DNA of 64,000 nt. Origin: Balanoglossus misakiensis (taxonomy: Eukaryota; Animalia; Hemichordata). Numbering within the stretch: position 1 is the stretch's first letter; each line of letters begins with the position of its first letter. Location of the stretch: contig CM082589.2 of NCBI GenBank assembly GCA_040954595.2, positions 10,924,894-10,988,893 of the forward strand. The letters run 5' to 3'. Below are positions 1-64,000 of the stretch, piece by piece. The position numbers were made by a program, and so were the translations under genes. The notes under the pieces were generated by a model, which searched no databases, had not been told where the DNA came from, and saw only the letters and a list, made by a program, of their open reading frames with translations.

Positions 1-3000
1 AAAATTTCGTCGTTTTTTGAAAAAAAATCATTGGTGAAAATCATCAAAAAATGACAAATTTTCGTCTTTGCAAAATCTCAAAATTTCGTCCATTTTTGAA
101 AAAAAATCATGGGTAAAAATCATCAAAAATGACAAATTTTCGACTTTGCAAAATCTCAAAATTTCGTCAATTTTTGAAAAAAATCATGGGAGAAAATCAT
201 CAAAAAATGACAAATTTTGAAAAAAAAAAAACGGGTGAAAATCATCAAAAAATGACACATTTTCCTCTGCAAAATCTCAAAATTTCGTCGTTTTTTGAAA
301 AAAAATCATTGGTGAAAATCATCAAAAAATGACAAATTTTCGTCTTTGCAAAATCTCAAAATTTCGTCCATTTTTGAAAAAAAATCATGGGTAAAAATCA
401 TCAAAAATGACAAATTTTCGTCTTTACAAAATCTCAAATTTTCGTCGATTTTTGAAAAAAATCATGGGGGAAAATCATGAAAAAATGACAAATTTTCCTC
501 TTTGCAAAATCTCAAAATTTCGTCGATTTTTGAAAAAAATCATGGGTGAAAATCATGAAAAAATGACAAATTTTCCTCTTTGCAAAATATCAAAATTTCG
601 TCGTTTTTTGAAAAAAAATCATGGGTAAAAATCATCAAAAATGACAAATTTTCGTCTTTGCAAAATCTCAAATTTTCGTCGATTTTTGAAAAAAAATCAT
701 GGTTGAAAATCATCAAAAAATGACAAAATTTTCGACTTTGTAAAATCACAAAATTTCGTCGATTTTGAAAAAAATCATAGGTTCGTCGATTTTTTTAAAA
801 AAAAACATGGGTGAAAATCATCAAAAAATGACAAATTTTGAAAAAAAACGGTTGAAAATCATCAAAAAATGACACATTTTCGTCGACTTTGCAAAATCTC
901 AAAATTTCGTCGATTTTTGAAAAAAATCATGGGGGAAAATCACGAAAAAATGACAAATTTTCCTCTTTGCAAAATCTCACAATTTCGTCGATTTTTGAAA
1001 AAAATCATGTGTGAAAATCATCAAAAAATGACAAATTTTCGACTTTGCATAACCTCAAAATTTCGTCCATTTTTGAAAAAAAATCATGGGTAAAAATCAT
1101 CAAAAAATGACAAATTTTCGTCTTTGCAAAATCTCACAATTTCGTCGATTTTTGAAAAAAATCATGTGTGAAAATCATCAAAAAATGACAAATTTTCGAC
1201 TTTGCAAAATCTCAAAATTTCGTCAATTTTTGAAAAAATCATGGGTGAAAATCATCAAAAAATGACAAATTTTCCTCTTTGCAAAATCTATAAATTTCGT
1301 CGATTTTTGAAAAATTTTCAACTTTGCAAAATCTCAAAATTTCGTCGATTTTTGAAAAAAATCATGGGGGAAAATCATCAAAAAATGACAAATTTTCGAC
1401 TGCAAAATCTCAAAATTTCGTCGATTTTTGAAATAAATCATTGTTGAAAATTATCAAAAATTGACAAATTTTCCTTTTTGCAAAATCTCAAAATTTCGTC
1501 GATTTTTTGAAAAAAGACAGGTGAAAATCATCTAAAAATGACAAATTTTCGACTTTGCAAAATCTCAAAATTTCGTCAATTTTGAAAAAAATCATGGGGG
1601 AAAATCATCAAAAATGACAAATTTACGACTACAAAATCTCAAAATTTCGTCGATTTGTGAAAAAAAATCATGGGTGAAAATCATCAAAAAATGACAAATT
1701 TTTGACTTTGCACAATCTCAAAATTTCGTCAATTTTGAAAAAAATCATGGGTGAAAATCATCAAAAAATGACAAATTTTCGACTTTGCAAAATCTGAAAA
1801 TTTCATCGATATTTGAAAAAATCATGGGTGAAAATCATGAAAAAATGACAAATTTTCGACTTTGCAAAATCTCAAAATTTCGTCGATTTTTGAAAAAAAT
1901 CATGGGGAAAATGATCAAAAAATGACAAATTTTCGACTGCAAAATTTCAAAATTTCGTCAATTTTGAAAAAATCATGGGTGAAAATCATCAAAAAATGAC
2001 AAATTTTCGACTGCAAAATCTCAAAATTTCGTCGATTTTTGAAAAAAAACGGGTGAAAATCATCAAAAAATGACAAATTTTCGACTGCAAAATCTCAAAA
2101 TTTCGTCGATTTTTGAAAAAAAACGGGTGAAAATCATCAAAAAATGACAAATTTTCGACTGCAAAAACTCAAAATTTCGTCAATTTTGAAAAAAATCATG
2201 GGTGAAAATCATCAAAAAATGACAAATTTTCCTCTTTGCAAAATCTATAAATTTCGTCGATTTTTGAAAAATTTTCAACTTTGCAAAATCTCAAAATTTC
2301 GTCGATTTTTGAAAAAAATCATGGGGGAAAATCATCAAAAAATGACAAATTTACGACTACAAAATCTCAAAATTTCGTCGATTTGTGAAAAAAAATCATG
2401 GGTGAAAATCATCAAAAAATGACAAATTTTCGACTTTGCAAAATCTCAAAATTTTGCCAATTTTGAAAAAATCATGGGTGAAAATCATCAAAAAATGACA
2501 AATTTTTTACTGCAAAATCTCAAATTTTCGTCGATTTTTTAAAAAAATTGTTGAAAATCATCAAAAAATGACAAATTTTTGACTGCAAAATCTCAAAATT
2601 TCGTCGATTTTTGAAAAAATATCATTGTTGAAAATCATCAAAAAATGACAAATTTTCGACTTTGCAAAATCTCAAAATTTCATCGATTTTTGAAAAAAAT
2701 CATGGGTGAAAATCATCAAAAAATGACAAATTTTCGACTTTGCAAAATCTCAAAATTTCGTCGATTTTTGAAGAAAATCAAGGGTGAAAATCATCAAAAA
2801 ATGACAAATTTTCGACTTTGCAAAATCTCAAAATTTCGTCGATTTTTGAAAAAAATCATGGGGAAAATGATCAAAAAATGACAAATTTTCGACTGCAAAA
2901 TTTCAAAATTTCGTCAATTTTGAAAAAATCATGGGTGAAAATCATCAAAAAATGACAAATTTTCGACTGCAAAATCTCAAAATTTCGTCGATTTTTGAAA

Positions 3001-4618
3001 AAAAAACGGGTGAAAATCATCAAAAAATTACAAATTTTCGACTGCAAAAACTCAAAATTTCGTCAATTTTGAAAAAAATCATGGGTGAAAATCATCAAAA
3101 AATGACAAATTTTCCTCTTTGCAAAATCTATAAATTTCGTCGATTTTTGAAAAATTTTCAACTTTGCAAAATCTCAAAATTTCGTCGATTTTTGAAAAAA
3201 ATCATGGGGGAAAATCATCAAAAAATGACAAATTTTCGACTGCAAAATCTCAAAATTTCGTCGATTTTTGAAATAAATCATTGTTGAAAATTATCAAAAA
3301 ATGACAAATTTTCCTCTTTGCAAAATCTCAAAATTTCGTCGATTTTTTGAAAAAAGACGGGTGAAAATCATCTAAAAATGACAAATTTTCGACTTTGCAA
3401 AATCTCAAAATTTCGTTGATTTTTGAAAAAAATCATGGGGGAAAATCATCAAAGAATGACAAATTAACGACTACAAAATCTCAAAATTTCGTCGATTTGT
3501 GAAAAAAAATCATGGGTGAAAATCATCAAAAAATGACAAATTTTCGACTTTGCAAAATCTCAAAATTTTGCCAATTTTGAAAAAATCATGGGTGAAAATC
3601 ATCAAAAAATGACAAATTTTTTACTGCAAAATCTCAAATTTTCGTCGATTTTTTAAAAAAATTGTTGAAAATCATCAAAAAATGACAAATTTTTGACTGC
3701 AAAATCTCAAAATTTCGTCGATTTTTGAAAAAAAATCATTGTTGAAAATCATCAAAAAATGACAAATTTTCCTCTTTGCAAAATCTCAAAATTTCGTCGA
3801 TTTTTGAAAAAAGACATGGGTGAAAATCATCAAAAAATGACAAATTTTAGACTTTGCAAAATCTCAAAATTTCGTCGATTTTTGAAAAAAAATCATGGAG
3901 GAAAATCATTAAAAAATGACAAATTTACGACTGCAAAATCTCAAAATTTCGTCGATTTGTGAAAAAAAATCATGGGTGAAAATCATCAAAAAATGACAAA
4001 TTTTTGACTGCAAAATCTCAAAATTTCGTCAATTTTTGAAAAAAATCATGGTTGAAAATCATCATGACAATGACAAATTTTCGACTTTGCAAAATCTCAA
4101 AATTTCGTCGATTTTGAAAAAAATCATGGGTTCGTCCATTTTTGAAAAAAAAACATTGGGTGAAAATCATCAAAAAATGACAAATTTTCGACTTCGCAAA
4201 ATCTCAAAATTTCGTCGATTTTTGAAAAAAATCATGGGTGAAAATAATCAAAAAATGACAAATTTTCGACTTTGCAAAATCTCAAAATTTCGTCGATTTT
4301 TGAAAAAAATCATGGGGGAAAATCATCAAAAAATTACAAATTTTCGACTGCAAAATCTCAAAATTTCGTCAATTTTGAAAAAAATCATCGGTGAAAATCA
4401 TCAAAAAATTACAATTTTTTTACTGCAAAATCTCAAATTTTCGTCGATTTTTTAAAAAAATTGTTGAAAATCATCAAAAAATGACAAATTTTCCTCTTTT
4501 GCAAAATCTCAAAATTTCGTCGATTTTTGAAAAAAGACGGGTGAAAATCATCAAAAAATGACAAATTTTCGACTTTGCAAAATCTGAAAATTTCGTCGAT
4601 TTTTGAAAAAAATCATGG
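1..4618. repeat. Satellite array, ~76-79-bp monomer (runs off the left edge of the window)
   Basis: Monomer gaaaaaaatcatgggtgaaaatcatcaaaaaatgacaaattttcgactttgcaaaatctcaaaatttcgtcgattttt repeats continuously (e.g. atctcaaaat at 4201 and 4279 = 78 bp). ORFs here are repeat translations. Confidence 0.97.
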
Positions 4619-5497
4619 CAGGTGTCAAAGGTATCCCCCTGTATTTGGCATTTCATGATAGTTTCATCCCTCCAAATACCAAAGCTGCACCTGTACAACG
4701 GGATGAGATATGGCACTGTATGACAGAGGTCATCAAAATCACCTTATACATTTGGGCAAAAACCAACTGACACTTACATTCGTCCCTGTGGAACAAAAAC
4801 CACACCTATCGCCCTGTTGGTTAGTGTCCAATTAAATGTACAAAATCAATGACTTAGGCAGGTGCAACAGGTGACCCCGCCTTTGGTATATCATTATGGT
4901 CCCATCCGTATATGCCCCCCCCCCCCAAGCCAAAGCTGCATGCATCTTCTGTAGATGCTCACTAAGCAAAAGTAGGTGAAAGGTCACATAAGGTCGCCCA
5001 CAACTTGACGGGAAAATCGGACTTCATATTGATCCATGTGCAACAAATACCACGCTACCACCCCTTTCATTGACCCCACAATTACGCATGCACATAATTA
5101 TTGAGTTACGCAGGTGTCACAGGTGACCCCCGAATCGGGTGTATTATTTTGGTCCCATACAGCTGCATGTAGCTGCGTGCCGTTACGGGCGACCTGATAA
5201 CCCACACGGCCACCTGCGGGCCGACCCCCATACTGAACGTCCAGTTGCAACATCACGACTGAAGTAGGAACTTTTGAACGGCAACGAAGCCTGATCTCTG
5301 ATTATTGCTGGTACCAAACTCCCTTCGTGCAAGAAAATCACTGGTCTGCTGACGTATTTCAGGCAATTTCCCAAACTACTATCCACTACATGTGACTACA
5401 ATGCTAATGAAACCTCCCACAACATTAGCGACTTAGAGTCAAAGCCCACTGCCAGTGTAGCCGGGTTTGCGTAGACACATTTGAATGGCAACAGCTA
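4618..5497. repeat. Degenerate ~240-250-bp tandem units (internal part of a HINE-like element, continuing at 8638)
   Basis: gcaggtg(t/c)(c/a)a(a/c)aggt...cccc recurs at ~4618, 4858 and 5110. Block 5285-5445 aligns with 8663-8835 (aatcactggtctg..acgtatttcag..gctaatga..gtcaaag). Confidence 0.65.
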
Positions 5498-8400
5498 ACA
5501 AATAATAACAATTCTTTATTTCAGACTTTAAAAAAAGTCCATATACCCAAAAGAGAGAAGAAAAAAAAACAATAATAATAATCTGACACTGAGACACACA
5601 CAAAAAAAAACTTACATGATATACAATTGCTTTCGCCAATGTTTGAAAAATATGCTGTCAGTCGCTCTATCTGATGAACAGATCGCATCAAGTAAAACAT
5701 TAGAAGAATTTTCGAGTCTACGCTTAAGATGGGTCCCTGGGATCTTTTTGCTCGTTGCTATGGGCCTTTATAGGACATTACACCCCGATTTGGACTAAGC
5801 CGTTTTCAGAGTCTAACAAGGGGCTGGTAACTAGTTGAAAATCTGCACGATTGTGAGCGCGCGCCCCCTGACGCCATTGATATGAAAATTAGCTAGGTCA
5901 AATTTCAAAAGCCTAAGGCTTTTTATTCCGTGACCTCAAAAACGAACTTGATACGTATTCATTAGTTGCTTGAACCAGGGAAGATCGTGACGGATTTTGT
6001 TTTCGAATATTATCGTTGTATCCTAAGATTTCAGCATACCCGTACCACACCTGAAAAAGTCATCGATTTTGGGTGTTTTTGGACGCACTCTTCCACCGGT
6101 ATCGCTTCTTAGCACGACGAAAACCGAAAAAACGATCCGTCACACTGTGCGGAAGTGCGTTCTCAACAAGCAGGTCAAATTTGACTGGCGTACGTGGCCT
6201 ATGAAAAAAGACTTAGGGATTTTCGTGAACGGTACAAAATCTCTGTGTACAAAACATTGGATTTTTAGCGTTCGATCCAGTTACTGTGGTTACAGGACGC
6301 GCACGCTATCGCTGACCGCTGCTTTGCCGTATTAGCGTGGCGGCCTATGGCCGGGTGGTAGCTGCCGTAAACATACTCGGACAGGGGGTGTGCACATAAT
6401 CGTGCAGATTTTCAACTAGTTACCAGCCCCTTGTTAGACTCTGAAAACGGCTTAGTCCAAATCGGGGTGTAATGTCCTATAAAGGCCCACAGCAACGAGC
6501 AAAAAGATCCCAGGGACCCATCTTAAAACTGTACATATTGCGTCTAAAAACTTCACCAAGTGACAATACATGTACATGGTTTGTAGCAAACATACCCGAT
6601 GCACAGCAAAATGGCGGAAGACCGAGAAATCTTCTGCAAACATTATTGTACATAGTTTTAAATTTTTTCATCGGTTTAACTTTAAAGGATGCCCACAAAC
6701 TGCAACAGTAAATATTACTACAATATGCCAAAAATAAAACTTTCTTCACATCTTGACTACAATGTTGAAAATGTCTCAATAGCATGTTTGCTCTTACACA
6801 AAATGCTCTTCTCTGTCGTTCAATATCTTCATTATCACAACCATCACAAGATATAACATGGCCCAGATAGGTGTGTACAGGTACAAACTTTAAAGTGATG
6901 TCATTAAGTTTAACCGAAGGAATTCTTTGAACGCTCATATTCTTCCCATTAAAAAGCATGCACACAGTTTTACTAGAATTATAAATGATATCATAATCCT
7001 TGCCATAAATTTCACAAATTCTAAGAAGACGGCGTAGACCCTTAATACTTGGACTGAGTAGAGTCATGTCGTCAGCGTAACCTAAAGTGTTAGCGCTGAC
7101 ACCACACATGGTACAGCTAACTTTGGCTTTACAGAGTGCATTGATAATATCATCAATGTAGACATTAAAAAGATAGGGAGAGAGTACCCCCCCCTTGTCT
7201 TACACCGTTAGAAACAGAAAACAACTCTGAGGTTTCATTACCCCACAACACAGTAAACAATTGATTTCTGTACCATTAATATAAAATTCGTACAGCATAC
7301 AAGGGAACATTCCTGTCGATGTGCTTGTTAATTATAACCAGTTTAAAGTGATTAACTCTGTCAAAAGCTTTTGAAGCATCCAGAAAACAAGTAAACACTG
7401 GTCTTCCATTGCTGGTGTAGTAGCTAATGATTTCTTTAAATGCAAATAAACACAGGTCAGTTGAATGTTCTCGCTTGAAACCAAATTGTAAATAATGAGA
7501 GGTAAGAAACTCCTCACAACGAGAAAGTAAAATATGCTCAAAAACTTTAGAGAAAACAGTTGCTAGTGCTATCGGCCGGTAGTTACTGGCATCACTACAA
7601 AGCTTAGTTTTATCCTTAATAATTGGAACTAAATTAACATTGATAGCCTCAGTTGGCAGGTAACCATGAACAATCATTGCATTAATACAACAAGTCAAAA
7701 AGGGTAAAATAGAGGAGTCTGAGAATTTGAGGTGCTCAGCTAAAATATTGTCAATGCCAGCTGTCTTACCATCAGGTAACTTATGTATAGCAGAAATTAC
7801 TTCGTCTTCAGAAACATACATATCAGAAGAAAATTTAACATACTTCATTTTCTCCTCGATGTCATTTTTACCAGTCTGAGCCTGGACAGAATTCAAAATA
7901 TCACTGAAATGCTTGTGCCACATAATTGCAATTTCACTCTCACCAGTCGCTCCACCTACAGTGTCAGAAAGCGGCGTTTTTCTGCTAGTTTGCTTTCTGA
8001 CTTCCTCCCAGAAGTCGTTCTGTTTGTGGCAGCGTAAATTATCAGCCATCTTGTCAGCCCTATTTTGATTCTCAATCTTTTTACAAGCACGTAAAGCATA
8101 CTAAAAACGAGCTCTGGAAGATTTCATGGTTTCAAAAAGCGGGCCTTGTTTAGGTTAACCCACATTAACCCATAATAAAAACATGGAACGGGCATAGTCG
8201 TGACTTTCTTTTACAAAATCGTTCCAGCCAGGCACAACATGAACTTTCTGGTGAAACTTACGTCTAATGGTATCTTTTGCAGCACAATTCAATGCGTCCA
8301 CAATACTACTATAACAAGTATCAATTGCCTGTAAATGCGAAGGGTCTGTACAGTTCACATTAGTGCAGAATAACTCTTCGGATAAATTAATCTTATCAAT

Positions 8401-8637
8401 CTTGGCTTTGGTACAACCGGTGTAGGCGGATATATTCTGCTGTGACAATTTTTTCCAATCAACTCGAAAATTACATTGCTTGAAGGAACTACTGCTGAAG
8501 CTTTCATCAGCAGAAGTGTTGAAATGAACCTCTATTGAAACAGGAATATGGTCGGAGTCAACAACATTGCAAAGACTCGAAATTGAAAGAACATTGCTAT
8601 GAGAAATTTCAGTGGTAACACAGTAGTCAATCCAAAC
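5498..8637 (-). mobile_element. 5'-truncated, decayed non-LTR retrotransposon (APE C-terminus + RT; RTE-X-like, clade tentative)
   Basis: Minus strand: WIDYCVTT..SDHIPV (APE end, ~8530-8635); YRPIALATVFSKVFE, QFGFKREHST, FLDASKAFDRVNH, GVRQGGVLSP, YADDMTLL. Stops at ~8155 and ~8101, frameshifts near 7276 and 7190. ORF ends at TAA 5612-5614; 3' UTR has tatggac..gtctgaaataaa and a (tta)n-like tail at ~5500. Confidence 0.93.
5728..6522. mobile_element. Non-autonomous TIR element (Kolobok-like), 795 bp, TTAA TSD, inserted in the LINE
   Basis: ~125-bp near-perfect TIRs (gatgggtccctgggatc... / ...gatcccagggacccatc); TTAA at 5724-5727 and 6523-6526; RR...YY termini. Confidence 0.92.
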
Positions 8638-9240
8638 TCAGCGTAATTCAATAAAACGCCCTAACACAGCCTGAACTCCGATAATGTGTTGTCCCAAAAT
8701 TCATTCCGTGGAAAATAATCACTGGTCTGTTTACGTATTTCAGCCGATTTTCCAAGGACTACTGCAACCCGCCAGAAGTGAGTAGCCTGCTAATGAGATC
8801 TCCACAACATAACGTAATGACGGTCAAAGTCCGATGCCCCAGTGTCCGTCCTCAGCCCACCAAAAAAAGCGAAAAAATATTACAAAAACCTTCTTCTCAA
8901 AATCGACGTGGCCTAGGACCTTGAAATTTGGCACAGGGGATTTTGGCCACATGGTCTACAAAAATCGCGAAAAGAATGTACATGCCCCCATTAACGTGCA
9001 AATTAGGTCAATTTGAAAATTTCGCTCGATTATAGCAACAAAGTCACGTGACTAATTACAAATTCAAAGGGCTGGTGCACCAGTACTATGGGCCCCAACC
9101 ACCGTGCCAAATTTGGAAGGCGCACCTGCCGGAATTTCAGAGAAAAACGGGCGCAAAAAAACGACTCAAGAAGAAAGAAGACAAACTCCAGCAATAACAG
9201 AAGGGGACCAAGCGCCTGAGGGCTCTTGGTCCCCTAAATA
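8638..9240 (-). mobile_element. Helentron-associated (HINE/Pearl-like) non-autonomous element end
   Basis: Terminal hairpin aggggaccaag..cttggtcccct (~9201-9236) next to an A-run, adjacent (aga)n microsatellite and ttgaaatttggcac motifs; same layout as the element at 24376-25123. Confidence 0.6.
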
Positions 9241-9973
9241 TGGGACTAAACTTGACAGATACCCGGAATATTTTCCTATTCAGGATACCTGGTTGCATTT
9301 CCACCTAAAGGCGTCCTATTGGCGTGGAAATTGTATAACTTGAAATCGTTTGACTGGGTGATAGGTATTAATATCTTATGATGTTATAAAACACTTGGCT
9401 CGCCGAAGGTATGGACCGATTATAGCGTCAGTCGTGTCATACAATCTATATGAACGTCATGGGTCAATAAACTTGATGGTCCAATAAAATTCAATGGTTA
9501 GTAAAACTATTGTGTCCAATGTCTGCAGAGTATACTGGCTGCAACATGTGTATGAGTCAGGATTAATGTCTGTAGCCATCAACCCAAAAGGTGAACGTCC
9601 TATTCTCACTAACTTAAATAGGTTTTGCGACCTAGTTGAGTTATAAAAACCTTATGATAAAGTCGACACAATTTCAAGATGACGATGTGCAAATGAGAGT
9701 TCATAAGCTAAAGTAAAGTTCAATGAATTCTATACAAAGTTGAAAAAAGATTGTTTACTAAAGGAAGACATGAAAAAACTGATATCGTCTCTTCATATTC
9801 GTACATGTCCAACTGTTGTGATTTGACCCCTCCCCCCCCCAGGACATGGTACATGAAGCTATTACTTAGTACACACTTAAACAATTGGCATTTGAAGTGC
9901 CTTGCTTGACAGTGTTTAATGCGGTGGTCAGTTGCGTTTATCTCTCGCCACTTCATGCATCATGTCGCCTTAA

Positions 9974-10272
9974 AGGGGCAAACTCTCTCTCCCGTCGCCC
10001 TTTTCTATTAATAATGTTTGATACAAGACACCGTTTATATTAATGGGCATGTGTATATGTAGTGAATGAACGTTCAACCACACACAACTTCCATCCTGCT
10101 TGTATGATATGAGAGTAAAAACTCGCCCAAAATGAATAAATGGTAGAGACCGATTTTTCAGTTTGGCGAGTTTTCGCTCTCGTGTCTACATGCGGGATGG
10201 AAGGTGTGTGCGGTTGAACGTTGCATCACTATATATCCACATTTACATTAACATAAACGGTGTTTTGTATTG
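9974..10272. mobile_element. Foldback MITE family FB350 (TTAA-flanked, Kolobok-like), partial copy
   Basis: Starts ttaa|aggggcaaaactctctctc; arms invert around tggtagagaccg; same family as 11063, 22972, 23650 and 58999. Confidence 0.85.
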
Positions 10273-10664
10273 TCATTTCTTTTAATCGTGGATTTTCGTT
10301 TCTGATTTGTATGTATAATGAAAATCCATTTTGGGTCACTGCACTTGTTTTCGACTTTAAACAAGGCCGTGAATTTAGTCGATAATTGAAGAAAACTGCT
10401 GACGGTCAGCATTTTCTACCAATGGTTTGCCTATGGATACAATATTGAACAAAGTTTATCTCAAAATAGACCGTGGTGAATTTATTTTGATTTGTCGGAG
10501 CTATGTGTAAAATTTCCTGAAAATGACAATAATAGAAGGGAGTTTTCTAACTATTCTCCATGTACTCCTATGGGAAGAGACACAGGCGCACTGTTTACCA
10601 GTTGACGTTCTGCGCGTACATCATTGAGTGTACTGGCAGCTAACTTATTGTTTATTTGTAACAG

Positions 10665-10722
10665 CAATTGGATCTTGGAGCACTGTTTGGAACACCCTTT
10701 GTGAAATATGAATGTCCAGAAG
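10665..10722 (+). CDS. Exon: N-terminal linker and start of the C-type lectin domain
   Basis: taacag|QLDLGALFGTPFVKYECPE(G)|gtaagt; 58 nt, phase 0-1. Confidence 0.75.
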
Positions 10723-11062
10723 GTAAGTTGAATTGACCCTAGCCCTTTCACCAACATGGTTCAGTCAAAACCAATTGTTTTCTATGGTAATGTTGGACCT
10801 CTAAAGAGGAAACGGGGGGGGGGGGTGATGAAAGGTTTAAGACTTACAGATCACAACTTAAATAGCCATTCAGAAAGAGGCTTAGAGTGGAGTATCAAAT
10901 CGGACGATACCACTGACTGGTGGAGGAAGACAAAATAAGCAAACTGAGTAGATGAGTGCTCAGATTTCTTCAGAGGACCAAACGTTTCAAAGAATTATAC
11001 GTGACAATCCATGCCTGGTCCGTCAGTAGATATAAACAGAACATTGTGGCTGTATTCATTAA

Positions 11063-11353
11063 AGGGACAAAGTCTCTCTCTCGCTGCCCTTTTTCCATTA
11101 ATTATGTTTGATACAAGACTGCGTTTATATTATTCTACATGTGGATATAGTGAATCAACGTTCAACCATACACACCTTCCACTCCGCTTGTATAGACACG
11201 AGAGTTTTAAAAAGTCGCCAAAATGAATAAACGGTCTCTACCATTTATTCATTTCGGGCGGGTTTTTACTCTCGTATCATACAAGCGGGATGGAAGTTGT
11301 GTGTGGTTGAACGTTCATTCACTAACATAAACGGTGTCTTGTATCATGTCCCT
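11063..11353. mobile_element. Foldback MITE FB350 copy
   Basis: ttaa|agggacaaag ... gtccct|ttaa; internal palindrome with a deletion in the right arm. Confidence 0.88.
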
Positions 11354-11420
11354 TTAACACTTTTGAAGCATTTTACTAATGCTAACATGACTAGACCAAT
11401 TGAATGATGTTACATTGCAG

Positions 11421-11502
11421 GTTATCAACTCAGAGGGGCGTCTTGTTATAAAGCGGTACCTGACAAACAATCAGCTGGCAACGCTGAAAATACCTGTCAG
11501 TC
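11421..11502 (+). CDS. Exon: C-type lectin domain, part 1
   Basis: ttgcag|GYQLRGASCYKAVPDKQSAGNAENTCQS|gtaagt; 82 nt, phase 1-2, fits both neighbouring exons. Confidence 0.85.
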
Positions 11503-12159
11503 GTAAGTATGAAAGTATACATCATTTGAGTAGAATTTTATGGGAGATCCTAACAAGGCTTGGACATGTCACGCACAAATACAAAGGGCGCGTATAAAGA
11601 CAGACAAAACCTCGCTTAGTGTGAGGTGTTCAGCGATTGCATCTGATAAGTCGAAAATGCTTGATCACGTGTCATGTTCAGTTGGGAAATTGGATATGTC
11701 TCAGGCCAAAAAAACTAATATGTGCTATTCCGATTACATGGTTTTCAAAAATAGGGTAGGTAGAAAGGGACATTTTTTTATTTTTCAATTTTTTTATATC
11801 TTTGGCCGTCGTAGTGTAGAAGAATGACATCATAGTTCTTGCGTGATTCTCGCAATTTTCATGAATTGTTGTATATTTGACATCGTTATTTTTACTTCCG
11901 GTTTACGAAGATCTAAACTGTTTTGGGTCGGCGGGCTAAAATTAGGGTAGTTCGGGTAATCGTTATGACATTGGGAGCTACGGCTGCAAAGCCATGTGTC
12001 TCGTGCGAAAAGGGCCCTTAACCTTTTGCAATATTTAACAGCAAACAACAGACAGTTTTGAGAATAAAAGGTTTCCGTCGTGTCTGACTTTCATATCGCA
12101 TTAATAGCATATCCCTAAATTTAAAGAAATTAGGAGAGACAGAGTGAAACAGGCAGAGT

Positions 12160-12360
12160 GGCAGACAGACACAAGCAGACAGACAGAGCAACATTCATCA
12201 GTAGAGACACTCATCGGTCGCTCGCTCGCTCGCTCGCTCACTCTCTCTCTCAGAGAGAGGGGGCAGACAGTCAGACAGACCGACGTTGACAGACAGTCAG
12301 TAAGTCAGTCAGCCAGTTAATCAGTCAGTCAGACGTCAAAGACACAGTGACACAAACACA
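12160..12360. repeat. Compound microsatellite (gaca/cgct/ct/cagt)
   Basis: Visible tetranucleotide and dinucleotide runs. Confidence 0.8.
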
Positions 12361-14869
12361 GCGAGGGAGACAACAGGACCTTTCATGCTTAAACCCCTGT
12401 TCTTCTGTTATAAACTTTGAAAACCGTTCGTTTTCAGACTGCAGATTGCTCGAATAACGCGACACACTGCCGAAACAATAAAACAAATACTAGTGGGAGC
12501 TCATAAAATAAAATCGCTCAACCATTCCGTCGTCCTGAGTGACCTCAGCCACATTAATTCCGACGTCTTTTTAGGGTCATGAAAAAAGTCACAAATAAGG
12601 TATTTCCCCTAGGTCCACCTGAAGCAAAAAGTTTTCGTTTCGACTCCATCATTCCGAATAGTAAGAAAGCAACAAAATTGAAAAGACAGATGTAAAATGC
12701 ACTCTCTCTCACGTGGTAACGTTTGTAACTATGGCAATCACGGTACGTGTTCAGTACACAGACAGGGAGAAAAGTTTCTCCATGCAATACATGTGTTCAG
12801 TAAGGTTTGACCTTGGTTTTACATTGTACCATGATCGCCGCTTTCTAAGCATGGATGAACGACGGCGGTCAGACCCAATCGAACCCTTTCATGTCAGATG
12901 ACCACGGTATCTCCACTGTGAGATGACATTTGACAAACCATTTGATTTCAACAAAATCTTCGCGTCGTCAACGCGTCGCATACCAGTCGCATATCGGTAT
13001 TTACCCAATCATAAAAGTTGGAAATTCGGGAGACTCGATCTGCAACCAAGTTGAGAGTAAATTTTGACGTTTGACTATTGGCAAGTAAACAGGTTACACA
13101 ATGACTTGTCGGTTTTTCCTCCGTCATGGTCGTTCTCGACCCAAGTCCCCCCTCCCAATGTCCTTCCTTGACATTTAGACACACCTTGCGGTATGACCTT
13201 GGTGGTCATGTGCAATTAGTTTTCTTGTATAAAAGCTTTTCATGCCGGGGTAGACGACTTGTGCGTGGATCATCAACATTTCAGTGATATTTCAACGCAA
13301 AGTTTTAGCAATATTAAGAAAACAGGTAGTGAGGTGTCAAATGCATATCAATGTACGAAAATTAGGTCAAGCCACCCGACAGCAACCGCTTTCACACAGT
13401 GTCGGACGTTGCACGGAATGTGAAACGTTACACTGCTTCGGCCGTTCACATGCACCTGGGCGTGGGTTTGATTGATGGTCAAACGCCCCCACTTACTTTG
13501 GGCGTTTTCAATGGTAAATGTGTCGTATTGATCAAAACCTTGCCGTAAACACATTTTTTTTTGCTGAATCAACATTCAGAGTTCAGCCGTCTAGTTAACG
13601 AAGTATTGAAGTAAGCCACTTGTTCATCATTTTTTGTCTGTCAAACGTGTTTATTCGGACAGGGACCGGCCGCCGATGAGGGGTTTAGGGAGCCCACACG
13701 TACACTCTGGTACCTGGACAATTAACATAGACATGTCGTGTGTACCGTCCGGTTCGAAAAGATTGGTTTAAGGTAGTCCTGGTAACAGTCATCCTAACGA
13801 GGCCAGGGGAGGTCTCCAAGGGCGAAATAAACATAGCTACAGATGACGAGTCGAATTCGAATCGGACGATGCTTGTTCATAAAAGGCACAGACATAAAGC
13901 TTCGAAGTTTTTTGTCTGTGTAGTAAAGATACGACTAATCAGCCTATAGTGTAACCGTAGACCCTGGAGAAATACCAGAGCACAGCACAATGCAGCAAAT
14001 GGAGTGAAACAAGAACAAAGCTTAGTATCTGCCGCAAACAACGCTAAATCACACATTGACACTCCAAATAGAAGCAAGACAGCCGGGGGGGGGGGAGGCA
14101 CAGTTGTAGATCGCGGTTTTGACCCGCCCCTTCCACATCCTGTAGATGTTTGTGCGTCCAAGGCATTTTTGATAAAAGATAGACTTTTGTTTTTAGCTCG
14201 AGTGTGGCCTAAGTATATCACCGTTCCCACGAAAAATGTCTGTCTTTTTCAAAACGTTGTATTATACTTCTGTGTTATTTGAACTCTAATACAAGTGACA
14301 GTATTAGAGGACAGATTTGGCACAGACAAAATTCGTATTAACAAACCACAGAGAAAACGTCAAAATGGAGCGATTTATAAAATGATCAATTCCACGAGTT
14401 TGCAAATTAAAGTTAAAGAGATACAGTTTCATTGGGTGGATCACTATCCTAGAGCGGTCTGGAAGCATGGGTGGATTTTTACCTGGTGTTTGTTTACCTG
14501 GTAAAAATAGGCTATTGTTCTCCCCTGCTTTTCATAGCGGATTTTTTAACACGTCTCCTCGAGATCAAACATTAATGAGCGATTAAAAGCGCTTCGTATA
14601 CTTTTTGTGGGTCGAGTTGTGTTTTTCGTTTTATTTGGTCATTAATTCGATCAGAATGGATTGTTTATTGTTGTATTGTTAAAAGCTTGGATTTTATGTT
14701 TCAGTTGTGCAGAGTGCTTAAGTATGCTCGACTTGCGTGGCAATTCTGCATATTTGGAGCATTCTTTGGAATTTAATTGATTTGGACATGAGTTTGTTGT
14801 TTGGTTGGTCATGGAACAACACGTGACATTGTCTGCATGACATTCTTTAGGGTGTTCCAATTCTGTAAA

Positions 14870-15030
14870 TGACATGAGGTGGTTACATAGGACCATATAT
14901 GGCTGAGATGAGAACATATGGCGGCGCTCTTTTTTCGCGTGTGCCACCCACTAAAAATCTGTGATTGGCTACATCTCAATTTGCCATGGTAACTATAGCT
15001 AATTTTCCATAGGTGACCGTATACCTTTAA
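14870..15030 (-). mobile_element. End of a TTAA-flanked DNA element; a second copy starts at ~30131
   Basis: The reverse complement matches ttaaaggtatatgatcacccatggaaaattagctata..gttaccatgg..agccaatcacagatttt at 30131-30290. Confidence 0.6.
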
Positions 15031-16026
15031 TTGCCTGTTGGTACTAAACAGCACTCTCCCCGAGTCTAGTGAAACATCATTTTTGGGGATCTGGATTTCG
15101 TGTTCATTATTGCGTGACTGATACGGCGGGTATCGATTGGAATAGGCCCTATCGTTAAAATAGAAGTTCATTCTTGTCGGGCGACCCAGGAAGGCATAAG
15201 CTTGACGTGCCTAAAGTTTGTCGGACATTGTTCGACCATCACGGCTGCAAATTGGTTTAAGTTCGACCCTGGGCCCGGTGTAGCCTGCTCCAATAGAAAT
15301 GGAGAAATTAAGTATAAGGCAACAACCCGAATGTGCCACTTTTTCACTGACAGCATCCCTATAAAACCACAGTAAGTGATAAAACAAAAGGTTAGGTCGA
15401 CTTTTCATGTCCTTATGCGCATGAAAAGAAAAGAATGAGACAGGGTCAATGAAGTCTAGTATCGTGTCTTCGTGCACACGAAGACGCCCGAGCCGTTCAT
15501 CATCATGGTATTCCTCGTGGAATCTCTTGGCAAGTGCATGGCGTGTACCGAGTCAGAACATGTAAATACTGACTTCTGCCATAGACGTACCAGGTGCTTC
15601 GACGAGTTGGCCTTCGGCATTGTGGTTTTTTGGCTTTTCTAGTGAAGCCGAAGGCCAAAACCAAGGACCGTGACTAAACTGAAAAGCCCCCCCCCCCCCC
15701 CCCCATCTCCCCCCCCCCGCCCTCACCAGTTTTTGTAGTAGATATGTTCTTCATGCCTACCCCAATTCTACCGCTGGCTGCGCTGTCACAGTGACCTCAA
15801 GCCAGGTCAAATTTGAGCTAAAAGACAAGTTCCGTCTACATACTCATGAATATTTCTTGGTTTCTTCGCGTATAAACTCAGGAATACTATGCCCCTGAAG
15901 CCTCGGCTGGCTTTGATGCACGTTATCATGTTTTAATTAGTCAAAGACCCACGGTAGCAAAGTAAGTAATTGTCTTTTTTTCACGCGTATCCTTTGGTCA
16001 TATATTCTGCCTGCAGCCCCCAGCCC

Positions 16027-16343
16027 TTGCTGCAGTTTGCAGCCCCTCCATCTCCCCTGAACGAGTTTTCGTTTTGCCGATTGAAGTTGAATAACTGGGG
16101 AAAACGTAGGCAAAATCGACAAATACCGCGACATCCTTTGCCAGGTGAGCGCTGTATGGGTTCCGGGACCGATTTGGCGAAAAAATTGTGGAAAATTGTG
16201 GACTGGAGACGTCTGGAGTGTAGAAATTCGCTCCGGGCCCAAATCCCGGTCGCTCGTTGTGCGGTTTAGAATAGCTGGGACCTGCAGCCCCGCAAAAACA
16301 AAAATCGTCCAGGGGAGATGGAGGGGCTGCAAACTGCAGCAAC
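16027..16343. repeat. ~46-bp inverted repeat pair (probable MITE interior)
   Basis: ttgctgcagtttgcagcccctccatctcccctg at ~16027 versus caggggagatggaggggctgcaaactgcagcaa at ~16310-16342. Confidence 0.7.
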
Positions 16344-17076
16344 CCCCAGCCCCACATTCGCTGATATAATTGTCACGTACCTCGATAGTTATTATAATTT
16401 TTAGTTAGAGACGGCCTTGTAGACTCGGAATTGTAGACTAGCGACGGCTCAGCTGGCATATCGTACCACTTTTTCTGTTACATTGCCGACCGGCCCGGCG
16501 CAACTACCGAGGAAAGATACGGGTGTGCTCGTGGGAATTGTCAACTACCCGTTCATCGTTCGACTGCTCAACACAGATCATTGATAACACAATGTCACAT
16601 TTCGAACTAATTTTGAAATTCTGGATAAATTCTCCAAATATCCTGTTAATCTGGGATTTTCTTCCATCACCTTGATGCAACTGTATCAGAATTTGTCTTT
16701 TAAGTTTATTCACACCAAAAAAAAACAACAACAGCCATTTCCTGGAAATTGTCATGTTTTCTCTAAAAGAAATAAGCTGAACTTTTTTATTCAAAGGAAA
16801 CGTTCAGCAATTTTTTTTCTCCCCAAAATTCAGGTGAATTTTTCACAGATTCTTTTTTCCCAGAAATTCTGCCGAAATCTACACTAATCACACACTTATT
16901 GGAAAGGTGTAACACAAAATATAGACTTTACAAACAAAAATCTAATGTTATACATTTATGAACCTCTTATTCACCAATATTAAATGTTTTCAAAGAGGAA
17001 ATGTATTATTCACGGACTGGAATTTCGAAATTAGTTTGGAACATGTTTGATGTGTTATAAATTGGTTTATTTTCAG

Positions 17077-17195
17077 ATTTTATGGTGGGCACTTGACAGT
17101 AATTGAGGGTTATTCTGAAAATCGTTATGCTGGAGCAGAGATTGTAAACCAGATTGAAGAGACTTCCAATGAAACAGCGAACCATGGTTGGATTG
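17077..17195 (+). CDS. Exon: C-type lectin domain, part 2
   Basis: tttcag|FYGGHLTVIEGYSENRYAG...NHGWI(G)|gtgagt; 119 nt, phase 2-1; WIG motif. Confidence 0.88.
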
Positions 17196-17408
17196 GTGAG
17201 TGTGTCTTTTAACAGTGTTTGTCAGTGTTCCCAAATAATTTGTGGGTGTATCAAGTGTAAAAAATAACTGGTTTTGGAATTTGACAGTTTACAAGTAAGC
17301 ACTGCATAGTAACACTTGAATGATAATTGTCTCAAGATGGTAATTGAAAAGCCTATTTTTTACATCTCAATAACCTCACAAAATCTTGCTATTAAGTGAC
17401 TCTGTATG

Positions 17409-17603
17409 CAGTTTTTCATCCAGATGGAGGGATGAGGGAATTCGCCCACTGTCAGCATGTTGGCACCCCCCTAGAAATTTGTCAAGGGGGAAATGGTGCC
17501 CCTTACAGACTCAGCGATGTCACTCATTCCCCTCCTTGCAAGAGTGCAACTATTCAAGCAAAGGGGGACATATCCCCCCCCCCCCATCCTGGATGAAACA
17601 CTG
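17409..17603. mobile_element. hAT-like MITE
   Basis: TIR cagtttttcatccag / ctggatgaaacactg; flanking duplication ctgtatg(c). Confidence 0.75.
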
Positions 17604-17639
17604 CTGTATGCATCTTCTTTCTTTATTTCCATTTTATAG

Positions 17640-17855
17640 GATTTAGTGGACCCAATCGAGATGGCAGTGTGGAATATGATTATTCAGATGGCAGGAAAGG
17701 TAGTGTCTTTGATGGTCGATGGGCAGACACAGAACCTGATGCCTCCACTGGGCAATGTGTGAGGTTAAACCTCTTTGAAAATAATTACCCATTGTATCAT
17801 GCAAGATGTGATGATGTCAGTCTGTCAATGTGTGAAGTAGCAGCTTGTGCTGAAG
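17640..17855 (+). CDS. Exon: C-type lectin domain, part 3
   Basis: ttatag|FSGPNRDG..WADTEPDASTGQCVRL..RCDDVSLSMCEVAACAE|gtaagt; 216 nt, phase 1-1; EPD at the EPN/QPD position. Confidence 0.9.
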
Positions 17856-17969
17856 GTAAGTCTGATTCAAATCAGCTAGAATCTTCCCTTACTCGCATCA
17901 GGTCTTTACTTTTCTCGCACTGCTGTAGTCACCTCCCAATATATATACTAAGAGAGAGTGTGTGCAAAA

Positions 17970-18250
17970 GAGCGGGAGGGAGAGGCTGGGAGGGGAGAGT
18001 GAGAGGGGAGGGAGAGAGAGCTGGAGAGTGACAGGGAGGGAGGGAGGGAGGGTGGTAGTGAGGGAGAGGGGGAGAGAGAACTAGAGGGAGAGGGAGGGGT
18101 AGAGGGGGGGTAGGGAGGGAGAGAGAGCTAGAGAGGGGTGGGAGGGGGGGAGAGGGGCGGGAGAGGGGAGGGAGAGGGGCGGGAGAGGGGAGGGAGAGAG
18201 CTAGAGAGGGAGGGGGAGGGGGTGGAAGGGAGGGAAGGAGAGAGAGTTAG
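17970..18250 (+). repeat. G/A-rich low-complexity tract
   Basis: (gggaga/ggga)n purine run. Confidence 0.85.
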
Positions 18251-18440
18251 AGTCCCCTAAGCAATACAAGATATACTTGGAAGAGCTCACCACTAAAAGT
18301 TAAACAAGGGGGATCAGATCATGTGATGTCTCCTTGGGTGCAGAATGGTGTTATATTTGAAATTCAAAATTGAGGCCAGTTGTCGCTAGATAATTCCACT
18401 CATTAATTGTATGGTTATGTTTACTTAACAATTTCTTTTA

Positions 18441-19897
18441 GACTATTTATGTAATAGAGAACCACCGACCCCGAGGTGGTTCTTGGTTTCGAATTGCCGA
18501 GGGCCGCAGGCCCGAGGCGATTGGAAACCAAGAACCACTGAGGGGGAGGTGGTTCTCTAACTTAAACCACGACCCCCCACAGACATTGTCACCATTGGAG
18601 CTTCGTGTACCACAAAGACGTCGTTTTACTCAACGATTCAATAAAATGAACGAACAAAAGCTTATCAAAAGAGGCTTATTCTTCATTGCTGACTGTGAAA
18701 TTTGGTTGGCCACCCCTTTTCCTATAAATGAATCATGTCGTGGGCAGGTAGTTCTAGACCGCCCTGCTGGGCCTTACAAGATCGCCCACGCTTGACAGGT
18801 GTTACTCTAAATGTTCATGCTTACGTGTCAGAGTGATATGCTAATTTCAAACACTAATTTGCATCAAATTAAACTTTACAGGTGTGTTACGTAGTGTATT
18901 ATGGGAAGCGTTACAGCTATTGGGGTTTTGCGTGCACATGGTAAGCTTACGCGAAAATTTTCTAGGCCAAATGCAGAAGGCCTACATGTAAGTGTCACGT
19001 TTTTTTTTATTTTCCTTCAAATGTCCATGAAATCGATCTGAAGATACATGTAGTTCCGATCTATATCATCTGGGAAAACAAGCGGCTACATGTTGGTAAA
19101 GCAAAAACCGGGTAACAATGCTCTACATGGTACTACAGCCCGTCTGTGTATTGGCCTCCCTGGCTTTTGAACGAACCACTCTCTACGAGCCACAGCGGCA
19201 ACACGTCTGTATGGTAGCGATATTGGTGAGTAACTCATCTGCGAAAAGACTTGATACCGAAGTGAATCCGTCCGACATTACAAACCCACGTCTGGTGAAC
19301 AGCAACAAAAAGTAAGCAGAATTTTGCAAGGTACGCGGGTTTTAGGCCTAAAACAGCCAACCTTGTTACATGTCGGTAGTGAAGCAAAATCGAAGTGAAG
19401 CATCTGGTTAGAGTAATGCAAGCAAATCTGGGGATAATGTGATTTAGTATAATTTTCTAGAAATTTGTAGTTAATTTATTGCAACGTTAGTTTGTTTCTG
19501 GTGAATTGATTTTTGTCTATTTTATACTTTTATTATCATGTTATGAAGACTCTCGAGAGCCACCAAGACATTAGCTTTGTACGTCAGTAGACAAAACTGT
19601 GAATGTGAAGCATTGAATGAAATGATCCGGAGACTGTCGCATATCCAGTTCGCTTTCAATGAACATAACAATTACTCTATTCAAATGAAATGTACTTTGA
19701 ATACAGGTATAGAAGTAAATGTAATTATGCAAATAAAGCATTGTGTATTTGTATTTTTGTTACGACAGGTGAGACTGAGTCCTGCGGTAGTTCTAGAACC
19801 CCCGGAGGTAGTTCTAGAACTACCCGGGACTTGGTTTTAAACCTGTGGTTTTGTGTGAGACGGAGGTTCTCTCAGTGAATGACTTGTCTATTGAATA
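18441..19897. mobile_element. Non-autonomous element with a subterminal hairpin (Crypton-like, tentative)
   Basis: Hairpin agagaaccacc..gtggttcttggtttc..ccgagggccgcaggcccgagg..gaaaccaagaaccac..ggtggttctct (18455-18560); ggttctct recurs at ~19865. Confidence 0.5.
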
Positions 19898-20000
19898 GTG
19901 TGACGTCACGATCGTGGTTTAATTGTATGATCATCTCCTTTGCAACTAAAGACTACTTTTGAACTGTCAGCAGAAAGTCTGATCCTCAAAGAATTTTGTA

Positions 20001-20192
20001 CTGTAAACAGGAAATTTTCGCGAGCGATACATTTTTGCGAACTATGCGAGAGCCAAAAAAAACGCGAAAATAAACAAGTTGTGTCAAAATGTTTTTCGAA
20101 GATAGCAATGCCGTGAAATATGAGAATGCGAAAATCAATCATCGCATAACAGTTGCCACTTTTGATATCATGAAAAATTTCCTGTTTTACAG
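20001..20192. mobile_element. TA-flanked CTGTAAA MITE (Tc1/mariner-type); related copies at 25485-25690, 25737-25931, 26164-26370, 28987-29180 and 47172-47361
   Basis: ta|ctgtaaac(a)ggaaatttt ... aaatttcctgttttacag|ta with cgcgaaaa internal motifs. Confidence 0.85.
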
Positions 20193-20505
20193 TATGTCAT
20201 AAATATAAATCAGAAACAAAACTGGGCCAAGTATTTTAAGAATCTGGCATCTGTCACACTGATAGTTTGAGCTTAGAGAATCATAATATGCGGTTCTTGG
20301 AATTTTCGGGTGTGATAAATGTCGTTTCAAAATTTTTACATTTGATTTATACTAATACAAACATTGTTTTATACATGTACATTGGATACTCACTGTTGGT
20401 GAAGTAATTTTATCATCAATGAAATTTCGTCAACTTGATGAGCTGAATCTTTATGACCATTCATCACACAAACATACTCTTTCTTTTTATTTTAATGATA
20501 TTCAG

Positions 20506-20630
20506 GAACATGTGGTGGTTTGGAAACTGGTGAATCGGGGACCTTTCACAGCACTGGATACCCAGATGATAATTATTACATTCTACAAGAATGTATTTGG
20601 ACAATCCAGGGACCTGCAACATCCAGAATA
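20506..20630 (+). CDS. Exon remnant: CUB1 N-terminal half (3' end and donor lost)
   Basis: ttcag|GTCGGLETGESGTFHSTGYPDDNYYILQECIWTIQGPATSRI, then runs into repeat sequence. Confidence 0.85.
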
Positions 20631-20931
20631 AGTGCTCACTTGTAAACTGTCAAATTCCAAAACCAGTTATTTTTTACACTAAAACTTGCATAAACCACTA
20701 ACTCTGTCTAATCTGGAAACCTGCCTATACAAAACACCTTTTCCCGTCCATTCGACATACAAACACTTTAAAAAAAAAAACAGACACATGTATTAGATTT
20801 AAATTCATTTCAACTAAAAAAAAAATAATTTGATTTTTTTCTTCCTTATAACAAACATGATTTTTGGTAAACTTTTGAATTAAAGGGCCATTATCTATAA
20901 CTTCAGGCTAGTTTATCAGTAATTTTGTTTT

Positions 20932-21595
20932 GTGTTTATTACACCTCACGTATTATACCGTTTTCGTGATTGGCTGAGACGCGCTCACGTGATATAGAAA
21001 AAAAAGTGATATAACATGGCTAGAGTTGATAAAGCCCTGTCGCGTGCGCTGATATTGCCCACTTGGTTGTTTTGGTGTTCTGGGCACGACTTCTGCGCGT
21101 TCCAAACTGTCGTTCAATGGCTTCCTTCACGATCAGTCAACTCCCGCATCTATATGGCTTCAAAGCGACACACAGGCTTAACACCTGTTCTACTGGATGA
21201 TATTTTACTGCAAACGGGCAGTAAATACACCAAAATCGCAACCAACAGCGCAGTATTTTCAAAATAATCTAAGTTCGAAGTAGGTATCGTATAATTCTTG
21301 GGAGATCGAGACATTTTACATTCTCAGCAACGTACGACATATGGACGCGAGTCTACATGCTACATGCTGCAGTGTATGTACGTTCAAATGTTCGGCGTAA
21401 TAAAATTAATAACACATTATGCTCGGGCAACATCACGATTTGAAGCCTGCCCTCGGGCTGGTGATCTCTGACCAAAATATTGATGATACCCTCGCCTGCG
21501 GCTCGGGCATCATCAATATTATGGTCAGAGATCACCATCCCTCATGCAGGCTTCAAATCGTGATATTGCCCTCGCTATCATGTGTTATTATTTAA
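20932..21595. mobile_element. Crypton-like non-autonomous element with a long subterminal hairpin
   Basis: ~90-bp imperfect arms (21407-21590) around ctcgcctgcggctcggg; ends in ttaa; 5' tgattggctgagac..cacgtga motif shared with 57387-57700. Confidence 0.6.
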
Positions 21596-21955
21596 ATTAA
21601 ACACTTTTTCTTGTTCCTCTCCTCATGAGTAACCCATCACACCCAGCTCTCTGCTTGTCAACGAGTCATGTGTATGTGTACTGACTGTTGTTATTATTTA
21701 CGAATGTTTTCAAACAACAACAATGCCGATTGTGCCCTCATAGGTTTCGTTGAGAAGTTAAGACTATGGATTTAACTCTGCCCTGCGTAGCTGAACAAGA
21801 AACTATAATTGATACACAGAATAGAAATACTGAAAAATGCAAAAAGTTACAGCTAATGGGGCTTAAGTCATGAAACTGTGTTTATTTTCATGTATATTGG
21901 CTTGAGACAGCTCACTATTTATGATGTGTGTTGTGACATTTTTTATTCTTTTCAG

Positions 21956-22157
21956 TTTCTACATTTTGACACTGAACTTTATCATGATACTGTTGTCATT
22001 GTCGAGGTGTCTGTGTTTGACCCATCCAAAGTTATTGCCACATACAGTGGACCGGACCAGCCTGATGAAGTTATTAGCAGTGGTAATGCAATGTTGGTGA
22101 AATTTCTCTCAGATAGTTCGCATACTGCTACTGGCTTTGAAGCATCTTGGCAAGCAG
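21956..22157 (+). CDS. Exon: CUB1 C-terminal half
   Basis: tttcag|FLHFDTELYHDTV..YSGPDQPDEVISSGNAMLVKFLSDSSHTATGFEASWQA|gtaata; 202 nt, phase 0-1. Confidence 0.92.
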
Positions 22158-22450
22158 GTAATACCAAGTTTTATACATAATGTAAAACTGGAAATTTTCG
22201 CAAACGATAAATTTTCGCGAACTACACATAAACTTTGCATGTGTGGACACAAGGCAACTAAAAGCATTAATGCTCTGTGTTTACCTTAGGCAAATAGTGT
22301 CTCTGAAACGTTTCGAATTTTACCCTACGTGAACCTGGTATAACATTATAGATTGCACATGTAGGCAATATTTGCCCTACCTCGACTGTGATCTTGCTGA
22401 TGTCCTGTTTGTGAAGTGTTTCTGTTAAGATGACTTCTTCTTTCTTTCAG

Positions 22451-22602
22451 TGTATTCTTTGTGTGGTGGGAATTTCATAGCACAGTCATATAAACAGAAT
22501 CTCAGCAGTACAGAATATTTTGAAGGCAAGAATTATCTCAACAATGAAGATTGTAACTGACAGCTGGCATCATTCACAACAGAATTTGTTGTCACTTTAC
22601 AG
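22451..22602 (+). CDS. Exon: CUB2 N-terminal half, with in-frame TGA
   Basis: tttcag|YSLCGGNF..YLNNEDCN*QLASFTTEFVVTLQ|gtagtg; 152 nt, phase 1-0. Confidence 0.88.
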
Positions 22603-22971
22603 GTAGTGGATTCAGATGCAATTAATCGTGTGAGTTGTTTTACAGCATGACAAAAATTAGTAATTATATTTTTAAAAATACATTTTATTTTTGTCATTTC
22701 TGGTCAATTCTCAGTAGTCACTTTTCCGATTTCTTAAAATTTGGTTTACAAGGACCTACAATATTTGTTATTATGGTGTACATAAACATGTGACAAATAT
22801 CAATACTGGGGAGGAGGGGGGTGGGTAGTTTTAGACATTTTTGGTCCAAAAGTCCACTTATGTCAGAAACGGCTCTTCCAGTTGTTTTGGATTTTGGTTT
22901 ATTGGGATGTGAAAATATTCTTTATCAGATGTATTCTTATATTACCTCATCAATGCTAAAGGTGTCCTTAT

Positions 22972-23247
22972 AGGGACGAAGTCTCTCTCTCTCGCTGCCC
23001 TTTTCCCATTAATTATGTTTGATACAAGACACCGTTTATGTTATTCTACATGAGGATATATAGTGAATCAACATTCGACCACACACACCTTCCATCCCAT
23101 TTTTAGGATATGAGAGTAAAAATCTCGCCCAAAATGAAGCGGGATGGAATGTTGATTCACTATATATCCACATCTAGAATAACATAAACGATAATCAAAC
23201 GATAATTAATGGAAAAGGGGCAGCGAGAGAGAGAGAGACTTTGCCCC
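22972..23247. mobile_element. Foldback MITE FB350 copy (internally deleted)
   Basis: agggacgaagtctctctct ... agagactttgcccc|ttaa. Confidence 0.85.
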
Positions 23248-23362
23248 TTAATGGTTTTGTGTAGGAAATTGTGATCACTATGATTGTACGGTATGTCACA
23301 TTTAAATGTACATATCAAATGGGAGCAAAGTGTCTTTGATGCTTTTTTTTATATCTTTTCCG

Positions 23363-23564
23363 TTTATCTCCTTTGCAACAGAAGATGGGGCTGATCAAGT
23401 GTCTGTATACGATGGCGCTGAACTGAATCCTGCCCTCAGACTTGCTTTATTTTCTGGGATGGAGTTACCCAATGTCATCATATCTTCCAAAAGTATGATG
23501 AGAGTTGACATTAAGAGTGATGATGCAGTTACAATGAGAGGTTTTCATGTACATTACTGGGCAG
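23363..23564 (+). CDS. Exon: CUB2 C-terminal half (acceptor mutated to CG)
   Basis: ttttccg|FISFATEDGADQVSVYDG..SDDAVTMRGFHVHYWA|gtaggt; 202 nt, the same length as the CUB1 equivalent. Confidence 0.88.
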
Positions 23565-23649
23565 GTAGGTAACGCATTCAAATTGATCAAGACGTTGTTT
23601 GAATGAAGAGGCAATCAAGGATTCATGATGCAAGAGAACAATGTTTTAA

Positions 23650-23998
23650 AGGGACAAACACTCTCTCTCGCTACCCTTTTTCCAGGAATTATGATGATAC
23701 AATACAGCGTTTATGTTATTCTACATGTGGATATATATTGAAACAACGTTTGACCACAAACAACTTCCATCCCACTTGTAGACACAAGAGTGAAAAAACT
23801 CGCCAAAATGAATAATTGGTCTCTACCGTTTATTCATTTTGGCAATATTTTTACTCTCATATCCTACAAACGGGATGGAAGTTGTGCGTGGTTGAATGTT
23901 GATTCACTATATATCCACATGTAGAATAACATAAACAGTGTCTTGTATCAAACATAGTTAATGGAAAAAGGGCAGCGAGTGAGAGAAACTTTGTCCCT
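23650..23998. mobile_element. Foldback MITE FB350, full length
   Basis: TTAA at 23646-23649 and 23999-24002; ~165-bp inverted arms. Confidence 0.92.
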
Positions 23999-24375
23999 TT
24001 AAATCACTTAAAATCATTCCCAAAGAATTTCAACCCAGTAAGAATTGTAAGGATCACAGATCTATCTTCTTTTGCCATTCTTTCTGGAAGTTTATAATAT
24101 AAGCTAATCTGATACTGGGTCATTATGGAACTTTTTAACAGAAAAAATAACAAAATGTGAAAAAAGTTAAATGAGTTTAATTTGATAACTACATGTATAA
24201 CGACAGAAAGGTTTGACCTAAGGAAGTCATATACAGTTAACAGTCATTTCTTCTGTCGCGTACGACTTTTTATCCAGAAGGCAATTATTATGTGATTTGA
24301 TCCCCTAGCACAAAATAAAAGGCAGCCAGGATTACACCAAACCTGTGGATTGAATTCATTATTCCTTGTTTGGTA

Positions 24376-25123
24376 TTTTTAGCTTGGCTGTCACTTGTGT
24401 CAGCCAAGCTGTAGCAGTAGGTTGATAAGTGTCCGTCTGTCGTCCGGCGTCCGTTGTCCGTCGTCCGTCAACTTTCGGTATTTCAATCTTCTTCGTTAAA
24501 ACGACATTGCATATTTAGCTATAATTTGGTAGGAATGTGTGTTATGGTGCCCCTACCTGATTTTGTAAATTTGGATTTGATGGGGTCATAAATATGCAAA
24601 TTAGATCTAAAATAGAATGTTGGTCAAACATTTTCTTCTCCCTAACTACATGTACGATGGAGCTGAAATTTGGCAGGAATGTGTGTTATGGTGCCCCTAC
24701 CTGATTTCATAAATTTGGATATGATCGGGTCATGAATATGCAAATTAGATCTAAAAATATAATTTTTGGTAAAAAATCTTCTTCTCCCTAACTACATGTA
24801 CGATGGAGCTGAAATTTGGTAGAATGTGTGTTATGGTGCCCCTACCTGATTTTGTTTTATTGGAATTTTGATCGGGTCATGAATATGCAAATTAGTACCT
24901 TGGTACTTCCTTTTGATGTTGTTCTTTAGGAATAAATTCTTTCTTTCTTTAGCACAATGAATCAGGCTGAATGTGGATATTAAATACTTGTGATGTCTAT
25001 GTTTGGTTTTGTTTAATAGAATACAATTGTTATGATTAAAACCTAGGGTATTCATATCATTGCCCAGCTATAGGTTTCACTGTTAAAGTCAGCAGAGCTC
25101 TTTTGACCGATAGGTCACTTGTT
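24376..25123 (+). mobile_element. Helentron-associated (HINE/Pearl-like) element with ~143-bp internal tandem repeats
   Basis: T-run, then hairpin agcttggctg..cagccaagct, a (cgtc)n microsatellite, repeats starting aatgtgtgttatggtgcccctacctg at ~24534, 24677 and 24823, and a 3' hairpin tgaccgataggtca followed by cttgtt. Confidence 0.82.
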
Positions 25124-25132
25124 TCTTTAAAG

Positions 25133-25317
25133 GTTGCCAGGGAATTGAAATTCTGCGTAGTTTTGGCACGATTCAGTCACCAGGGTATGATGTTAGCACT
25201 TACCCTGATGATGTTATGTGTAGCTGGTTAATCAAGGAACCAACTGGAAGACCATTAACTCTTATCTTTGATGAGAACTTTGGATTAGAGAGGAACACAG
25301 ATGTTGATTACATCATT
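25133..25317 (+). CDS. Exon: CUB3 N-terminal part
   Basis: ttaaag|GCQGIEILRSFGTIQSPGYDVSTYPDDVMCSWLIKEPTGRPLTLIF..DYII|gtgagt; 185 nt, phase 1-0. Confidence 0.92.
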
Positions 25318-25970
25318 GTGAGTATCAGATATGATCATGAGTCAGCCATGTTAAAAATATTTGTCATATTAAAAAATTTGTCATATTATTTTGCAGTGAT
25401 TTTAGTTTGACAATTTTGGCAGACATTACTTCAAACTATACAACTTTGGAACACAATTTGGAAATTTAATTAATCACATATATACTGTAAAACGGGATAC
25501 TTTTGCAACATGAAATTTTCGCGTTATCAAAAGAGGCAAGTGTTATGCAACAATAACTTTTCACGTTCTTGTATTTCACTGCATCATTATCCCCGAAAAA
25601 CATTTTTACGCAACTTTTTATTTTCATGTTTTGATGGCTCTCACGTAGATCGCGAAAATATATTGTTTGCGAACATTTCCCATTTTACAGTATGTTGAGT
25701 AGCTGTTACAGCAGGAAATGCAACAAGGATTGAATACTATAAAATTTTCGTGAACGATAAATTTTCGTAAACTATGTGAGAGCCAAAAAATATGAAAATA
25801 AAAAGTCGCTTAAAATGCTTCAGAGATAACAATGCAGTAAAATATGCCAATGTGAAAATTAATTGTCGCGTAACAGTAGCCACCTTTGATATCGCGAAAA
25901 TTTCCTGTTGTGAAGATTTCCCGTTTTACGGTATTTACAATGCATGCTTAATTTGTCTTTGTTTCTGAAG

Positions 25971-26154
25971 GTATACAATGGTACTGAGAGTGATGATGAT
26001 GTCATTATTGGTCCATGGAGTGGCAATTCTGATGGAGTCATTGATGGCACTGTGCCACCACCCGATTGCCGTACAGACATTGGACACTTTTCGGTTGTGT
26101 TCAGGAGTAGTAGAACACGACCAGCTAAAGGATTCAGGGCTTCATTTTCACCAG
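25971..26154 (+). CDS. Exon: CUB3 C-terminal part
   Basis: ctgaag|VYNGTESDD..FSVVFRSSRTRPAKGFRASFSP|gtacac; 184 nt, phase 0-1. Confidence 0.9.
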
Positions 26155-26591
26155 GTACACATACTGTAAAACACTTTATTTTCACGAGTTGAAATTTTTC
26201 GCGACATCGAGAGAGGCCACTGTTTCGCCAGTGTTAATTTTCGCGTTCTCTTATTTCATTCATTGCATCTTTATCTTCAAAAAAATTACGCAACTTTTTA
26301 TTTTCACGCTATTTTGGCTCTCGCGTATTTCGCGAAAATCTCTTGCTCGCGAAAATAAAGTGTTTTACAGTAACTTACTAACATTTCAGAAAAAGTTGTT
26401 ACAGAATTCTTAGAAACACACTCTCCCTTTATTCCTTGTGATTTAGAGTCATTAATTGAAAGGTGCAAATGTTTTTGAATTTTTACGAAACTTCAAAGAG
26501 CTGGAAAAACAGAGACAGTAATTTCTTACAATTGCAATGCAATTTTGGACCATTGACAGGAATGGCAACACTCTTGTATCACACTCAATAA

Positions 26592-26815
26592 AGTGATGGG
26601 GTCGTCGCACTGCGTTTGTTTGTTTATAAACATTGCAATTCATCCACAAATCCCTGAAATTAGACAGCCACGACCTACTAGGATCTTCAGTTGCTGTCAT
26701 GGACAGTCTAGGATACTGTCAGCTGCTTCGTTCATTCTAAGAATTATCTTATTTGAGGGATTTGTGGATGAATTGTAATGTTTATAAACAAACGCATTGC
26801 GACGACCCCTTCACT
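26592..26815. mobile_element. MITE with ~60-bp TIRs (Kolobok-like)
   Basis: agtgatggggtcgtcgca..tttataaacattgcaattcatccacaaatccct / agggatttgtggatgaattgtaatgtttataaac..gcgacgaccccttcact|ttaa. Confidence 0.8.
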
Positions 26816-26890
26816 TTAAAACAACTGACATTTATGAGTTTAAGTATTTGTCTGCATGCATTCTTATCATTGTGATCCTTGTTCTGACAG

Positions 26891-26991
26891 ACTGTCCCGA
26901 AATTGTGATTAGTGAGGGCGTGGTGACCAGTACAGAGATAGAAGGTATGATGTCTCTGTCTCATTCCAATGCTCGGACGGTTATCCAGTAG
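26891..26991 (+). CDS. Exon remnant: sushi 1, frameshifted and truncated
   Basis: tgacag|DCPEIVISEGVVTST, then in another frame RDRRYDVSVSFQCSDGYPV, ending at a TTAA-flanked element (26992). Confidence 0.7.
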
Positions 26992-27236
26992 TTAAAGGGG
27001 ATGTCCGGTCTAGCTGATATCTACATAATTTTGTAGCTTTGAGGTCACTCTTTCAGGAAAAAAAAAACATTTTCGCCGTGTATAAGTCGTACCAGCTATG
27101 CAAATATGCCTAGCCTGGTGTCTTGTATCCAAGATAATTAATGAAAAAAGTGCAGTGATGAGAGAGACTTAATTTGTCTCTTGAATCTATTGTTAGCAAC
27201 AACTTGAATGACACTAATTTGTTGTTTATTTTTTAG

Positions 27237-27416
27237 GAATAACATGTGGTGGACCCCCTGAGTGCAGCAATGGAATTCTTACCAATGTTACCAGTACAGT
27301 GTATGGTGGCATTGCTTATTATCAATGCATTGAGGGCTATCAGTTTATAAATAATGTGTCTTCATTGGAATGCCAAGCAGATGGTGTCTGGGGTCCACTT
27401 GTGCCCCAATGCGAGC
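27237..27416 (+). CDS. Exon: sushi/CCP 2
   Basis: ttttag|ITCGGPPECSNG..YQCIEGYQF..ECQADGVWGPLVPQCE|gtaagt; 180 nt. Confidence 0.93.
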
Positions 27417-27519
27417 GTAAGTTGATATTTTTGAAAACAATTAAACTGCCATTGTAGTGCACACTTAGGAGACGGATTTTCAGAAAAATGTTAGTCCTCT
27501 GAACCTTTCAGTGCTTTAA

Positions 27520-27819
27520 AGCCACTAGAGCTGCCACTTTTTGCATTTATTTTCAGATTTTATTTTCCGACGTAGATTGGTACATTGAAATAATTAAGCT
27601 TACTGATAGGGATACAAGAACATGTCATCAATGCCTGATTGTGGCTGTATGTTGCAATTTAAACGTGCAATGTATTAAACAGGTGCCGTACCCATTTTAT
27701 TAAAATCAGCCTCCATACAAACAGTATGCAGCTAGCTATCGTGGTATGCATCACCATAGATTTGAAAGGTTTTACTGTGGAAAAGAAAAAAATTGTGAAA
27801 TTTGGCAGCTCTAGAGGCT
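27520..27819. mobile_element. Kolobok-like MITE, TTAA TSD
   Basis: ttaa|agccactagagctgcca ... tggcagctctagaggct|ttaa. Confidence 0.85.
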
Positions 27820-28117
27820 TTAAAGTGTGTGATGAGTCGTTTTGAAAACAAAGTATAACACAGGGTGTTCACTGTCATGTTTTCATAAAAATCACTGACT
27901 CAAGTTGAAATTCTCTCCATAGCGTTATGATGGGGCACTTTGTGCTGGTTGCTACATTCCACATGGGTGTCTAATTGGGACATTACACACTGAATGTTAA
28001 ACCAGACACTGGTAACTTGAAAATATGCAGGATTGTGAGGGTTACTGCATGTCCCTTTAAACCATTTTCCTAGTATTAACACACTTGTAATGTTATCTGT
28101 TCATCTTATCCAAACAG

Positions 28118-28300
28118 CTCGCGAGTGTCCACCACCGAATGTAGACAACTACTTATCATATGAAATTGTTAATGGTGATTCATTGATTTTTGGAACAACC
28201 GTTGCCTACTCATGTCCATCTGGCTACAGTCTGACTGGCTACACTGTCTCTACATGTGGTGAAGATGGATCATGGATTGGAGATCCAGGATACTGTCAAC
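28118..28300 (+). CDS. Exon: sushi/CCP 3
   Basis: aaacag|RECPPPNVDN..FGTTVAYSCPSGYSLTGYTVSTCGEDGSWIGDPGYCQ|gtaagt; 183 nt. Confidence 0.94.
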
Positions 28301-28610
28301 GTAAGTCATTTAAGGATGTACATTCAGTAAAATTGAAAATATGGTCATTTCTTTTAATTGTTAATTTTTGGATTATCCTATGTATGTATAATGAAAATTT
28401 GTGATAAAATATAGGGGTCACCACGCTTGTTTTTGAAATACAGAGTCATGAATTTAGTCGATAATTGAAAAAAAGGAGTCAATGGTATCTGGACTTTTAT
28501 AGTGGGAACTTGGGGTGAAAATGTTAAAGTTGTGACAGAATACAGATACCCAATATATATACCACAATCAAGTCTGCATCCACATAGTGTTTTATTTTTT
28601 TTACTTGCAG

Positions 28611-28793
28611 GATTGAACTGCAGTGATATACTCATAACAGACCCACATCTACAAGCTGTCCCTGATAGTGGACCATATTATATGGGCAGTAACATCACAT
28701 TCTATTGTAATGCTGGCTATGAATTAAATGGTGCTGATTACCTGACTTGTCAATCCGATTTACAGTGGAATAGTGCAATACCATCATGCATTG
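28611..28793 (+). CDS. Exon: sushi/CCP 4
   Basis: ttgcag|LNCSD..GSNITFYCNAGYELNGADYLTCQSDLQWNSAIPSCI|gtaagt; 183 nt. Confidence 0.94.
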
Positions 28794-29269
28794 GTAAGTT
28801 CACATCAAGATTGGTCTTCATGTGGTTGTCTGCTTATGAGGTACCGTAATCGATCACTCCAGTAATTTGACTATTTATCATAAATGTCACCTAAACTACA
28901 TGCTGATAGGACATACAGTTCATGCCATGCAAATCTATGGCTGTCAGAAATTTCATGATTTTCGTAATTTTATTTTTCATTGATTACTGTAAAACAGGAA
29001 ATTTTCGCGACAAAGACATTTTTTGCGATATCAAAAGCAGAAACTGTTATGAGACGATTAATTTTCATGTTCTCGTATTTCACTACATTGTTATCACTGA
29101 AAATAGTTTTTTACGCAAAAATGTCTTTTTTTTTGGCTCTTGCATAGTTCGCGAAAATTTGTTTGTGAAAATTTCCTGTTGGTCTGGTGGTTCCCAGCTA
29201 AACTTGTTGGTCTGAATTTACCAGCGGACCTGTGGGATTTTGATCATATCTTGATGAATAACATTTCAG

Positions 29270-29398
29270 ATATCAATGAATGTAGTACATTGGTGGCACG
29301 GTGTGGAATCAATCAAGTCTGTGAAAATAGAGATGGTGACTATCAGTGTGCATGTTTGGTGGGATTTGAACCAGATGTGAATGGAACAGCATGCAAAG
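29270..29398 (+). CDS. Exon: calcium-binding EGF 1
   Basis: tttcag|DINECSTLVARCGINQVCENRDGDYQCACLVGFEPDVNGTACK|gtgaga; 129 nt. Confidence 0.94.
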
Positions 29399-29919
29399 GT
29401 GAGACATAAACAAGTCACTTGCAACATAACTTCAAGTCACTATTTTCACATTTAACACATTCTGAACTTATTTCAGAATTCCGGATAAATTTTTGGAATG
29501 ACCTTTTAATCTCAGGTGTCTTTTTCTCATAGGATTACATTGATAATTGCTAGAAAACAAACTTCTACTATTGTCATTTTCACGAAATTTTACACATAGC
29601 TCAGTCTAGTAAATATAAATTCATTGGTCAAATAAAATTGTGTGATTACAATGCTCTATTTTGAGATAAATTTCTTTAAGGTTTTTGTCCATAGACAAAC
29701 CATTGGTGAACCATGCTGAGTCAGCAGGTTTCTTCTATTATCAACTAAATTAATGGCCTTGTATTTCAAAAGCAAGCAAGGTGACGCCTTTATTTTATCA
29801 CAGATTCATCTTGTACGTACACAAGATAATCCCAAAATTCACGATTAAAAGAAATGACAATACTTTCAATTTTACTGAACGTACATTGTTTTAATCCAAT
29901 CCATGTTCCTTCTTTGTAG

Positions 29920-30105
29920 ATATAAATGAATGTGCTTCACATTCTTGTGATCAACTTTGTAAAAACACTGCAGGTGGTTTTCAATGTTCCTGTGAAGAAG
30001 GCTATCTCTTATATGCAAATAACGGCACAGGTGGATTCTATCTGCCACCTGGAGAAACTGGTCTCTCAATGTATGATGTCTACACTTTTAACCAATCATG
30101 TGTTC
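29920..30105 (+). CDS. Exon: calcium-binding EGF 2 with Uif-type insertion
   Basis: ttgtag|DINECASHSCDQLCKNTAGGFQCSCEEGYLLYANNGTGGFYLPPGETGLSMYDVYTFNQSCV|gtaagt; 186 nt. Confidence 0.93.
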
Positions 30106-30620
30106 GTAAGTATCATGTTAAACTAAAGAGTTAAAGGTATATGATCACCCATGGAAAATTAGCTATATATAGTTACCATGGAAAATTGAAATCTAGCCAA
30201 TCACAGATTTTCATTTGGTGGCACACGTGGAAAACAGGCGCCACCATATGTTCTTTAGAATGCTCAAATACGCCATTCAGCCATATATGGGAATGTGTAT
30301 TGAAGGTGACTGTATACTTTTAACCAAGATTTGTCATATTATTGACCTTTATACCGCAATGAATTTGCAGCAACAAAAAGTGGACAAAAAGCTGAATTTC
30401 ATAATTGGATTTCATAATTTTGCCGTAATTCAATAATGAAATGTGGAGAAAGTCAGCAGACCAACTTTGCACTGTTATTATTTATTTTGGATTTGTTTCC
30501 CTCCTGCTAACAAAAGTGTCCTCTCACCTCATGGCATGAAGATGCATTGAATTCTGAGAAAAAGGGGATTAATACTTGAGTGTATTTACAAAGACAAACA
30601 AGCTCACTGGTAGCATTTAA

Positions 30621-30727
30621 AGGGGAAGTCCGGTTCAGCTACATAATTGGGTAGCTTTGAGGTCATTCTTTCAGAAAAAAACATTGTGTAGAAATTATGC
30701 ATAAATCAGCTGGACAGGACTTCCCTT
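30621..30727. mobile_element. Short Kolobok-like MITE; a related fragment begins at 26996
   Basis: ttaa|aggggaagtccggttcagct ... agctggacaggacttccctt|ttaa. Confidence 0.75.
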
Positions 30728-30956
30728 TTAATATTTCCAAGCAAGGCAATTGGTTTACTGCAACAATTACTTTGAAAACACAGTGTAAAACAACAATCAT
30801 GATATGAATGTTACTTTAATAGATAGTCATAGTTATATAAGCATGACTGTCTATGTTGGTCTGTAAGTTGTATTTGAAAGAAAAGTTTCATGTACGAATA
30901 GTACAAAGATTGACATTTAGTCCACAAATCCCTGAAATGAGACAGCCACGACCTAC

Positions 30957-33900
30957 CATTAACATTAACCAGAGCACACAGTAACCAGGCCGTAGTGGAC
31001 AGTGTTCTGCCCATTAATTTTGAGTGTTTGGTGGGGTCAACCTTTGCGTCAACATTAACCAGAGCACACAGTAACCAGGCCATAGTGGACAGTGTGCTGC
31101 CCATTAATTTTGAGTGTTTGGTGGGGTCAACCTTTGCGTCAACATTAACCAGAGCACACAGTAACCAGGCCGTAGTGGACAGTGTTCTGCCCATTAATTT
31201 TGAGTGTTTGGTGGGGTCAACCTTTGCGTCAACATTAACCAGAGCACACAGTAACCAGGCCGTAGTGGACAGTGTTCTGCCCATTAATTTTGAGTGTTTG
31301 GTGGGGTCAACCTTTGCGTCAACATTAACCAGAGCACACAGTAACCAGGCCGTAGTGGACAGTGTTCTGCCCATTAATTTTGAGTGTTTGGTGGGGTCAA
31401 CCTTTGCGTCAACATTAACTAGGCCAGAGTGGCCAGTATCGTGCCCATTAATTTTGAGTGTTTGGTGGGGTCAACCTTTGCGTCAACATTAACTAGGCCA
31501 GAGTGGCCAGTATCATGCCCATTAATTTTGAGTGTTTGGTGGGGTCAACCTTTGCGTCAACATTAACTAGGCCAGAGTGGCCAGTATCTTGCCCATTAAT
31601 TTTGAGTGTTTGGTGGGGTCAACCTTTGCGTCAACATTAACTAGGCCAGAGTGGCCAGTATCATGCCCATTAATTTTGAGTGTTTGGTGGGGTCAACCTT
31701 TGCGTCAACATTAACCAGAGCACACAGTAACCAGGCCGTAGTGGACAGTGTTCTGCCCATTAATTTTGAGTGTTTGGTGGGGTCAACCTTTGCGTCAACA
31801 TTAACCAGAGCACACAGTAACCAGGCCATAGTGGACAGTGTTCTGCCCATTAATTTTGAGTGTTTGGTGGGGTCAACCTTTGCGTCAACATTAACCAGAG
31901 CACACAGTAACCAGGCCGTAGTGGACAGTGTTCTGCCCATTAATTTTGAGTGTTTGGTGGGGTCAACCTTTGCGTCAACATTAACCAGAGCACACAGTAA
32001 CCAGGCCATAGTGGACAGTGTGCTGCCCATTAATTTTGAGTGTTTGGTGGGGTCAACCTTTGCGTCAACATTAACCAGAGCACACAGTAACCAGGCCGTA
32101 GTGGACAGTGTTCTGCCCATTAATTTTGAGTGTTTGGTGGGGTCAACCTTTGCGTCAACATTAACCAGAGCACACAGTAACCAGGCCATAGTGGACAGTG
32201 TTCTGCCCATTAATTTTGAGTGTTTGGTGGGGTCAACCTTTGCGTCAACATTAACCAGAGCACACAGTAACCAGGCCGTAGTGGACAGTGTTCTGCCCAT
32301 TAATTTTGAGTGTTTGGTGGGGTCAACCTTTGCGTCAACATTAACCAGAGCACACAGTAACCAGGCCGTAGTGGACAGTGTTCTGCCCATTAATTTTGAG
32401 TGTTTGGTGGGGTCAACCTTTGCGTCAACATTAACCAGAGCACACAGTAACCAGGCCAGAGTGGCCAGTATCGTGCCCATTAATTTTGAGTGTTTGGTGG
32501 GGGTCAACCTTTGCGTCAACATTAACCAGAGCACACAGTAACCAGGCCGTAGTGGACAGTGTTCTGCCCATTAATTTTGAGTGTTTGGTGGGGTCAACCT
32601 TTGCGTCAACATTAACCAGAGCACACAGTAACCAGGCCATAGTGGACAGTGTGCTGCCCATTAATTTTGAGTGTTTGGTGGGGTCAACCTTTGCGTCAAC
32701 ATTAACCAGAGCACACAGTAACCAGGCCGTAGTGGACAGTGTTCTGCCCATTAATTTTGAGTGTTTGGTGGGGTCAACCTTTGCGTCAACATTAACCAGA
32801 GCACACAGTAACCAGGCCAGAGTGGCCAGTATCGTGCCCATTAATTTTGAGTGTTTGGTGGGGGTCAACCTTTGCGTCAACATTAACCAGAGCACACAGT
32901 AACCAGGCCGTAGTGGACAGTGTTCAGCCCATTAATTTTGAGTGTTTGGTGGGGTCAACCTTTGCGTCAACATTAACCAGAGCACACAGTAACCAGGCCA
33001 TAGTGGACAGTGTGCTGCCCATTAATTTTGAGTGTTTGGTGGGGTCAACCTTTGCGTCAACATTAACTAGGCCAGAGTGGCCAGTATCGTGCCCATTAAT
33101 TTTGAGTGTTTGGTGGGGTCAACCTTTGCGTCAACATTAACTAGGCCAGAGTGGCCAGTATCGTGCCCATTAATTTTGAGTGTTTGGTGGGGTCAACCTT
33201 TGCGTCAACATTAACTAGGCCAGAGTGGCCAGTATCGTGCCCATTAATTTTGAGTGTTTGGTGGGGTCAACCTTTGCGTCAACATTAACTAGGCCAGAGT
33301 GGCCAGTATCGTGCCCATTAATTTTGAGTGTTTGGTGGGGTCAACCTTTGCGTCAACATTAACTAGGCCAGAGTGGCCAGTATCGTGCCCATTAATTTTG
33401 AGTGTTTGGTGGGGGTCAACCTTTGCGTCAACATTAACCAGAGCACACAGTAACCAGGCCGTAGTGGACAGTGTTCTGCCCATTAATTTTGAGTGTTTGG
33501 TGGGGTCAACCTTTGCGTCAACATTAACCAGAGCACACAGTAACCAGGCCATAGTGGACAGTGTGCTGCCCATTAATTTTGAGTGTTTGGTGGGGTCAAC
33601 CTTTGCGTCAACATTAACCAGAGCACACAGTAACCAGGCCATAGTGGACAGTGTTCTGCCCATTAATTTTGAGTGTTTGGTGGGGTCAACCTTTGCGTCA
33701 ACATTAACCAGAGCACACAGTAACCAGACCGTAGTGGACAGTGTTCTGCCCATTAATTTTGAGTGTTTGGTGGGGTCAACCTTTGCGTCAACATTAACCA
33801 GAGCACACAGTAACCAGGCCATAGTGGACAGTGTTCTGCCCATTAATTTTGAGTGTTTGGTGGGGTCAACCTTTGCGTCAACATTAACCAGAGCACACAG

Positions 33901-36900
33901 TAACCAGGCCGTAGTGGACAGTGTTCTGCCCATTAATTTTGAGTGTTTGTTGGGGTCAACCTTTGCGTCAACATTAACCAGAGCACACAGTAACCAGGCC
34001 ATAGTGGACAGTGTGCTGCCCATTAATTTTGAGTGTTTGGTGGGGTCAACCTTTGCGTCAACATTAACCAGAGCACACAGTAACCAGGCCGTAGTGGACA
34101 CTGTTCTGCCCATTAATTTTGAGTGTTTGGTGGGTTCAACCTTTGCGTCAACATTAACCAGAGCACACAGTAACCAGGCCATAGTGGACAGTGTTCTGCC
34201 CATTAATTTTGAGTGTTTGGTGGGGTCAACCTTTGCGTCAACATTAACCAGAGCACACAGTAACCAGGCCGTAGTGGACAGTGTTCTGCCCATTAATTTT
34301 GAGTGTTTGGTGGGGTCAACCTTTGCGTCAACATTAACCAGAGCACACAGTAACCAGGCCGTAGTGGACAGTGTTCTGCCCATTAATTTTGAGTGTTTGG
34401 TGGGGTCAACCTTTGCGTCAACATTAACCAGAGCACACAGTAACCAGGCCGTAGTGGACAGTGTTCTGCCCATTAATTTTGAGTGTTTGGTGGGGTCAAC
34501 CTTTGCGTCAACATTAACCAGAGCACACAGTAACCAGGCCATAGTGGACAGTGTTCTGCCCATTAATTTTGAGTGTTTGGTGGGGTCAACCTTTGCGTCA
34601 ACATTAACCAGAGCACACAGTAACCAGGCCGTAGTGGACAGTGTTCTGCCCATTAATTTTGAGTGTTTGGTGGGGTCAACCTTTGCGTCAACATTAACCA
34701 GAGCACACAGTAACCAGGCCATAGTGGACAGTGTGCTGCCCATTAATTTTGAGTGTTTGGTGGGGCCAACCTTTGCGTCAACATTAACCAGAGCACACAG
34801 TAACCAGGCCATAGTGGACAGTGTTCTGCCCATTAATTTTGAGTGTTTGGTGGGGTCAACCTTTGCGTCAACATTAACCAGAGCACACAGTAACCAGGCC
34901 GTAGTGGACAGTGTTCTGCCCATTAATTTTGAGTGTTTGGTGGGGTCAACCTTTGCGTCAACATTAACCAGAGCACACAGTAACCAGGCCGTAGTGGACA
35001 GTGTTCTGCCCATTAATTTTGAGTGTTTGGTGGGGTCAACCTTTGCGTCAACATTAACCAGAGCACACAGTAACCAGGCCGTAGTGGACAGTGTTCTGCC
35101 CATTAATTTTGAGTGTTTGGTGGGGTCAACCTTTGCGTCAACATTAACCAGAGCACACAGTAACCAGGCCATAGTGGACAGTGTGCTGCCCATTAATTTT
35201 GAGTGTTTGGTGGGGTCAACCTTTGCGTCAACATTAACCAGAGCACAGAGTAACCAGGCCATAGTGGACAGTGTTCTGCCCATTAATTTTGAGTGTTTGG
35301 TGGGGTCAACCTTTGCGTCAACATTAACTAGGCCAGAGTGGCCAGTATCGTGCCCATTAATTTTGAGTGTTTGGTGGGGTCAACCTTTGCGTCAACATTA
35401 ACAAGGCCAGAGAGGCCAGTATCGTGCCCATTAATTTTGAGTGTTTGGTGGGGTCAACCTTTGCGTCAACATTAACTAGGCCAGAGTGGCCAGTATCGTG
35501 CCCATTAATTTTGAGTGTTTGGTGGGGTCAACCTTTGCGTCAACATTAACTAGGCCAGAGTGGCCAGTATCGTGCCCATTAATTTTGAGTGTTTGGTGGG
35601 GTCAACCTTTGCGTCAACATTAACTAGGCCAGAGTGGCCAGTATCGTGCCCATTAATTTTGAGTGTTTGGTGGGGTCAACCTTTGCGTCAACATTAACTA
35701 GGCCAGAGTGGCCAGTATCGTGCCCATTAATTTTGAGTGTTTGGTGGGGTCAACCTTTGCGTCAACATTAACCAGAGCACACAGTAACCAGGCCATAGTG
35801 GACAGTGTTCTGCCCATTAATTTTGAGTGTTTGGTGGGGTCAACCTTTGCGTCAACATTAACCAGAGCAAACAGTAACCAGGCCGTAGTGGACAGTGTTC
35901 TGCCCATTAATTTTGAGTGTTTGGTGGGGTCAACCTTTGCGTCAACATTAACCAGAGCACACAGTAACCAGGCCGTAGTGGACAGTGTTCTGCCCATTAA
36001 TTTTGAGTGTTTGGTTGGTTCAACCTTTGCGTCAACATTAACCAGAGCACACAGTAACCAGGCCATAGTGGACAGTGAGCTGCCCATTAATTTTGAGTGT
36101 TTGGTGGGGTCAACCTTTGCGTCAACATTAACCAGAGCACACAGTAACCAGGCCGTAGTGGACAGTGTTCTGCCCATTAATTTTGAGTGTTTGGTGGGGT
36201 CAACCTTTGCGTCAACATTAACCAGAGCACACAGTAACCAGGCCATAGTGGACAGTGTGCTGCCCATTAATTTTGAGTGTTTGGTGGGGTCAACCTTTGC
36301 GTCAACATTAACCAGAGCACAGAGTAACCAGGCCATAGTGGACAGTGTTCTGCCCATTAATTTTGAGTGTTTGGTGGGGTCAACCTTTGCGTCAACATTA
36401 ACTAGGCCAGAGTGGCCAGTATCGTGCCCATTAATTTTGAGTGTTTGGTGGGGTCAACCTTTGCGTCAACATTAACTAGGCCAGAGTGGCCAGTATCGTG
36501 CCCATTAATTTTGAGGGTTTGGTGGGGTCAACCTTTGCGTCAACATTAACGAGGCCAGAGTGGCCAGTATCGTGCCCATTAATTTTGAGTGTTTGGTGGG
36601 GTCAACCTTTGCGTCAACATTAACTAGGCCAGAGTGGCCAGTATCGTGCCCATTAATTTTGAGTGTTTGGTGGGGGTCAACCTTTGCGTCAACATTAACC
36701 AGAGCACACAGTAACCAGGCCGTAGTGGACAGTGTTCTGCCCATTAATTTTGAGTGTTTGGTGGGGTCAACCTTTGCGTCAACATTAACCAGAGCACACA
36801 GTAACCAGGCCATAGTGGACAGTGTGCTGCCCATTAATTTTGAGTGTTTGGTGGGGTCAACCTTTGCGTCAACATTAACCAGAGCACACAGTAACCAGCC

Positions 36901-39150
36901 CGTAGTGGACAGTGTTCTGCCCATTAATTTTGAGTGTTTGGTGGGGTCAACCTTTGCGTCAACATTAACCAGAGCACACAGTAACCAGGCCGTAGTGGAC
37001 AGTGTTCTGCCCATTAATTTTGAGTGTTTGGTGGGGTCAACCTTTGCGTCAACATTAACCAGAGCACACAGTAACCAGGCCATAGTGGACAGTGTTCTGC
37101 CCATTAATTTTGAGTGTTTGGTGGGGTCAACCTTTGCGTCAACATTAACCAGAGCACACAGTAACCAGGCCGTAGTGGACAGTGTTCTGCCCATTAATTT
37201 TGAGTGTTTGGTGGGGTCAACCTTTGCGTCAACATTAACCAGAGCACACAGTAACCAGGCCATAGTGGACAGTGTGCTGCCCATTAATTTTGAGTGTTTG
37301 GTGGGGTCAACCTTTGCGTCAACATTAACCAGAGCACACAGTAACCAGGCCATAGTGGACAGTGTTCTGCCCATTAATTTTGAGTGTTTGGTGGGGTCAA
37401 CCTTTGCGTCAACATTAACCAGAGCACACAGTAACCAGGCCATAGTGGACAGTATGCTGCCCATTGATTTTGAGTGTTTGGTGGCGTCAACCTTTGCGTC
37501 AACATTAACCAGAGCACACAATAACCAGGCCGTAGTGGACAGTGTTCTGCCCATTAATTTTGAGTGTTTGGTGGGGTCAACCTTTGCGTCAACATTAACC
37601 AGAGCACACAGTAACCAGGCCATAGTGGACAGTGTTCTGCCCATTAATTTTGAGTGTTTGGTGGGGTCAACCTTTGCGTCAACATTAACCAGAGCACACA
37701 GTAACCAGGCCGTAGTGGACAGTGTGCTGCCCATTAATTTTGAGTGTTTGGTGGGGTCAACCTTTGCGTCAACATTAACTAGGCCAGAGTGGCCAGTATC
37801 GTGCCCATTAATTTTGAGTGTTTCGTGGGGGTCAACCTTTGCGTCAACATTAACTAGGCCAGAGTGGCCAGTATCGTGCCCATTATTTTTGAGTGTTTGG
37901 TGGGGGTCAACCTTTGCGTCAACATTAACTAGGCCAGAGTGGCCAGTATCCTGCCCATTAATTTTGAGTGTTTGGTGGGGTCAACCTTTGCATCAACATT
38001 AACCAGAGCACACAGTAACCAGGCCATAGTGGACAGTGTTCTGCCCATTAATTTTGAGTGTTTGGTGGGGTCAACCTTTGCATCAACATTAACCAGAGCA
38101 CACAGTAACCAGGCCGTAGTGGACAGTGTGCTGCCCATTAATTTTGAGTGTTTGGTGGGGTCAACCTTTGCGTCAACATTAACTAGGCCAGAGTGGCCAG
38201 TATCGTGCCCATTAATTTTGAGTGTTTGGTGGGGGTCAACCTTTGCGTCAACATTAACTAGGCCAGAGTGGCCAGTATCCTGCCCATTAATTTTGAGTGT
38301 TTGGTGGGGTCAACCTTTGCATCAACATTAACCAGAGCACACAGTAACCAGGCCATAGTGGACAGTGTTCTGCCCATTAATTTTGAGTGTTTGGTGGGGT
38401 CAACCTTTGCATCAACATTAACCAGAGCACACAGTAACCAGGCCGTAGTGGACAGTGTGCTGCCCATTAATTTTGAGTGTTTGGTGGGGTCAACCTTTGC
38501 GTCAACATTAACTAGGCCAGAGTGGCCAGTATCGTGCCCATTAATTTTGAGTGTTTGGTGGGGGTCAACCTTTGCGTCAACATTAACTAGGCCAGAGTGG
38601 CCAGTATCCTGCCCATTAATTTTGAGTGTTTGGTGGGGTCAACCTTTGCATCAACATTAACCAGAGCACACAGTAACCAGGCCATAGTGGACAGTGTTCT
38701 GCCCATTAATTTTGAGTGTTTGGTGGGGTCAACCTTTGCATCAACATTAACCAGAGCACACAGTAACCAGGCCGTAGTGGACAGTGTGCTGCCCATTAAT
38801 TTTGAGTGTTTGGTGGGGTCAACCTTTGCGTCAACATTAACCAGAGCACACAGTAACCAGGCCATAGTGGACAGTATGCTGCCCATTGATTTTGAGTGTT
38901 TGGTGGGGTCAACCTTTGCGTCAACATTAACTAGGCCAGAGTGGCCAGTATCGTGCCCATTAATTTTGAGTGTTTGGTGGGGGTCAACCTTTGCGTCAAC
39001 ATTAACTAGGCCAGAGTGGCCAGTATGCTGCCTATTAATTTTGAGTGTTTGGTGGGGTCAACCTTTGCGTCAACATTAAGCAGGCCAGACAGTAACCAGG
39101 CCAGAGTGGACAGTATCCTGCCTATTAATTTTGAGTGATTTGTGGGTCAA
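30957..39150. repeat. Homogeneous satellite: 90-bp monomer interspersed with blocks of a 74/75-bp variant
   Basis: 90-bp unit aacattaaccagagcacacagtaaccaggccgtagtggacagtgttctgcccattaattttgagtgtttggtggggtcaacctttgcgtc. The 74-bp unit lacks 16 bp (aacattaact at 31411 and 31485). Confidence 0.98.
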
Positions 39151-40094
39151 TTTGATCAAATACTGCCTACCGCTGGCGCTGCATATTTGAAGAAATGTGA
39201 AAAGATGGCAAGACAGGTTTGGTAAATGTGGGCCCCCTAACTGAAGCAAAAGCACAAACTTAAAACAAAGATATGAATTTGGAAGAGTTTTATTTATTAC
39301 ATATGAAAAATAATGAAGACTTATGCTTCAAAGTAAGTATCGACGGAGTCGAACCGCCAATGCTGCAATGGCATTATACCCATAATACTTTTTTGCTTTT
39401 TGCATGAATTTCATTATTTTTCATATGCTGTGCAGCTAAAGTGTGGCTAGATGGCTAACTGCTGATGTAAAATATCTTGCATACCAATTTGGAACAATTA
39501 CCCCAAGTAGTGGTCAAACAGAAACAATGCTTGCATTCAATTTAAAACAAGGTGACAAAAGTGGTTGAAATGAAACAATAAGCAAAAACAGTGTTTATCA
39601 AACTGAAATAATGTGGTCGAAATGAAACAATGAGCAAAAACAGTGTTTATCAAACTGAAATAATGTGCCAAAATAGCTCCTGTTGATATTGCACAAAATT
39701 AACTGTTGCATTCTACCCTTGAGTTAATTTTTATTTCCAGGCAATTATGTGCTTAATACTAAATATTATCTATGGGTACAAACCATCAGTTTCTTAAGTG
39801 CAAATCGCAAGAAGCTCCCCCATACAATTTTAGTGTTTTTTTAAATCAAGCAAGATAATTACATACTGTGTGATAAACTAACTAACTTTACGCGCCTGGG
39901 GACAGTTAAAAACCTCGAGCCAAATATAAAATGAGGAAAAACTGCCCCCTCCCCCGTTGTGAATTTTAAAAGGTTGGGGCTCAAACTAACCAGAATTGTC
40001 TTGCCGACTCCTATTTTTCTGTGTACATTTTGATGTATTGTTGTTACGCGAGATTGAGGATTCGTGTTGATGCGGGAATTACGATGACGAAAGC

Positions 40095-40290
40095 AAAAAA
40101 TCCATCGGCGAATCAAACGGGCACACGGCGAAATTCCATTACACGACGATCCAACTGCGATGAAGAACGCGAACGCGGGTAACGTTGTAAAAAATCCATC
40201 GGCGAATCAAACGGGCACACGGCGAAATTCCATTACATGACGAGCGACCTGCAATGAAGAACGCGAACGCGGGTAACGCTGCAAAAAATC
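40095..40290. repeat. ~95-bp tandem duplication (CpG-rich)
   Basis: aaaaaatccatcggcgaatcaaacgggcacacggcgaaattccattaca occurs at ~40095 and ~40190. Confidence 0.85.
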
Positions 40291-40716
40291 CGCAGACAAT
40301 TATTACACGAATGCATAGCAACAATTATTTTACCCAACCTGACACTAATAAATTACCCAATGATTTTAAATTTCTTATTATTACACCCCAACTAATCATT
40401 ATACCTTTGTAATATTAACACCGTTTATACACATCCCATAATGTTTATACCATCAAGTTAATACCATTTTATTATTATTATACCACCAAAACCATGTGTT
40501 ACCAATTTTTTTTATTATTACACCATTGATGTTAACACCTTTATATATTATACCGGTATTTACCCTCTGTACATGTACAGTTTTTATTTACCACGTGGCA
40601 TTACTCATGTTTTTATAGTATTTTAATTACTTATCATACCCTTGAAACCATAATATTATACCCTTGCAGACAGTTTTATTATAGTACCCTTGTGCACAAT
40701 GTCTTATTAGTCATCA

Positions 40717-40890
40717 TACACCAACCCTTCACCATTTCATTAGATTATACCATTTTTATTAGCCTAACCTGTTTATACACCAACCCTTCACCATTCCGTT
40801 AGATTATACCATTTTTTATTACCCTAACATATTCATACACCAACCCTTTACCATTCCCTCAGATTAAACCATTTTTATTAGCCTAACCTA
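40717..40890. repeat. ~59-60-bp tandem repeat, 3 copies
   Basis: tacaccaacccttcaccatt..agattataccatttttattagcctaacc occurs three times. Confidence 0.85.
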
Positions 40891-41076
40891 TTGACAGCAT
40901 CCCTCTGGTTTTGATATTGTTATCTGGTGCGGCGTTGTTGTAGATATTGATTAGACTCCCTCCGGCGATGATAATACCAATGAACCTATTGAAAAAAAAG
41001 AATGAATATTATTAATTAGATCAGATCAACAAATCATGGCGTCGTTCATCCCTCTGGTCACAGGAGCATCATCTGG

Positions 41077-41860
41077 CGTCGTTACAGGTTTAAGTTCATC
41101 CCTCCAGTACAGTATAAGGTGGCGGCGTCGTTACAAGTATTAAGTTCATCTCTCCAGTACAGTATTAGGTGGCGGCGGCGTTACAAGTATTAACTTCATC
41201 TCTCCAGTACAGTATTAGGTGGCGGCGTCGTTACAAGTATTAACTTCATCTCTCCAGTACAGTATTAGGTGGCGGCGTCGTTACAAGTTTAAGTTCATCC
41301 CTCCAGTACAGTATTAGGTGGCGGCGTCGTTACAAGTATTAACTTCATCCCTCCAGTACAGTATTAGGTGGCGGCGTCGTTACAAGTATTAACTTCATCT
41401 CTCCAGTACAGTATTAGGTGGCGGCGTCGTTTCAAGTATTAACTTCATCTCTCCAGTACAGTATTAGGTGGCGGCGTCGTTACAAGTATTAACTTCATCT
41501 CTCCAGTACAGTATTAGGTGGCGGCGTCGTTACAAGTATTAACTTCATCTCTCCAGTACAGTATTAGGTGGCGGCGTCGTTACAAGTATTAAGTTCATCT
41601 CTCCAGTACAGTATTAGGTGGCGGCGTCGTTACAAGTATTAACTTCATCTCTCCAGTACAGTATTAGGTGGCGGCGTCGTTACAAGTATTAACTTCATCT
41701 CTCCAGTACAGTATTAGGTGGCGGCGTCGTTACAAGTATTAACTTCATCTCTCCAGTACAGTATTAGGTGGCGGCGTCGTTACAAGTTTAAGTTCATACC
41801 TCCAGTACAGTATTAGGTGGCGACGTCGTTACAAATATTACACTCCCTCCAGCAGCAGTG
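41077..41860. repeat. 50-bp minisatellite, ~15 copies
   Basis: Unit aacttcatctctccagtacagtattaggtggcggcgtcgttacaagtatt. Confidence 0.96.
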
Positions 41861-42615
41861 TTACCAAAGAACCTAATGTAAAAAAAGAATGAAATTATTT
41901 TAATAATCTGATTAGGTCAAGTCATCATATTGATAAAGAAAACAACAAGAAGAAATCATTTAAAAATTAACGCTGCCAGCACCATTGGTTGGGCCCAAAC
42001 GGTTCCCATGGTTACCAGGGTATGCCAAGGCTGTATTCTGCTGTGAATACCAAGATATATGAAAGCTGGTCAAAGGTTACCCCAGGGTCATTGAAAATCG
42101 CAAAAAATAGCGTCAAGGACACTGTGGTCTCATTTAGTGATTACACTAGAAAAAGTCTACACAGGAGTACAGACAGACAGACACACACATAGAGAGGCAA
42201 TAAAATATGATGCCCCCCCCAGCCCCGAAAACATCTTGATCTTATGTATGCTGGCCTGGTACAATAGACAAACCAGCCAATTAATGAAAATTTTGTACAA
42301 ATACAGAGCTCAAAGTTGCATTTTAGTGAGCCCAAAAGCAAATTAACTCAATGTTATGACAAATTTTACTTTTGCCACTCAAAGTTTGCATCGGTGGGGT
42401 GGGATGGCAAGTACTCTTCCCTGATACAATAGACAAACCAGCCAATAAATGAAATGAGGTGAAGAATGAAGGTGAAGAATGAATAACTTTATTTGATTCC
42501 ATTATCTAAACAAACACATCCAATTAACTTCCTACTCAAATTTCAAAGTAATCAGTCATAGGTTTTGTAAATCATCATGAGAAATCACCCTGAAACCAAA
42601 TCAAATCAAAAATCA

Positions 42616-42911
42616 TATAAGCCTAGTCGGGCTCTGCGCTCCAGCTCAAGGAACCAGTTGTGTGTACCAAAGTACAGACTCAAAACATATGGTGGATGTG
42701 CCTTTTCCCTTGTCGCGCCACAACTTTGGAATTCTCTGCCATCTGACATTCAACAGGCTTCTAGTCTCAACATTTTCAAACAAAAACTCAAGACATTTCT
42801 ATTTGTCAAAGCCTACGAACACTGATGTTATACTTTCAGCGCCTTTGGCAATAACATTGTTATTGATTCTGGCGCTTTATAAATGTTTGTTTTGATTTGA
42901 TTTGATTTGAT
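42616..42911 (+). mobile_element. L2/CR1-group LINE 3' fragment
   Basis: YKPSRALRSS..LCVPKYRLKTYGGCAFSLVAPQLWNSLPSDIQQASSLNIFKQKLKTFLF; 3' cagcgcc..ggcgctttataaat and a (tttga)n tail. Confidence 0.9.
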
Positions 42912-45900
42912 CCCCCCAAAATATACTATTCAATTCATCAAGTTGATTTGAAAAACATACATGCAAATCTTACTTGAGCTACCCCTAACATGACTAACAA
43001 ATTTTAAAGCAATGGAACAAGCGGTTTTAGAGAAAAAAATTAATTAAACAAGGCTGAAATTGCTCCAAAATTATCAATATGCAAATTTTGCAACATTTCA
43101 ACAAAAGTATTGTAACTCATATCACCTACATGAAGCTTCATACTAAATTTTTTTACCACAAATGAGGAAAAAGGCAAAAAATGCATAAAATAGAACATTC
43201 AAACTATTAGTTAAAAAAATACAGGATTGTATGTGGTTGACATAAGGTACTTGCATACCAATTGTCAAATCAATCTGTAAATTATCATGAGAACAAACCC
43301 TGAAACCTTCAAATCAAATTTCAAAGCAGTGGGGGTAAAGGGGGCACAGTACGATATTTTACCCACAACTCTCCATGATTTGTATCATCGAGATTGTCCA
43401 TTTAATTACTTTCTGTTTTAGATACTAACAATGATATGAAGTACATATAACTGTATTAAGATTTATCTAGAAAAAGTATGTTAAGGAATTAGAGTGAAAA
43501 TTTCAAAATCAAGATTTAAAAGCCATAGAAATCAAAGTATTCATTCATGTACGTCAAATGTCACACTTAGGAGGAAAGAAGCAATGACTAACTGAGGTGG
43601 CCAGTCTCTGTTGAAAGTTAACATGTAAATTTCCATTGTTCTGTCTATAGAAAAAAATCAATATCGTTTTGTTTGATTAAACAAGTGTTTCAAGTGTCCC
43701 TGTTTTACTTCAAACTTTTTTGTATCGGCTGGCTATGCAATTGCTTATTTTATAAAATTTGTATCTCCTCTTTCAATAATGCATGATTTTGTTTATCATT
43801 TGAAATGGTAATTGACAATAAGATTCGCCTTTAAAGCATGCTCTCAAAATTTGTATTAGTGGTCTACAATTTTCTCTACACATGTGAACTTTGCCTGGTT
43901 TGACCGAGTAATCTCTGGTTGTACAAACCAGAGTGATTCATGGGATATTTCACGTACTGTGGGGGGTTCTGAGAAGAGTTTTGACCGAAAATGGCAAAAA
44001 TCATCCCAAAAATATACTATTCAATTCATCAAGTTGATTTGAAAAACATACATGCAAATCTTACTTGGGCTACCCCTAATATGACTAACAAATTTCAAAG
44101 CAATGTAACAACCGGTTTAAAAAAAAAATTCAAAAACGGCCGAAATTGCTCCAAAATTATGAATATGCAAATTTTGCAACATTTTAACAAAAGTATGCTA
44201 ACTCATATCACCTATATGAAGCTTCATACTAAATTTCAAAGAAGTCGTCTCATCAATTTTAGAAAAGTAGATGTTTTACCAAAAATGAGGAAAAAGGCAA
44301 AAAATGCATAAAAATAGAACATTCAAACTATTCAAAATACAGGACTGTATGTGGTTGACATAAGGTACTTGCATACCAATTGTCAAATCAATCTGACCAG
44401 TGGTTTTGACCAATTTCAAATTTTCCCAGCTAATTTGCATTTATTTAACAATTTCAACTGAATATGGCTGCCAGGTCAAATGACTGATTTGAATTTCAAG
44501 GTGCACACTCATTGGCAAGGACAACTGTGACAAATTCAAGAAGCATAGGTGTGGCAGGTTTTCAGAGCAAGGTGTAAAATATATCCAGGGAATGGGGCCC
44601 AAGCTCCTAAAAACCCAGCACAATACCAATAGGGACTCATATTACTAACAAAGTGTAAGCCTGTAATAAGTCAAAAGCTGCACATCTTTTTACCACCTCG
44701 TGCCAGTACTAAGCAATAAGACTTTTTATAGAGTTGTTTAAGGTGGCACTGCATGAAACCGTCGAGACTTTTTCAGAGGCCTATTTCTCATCAAAGACAA
44801 AGTTTAAACCCCCATAAACCATATATATTCTGGAAGCTGAGATTTTGAACTTTTGTTTGAGTTGCAAATATTATTGATCCCCGGAAATGGTGGCGATTTT
44901 GGGCGAAAAAACCCATTTTTTGATATTATGTCATGAAATTTAAAATAGGTAAAAAAGTTGACCATGCATCATGCATCTTAATATGTCATTCGAAACTAAA
45001 GTACACGTGCAAAAAAACGCTAATTTTGTTTTGCGTTATCTGCTTCCATTGAGGAGTAACAGCGTTTGAAAGTTAGATTTTCTGAAAATTTGATCAAATT
45101 CACGGTGAGTTGTATTGAATCAGAGTTTATTCCCGCTAGGGACACTTTATCGACATACAAAACTAGCGTTTTGTTGGATGGGTCATACACAATTCCCTGT
45201 CAAAATTTGAGCAAATTCGGCCAATGCAGGGCGAAGCTATTTTAGTCCGAAGTTGTCAAAAGCAGCGAAAATGCAAACCGAGAAAAACGGCCATTTGCAT
45301 TGTTGACACCTATTTGTTAAGCTGTGAACTCATTCAGAAAAGTGCTATTTGGGGGTGATTGTGCACCATTTCCGCCAAGACGTATTAGTCAGGATGTGGG
45401 TGAGTATTAGGCCTACCGATTTATGTAAAAAAGTAAAATTTGGCAAAAATCACAACTTTTCATGCAATGCCACCTTAATTGTCTCTGCTGATGCCAGAGA
45501 TTGAAAAAGAATCCTACAAGTTAGGATTTTCAGAAACAATGATAGCTATTTCTATTACTGTTTGTAAACAAAAATGTGATGTTCACCGCCTTGTTTTCAG
45601 AAAAGTATTTACATAAATGTTTTTCCATAGAGTTAACACAGACATTGGCAGCCATCTTGAATTTCAAAAACTGCAACAATATCTCCAATGCAACAAATCT
45701 GCAAATTGTACTATTTGACACCTGACTTAGGTCAAGGGGTTTCAGAGATGATGACTACTCTTCAGACTTAGACAAAATAATAATGCAATATTCAGCGGAA
45801 TTTCAAAAGCATTGACTAAGATCACCAAGGGACAATTCATACCAAAGATCAAAACAATTAGACGTACCTATTTTAAAGATCATTATGAAAACTTTACAGA

Positions 45901-48900
45901 TTCGGTTATAATGTAAATAAAAGTAGATCACCCCTGTGGACATGGCAATCAGACATGCATATTCTGACAAGATTTTTTGTTTGTACAAAAAGGCAACTGT
46001 CTCCAAAATACAAAATTACAGATTATGTCACATACCTCAGGGAGATCAATACTAAATTTCAGAGAAAATTTCCCCCCAAATATGCAAATTTCACCATATT
46101 TTGAAGAAACAACTTGTGTCATACCTAGAAACCTGCATAGTCAAAGTAATCTACGAGCTTAGCTTTTTTCTTCCAAAAACAGCAAAAAACTTGTTCCAAA
46201 CTACAAATATGCAGAATTCAACACAATTTGAACACACATTACTTCGCCACCCCAAGAAACCTGCACACCAATTTTAAAAGCACTTGCACCAGTGATTTCA
46301 GAAAAGAAAAATGTTGACAGACATAGGATGACTGAACATCTATCTACCTGTCAGATAACTTTTGCAGTGCTGAGAGCAGAGCTAGAGATTGGTGTTGTCT
46401 TTTTACATTTTAAATCATCACACTTTGCTACTCAAAGCTACTATTCTGCTATGCTTGAGAAATGACTTGGGACCATTTTTGGCAAACAATAGTCACTAAT
46501 CTTCCTCAGTTTATAGTACAATGTACCGACACTGTATTAGTAATGTACTGAAAATGTTCAGACTATTTCTTGTGTCTGCATATGTCTTTAGTACAGAAGA
46601 ATAATCTATCCGGTTGTCATTTCTCTGTTTATTCAGAAATAAACTAGTCTGGGTTGCAACAGTAAAAATCTTAAAATATTCATACCCTTTCTGAAGGATG
46701 TTCAAAACCAATACCTATGTGAAGCATTATATCAAATTTGCTGGGTAACTGTGGATTTATAACTTTTGCTAATTACAGTGCTAACTCACACTGGATGATT
46801 CGACGGTAATTTTAGATTCATATGAAGATTTTTTACCAATAATGTTGAAAAATACAAACAAATGCATCAAAAATAGAAAATCAAAATTAGCTCAAAACAT
46901 ACAGGACTGTATGAGGTAGGCATAAGGTACTTGCATACCAATTTCCAAATCAATCTGACCAGCAGTTGTTGAATTTTGCGAGTTTTGACCAATTTCACAT
47001 TTTCCAGCTAATTTGCATATATTTGGTAATGACATTTTCATGTTAACAAACTCCAATGTACAGCCCAGCCTGCATCTGCACACCAAATATCGAGGTGATA
47101 TGCACAACGGTTTTCAAGTTTTAGATGTGGACGGACATACAGACATACATCCATACAAACAGACAGACATACTGTAAAACACTTTATTTTCGCGAGCAAT
47201 TAATTTTCGCCAAATACGCGAGAGCCAAAATAACGTGAAAATAAAAAGTCACGTAAATTGTTTTTGAAGATAACGATGCAGTGAATGAAATAAGAGAACG
47301 CGAAAATTAATACTCGCGAAACAGTGGCCTCTCTCGATATCGCGAAAAATTTAACTCGCAGTACATCCATACATAAATACAGACGCAACTGATTCCATAA
47401 GGCCCATGGTACATACCATATGGGACCTAAAAACTGCAGAAGCTACACAAAACATTAATACTGAAAACATGGCAAACAGTTGTTGCTAACGGGGTTTTAA
47501 ATCTCCCTTATAGATATTTTTGAACTCCCAATTTATGATTATTGACTGTTTGATTGATTAGTTGTTGCACAAATGATAGTATTATCAAAGTAAATAATAT
47601 CTGTGAGAAATTTCTTTTCATATTTATTTGAATATGGATAGGGTAAGATGGGGGTTAAACAAAACTACATTTGTTCAAAAGTGGCAAAAACACAAATATG
47701 CAAAAATCACTATAATTGTACACCATCTTACTTAAATCACTACAAGGAACATTCCTGTCAAAGTTCAAAGCAATCTGACAAGCGCTTTCAGACACAGCGA
47801 ATTTGATAACCATCTACAAATATATTTTTATTTTTTAAACAATTCTTTTACAACACCTTACTTGGGTTACCCCCTAGGAATCTGCATTCTGAGCAAAAAT
47901 TACAAAATTGCTCAAAATTATAAATATACCAATTTCACAACCATTTGCAATTTGAACAAAAACTATGGCTTTCAGAAAGGAAGATTTTTCTTTACCAATA
48001 ATGCAGTAAAAGACAAAACAATAAAAATAGAAAATTCATAATATTAGCTCAAAACAAAACATACAGGACTGTATGGCATTTATTGACATTTATAAGAATA
48101 TGGACAGGGTATGATAGTGGGGGGGGAATTATAAATTCCAAGGGGGTCATCAATTTTTTGTCATAGCTTTTTGGGGCCATAGAAAAAATAACCTAAAAAG
48201 TAGGAAATCCTACGTCCCCCTAAGCTTTCATTCTGGCCAACAACTTTTTATGAAGGCTTCTGCAGTTGTTAAAAACAGATTGCCTGCTATGTTAGACTAT
48301 CAATCTATAGAGGGGATGAAAAATGTCCTTTTGTCAAGTGTCTGGATTTTGATAACTTCAACAGGTAAAAATATATTTGTAGATGTTTATCAAATTCGCT
48401 ATGTCTGAAACAGTATGCTTGCAAATGTATTAATATAGTCAGATAATATGAATAGTGAAGATAGCAAAACAAACAGGTTTATGCTTATAGCCATAACTTC
48501 TATTAGTGATGTACATGTTGTACTTAGCAAATAATTGTTATGATCAACTTGGTTTTTATTGCACAAGATCTTTTTATTGCATCCATGTTTCGTTTCATCC
48601 TGGATAATAGTCTGTCTAAATAAGTTAACAGGCTTGATGAGGGTTATTTTAAACAGTGTTCTCAAAAAACCTGCAATGTCATGCCCTATATTTATAAAGT
48701 TGAGGAGAGGTTGTATTCCTAGCAGGATGTTGAAATCATTGGAGGACAAACCCTGCCAGTACCAAAAGTTGCTGGGTGTTATAAATGTTTGAGTAACCCC
48801 CCCCCCCCCCCTTCCCCAATAACACAATATATACTAAAACATTTTTACAACATCTTACTCAGTTTACCCTTAGGAATATGCCTACCAAATCAATCTGTCA

Positions 48901-49950
48901 TGCAGTTTTAAAGAAAAAAAAATGACCAAAAGTGGCAAAAATTGCTCAAAATTAAAATATGCAAATTTTTCAACAATTTGAACAAAACTTTGGTTACTCA
49001 GACAACCATTAGAAGCTTCATACTAAAATTCAAAGAATGAGGCCTATAACTTTAAGAAATGATGATTTCTTTACCAATAATGTGGAATAATACAAAAAAT
49101 GCATAAAAGATTTTTGGCATAAAAAATTAAAAATCGATAATATTAGCTCAAAACATACAGGACTGTTTGAGGTAGACATAAGGTACATGCATACTGATTT
49201 TCAAATGAATGTGACCAGTGGTTGTTGAGTTTGAGTTTTGACCAATTTCACATTTTCCTAGCTAATTTGCATATTTTTGGCAATGACAGCTTCATTTGAA
49301 CAAACTCCAATCTTCAGCCTGGCCTGCATCTACACACCAAATATCGAGGTCATATGCCCAGCGGTTTTCAAGTTTGTGATGTGGACGGACATACAGACAT
49401 ACATACATACATCCACCGATATCATAAGGTCCCATGGTAAAGCAAATGGGACCTTACAAAACTATGATAACTCAGATCACCTATGAAGCTTCATACTAAA
49501 TTTCAAATAAGTCAGCTGATCAATTCCAGAAAAGCAGATTTTCTACCGATAATGTGGAAAGAGACAAAAAATACATAAAAAATCGAAAATTCACATTAGC
49601 TCACAACATATAGAACTGTGTGAGGTTAACATAACTTACAGGAATACCAATTTTCAATTTTGAAAGCAATTTGCTCAGTAGTTGTCGAGTTCCCGAGTTT
49701 GGACGAATTTGACACTTTCCCAGCTAATTTGCATATTTTGGCAATGACAAGTTCATTTTGACAACTCCCACTTAATGCCCTGCCTGCATCTCCACACTAA
49801 ATATCAAGGTCACATGCCAGTGGTTTCCAAGTGTTTGATATTGATAGACATACAGACAAACATCCATACAGACATCCATATATACAGGTGCTACTGATCC
49901 CATAAGGTCCCATGGTATAAATACATATACCTGCACCAAATGGGACCTAA
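42912..49950 (+). mobile_element. Cluster of degenerate HINE-like (tatgcaaatt-rich) elements
   Basis: 42912-43280 repeats at 44003-44400. Recurrent ends of (catac/agac)n plus hairpin agg(t)cccat..atgggacct at ~47400, 49425 and 49900, also at 56235 and 56760. Confidence 0.65.
44742..45474. mobile_element. Kolobok-like non-autonomous element, TTAA TSD
   Basis: ttaa|ggtggcactgcatgaaa ... tttcatgcaatgccacc|ttaa. Confidence 0.87.
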
Positions 49951-52910
49951 TAATTCTGATAAAATGCCTACATAGTAAGTTTCAAAACCAATTGTACCTT
50001 CAACGTCCTTGGACAACAATGGCTAATATTACTTGCCAAGGGCGACTAGAATTTTGGGGGCCTGATGCAATTCTGATACATGTACTTCATGATTTAGAGA
50101 TATTGTGAAAATCCTGTCAACCGAATTACAGGGAAATCAGATTTTCCATGTAAAATCATATCACCCAAAAATGTCAAGTGTCGAAAATAATTTTGAAACA
50201 AAAAGTCTACTCAAAATCATACCAAAATTTAAATTTTAAAGCAGTACGTTAGGCAAGCAATTTGAGAATGAAGAAACTTACAAAAAAATTATAAATTGAA
50301 AATAACTTACAAATGCCGTACACAAACTTACAATCACTACCATATTACTGTACAAGTTAAAAGGACATTGTACCAGCAGAGACATTGCGATCGAGCAATC
50401 CCCAAGATATACATGACATGGTCTAATTACAAATATTGAATATGTAAAATAGGTACACAACACTTCCATTCTTTCAGTACAGTCAGCTGCTTGTTAACAA
50501 TAGGCATGTAGCTATTTCATCAACACCTTTCAATCATTAACTGGTTTATCTAGTGTCCCATGTCAGGGGACTTGCCCCCACCCCATGATAACTTTGAGCG
50601 GCGACGGTTAAATTTATCCTCCCCAACATACTGGTAGTTGAGTTAATTTGCTTTTGCTGGGTTCATAAAAATGCAGCTCTGAGCTCTGTATTTTATAAAA
50701 TTTTCTTACGTGGGAGGGGGACACCCCTTCCCACACCCACCCCCTTCAATTCCCGGTTTACAATGTCTCCCAACACAGAATACAAATACTTAAAAAATAA
50801 AAACCATGTTCAGTTTTAATACCCACTGATGAGGGGAAACATCAGTTTCAAAGTCTTTTCATGGGAGCGCTGTTTTTCTTTTTTACAAGATAGATAAGTG
50901 ATGTGTTTTGCTCTGTGAAAGAAAATGGGGGGGGGGGATTTTAAAATTTTGGCAGTTCAGAAGGGGGTGGGGGATTTGAAAATATTTCGGGTTGTGTACA
51001 GGGGGGGGGGGGGCATGTGAAAATTAGCAGTAAAAAAATTGAATTTCCCCCCCCCCCCCCCCCCCCCCCCCGCCTCCCCGATGTAGAGGTGTTTGTGAAT
51101 GGAGCCTAAGCTAAAGCTAAAGTGATAATGGGTCATAACAGACAAAATAACAAAATGTGAAAAACATTTAATGAGTTTAATATGCTAACTACGGAGACAG
51201 ACATGTTTGACCAAAGCATGAAATACACAAAATGTATCATTTCTTCCACCTCTTACTACAGTGGGTTGTAGACTTTTCGCCCAGAATGCAATGTGATTTG
51301 ACCCCCTAGCGCAAAGTGAAAACCTATTTAAGGCAGCCAGAATTTTCTGCATAGTATGACGGAAACATTTGTAAAGTCATGGCTAGCGTGGGCTGGTAAG
51401 TTTATATGGGGCTCTCCATGATAACCAGTTGTGGCTTACCACCACCATAATTTTGAAAGGGCGACTTCACTATTTGATGGGAAAAGGTAGCCTTTACAAA
51501 CAAGCTATGGAGCATGTATACAGCAAGTTGTGCTTACCGGAAAGCGGTCTTGGATCAGGCCTAGGTATTCTCTTCCTCCTCCGGCATACGTTGAAATGCT
51601 GTGTTTAAGACTGTGAATCAAATATATGCTTATCAATTAGTAACCAATCAACCTTGCTTTAGAATTATTTGGGCCATACTAATTAGTGAAAATATGCAAA
51701 ACATGGTATAATATAGGGTCAGACTGTGCTGCGATAATGTACGTGGAATACGAATCAGAGAAATCTGTAACAGCGATCTTGAAACTCCATTTACATCAGT
51801 ACTGCAGTAAAGTGGTCCACATGGGTATACCACAAACATGGCAGTTAGGTGACAAGTGAAACTGACATCATATCTGTAAACGACAGGTGTACACACACTT
51901 TGACATCTACGTAACACTGTACAATGATTTCTTAATGTTTGTTGTGAAAATGAAACTTACATTTGATCCACCTCACTTTTCATACAACTGATTAGCGCAA
52001 GAATGTAAATTGTTGGCAATTATAAAACATTTATTTTACTATAGAAAAGTAAGCCTTTACATTTAAACTTTGAATATCAGTATACTAAAATGTTTCAAAC
52101 GTGGCTGTCAGTATATCTCATGGCATGGTGGCAGAAGTACATGTTGTTACCAGGGAAGACACAGTGAACATAGACAAGCGCACTAGTCGCTTGGTGATTT
52201 TTCATCTAGATTCTCAAAACTTTCTGTGCATTTGGTAGCTTTGAGCAAGTTTCTGGTACTGAGCTGAGTTTCGAATTTGGAACTGGGCTGCTTTGGCTTT
52301 GATTACCATGGGCCAATATGATCTTATGCACACATTTTTGAAAAAAACTCCAGCCTGTTTGTGTCGTGATCTATATTTTTCTTTGTGGCCTAAGGTATTG
52401 TTTTATTTCACTATAAACAACATTACTTTCCTTCATGTGTCTATATATAATAATAGATCTCTTAGCCAGTTTGATGAAGCATAGTGTTGGACTAGCACAC
52501 TTTTAGCCAAAATTACGGTATCTCCCCGTGTATTGGTATGGGAGTAATTTCTAGCTATATGGTTAAGGAAATGCATCCAAATTTAATTTATGCTTCACAT
52601 GAAGATTTGAACTTGACCATTTAATTCATGTCATCACGATCATATCACAGGCAATCGAGGCTAGAATTCGAAGGAAAAAAGTATTGATAACTGGAAGGTG
52701 TAAATTAGTTCGTAGACATACATTGTTTCCTATTGTTTCGGTTGTGCCACGCCCGATAAAAGCAAATATACAGCAAGTCATGCTTACCATTGAGCGGTCT
52801 TAAACTCGCCCCAGACGAGGAAGAGAATCCCGAGTTGAAATGCAGACAATTTCAGGCAGCATCTGTGAATCAAATAGATATAGAAGTTAGTAACCAGTCA
52901 TAGTAGCTCT
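49465..52910 (+). repeat. Segmental duplication copy 1 (paralogue of 56342-59710; homology extends patchily to 47666/55527)
   Basis: Colinear blocks, e.g. taactcagatcacctatgaagc 49468/56342, caatggctaatattacttgcc 50017/56977, agttagtaaccagtcatag 52885/59685. Confidence 0.93.
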
Positions 52911-55044
52911 AAGTTGGGTGTAAAAGTCTAAGTTGGGTGTACTAACTCTCCTTGTTAACAGTAACTTTCAAAGAAACTGAGCAATTGGTTAAAAAGATTT
53001 GCTATCCAAAAACAAAGAAATTTACAACAAACTACCTAAATATTGACAACCAGAATTTAATCAAAGTTGCACATACATGTACATGTGTTATGAAATTGTT
53101 AACTAACTTCCAAAGCAATCAGGAACCAGATATTAACTGAATATGCTCACGTGCAGTACTGTGATTGGTTGACAGAATAACAAGATTAGAAAAACCAGTT
53201 TTAAACCATTTTGGTTTATAGTGTATATGGTGTAAGGGTTGTGTGTTGCACCATTGTGAAATGTAAACATGTTTGTGGAATTGTTGCCTTGTCAATTTTT
53301 GTAAGGGGTTATGAGTCATGTACCCCATCCTGAACTGCATAAAAATAATAAGTCTATGGAATTCTAAAACTCTTTGATCAAAAATGGCAAGAAATACACC
53401 AAAAAGTATGAATATTTCACCAGATTTCAACAAATCTGATTTCTGTTCATGCCTAAGAACCTCTTTAACAAGTTTCAATAAGGAAGACATTTTGGCAAAC
53501 AACAGGAAATTCAGACAAATCTGACTGATATCACATATATGAATTCCCATTCAAAGTTTCCAACCAATTGGACTTGTGGTATTACCGAAGACTATTTGGC
53601 CAAACCCTGCAGAAATTCCCAAAAAATACAATTATGCAAATTTCATTACAATTTGATCATATCTGACTGAGATCACCCCTAGAAACCCAAATACAAAGTA
53701 TCAAAACAATTGCACCTACATTTCACAGGATTGGATTTTTTGGCAAAAACAGGAAATATTGCCCAAAAATGCATTTTTGCAAATTTCACCACCGTTTGCA
53801 CAAATGTGATTCAGGTAAGCCCTATGAACCTCCATACCAAGTTTCCAATCAATTGGACATGTAATTTCAGAGAAAAATTTTTTTTAACAAAAATGCAGAA
53901 AATTCCCCAAAAAATTCATAAAAAATAGGAAACGCCAGATACTGACTCCACCTGAACAAAATCATACGAGGTCTTCCCAAAGTACTTGCACACCAATGCA
54001 CGCCAATTTTTAACTTAATCTGATCCGCGGTTATTAAGTTTTTCAATTTTGACTATTTGAACATTTTTCCAGTTAATACCAGTATGCATTTTTTCGCAAT
54101 AACAATTTCTATGTACACACTAAATATCAGTAGTTTCAAGTTTTTGATGTTGATGGACATACACATACATACATCAATACATTAAGACGAAACTGATCCA
54201 TTCACAAAATACATAATTCTGTATGAGGCACACATACAGACATACATAGCCGACGGACACCAACTTATGCTATAAGCTGACATTTATATACATGTTAGCC
54301 AAAAACCAAAATCAACCTCAAAATAGACATTAAAATATATTGCACCACCATGAGAAGACAAATTCATTTTTTGACAAATTTTCTGGGGCGTCATTGATAT
54401 AGCATGGCATATTGTCAAAGTACGTAGGCTCTGTGATAAGATTCCATACACACAAAATGGTAACCTTGGAAGTCCAGCTGACGTAGTTATGCAATGGCGT
54501 CTCGTGTATTCCGTCGCCAAAAAATCATCGTAAACTAATTGATAGTCGGGGTCACAATTCAAGACGACTTTCTCTAAATTCTTTATGAATGGATTAAATC
54601 GAAATCGAAATGTTGACGTATGACGTACGGAATGAGATCTGAACAGACATTCAATGTTATCATTCTCGCTCGATCACATATTGGGTAGGCCATCTAGCAA
54701 TCGCTATATAGTATTGGCGATAACAGACTGTCTATAAACACACAAAACGGATTTTACTGTTGAGTGTGATCAACCGCCATGTTATTTTTCTCTGAACAAT
54801 AGACAAATAGAAAGCCTGGTGACATTTTGAGATTGACTGCGTGAGGACCACAATATGCGTGAATCATTTACGGTTTGTCTTGATGAATGGGTCACGTCAT
54901 AGTCATAACGCGGATTCGGCTGCACGCCAACTATCTGCCATATTGTCTCAACTAACTTACTCGTAAGTAGTTTCAAACTTCATTTGAAAAGAGTATTCGT
55001 CTGACGGTCCTGTAGATTAACAATTTACGCTCTATGAAGCAACT

Positions 55045-55457
55045 AAACAACGTTAGCTTCCTTGTGGATTCACGTAGGGAAGTTATTCGTAACGACGGGT
55101 ACAGCGTCTGAGCATGGACAGAACCACGGCAATATCGCCAGGAATGTCTCATTTCACAGCGCCCTCAAACAGTCGATCTCCTCAAACTATCGTTTCCACT
55201 GGTCATATATGCAGCATTAACGAAAGCTCTCATAGACAACCATGTAATAGAAAAATTAAAACTTTAATAACTTCATTAATATCAAAGCCACACCCACCAA
55301 AACCTTTTCAGTTCTTGCCATATGATATCTGAACCTGTGTACTAAATTTGGTTGAAATCGGTTCAGCGGTTCTTGAGATATCGGGTATACAGACAGACAC
55401 ACACATACACAGACATCGCTAAACTATAAGCTCACGTGATTTTCAGGTGAGCTAAAA
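55045..55457 (-). mobile_element. HINE-like element
   Basis: Hairpin cttcc..ggaag near 55057, (acag/ac)n microsatellite, terminal hairpin agctcac..gtgagct followed by aaaaa. Confidence 0.65.
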
Positions 55458-57386
55458 ATTGGGTTACCCCTAGGAATATTCCTACCATATTTCAAAGCCA
55501 TCAAAAAAGCAGTTTCAAAGAAAAACACATTTGTTCAAAAGTGGCAAAAACACAAATATGCAAACATCTCTATAATTGTACACCATCTTACTTCAATCAC
55601 TACAAGGAACATTCCTGCCAAAATTCAAAGCAATCTGACAAGGGTTTGAACGGTTTAACAGAAAACAGTTTTTGACAAAGATTGCAAAAAATATCCCCAA
55701 TAACACAAGCACGCAGTTTTAACCATTTTTATGACATCTTCCTTGGGTTACCCCTGGGAATCTGTCTACCAAATTGCAAAGCATTCTGACCTTAATTGGC
55801 AAAATTGCTCAAAATTATAAATATGCCTATTTTACAACAATCTGAACAAAAAATATGGTAACTCGGACCACCCATAGGAAGCTTCATACTAAATTTCGAA
55901 GGAGTCGGACTATCGCTTTCAGAAGTGAAGATTTTTTTTTACCAATAATGTGGAAAAAGACAAAAAAAATTAATAAACATTAGAAAATTCATAATATTAG
56001 CTCACAACATACAGGACTGTATGGGGTTCATTGACATACCAATCTGACCAGTGGTTGTCAAGTTTCTGACTTTTGACCAATTTCACATTTACACAGGTAA
56101 TATTTTGGCAATGACAATTTCATTTGAACAAAATCCCATCTACAGCCCCGCCTGCATCTACACACTAAATATGGAAGTGATATGCCCAGCGGTTTTCATC
56201 CATTCACTCATACATACAAATGCAACTGATTCCATAAGGTCCCAATCGTATATATGTACATAAACCAAATGGGACCTAAAAATTGCTCCAAAATTATAAA
56301 TACGCAATTTTTGGCAACAATTTAAACAAAACTATGGTTGGTAACTCAGATCACCTATGAAGCTTCATAATAAATTTCAAACAAGTCAGCTGATCAATTC
56401 CAGAAAAGTAGGTTTTTACCGACAATGTGGAAAGAGACAAAAAAAATGCTTAAAAATAGAAAATTCACATTATTAGCTCACAACATGTAGAATTGTGAGA
56501 GGATACCATAAGGTACATGCATACCAATTATCAATTTTGAAAGCAATTTGCCCAGTAGTTGTTGAGTTCCCAAGTTTTGACGAATTTGACACTTTCCCAG
56601 CTAATTTGCATATTTTGGCAATGACAACTTCACTTAGACAAACTCCCATCTACTGCCCTGTCTGCACATTAAATATCAAGGTGAAATGCCAGTAGTTTCC
56701 AAATGTTTGATGTTGATGGACATACAAACATCCATACATACAGGTGCAACTGATCCCGTAAGGTACCATGGTATAAATACATATACCAAATGGGACCTAA
56801 TAATTCTGATAAAATGCGTACATACGTACATACATACAAGTCAGCAATAAAGAGACGGGATAGTGGGCTGGCACTGAGTGTCTATTTCTATTGCAAATTA
56901 TAAACATGCAGCAAGTGTAAAAACCACATGTACCTTCAACGTCCTTGGACAACACATTTTTGTAACTTTCCCAGATCAATGGCTAATATTACTTGCCAAA
57001 GGCGACTAGAATTTTGGGGGCCTGATGCAAGTCTGATACATGTACTTCATGATTTAGAGATATGATGAAAATCCTGTCAACCGAATTACAGGGAAATCAG
57101 ATTTTCCATGTAAAATCATATCACCCAAAAGTGTCAAAAATAATTTTGAAACAAAAAGTCTACTCAAAATCATACCAAAATTTAAATGTTAATGCAGTAC
57201 GTTAGGCAAGCAATTTGAGAATGAAGAAACTTACAAAATAATTTATAAATTGTAAATAATTTACAAATGCCGCACACAAACTTACAATCACTACCATATT
57301 ACTGTACAAGTTAAAAGGACATTGTACCAGCAGAGACATTGCGATCGAGCAATCCCCAAGATATACATGACATGGTCTAATTACAA

Positions 57387-57700
57387 TTATATTATACCAG
57401 TATATTGATGGTGTAAATCACGCTATTTGATTGGTCGAGACACGACACGTGACCGTGATATATTAGCCATATACCACAGTCATATATCATAGTCAAAGAA
57501 AATGCCTTTTCAAAATGTTTTATGCCAAGTTTCAATATACTGGCATAATATAATAGCAATAAAACACCCCCAGCCATGGTATACCACTCGATTTTGACCA
57601 GTTCAACTCCATATACGCACTCGCTATCGCTCGTGCGTATATGTCGTGAACTGGTCAAAATCTCGTGGTATACCATGGCTGGGGGTGTTTTATTGCTTAA
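57387..57700. mobile_element. Crypton-like non-autonomous element, no TSD
   Basis: Absent at the paralogous site (ttacaa|atattg, ~50430). ~65-bp hairpin arms agcaataaaacacccccagccatggtatacca..ctcgctatcgctcg..tggtataccatggctgggggtgttttattgct, then taa. Confidence 0.75.
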
Positions 57701-58998
57701 ATATTGAATATGTAAAATATGTACACAACACTTCCAGTCTTACAGTACAGTCAGCTGCTTGTGAACAATAGTCATGTAGCTATTTCATCAAATTTACAGC
57801 CCAAGTCTTGCCTATACAATTCTCCCTACTTTAAACACGTTTTAAGCTACCCTAAATGAGTGATGAAAATCTCATACGGTCGATAATTTCAAGATGGCCG
57901 ATTTTTGCCATGTTAAAGAAATGGGAGTTCATAAGCTAAAATGATGATGGGTCATTCTTGAACTTTTTAACAGAAAAAATAGCAAAAGTGAAAAAAAGTT
58001 TAATATGCTAACTACCGAGACAGAAATGTTTGACCGAAGGAAGTCATGAAATACAGTAAACATATCATTTCTTCTATCTCTTACTACAGTTGGTTATGGA
58101 CTTTCCGCCCAGAATGCAATGAGATTTGACACCTAGCGCAAAGTGAAAAACCTATTTAAGGCAGCCAGAATTTTCTGCATAGTATGACGGAAACATTTGT
58201 AAAGTCATGGCTAGCATGGGTTGGCAGGTTTATGGGACCCGCTCAGGTTCCCTCGAATAACACATAATGCATGATTGGTGACTGATTATTGTTTATTTGT
58301 TGATTTTGTCACATTTTCAGAAAAATCCCTATCAATCAGTCATATTTGTTTGGCCTTGCTATACAGCGCAATATGAATCTTGTTGACTGAAATTGTTGAG
58401 GATAGTGGTACATAAAGGTTACCAATTGGAAAATATTAAAATGATTATTAGTGGTGTCCAACTCTTCATGATAACCAGTTGTGGCTTGCCACCACCATAA
58501 TTTTAAAAGGGTGACTTCACTATTTGATGGGAAAAGGTAGCATTTACAAACAAGCTATGGAGCATGTATACAGCAAGGTGTGCTTACCGGAAAGCGGTCT
58601 TGGATCAGGCCTAGGTATTCTCTTCCTCCTCCGGCATACGTTGAAATGCTGTGTTTAAGACTGTGAATCAAATATATGCAAATATTAATTAGTAACCAAT
58701 CAACCTTGCTTTAGAATTATGTGGGCCATACAAATTAGTGAAAATATGCAAAACATGGTATAATATAGGGTCAGAAAAAATTTCCAGCCTATTTGTGTCA
58801 TGATTTACATTTTTCTTTCTGGCCTAAAGTATTGTTTTATTTCACTCTAAACAACATTACTTTCCTTCATGCGTCTAATATAATAACAGATCTCTTAGCC
58901 AGTTTGATTAAGCATAGTGTTGGACTAGCACACGTTCAGCCAAAGTTAAAGTATCTCCCTGTGTATTGATATGGGAGTAATTTTAGCTATATGGTTAA

Positions 58999-59345
58999 AG
59001 GGACAAAGTCTCTCTGTCGCTGTCCTTTTTCCATTAATTATGTTTGATACAAGACACTGTTTATGTCAATGTACATTTGGATATATAGTGAATAAATGAT
59101 CAACCACACAAAACTTCCATCCCGCTTGTATGATATGAGAGTAAAAACTCGCCCAAAATGAATAAATGGTAAAGAACGATTATTCATTTTGGCGAGTATT
59201 TTTACTCTCGTGTCTACAAGTGGGACGGAAGTTGTGTGTGGCTGAACGTTCATTCACTATATATCTACATGTAGAATAACAAACGGTGTCTTGTATCAAA
59301 TATAATTAATGGAAAAAAGGGCAGCGAGAGAGAGACTTTGTCCCT
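58999..59345. mobile_element. Foldback MITE FB350, full length, TSD shown by an empty paralogous site
   Basis: TTAA at 58995-58998 and 59346-59349; empty site tatatggTTAAggaaatgcatcc at 52556-52578. Confidence 0.95.
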
Positions 59346-59865
59346 TTAAGGAAATGCATCCACATTTATTTTATGCTCCACGTGAAGATTTGAACTTGTG
59401 AGTTGTCCATCTAATTCATGACATCACGATCATATCACAAGCAATCGAGGCCAGAATTCGAAGGGGAAAAAACAGGTACATTGTATTGAAAGCTGGAATA
59501 TGTAAATTAGTTCGTAGACATACATTTCTTCCTATTGTTTCGGTTGCAACACCCGATAAAAGCAAATATAAAGCAAGTCATGCTTACCATTGAGCGGTCT
59601 TAACCTCGCCCCGGACAAGGAAGAGAATCCCGAGTTGAAACGCAGACAGTTTCAGGCAGCATCTGTGAATCAAATAGACATAGAAGTTAGTAACCAGTCA
59701 TAGAAGCTCTGCGTGGCAGGGCTGCGTGTTAACGGCTATACCATAGCTCCCACTGGTAGCTTATAACAGTCTCAATGGTGCCAAAAATCTCCCCAACAAC
59801 AAAACCAACCCTGGTCAGTTTATTCGTTATCGCTTTGCCTTAAAAGTTATACTGTAGTGTGTTAC

Positions 59866-60281
59866 CACAGGGGGCTCCTCCCTCCGCGATTTTATTGTTT
59901 GTTTGTTGTTGTTGATTGGCATAATAAACAAATACATATTTCTTTATTAATAAATATGGTTTGTTGACATGTAAGTGTTAGGGTATATTCAACAGTTAGG
60001 GTTACTGTTGGCATTTTTTTCGATCCACGGCCCCGGGCATCACTAAGCCACAGGGGGTGGGGGGGGGGGGGGTTTGGGGGGGTGATGCCGGCCATGGATC
60101 GAAAAAATGCCAACACTAATTCTAACCGTTGAATATACCATAACCTGTCAAATATACCCTAATAACCTAACCCTTACATGTCAACAAACCATATTTATTA
60201 ATAAAGAAATATGTATTTGTTTATTATGCCAATCAACAACAACAAACAAACAATAAAATCGCCTAGGGAGAGCCCCCTGTG
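59866..60281. mobile_element. Foldback MITE with 7-bp TSD (P-superfamily-like, tentative)
   Basis: gtgttac|cacagggggctc ... gagccccctgtg|gtgttac; long inverted arms around a G-rich loop. Confidence 0.88.
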
Positions 60282-62909
60282 GTGTTACGGTACCACCTGC
60301 TCCACAATAACAAAGCTGACTCGAGCCAACGAACGACGTACAATTTACTCGCACGGTGTAATATAACGCACAAATTCCATGCGACTGTGAGTTTACTGTT
60401 TGGTGCTGTAACGCTTCCCAAAGTCAGAATTTCGATGTTGGGAGGACCCTCTCGCCCTACCACGACCAGTTTTTGCTAGAAGGAGTGTACATGTACTTGT
60501 AAAATAACATTAAATGCCATGCTTACCAGAGAAACGACATCATCAAGCATGGAGGCGACCGGGACCTCCATGCTTGATGAACGTCAAAGCTGCAATGATT
60601 TTTCAAATGCAATGGTCAGCGGTACGAGAACGAGGCACCAGCTGTGCGTCAATTATGCAACTTACTTACTACTCAATCAGAATCCTGCTTCAACATGACG
60701 TAACACTAATTAGTCAAAGAATGCAATGCAACGTATGTGTGCGGGTGGAGAATGCGCCTCACGTCAATGCAGACACACCAGACACACACACTGAAATGCA
60801 AATTGAGGAATTATGTCACGGTGTTCTTTGGAAGTGCGAATGAATAAAATATTTCGTTTTCTTCAGTGTTTTTGTACTACAAAAAAAATTGCTAAAAAAC
60901 GACTAGCAAGCGCTTATGCAATAAAATACAAATAAATATAATTATCGCCAATTGGAAATGGAACGTCAATCCGCATTTGTCAAAAAATAACAGAAAAGAC
61001 AAAGGAGCTGAGACGTCCTAAAATAAAAGGAATGACCTCTCTGTTCTGACCTGTATGAGGAAGCCCTATTGTAATACGCAATATGTCGGATCATGCTACC
61101 ATCCGCCATTCTGATTGGACGAGAGATCAATCCATCGATACGAAAGTACTCAATAGAGCACTGCTAAAACTGGCCCCTGAACTAATAGCATGCAACAGGG
61201 AAAACGTGACTAAATAAAAAAAAAATATAGCTGATAAATTTACGGACGGCCGGTTTATTTTTTAACTGCTCTATTGGAACTGTTGTCACTGTCATGCACG
61301 ATGCATGTCTTGTCATTGCGCACTCGTGTTAACATTCATCAGAGCGCCTTTCGATCAATTCGTAACGTTTACATTAGACTCGAGTTCATTTTCGTTATGA
61401 AAATGACATTGATATACACAAAGTCGATTACTGATATAAAATAATAGCAATAACCCTAACCATAGATTAGGCTATAGCATTCCGGTATTTTTTTCAATAT
61501 CACTCAGGAAGGATTCTATAACATTCTGTTTTGTATCGGGATGTATAATTTAATATCCATACTACAAAACAAATATCAGCGGTAACTCAGAAAATATTGT
61601 TGAAAATTTGTTCTCTGTAGGCCTAACCATGGTAAGATAATGCAATGCCGGTAAGTATTTTGGAAGTCAAGGTTGCATTGTATTGTCTGGTGTTCAAATA
61701 ATCACAAACATCCCGGAAGACTAAATTCTTTCTGTCAAAACCACTTCTGCAACGACAAGAACTTTCAGGGCAGGCAAAACCATGGCATGAAGACGATATG
61801 AAGTCGATGAGTTAATGTTATGTTGAACCCGGCCACTTTACGTATCTTAACTATTCACACATTGACCATTCTATAATTCTCTCCCTTTTGATGTCTTCTT
61901 TGTGGTTTGTTTGTAAAAATGTTGCCTGTGTTGAAACTTGACTACTTGTCACTTTTGCCTACCAAGAATAATATGACCAAAAGGGGTGGCATGAAATTCT
62001 AGACTGTAACAAAACTCGATTTCATGACCCAAAGTTTGATTTTATGTGTTTTTGGTTTGGACGTGGCAAAGACATGTAAATTCCGACCACCTATACACCA
62101 TCCATACATGTATGAATCGACATCATTTATTGCACGAGAGACTTCAAGCAAGCATTCCATCATCGCAAAAGGACAAAGAGAGAGCGACTTTGTCTCTTTA
62201 AATTAATTTAGCAAGTTCAAAGTGAATGCCCACATGAAAACCTTTACTCAGCAATTTTTTTTGTAATTAATAAAACTAGGTTTGGTATGTTTTTGCGCTT
62301 GTTTTATTTTCCTTTTGTCTATAAATAGTCGTATATTTTAAAACAGCTAAAATGAGTCAAATGGGGCATTTTTCCATCCCACCTCATCCTAGCTAAGAGC
62401 TTCAGTGCCGGTCACCTCCACAAAATTAATTTACCACGAACAAATTGAAATACAGCCAATCGGAAAAAGTGCGCCACCACATGGTCATTTGAAGACTTTT
62501 ATGCTCTCTTCTGGCCGTAAACGCATGTGATCTGGAATAAATCGAACATCGATCGTGTTTTATTTATTTTCACCACCAGCGAAAATCTACGACGGCCCAA
62601 CCGCAGATTATTGCTGCTCCATACAACAACCGGCTTAAACTGTTCTGTGCATGTGTTTTGTGTTCTGGTGGCGTTTGCGGGTCTGAGACGTCATTTGTAG
62701 AAGGCCCTATTCGTTTTCTACCAATAACTTTTACCAACCATGCTAGAACTATTTCGTTTTCTTTGACGACGCTTGACACTTTTCTTGCTTTGTTGTTAGT
62801 ACATGTAGTTTGTTTGTTCGTTACGTCTGTTACTGGGGTTCTTCACTTGTAGTCTGGTTACACTATGAGATAGGTGCCGTTAATCAGAATTTTTGGTAAG
62901 GAAGGTTTG

Positions 62910-64000
62910 AGAAGTCCATTCTATGTAAAAAATGGTGCTCATTCCAAAAAAGTCAGTCTTATTAACCCCACTCAAGACAAAATTGCCATTTTGGCCATTT
63001 TTAACCCCAAAATGGTCTTTTTTAGAAAACACTAAAAACACATTGTTTTCGTCACATTCTGAGATCTGATAACATATGATATGCTTATTCTATGTAAAAT
63101 TTGGTGAATATTACGAAAAAAGTAGTTCGATTGACCCAAAAAAACAGAAAATTGCCTTTTTGACCAATTTTTGCCCCAAAAACGTCATTTTTAGAAAAAA
63201 AATAAAACACACGGTTTTCTTCATAATGATTGATCTGGTGATATATGGAAAGTCAATTCTATGTTAAAAGTGGTGACTTTAAAAAATAAAGCAGTCTTTT
63301 TGACCTCAATCAATACAAAAATGCCATTTTTGGCCACTTTTTGTGGTCAAAAAAGGTCATTTTTACAAAAAAACTAAAAATAAATTGTGTTTATCATATT
63401 CAGAGATCATTGGATATATGAAATGTCCATTCTATGTAAAAAATGGTGCTGATTCCAGAAATAGCAGTCTTATTGACCCTACTCAAGAAAAAATGCCATT
63501 TTTGCCACTTTTTGCCCCAAAACGTCATTTTCAGAAAACACACAAAATTTATATATTTTCTTCACTTTCGGAGATCTGATAATGTATTATATGCCCACCC
63601 TATGTAAAATCTGGTGATTATTCGAAAAAAGCAGATTTATTGACCCAACCTAATGCAAAAATGCCCTTTTGGAAAGTTTTTGCCCAAAAAGGCCATTTTT
63701 AGAAAAAAAATTAAAAACAAACTTTTCTTCATAAAGCTCAGAGATCATGTTATATATGAAATGTTCATCCTATGTAAAAAATGGTGCTGATTCCAGAAAT
63801 AGCAGTCTTATTGATCCTACTCAAGAAAAAATGCCATTTTGCCACTTTTTGCCCCCAAAACGTCATTTTCAGAAAACACTCAAAATTTATATATTTTCTT
63901 CACTTTCGGAGATCTGATAATGAATTATATGCCCACTGTATGTGAAAAGTTTCCAAAAAAGCAGTTTTATTGATGCCACTCAAGATAAAAGTGCCTTTTT
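62910..64000. repeat. ~170-bp satellite/tandem array (runs off the right edge)
   Basis: (t)ctatgt(a)aaa.tggtg anchors at ~62920, 63089, 63258, 63431, 63600, 63770 and 63939. Confidence 0.9.

What the first reader, a model, noticed from the sequence alone, without database searches (positions are those of the whole stretch)
51538..59662. Paralogous micro-exon pair with mutually complementary cores; hairpin closed only by splicing
SEEN: cassettes B (52788-52862, 59588-59662; 75 nt) and A (51538-51610, 58588-58660; 73 nt) have alignable same-orientation flanks (tata(c/a)agcaag..tgcttacc, agcggtctt, gttgaaa(t/c)gc, ctgtgaatcaaata, ttagtaacca). On the minus strand these read as tttgattcacag acceptors and gtaagc donors. 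The ~24-nt cores are inverted relative to each other: B RNA cucgggauucucuuccucgucugg pairs with A RNA ccggaggaggaagagaauaccuag (3 mismatches, 1 GU). Joining B1 to A1 also creates guuuaagac-cgcucaau-g|ucuuaaac, a 9-bp stem closed at the exon junction (7 bp plus a mismatch in copy 2). The two core differences between B copies (C>U, U>C) both lie opposite G and keep pairing. A is identical in both copies. INFERENCE: a spliced hairpin RNA (endo-siRNA/miRNA-like precursor or regulatory lncRNA) built by exon duplication plus micro-inversion. Caveat: B-A is also open in one frame (CCLKLSAFQLGILFLVWGEFKTAQCLKHSISTYAGGG.., signal-peptide-like; 3 of 5 B differences are synonymous), though the homologous parts of A and B are then read in different frames.
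Basis: partly seen in the sequence, partly recalled or inferred. Interest (0 to 1): 0.78.

Follow-up and report, generated by a model that had tools for sequence, protein, structure and literature searches.

The report
Intron-split RNA hairpin in an animal
An invertebrate genome carries a row of small, related exon-like pieces with no shared reading frame, two of which have mirror-image 24-base cores and would fold into a microRNA-like hairpin once the intron between them is removed; this likely precursor layout is reported from plants, but no RNA data could test it here and a chance inversion remains a close rival.

Summary
A (73 nt) and B (75 nt) are paralogous minus-strand cassettes with branch point, acceptor and GT donor, and are present twice through a ~7 kb tandem duplication. 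Their cores match 20 of 24 in inverted orientation (0 of 3000 shuffles). One in-place inversion of the core after a local duplication explains the layout.

New here: a third, older cassette C (60527-60641) lies upstream and holds the longest perfect hairpin in the window. No reading frame runs through the array.

Spliced B+A is predicted to fold with roughly Drosha-type spacing, but the Dicer-excised part is 56 nt, which is rare in deuterostomes. 'Closed only by splicing' is overstated, because the core pairs equally well across the intron. The pairing-preserving differences are not significant (about 0.14), and total folding energy outside the core equals shuffles. For function: A is invariant between copies, conservation is blocky, and the 9-bp junction stem is unlikely by chance.

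The five RNA runs laid gave no sign of this organism, so expression is untested. Best reading: a non-coding, intron-split small-RNA precursor (0.42). Rival: neutral by-product of a micro-inversion (0.33).

The parts
60527..60641 (-). Cassette C, 115 nt: likely an older paralogue and upstream exon (possibly the first exon)
   Evidence: Best non-self acceptor of 3148 and best non-self donor of 3719 for A/B flank similarity, same strand, 115 nt apart; joint chance about 0.001; singly weak (nhmmer E 0.8 and 0.18)
60540..60580 (-). Perfect 16-bp hairpin inside C (arms 60540-60555 and 60565-60580), extending to about 21 bp
   Evidence: Longest of 7 perfect hairpins of 12 bp or more (loop up to 30) in the window; z -5.4, 0 of 200 shuffles
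60582..60766 (.). Four TGACG words in a CpG-rich stretch: possible promoter (CRE-like label recalled)
   Evidence: 4 in about 185 nt against 0.22 expected per 200 nt; CpG obs/exp 1.1-1.2 at 60.5-61.5 kb; picked after the fact
59588..59662 (-). Exon candidate B2 (75 nt); core 59611-59634
58995..59349 (.). MITE-like inverted-repeat insertion in the B2-A2 intron (927 nt)
   Evidence: Copies at about 9970, 11045, 22965 and 23646; DNA depth 95 against 3-6 nearby
58588..58660 (-). Exon candidate A2 (73 nt), identical to A1; core 58611-58634; second YAG acceptor 12 nt inside
52788..52862 (-). Exon candidate B1 (75 nt); core 52811-52834 (predicted 5p arm 52813-52834); 6-bp inverted repeat at 52803-52808 / 52831-52836; junction-stem arm 52797-52805
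51611..52787 (-). Predicted B1-A1 intron (1177 nt) separating the two arms
   Evidence: GT-AG ends and branch motif
51538..51610 (-). Exon candidate A1 (73 nt); core 51561-51584 (predicted 3p arm 51558-51579); junction-stem arm 51603-51610
47657..59710 (.). Tandem duplication (about 47.7-52.9 kb and 55.5-59.7 kb) that doubled the B-A pair but not C
   Evidence: Self-BLAST; 90 of 1452 aligned non-exon sites differ, 6.2%

Best explanation
C, B and A are related exon-like cassettes with no shared reading frame, likely spliced into one non-coding minus-strand RNA, in which B and A have inverted-complementary 24-nt cores and are predicted to fold into an intron-split hairpin that would be cut by Drosha and Dicer into a ~22-nt small RNA. 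Shown: paralogy of A and B, splice-site motifs, the inverted core, the tandem doubling, the lack of a continuous frame. Inferred: a ~140-nt unit was duplicated long ago, and the core of one copy flipped in place, likely by template switching at short inverted repeats. That made B a 5' arm and A a 3' arm. Predicted: the arms can pair across the intron, but only splicing brings the inter-arm region from 0.9-1.2 kb down to 56 nt (44 nt with A's second acceptor), a size that could be processed. The cut would fall 13 nt above the lower-stem base (5p from B29, 3p ending A53). The invariant A arm is the likelier guide. No target is known.
For: Splice motifs are kept in all four cassettes and faintly in C; the eight + strand acceptors I printed look ordinary and unlike this word. 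The inverted core is far beyond chance. A: 0 of 73 differences against 6.2% background, P 0.009; about 0.04 against the local 10 of 239 (hand calculation). A/B conservation is blocky: 35 runs against 44.4 expected, P 0.014, simulation 0.017; no homology in the 300-nt flanks. So the split looks old while the core stays at 20 of 24. With the core fixed, 7 lower-stem pairs are matched by 3.1% of 1500 flank shuffles, lower plus apical pairing by 0.7%, and the 9-nt junction complement by 0.16% of 5000. The 13/11-nt lower stem and a UG at -14/-13 (read) fit the Microprocessor rules in PMC7174388 (passages). A bulge above the duplex followed by more stem is the layout of long invertebrate pre-miRNAs (PMC12553114 section 14). 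The adjacent paralogue C holds the window's longest perfect hairpin. Plant precedent: miR444 and miRtop14, where the intron must be removed for processing (PMC11706861 passages).
Against: There is no RNA evidence of transcription, splicing or small RNAs. B is no better conserved than background (5 of 75, P 0.68; A+B 5 of 148, Fisher 0.20). The B differences are not significantly structure-preserving (22% and 28% of 600 simulations; 9 of 24 core sites tolerate a transition, so two of two is about 0.14), and one breaks the junction stem. Total energy with shuffled flanks equals the observed (185 of 400; copy 2 is worse than most, 357 of 400). All basal pairs (12%) and apical pairs alone (25%) are not significant. 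The three core differences shared by both B copies are true mismatches, not wobbles. Only 1 of 13,788 deuterostome miRNA homologues has a Dicer-excised region over 50 nt. In mir-989 a bulge moved to the 3p arm blocked processing, and here the larger unpaired stretch is 3p. By eye there is no apical UGU, no CNNC at +16-18 and no GHG. The cut site was chosen after seeing the fold, and all the geometry tests are post hoc. Rfam has no match at the cassettes.
Confidence: 0.42

Rival explanations
1. The cassettes are real or decaying non-coding exons (lncRNA or 5' UTR), and the complementarity is an unselected by-product: duplicate an exon, flip its middle by template switching, and the two copies pair automatically. 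The conserved blocks are splice signals and enhancers, and C's perfect hairpin is a second template-switch product.
For: One in-place inversion explains the layout. B1 has a 6-bp inverted repeat around the core. Template switching inverts spacers between short repeats and makes perfect hairpins without selection (PMC8604942 abstract; 10.1101/2023.04.19.537475 abstract). B evolves at background rate; covariation and energy tests are null. Overall A/B identity after un-inverting is 97 of 125 (78%), close to the core's 83%.
Against: It needs the core to stay constrained until a fairly late inversion, given the blocky divergence. It does not explain the 9-nt junction complement, the lower stem or the invariance of A except as coincidences.
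Confidence: 0.33
2. The duplex works in the pre-mRNA. B-A pairing loops out the intron or hides A's purine-rich core (enhancer-like; label recalled) and its acceptor, so controlling which of B2, A2, B1 and A1 are included.
For: The core pairs equally well unspliced, and the junction stem can cover A's acceptor G. All B/A combinations pair about equally. The donors of A and B sit in a predicted 7-8-bp hairpin whose variable bases lie mostly in the loop.
Against: No product is known for which inclusion of these frame-less exons would matter. No coding exon with a credible Pfam hit lies at 39-63 kb.
Confidence: 0.1
3. The cassettes are untranscribed relics of an old repeat or transposon that carried splice-like ends.
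For: The region is full of repeats. C is degenerate. Copies under about 80% identity would have been missed: A did not lay on B.
Against: In the whole contig set of DNA run X1 only the two window copies lay at 80% or more (10 pieces, depth 6 for A and 6.5 for B), against depth 95 for the MITE. Homology ends close to the splice signals.
Confidence: 0.09
4. B and A are coding micro-exons of a small secreted or membrane peptide.
For: One B-A frame is open and 3 of 5 B changes are synonymous in it. An unchecked note reports a peptide-precursor gene of alternating micro-exons elsewhere in this genome.
Against: The B+A unit is 148 nt, not a multiple of 3. C-B gives a stop just before that frame, A-B stops after 20 codons, and the longest ATG frame of the joined exons is 35 aa. 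The shared blocks are identical at all codon positions, and in the homologous frame A has two stops. There is no Pfam hit. The only HMMER hit among 1.84 billion representatives is a low-complexity repeat protein, E 4e-4.
Confidence: 0.06

Closest known systems
Intron-split plant miRNAs: monocot MIR444 and Solanaceae miRtop14 (PMC11706861 passages; 10.1101/682591 passages)
   Same: The two arms of one duplex lie in separate exons; the intron would have to go before processing.
   Different: Here it is an animal and no small RNA is shown. The arms arose by a same-orientation exon duplication plus a core inversion, not by partial inverted duplication of an antisense target gene. No target or sense exon was found at the locus.
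Long-loop invertebrate miRNAs such as Drosophila mir-989 (PMC12553114 abstract, sections 7 and 14, Fig. 1 legend)
   Same: A Dicer-excised region over 50 nt, a bulge next to the duplex and further stem beyond it.
   Different: These are reported from protostomes and sponges and are almost absent from deuterostomes. Introns within the hairpin were not mentioned in the main text. The bulge is on the 5p arm in mir-989.
Splice-site-overlapping miRNAs such as miR-34b (PMC3794580 abstract)
   Same: A hairpin tied to a splice site in an animal.
   Different: There splicing destroys the hairpin and competes with Microprocessor; here splicing would complete it.
Template-switch micro-inversions and de novo hairpins (PMC8604942 abstract; 10.1101/2023.04.19.537475 abstract; PMC5453318 search listing only)
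   Same: Spacer inversion between short inverted repeats, and perfect new hairpins; a route to new miRNAs.
   Different: Those events act within one locus; here the complementarity is between two duplicated exons about 1 kb apart.
Drosophila hairpin RNAs / endo-siRNA loci (search listings; properties recalled)
   Same: A non-coding fold-back transcript, here with tandem doubling of the unit.
   Different: The duplex here is only about 24-29 bp, enough for one small RNA and not a phased series.

Membership tests
Intron-split miRNA (MIR444 / miRtop14 type) | 5p and 3p arms in different exons with an intron between | tested here: met
   At sequence level only: cores in B and A separated by predicted GT-AG introns of 1177 and 927 nt
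Intron-split miRNA (MIR444 / miRtop14 type) | Spliced transcript is made | not testable with these tools
   No RNA holder listed; 5 of the 22 label-matched RNA runs were laid (about 1% of each) and gave no sign of this organism
Intron-split miRNA (MIR444 / miRtop14 type) | Discrete mature and star reads forming a duplex with 2-nt overhangs | not testable with these tools
   No small-RNA library was offered
Natural-antisense miRNA (MIR444) | Lies antisense to an exon of its target gene | tested here: inconclusive
   No credible Pfam exon among 148 frames tested at 39-63 kb; the cores have no other match of 66% or more in the window; exons under 50 aa or UTRs could be missed
Canonical animal miRNA (Microprocessor substrate) | [quoted passage not shown] | tested here: inconclusive
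   29 pairs over B16-B52, 13/11-nt lower stem with a 5x4 internal loop; lower-stem pairs matched by 3.1% of shuffles; cut site chosen post hoc; rule from PMC7174388
Canonical animal miRNA (Microprocessor substrate) | At least one of basal UG, apical UGU, mGHG, CNNC | tested here: inconclusive
   UG at -14/-13 if 5p starts at B29; the other three absent by eye (sequence; mGHG position recalled; CNNC at +18 of A1 depends on an unknown next exon). One motif can suffice (PMC10954719 passages)
Canonical deuterostome miRNA | Dicer-excised region of at most about 50 nt | tested here: not met
   56 nt with the main acceptor; 44 nt if A's second acceptor is used; 1 of 13,788 deuterostome homologues exceeds 50
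Known Rfam RNA family | Match at a family's gathering score | tested here: not met
   5 matches at E<=1 in the window, all far below gathering, at inverted repeats, none at A, B or C; only the unspliced DNA was scanned
Conserved structured RNA | Covariation beyond chance | tested here: inconclusive
   Only two copies; 22-28% of simulations do as well; no orthologues available
Drosophila-type hpRNA | Long duplex giving phased siRNAs (recalled) | tested here: not met
   Duplex of about 24-29 bp
Protein-coding micro-exon array | One open frame through the repeated exons | tested here: not met
   148-nt unit; stops at the C-B and A-B joins

The most novel reading that the evidence does not exclude
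An animal small-RNA gene whose 5p and 3p arms are separate, paralogous micro-exons, born by exon duplication and a 24-nt inversion and gated by splicing. It sits in an array of hairpin-bearing exons (C self-contained, B/A split) in which a tandem doubling allows different arm pairings. Standard miRNA finders that need both arms within about 100 genomic bases would miss this whole class.
Probability: 0.3. Interest if true: 0.78.

Novelty: new variant of a known kind. Interest (0 to 1): 0.5.

Why it matters
In the papers I could search, intron-split miRNA hairpins are described only in plants (the library lacks most subscription papers, so this is not proof of absence). A case in an animal would add a route for miRNA birth (direct exon duplication plus micro-inversion), put splicing upstream of Drosha instead of in competition with it, and imply that spliced small-RNA precursors are being missed in invertebrate annotation. 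The prediction is cheap to test because junctions and read ends are given to the base. If the neutral rival is right, the locus is a neat but ordinary example of how a micro-inversion mimics a selected RNA structure.

Tried and rejected
No whole genome is held for this window, so no genome-wide search was possible.

Expression: no RNA holder listed. The two holders, X1 and X2, are one sample and cover introns evenly, so they are DNA-like and may be the window's source; they are not independent support. Five of the 22 RNA runs added by species label were laid at about 1% each. They gave only a few partial reads, mostly on a poly-G run, and none on the high-copy MITE in the two runs laid across it. 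This is no test of expression either way.

Protein searches: the A frame found nothing among proteins of 28-90 aa. A control with a real Sushi exon of this window also found nothing, so these blanks carry no weight. P0001 was rejected as a low-complexity repeat.

A two-motif pattern scan of metagenome contigs gave 2 hits, both lacking core and donor, taken as chance. Earlier findings by place and by sequence showed nothing for A, B or C.

Plus-strand exon readings of A and B were set aside because the acceptors are poor (read). 'Closed only by splicing' was rejected. C as a canonical pri-miRNA was rejected: about 22 bp of stem and no proper lower stem. 10.1101/2021.08.05.454923 and PMC6007596 (passages) gave nothing usable. 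No supplementary files were read; hemichordate miRNA lists in supplements or databases could bear on whether either core is already a named miRNA.
Full report
Setting. The window is from an intron-rich animal. A + strand gene with three CUB, three Sushi and two EGF exons lies at 21.9-30.1 kb (150 of the 164 frames listed were scanned), followed by satellites and a repeat-rich stretch. At 39-63 kb, 148 frames gave no credible Pfam hit (2 weak DUF matches below cut-off). Earlier unchecked notes call this genome a probable acorn worm; I did not test that.

Observation. On the minus strand each has a TACTAAY branch motif, the same 12-nt acceptor word (4 of 4 window matches) and a GTAAGC donor (6 of 28 minus-strand GTAAG sites at 39-64 kb are GTAAGC; four are these and one is C). 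Eight + strand acceptors printed are ordinary pyrimidine tracts, so the shared word reflects paralogy and not a species consensus. The B core matches the reverse complement of the A core at 20 of 24, reached by 0 of 3000 shuffles and 0 of 3406 window tiles; the duplex energy of -46.7 kcal/mol is matched by 1 of 1000 shuffles and 8 of 3406 tiles. Spliced B1+A1 folds at -48.3 (z -2.4, 2 of 200) and B2+A2 at -47.2 (z -1.9, 7 of 200); each exon alone is unstructured (z about +0.5).

History. The B-A pair is doubled by a tandem duplication of about 7 kb whose copies differ at 6.2% of 1452 aligned non-exon sites. A and B themselves are an older duplication. Scanning all in-place inversions of B, the best (B29/30-52/53) raises the alignment score from 110.5 to 149.5; a version bounded by B's own 6-bp inverted repeat scores 144.5. 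After un-inverting, 97 of 125 columns match between branch point and donor motif, and the 300-nt flanks show no homology (P 0.53, 0.88). So direct duplication plus one micro-inversion accounts for the complementarity with no selection needed. Spacer inversion by template switching is a documented mechanism (PMC8604942 abstract).

A third cassette. Profiles built from the A/B flanks rank one other site first on both sides: the acceptor at 60641 (best non-self of 3148, leaving aside A's own inner acceptor) and the donor at 60527 (best non-self of 3719), on the same strand and 115 nt apart (joint chance about 0.001). Each alone is weak (E 0.8, 0.18), and C's branch motif is degenerate. C holds a perfect 16-bp hairpin, the longest of 7 in the window (z -5.4), and sits among four TGACG words in CpG-rich DNA, so it may serve as a first exon. 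The predicted order is C, B2, A2, B1, A1. C was not included in the tandem duplication.

Coding? The open B-A frame exists, but the unit is 148 nt, C-B places a stop just before that frame, A-B enters a frame that stops after 20 codons, and the longest ATG frame of the joined exons is 35 aa. HMMER against 1.84 billion representatives gave one low-complexity repeat hit. A non-coding transcript or UTR is more likely.

Dispersed repeat? In DNA run X1 (whole contig set, 80% threshold) 10 pieces lay on 51440-52960, all explained by the two window copies apart from short partial hits in the intron; depth over the exons was about 6 against 95 on the nearby MITE. Copies below about 80% would be missed, and X1 may be the window's source.

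Is the duplex selected? For: A is identical between copies (0 of 73, P 0.009 against the whole duplication, about 0.04 against its own flanks; and hand calculation). A/B matches are clustered in blocks (35 runs against 44.4, P 0.014), which suggests an old split with a still well-kept core. With the core held fixed, the lower stem (7 pairs against 0.9; 3.1% of 1500) and the 9-nt junction complement (0.16% of 5000) exceed shuffles, jointly 0.7%. Against: B diverges at background rate (5 of 75); its changes are no kinder to the fold than 22-28% of random sets; two of two tolerated core transitions has probability about 0.14; one change breaks the junction stem; and total energy with shuffled flanks equals the observed (185 of 400 and 357 of 400). 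All basal pairs (12%) and apical pairs alone (25%) are not significant. All these tests were designed after seeing the fold.

Role of splicing. The core pairs with mean probability 0.73 in both unspliced precursors against 0.75 and 0.74 spliced; the junction stem goes from 0.49 to 0.97 in copy 1 and from 0.05 to about 0.6 in copy 2. Splicing therefore does not close the hairpin, but it shortens the inter-arm region from about 1 kb to 56 nt. In tomato miRtop14 the intron must be removed for processing (PMC11706861 passages), and unstructured inter-arm regions block processing of fly mir-989 (PMC12553114 section 14).

Fit to Microprocessor. Taking the stem base at B16-A64, a cut 13 nt up on the 5' side and 11 nt on the 3' side gives 5p from B29 and 3p ending at A53 with a 2-nt overhang, about 24 nt below the apical bulge, with UG at -14/-13 (rules from PMC7174388 and PMC10954719 passages). 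The other three motifs are absent by eye and the lower stem is loose. The 100-nt precursor with a 56-nt Dicer-excised region is outside the deuterostome norm (1 of 13,788 over 50 nt). A's second acceptor would cut this to 44 nt at the cost of the junction stem. It works like an intron-split or long-loop miRNA precursor; it cannot be filed as a miRNA.

Expression. Untested. No RNA holder was listed, and the five label-matched RNA runs laid showed no sign of this organism.

Literature. 'Intron-split' with miRNA and Drosha returned 0 papers; related searches returned plant cases and animal splice-site-overlapping miRNAs only. PMC11706861 states that, before miRtop14, the layout was known only from MIR444 (passage). 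The library is partial, and I read no supplements.

Verdict. The structure is real and its origin is explained. Function as an intron-split small-RNA precursor is my best single reading (0.42), ahead of a neutral by-product (0.33), splicing control by the duplex (0.10), a repeat relic (0.09) and coding exons (0.06). Novelty: a new variant of a known kind if true. Interest 0.5.

Noticed in passing
window 51599 and 58649 (-): A has a second YAG acceptor 12 nt inside the exon, resembling a tandem copy of the acceptor word (8 of 12 alike); using it gives a 61-nt exon without the junction-stem arm.
   Followed up: partly
window 51512-51540, 52762-52790 and the copy-2 equivalents (-): The 5' splice sites of A and B lie in a predicted 7-8-bp hairpin with the conserved intron word at +10 to +17; three of four variable bases in +1..+17 fall in its loop. 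Significance not tested.
   Followed up: partly
window 21.9-30.1 kb (+): Multi-domain extracellular gene: 3 CUB, 3 Sushi, 2 calcium-binding EGF exons, with a possible lectin-like exon near 17.6-18.0 kb that had no Pfam hit. No continuation was found at 39-63 kb.
   Followed up: partly
window 6.5-8.6 kb (-): Three frames that look like a broken non-LTR retrotransposon (reverse transcriptase and endonuclease-like pieces; recognised by eye).
   Followed up: no
window 30.8-39.1 kb, 41.07-41.86 kb, 62.9-64.0 kb: Tandem arrays: a long array whose translated unit is 38 aa and which is open in frames on both strands for up to 700 codons, a ~50-nt array and a ~169-nt array.
   Followed up: no
window 58995-59349, with copies near 9970, 11045, 22965, 23646: MITE-like family with long terminal inverted repeats; the source of four of the five weak Rfam plant-miRNA matches.
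   Followed up: partly
window 59871-60277 and 57547-57705: Further long inverted-repeat elements (arms of 116 and 59 nt), the first inside the predicted C-B2 intron.
   Followed up: no
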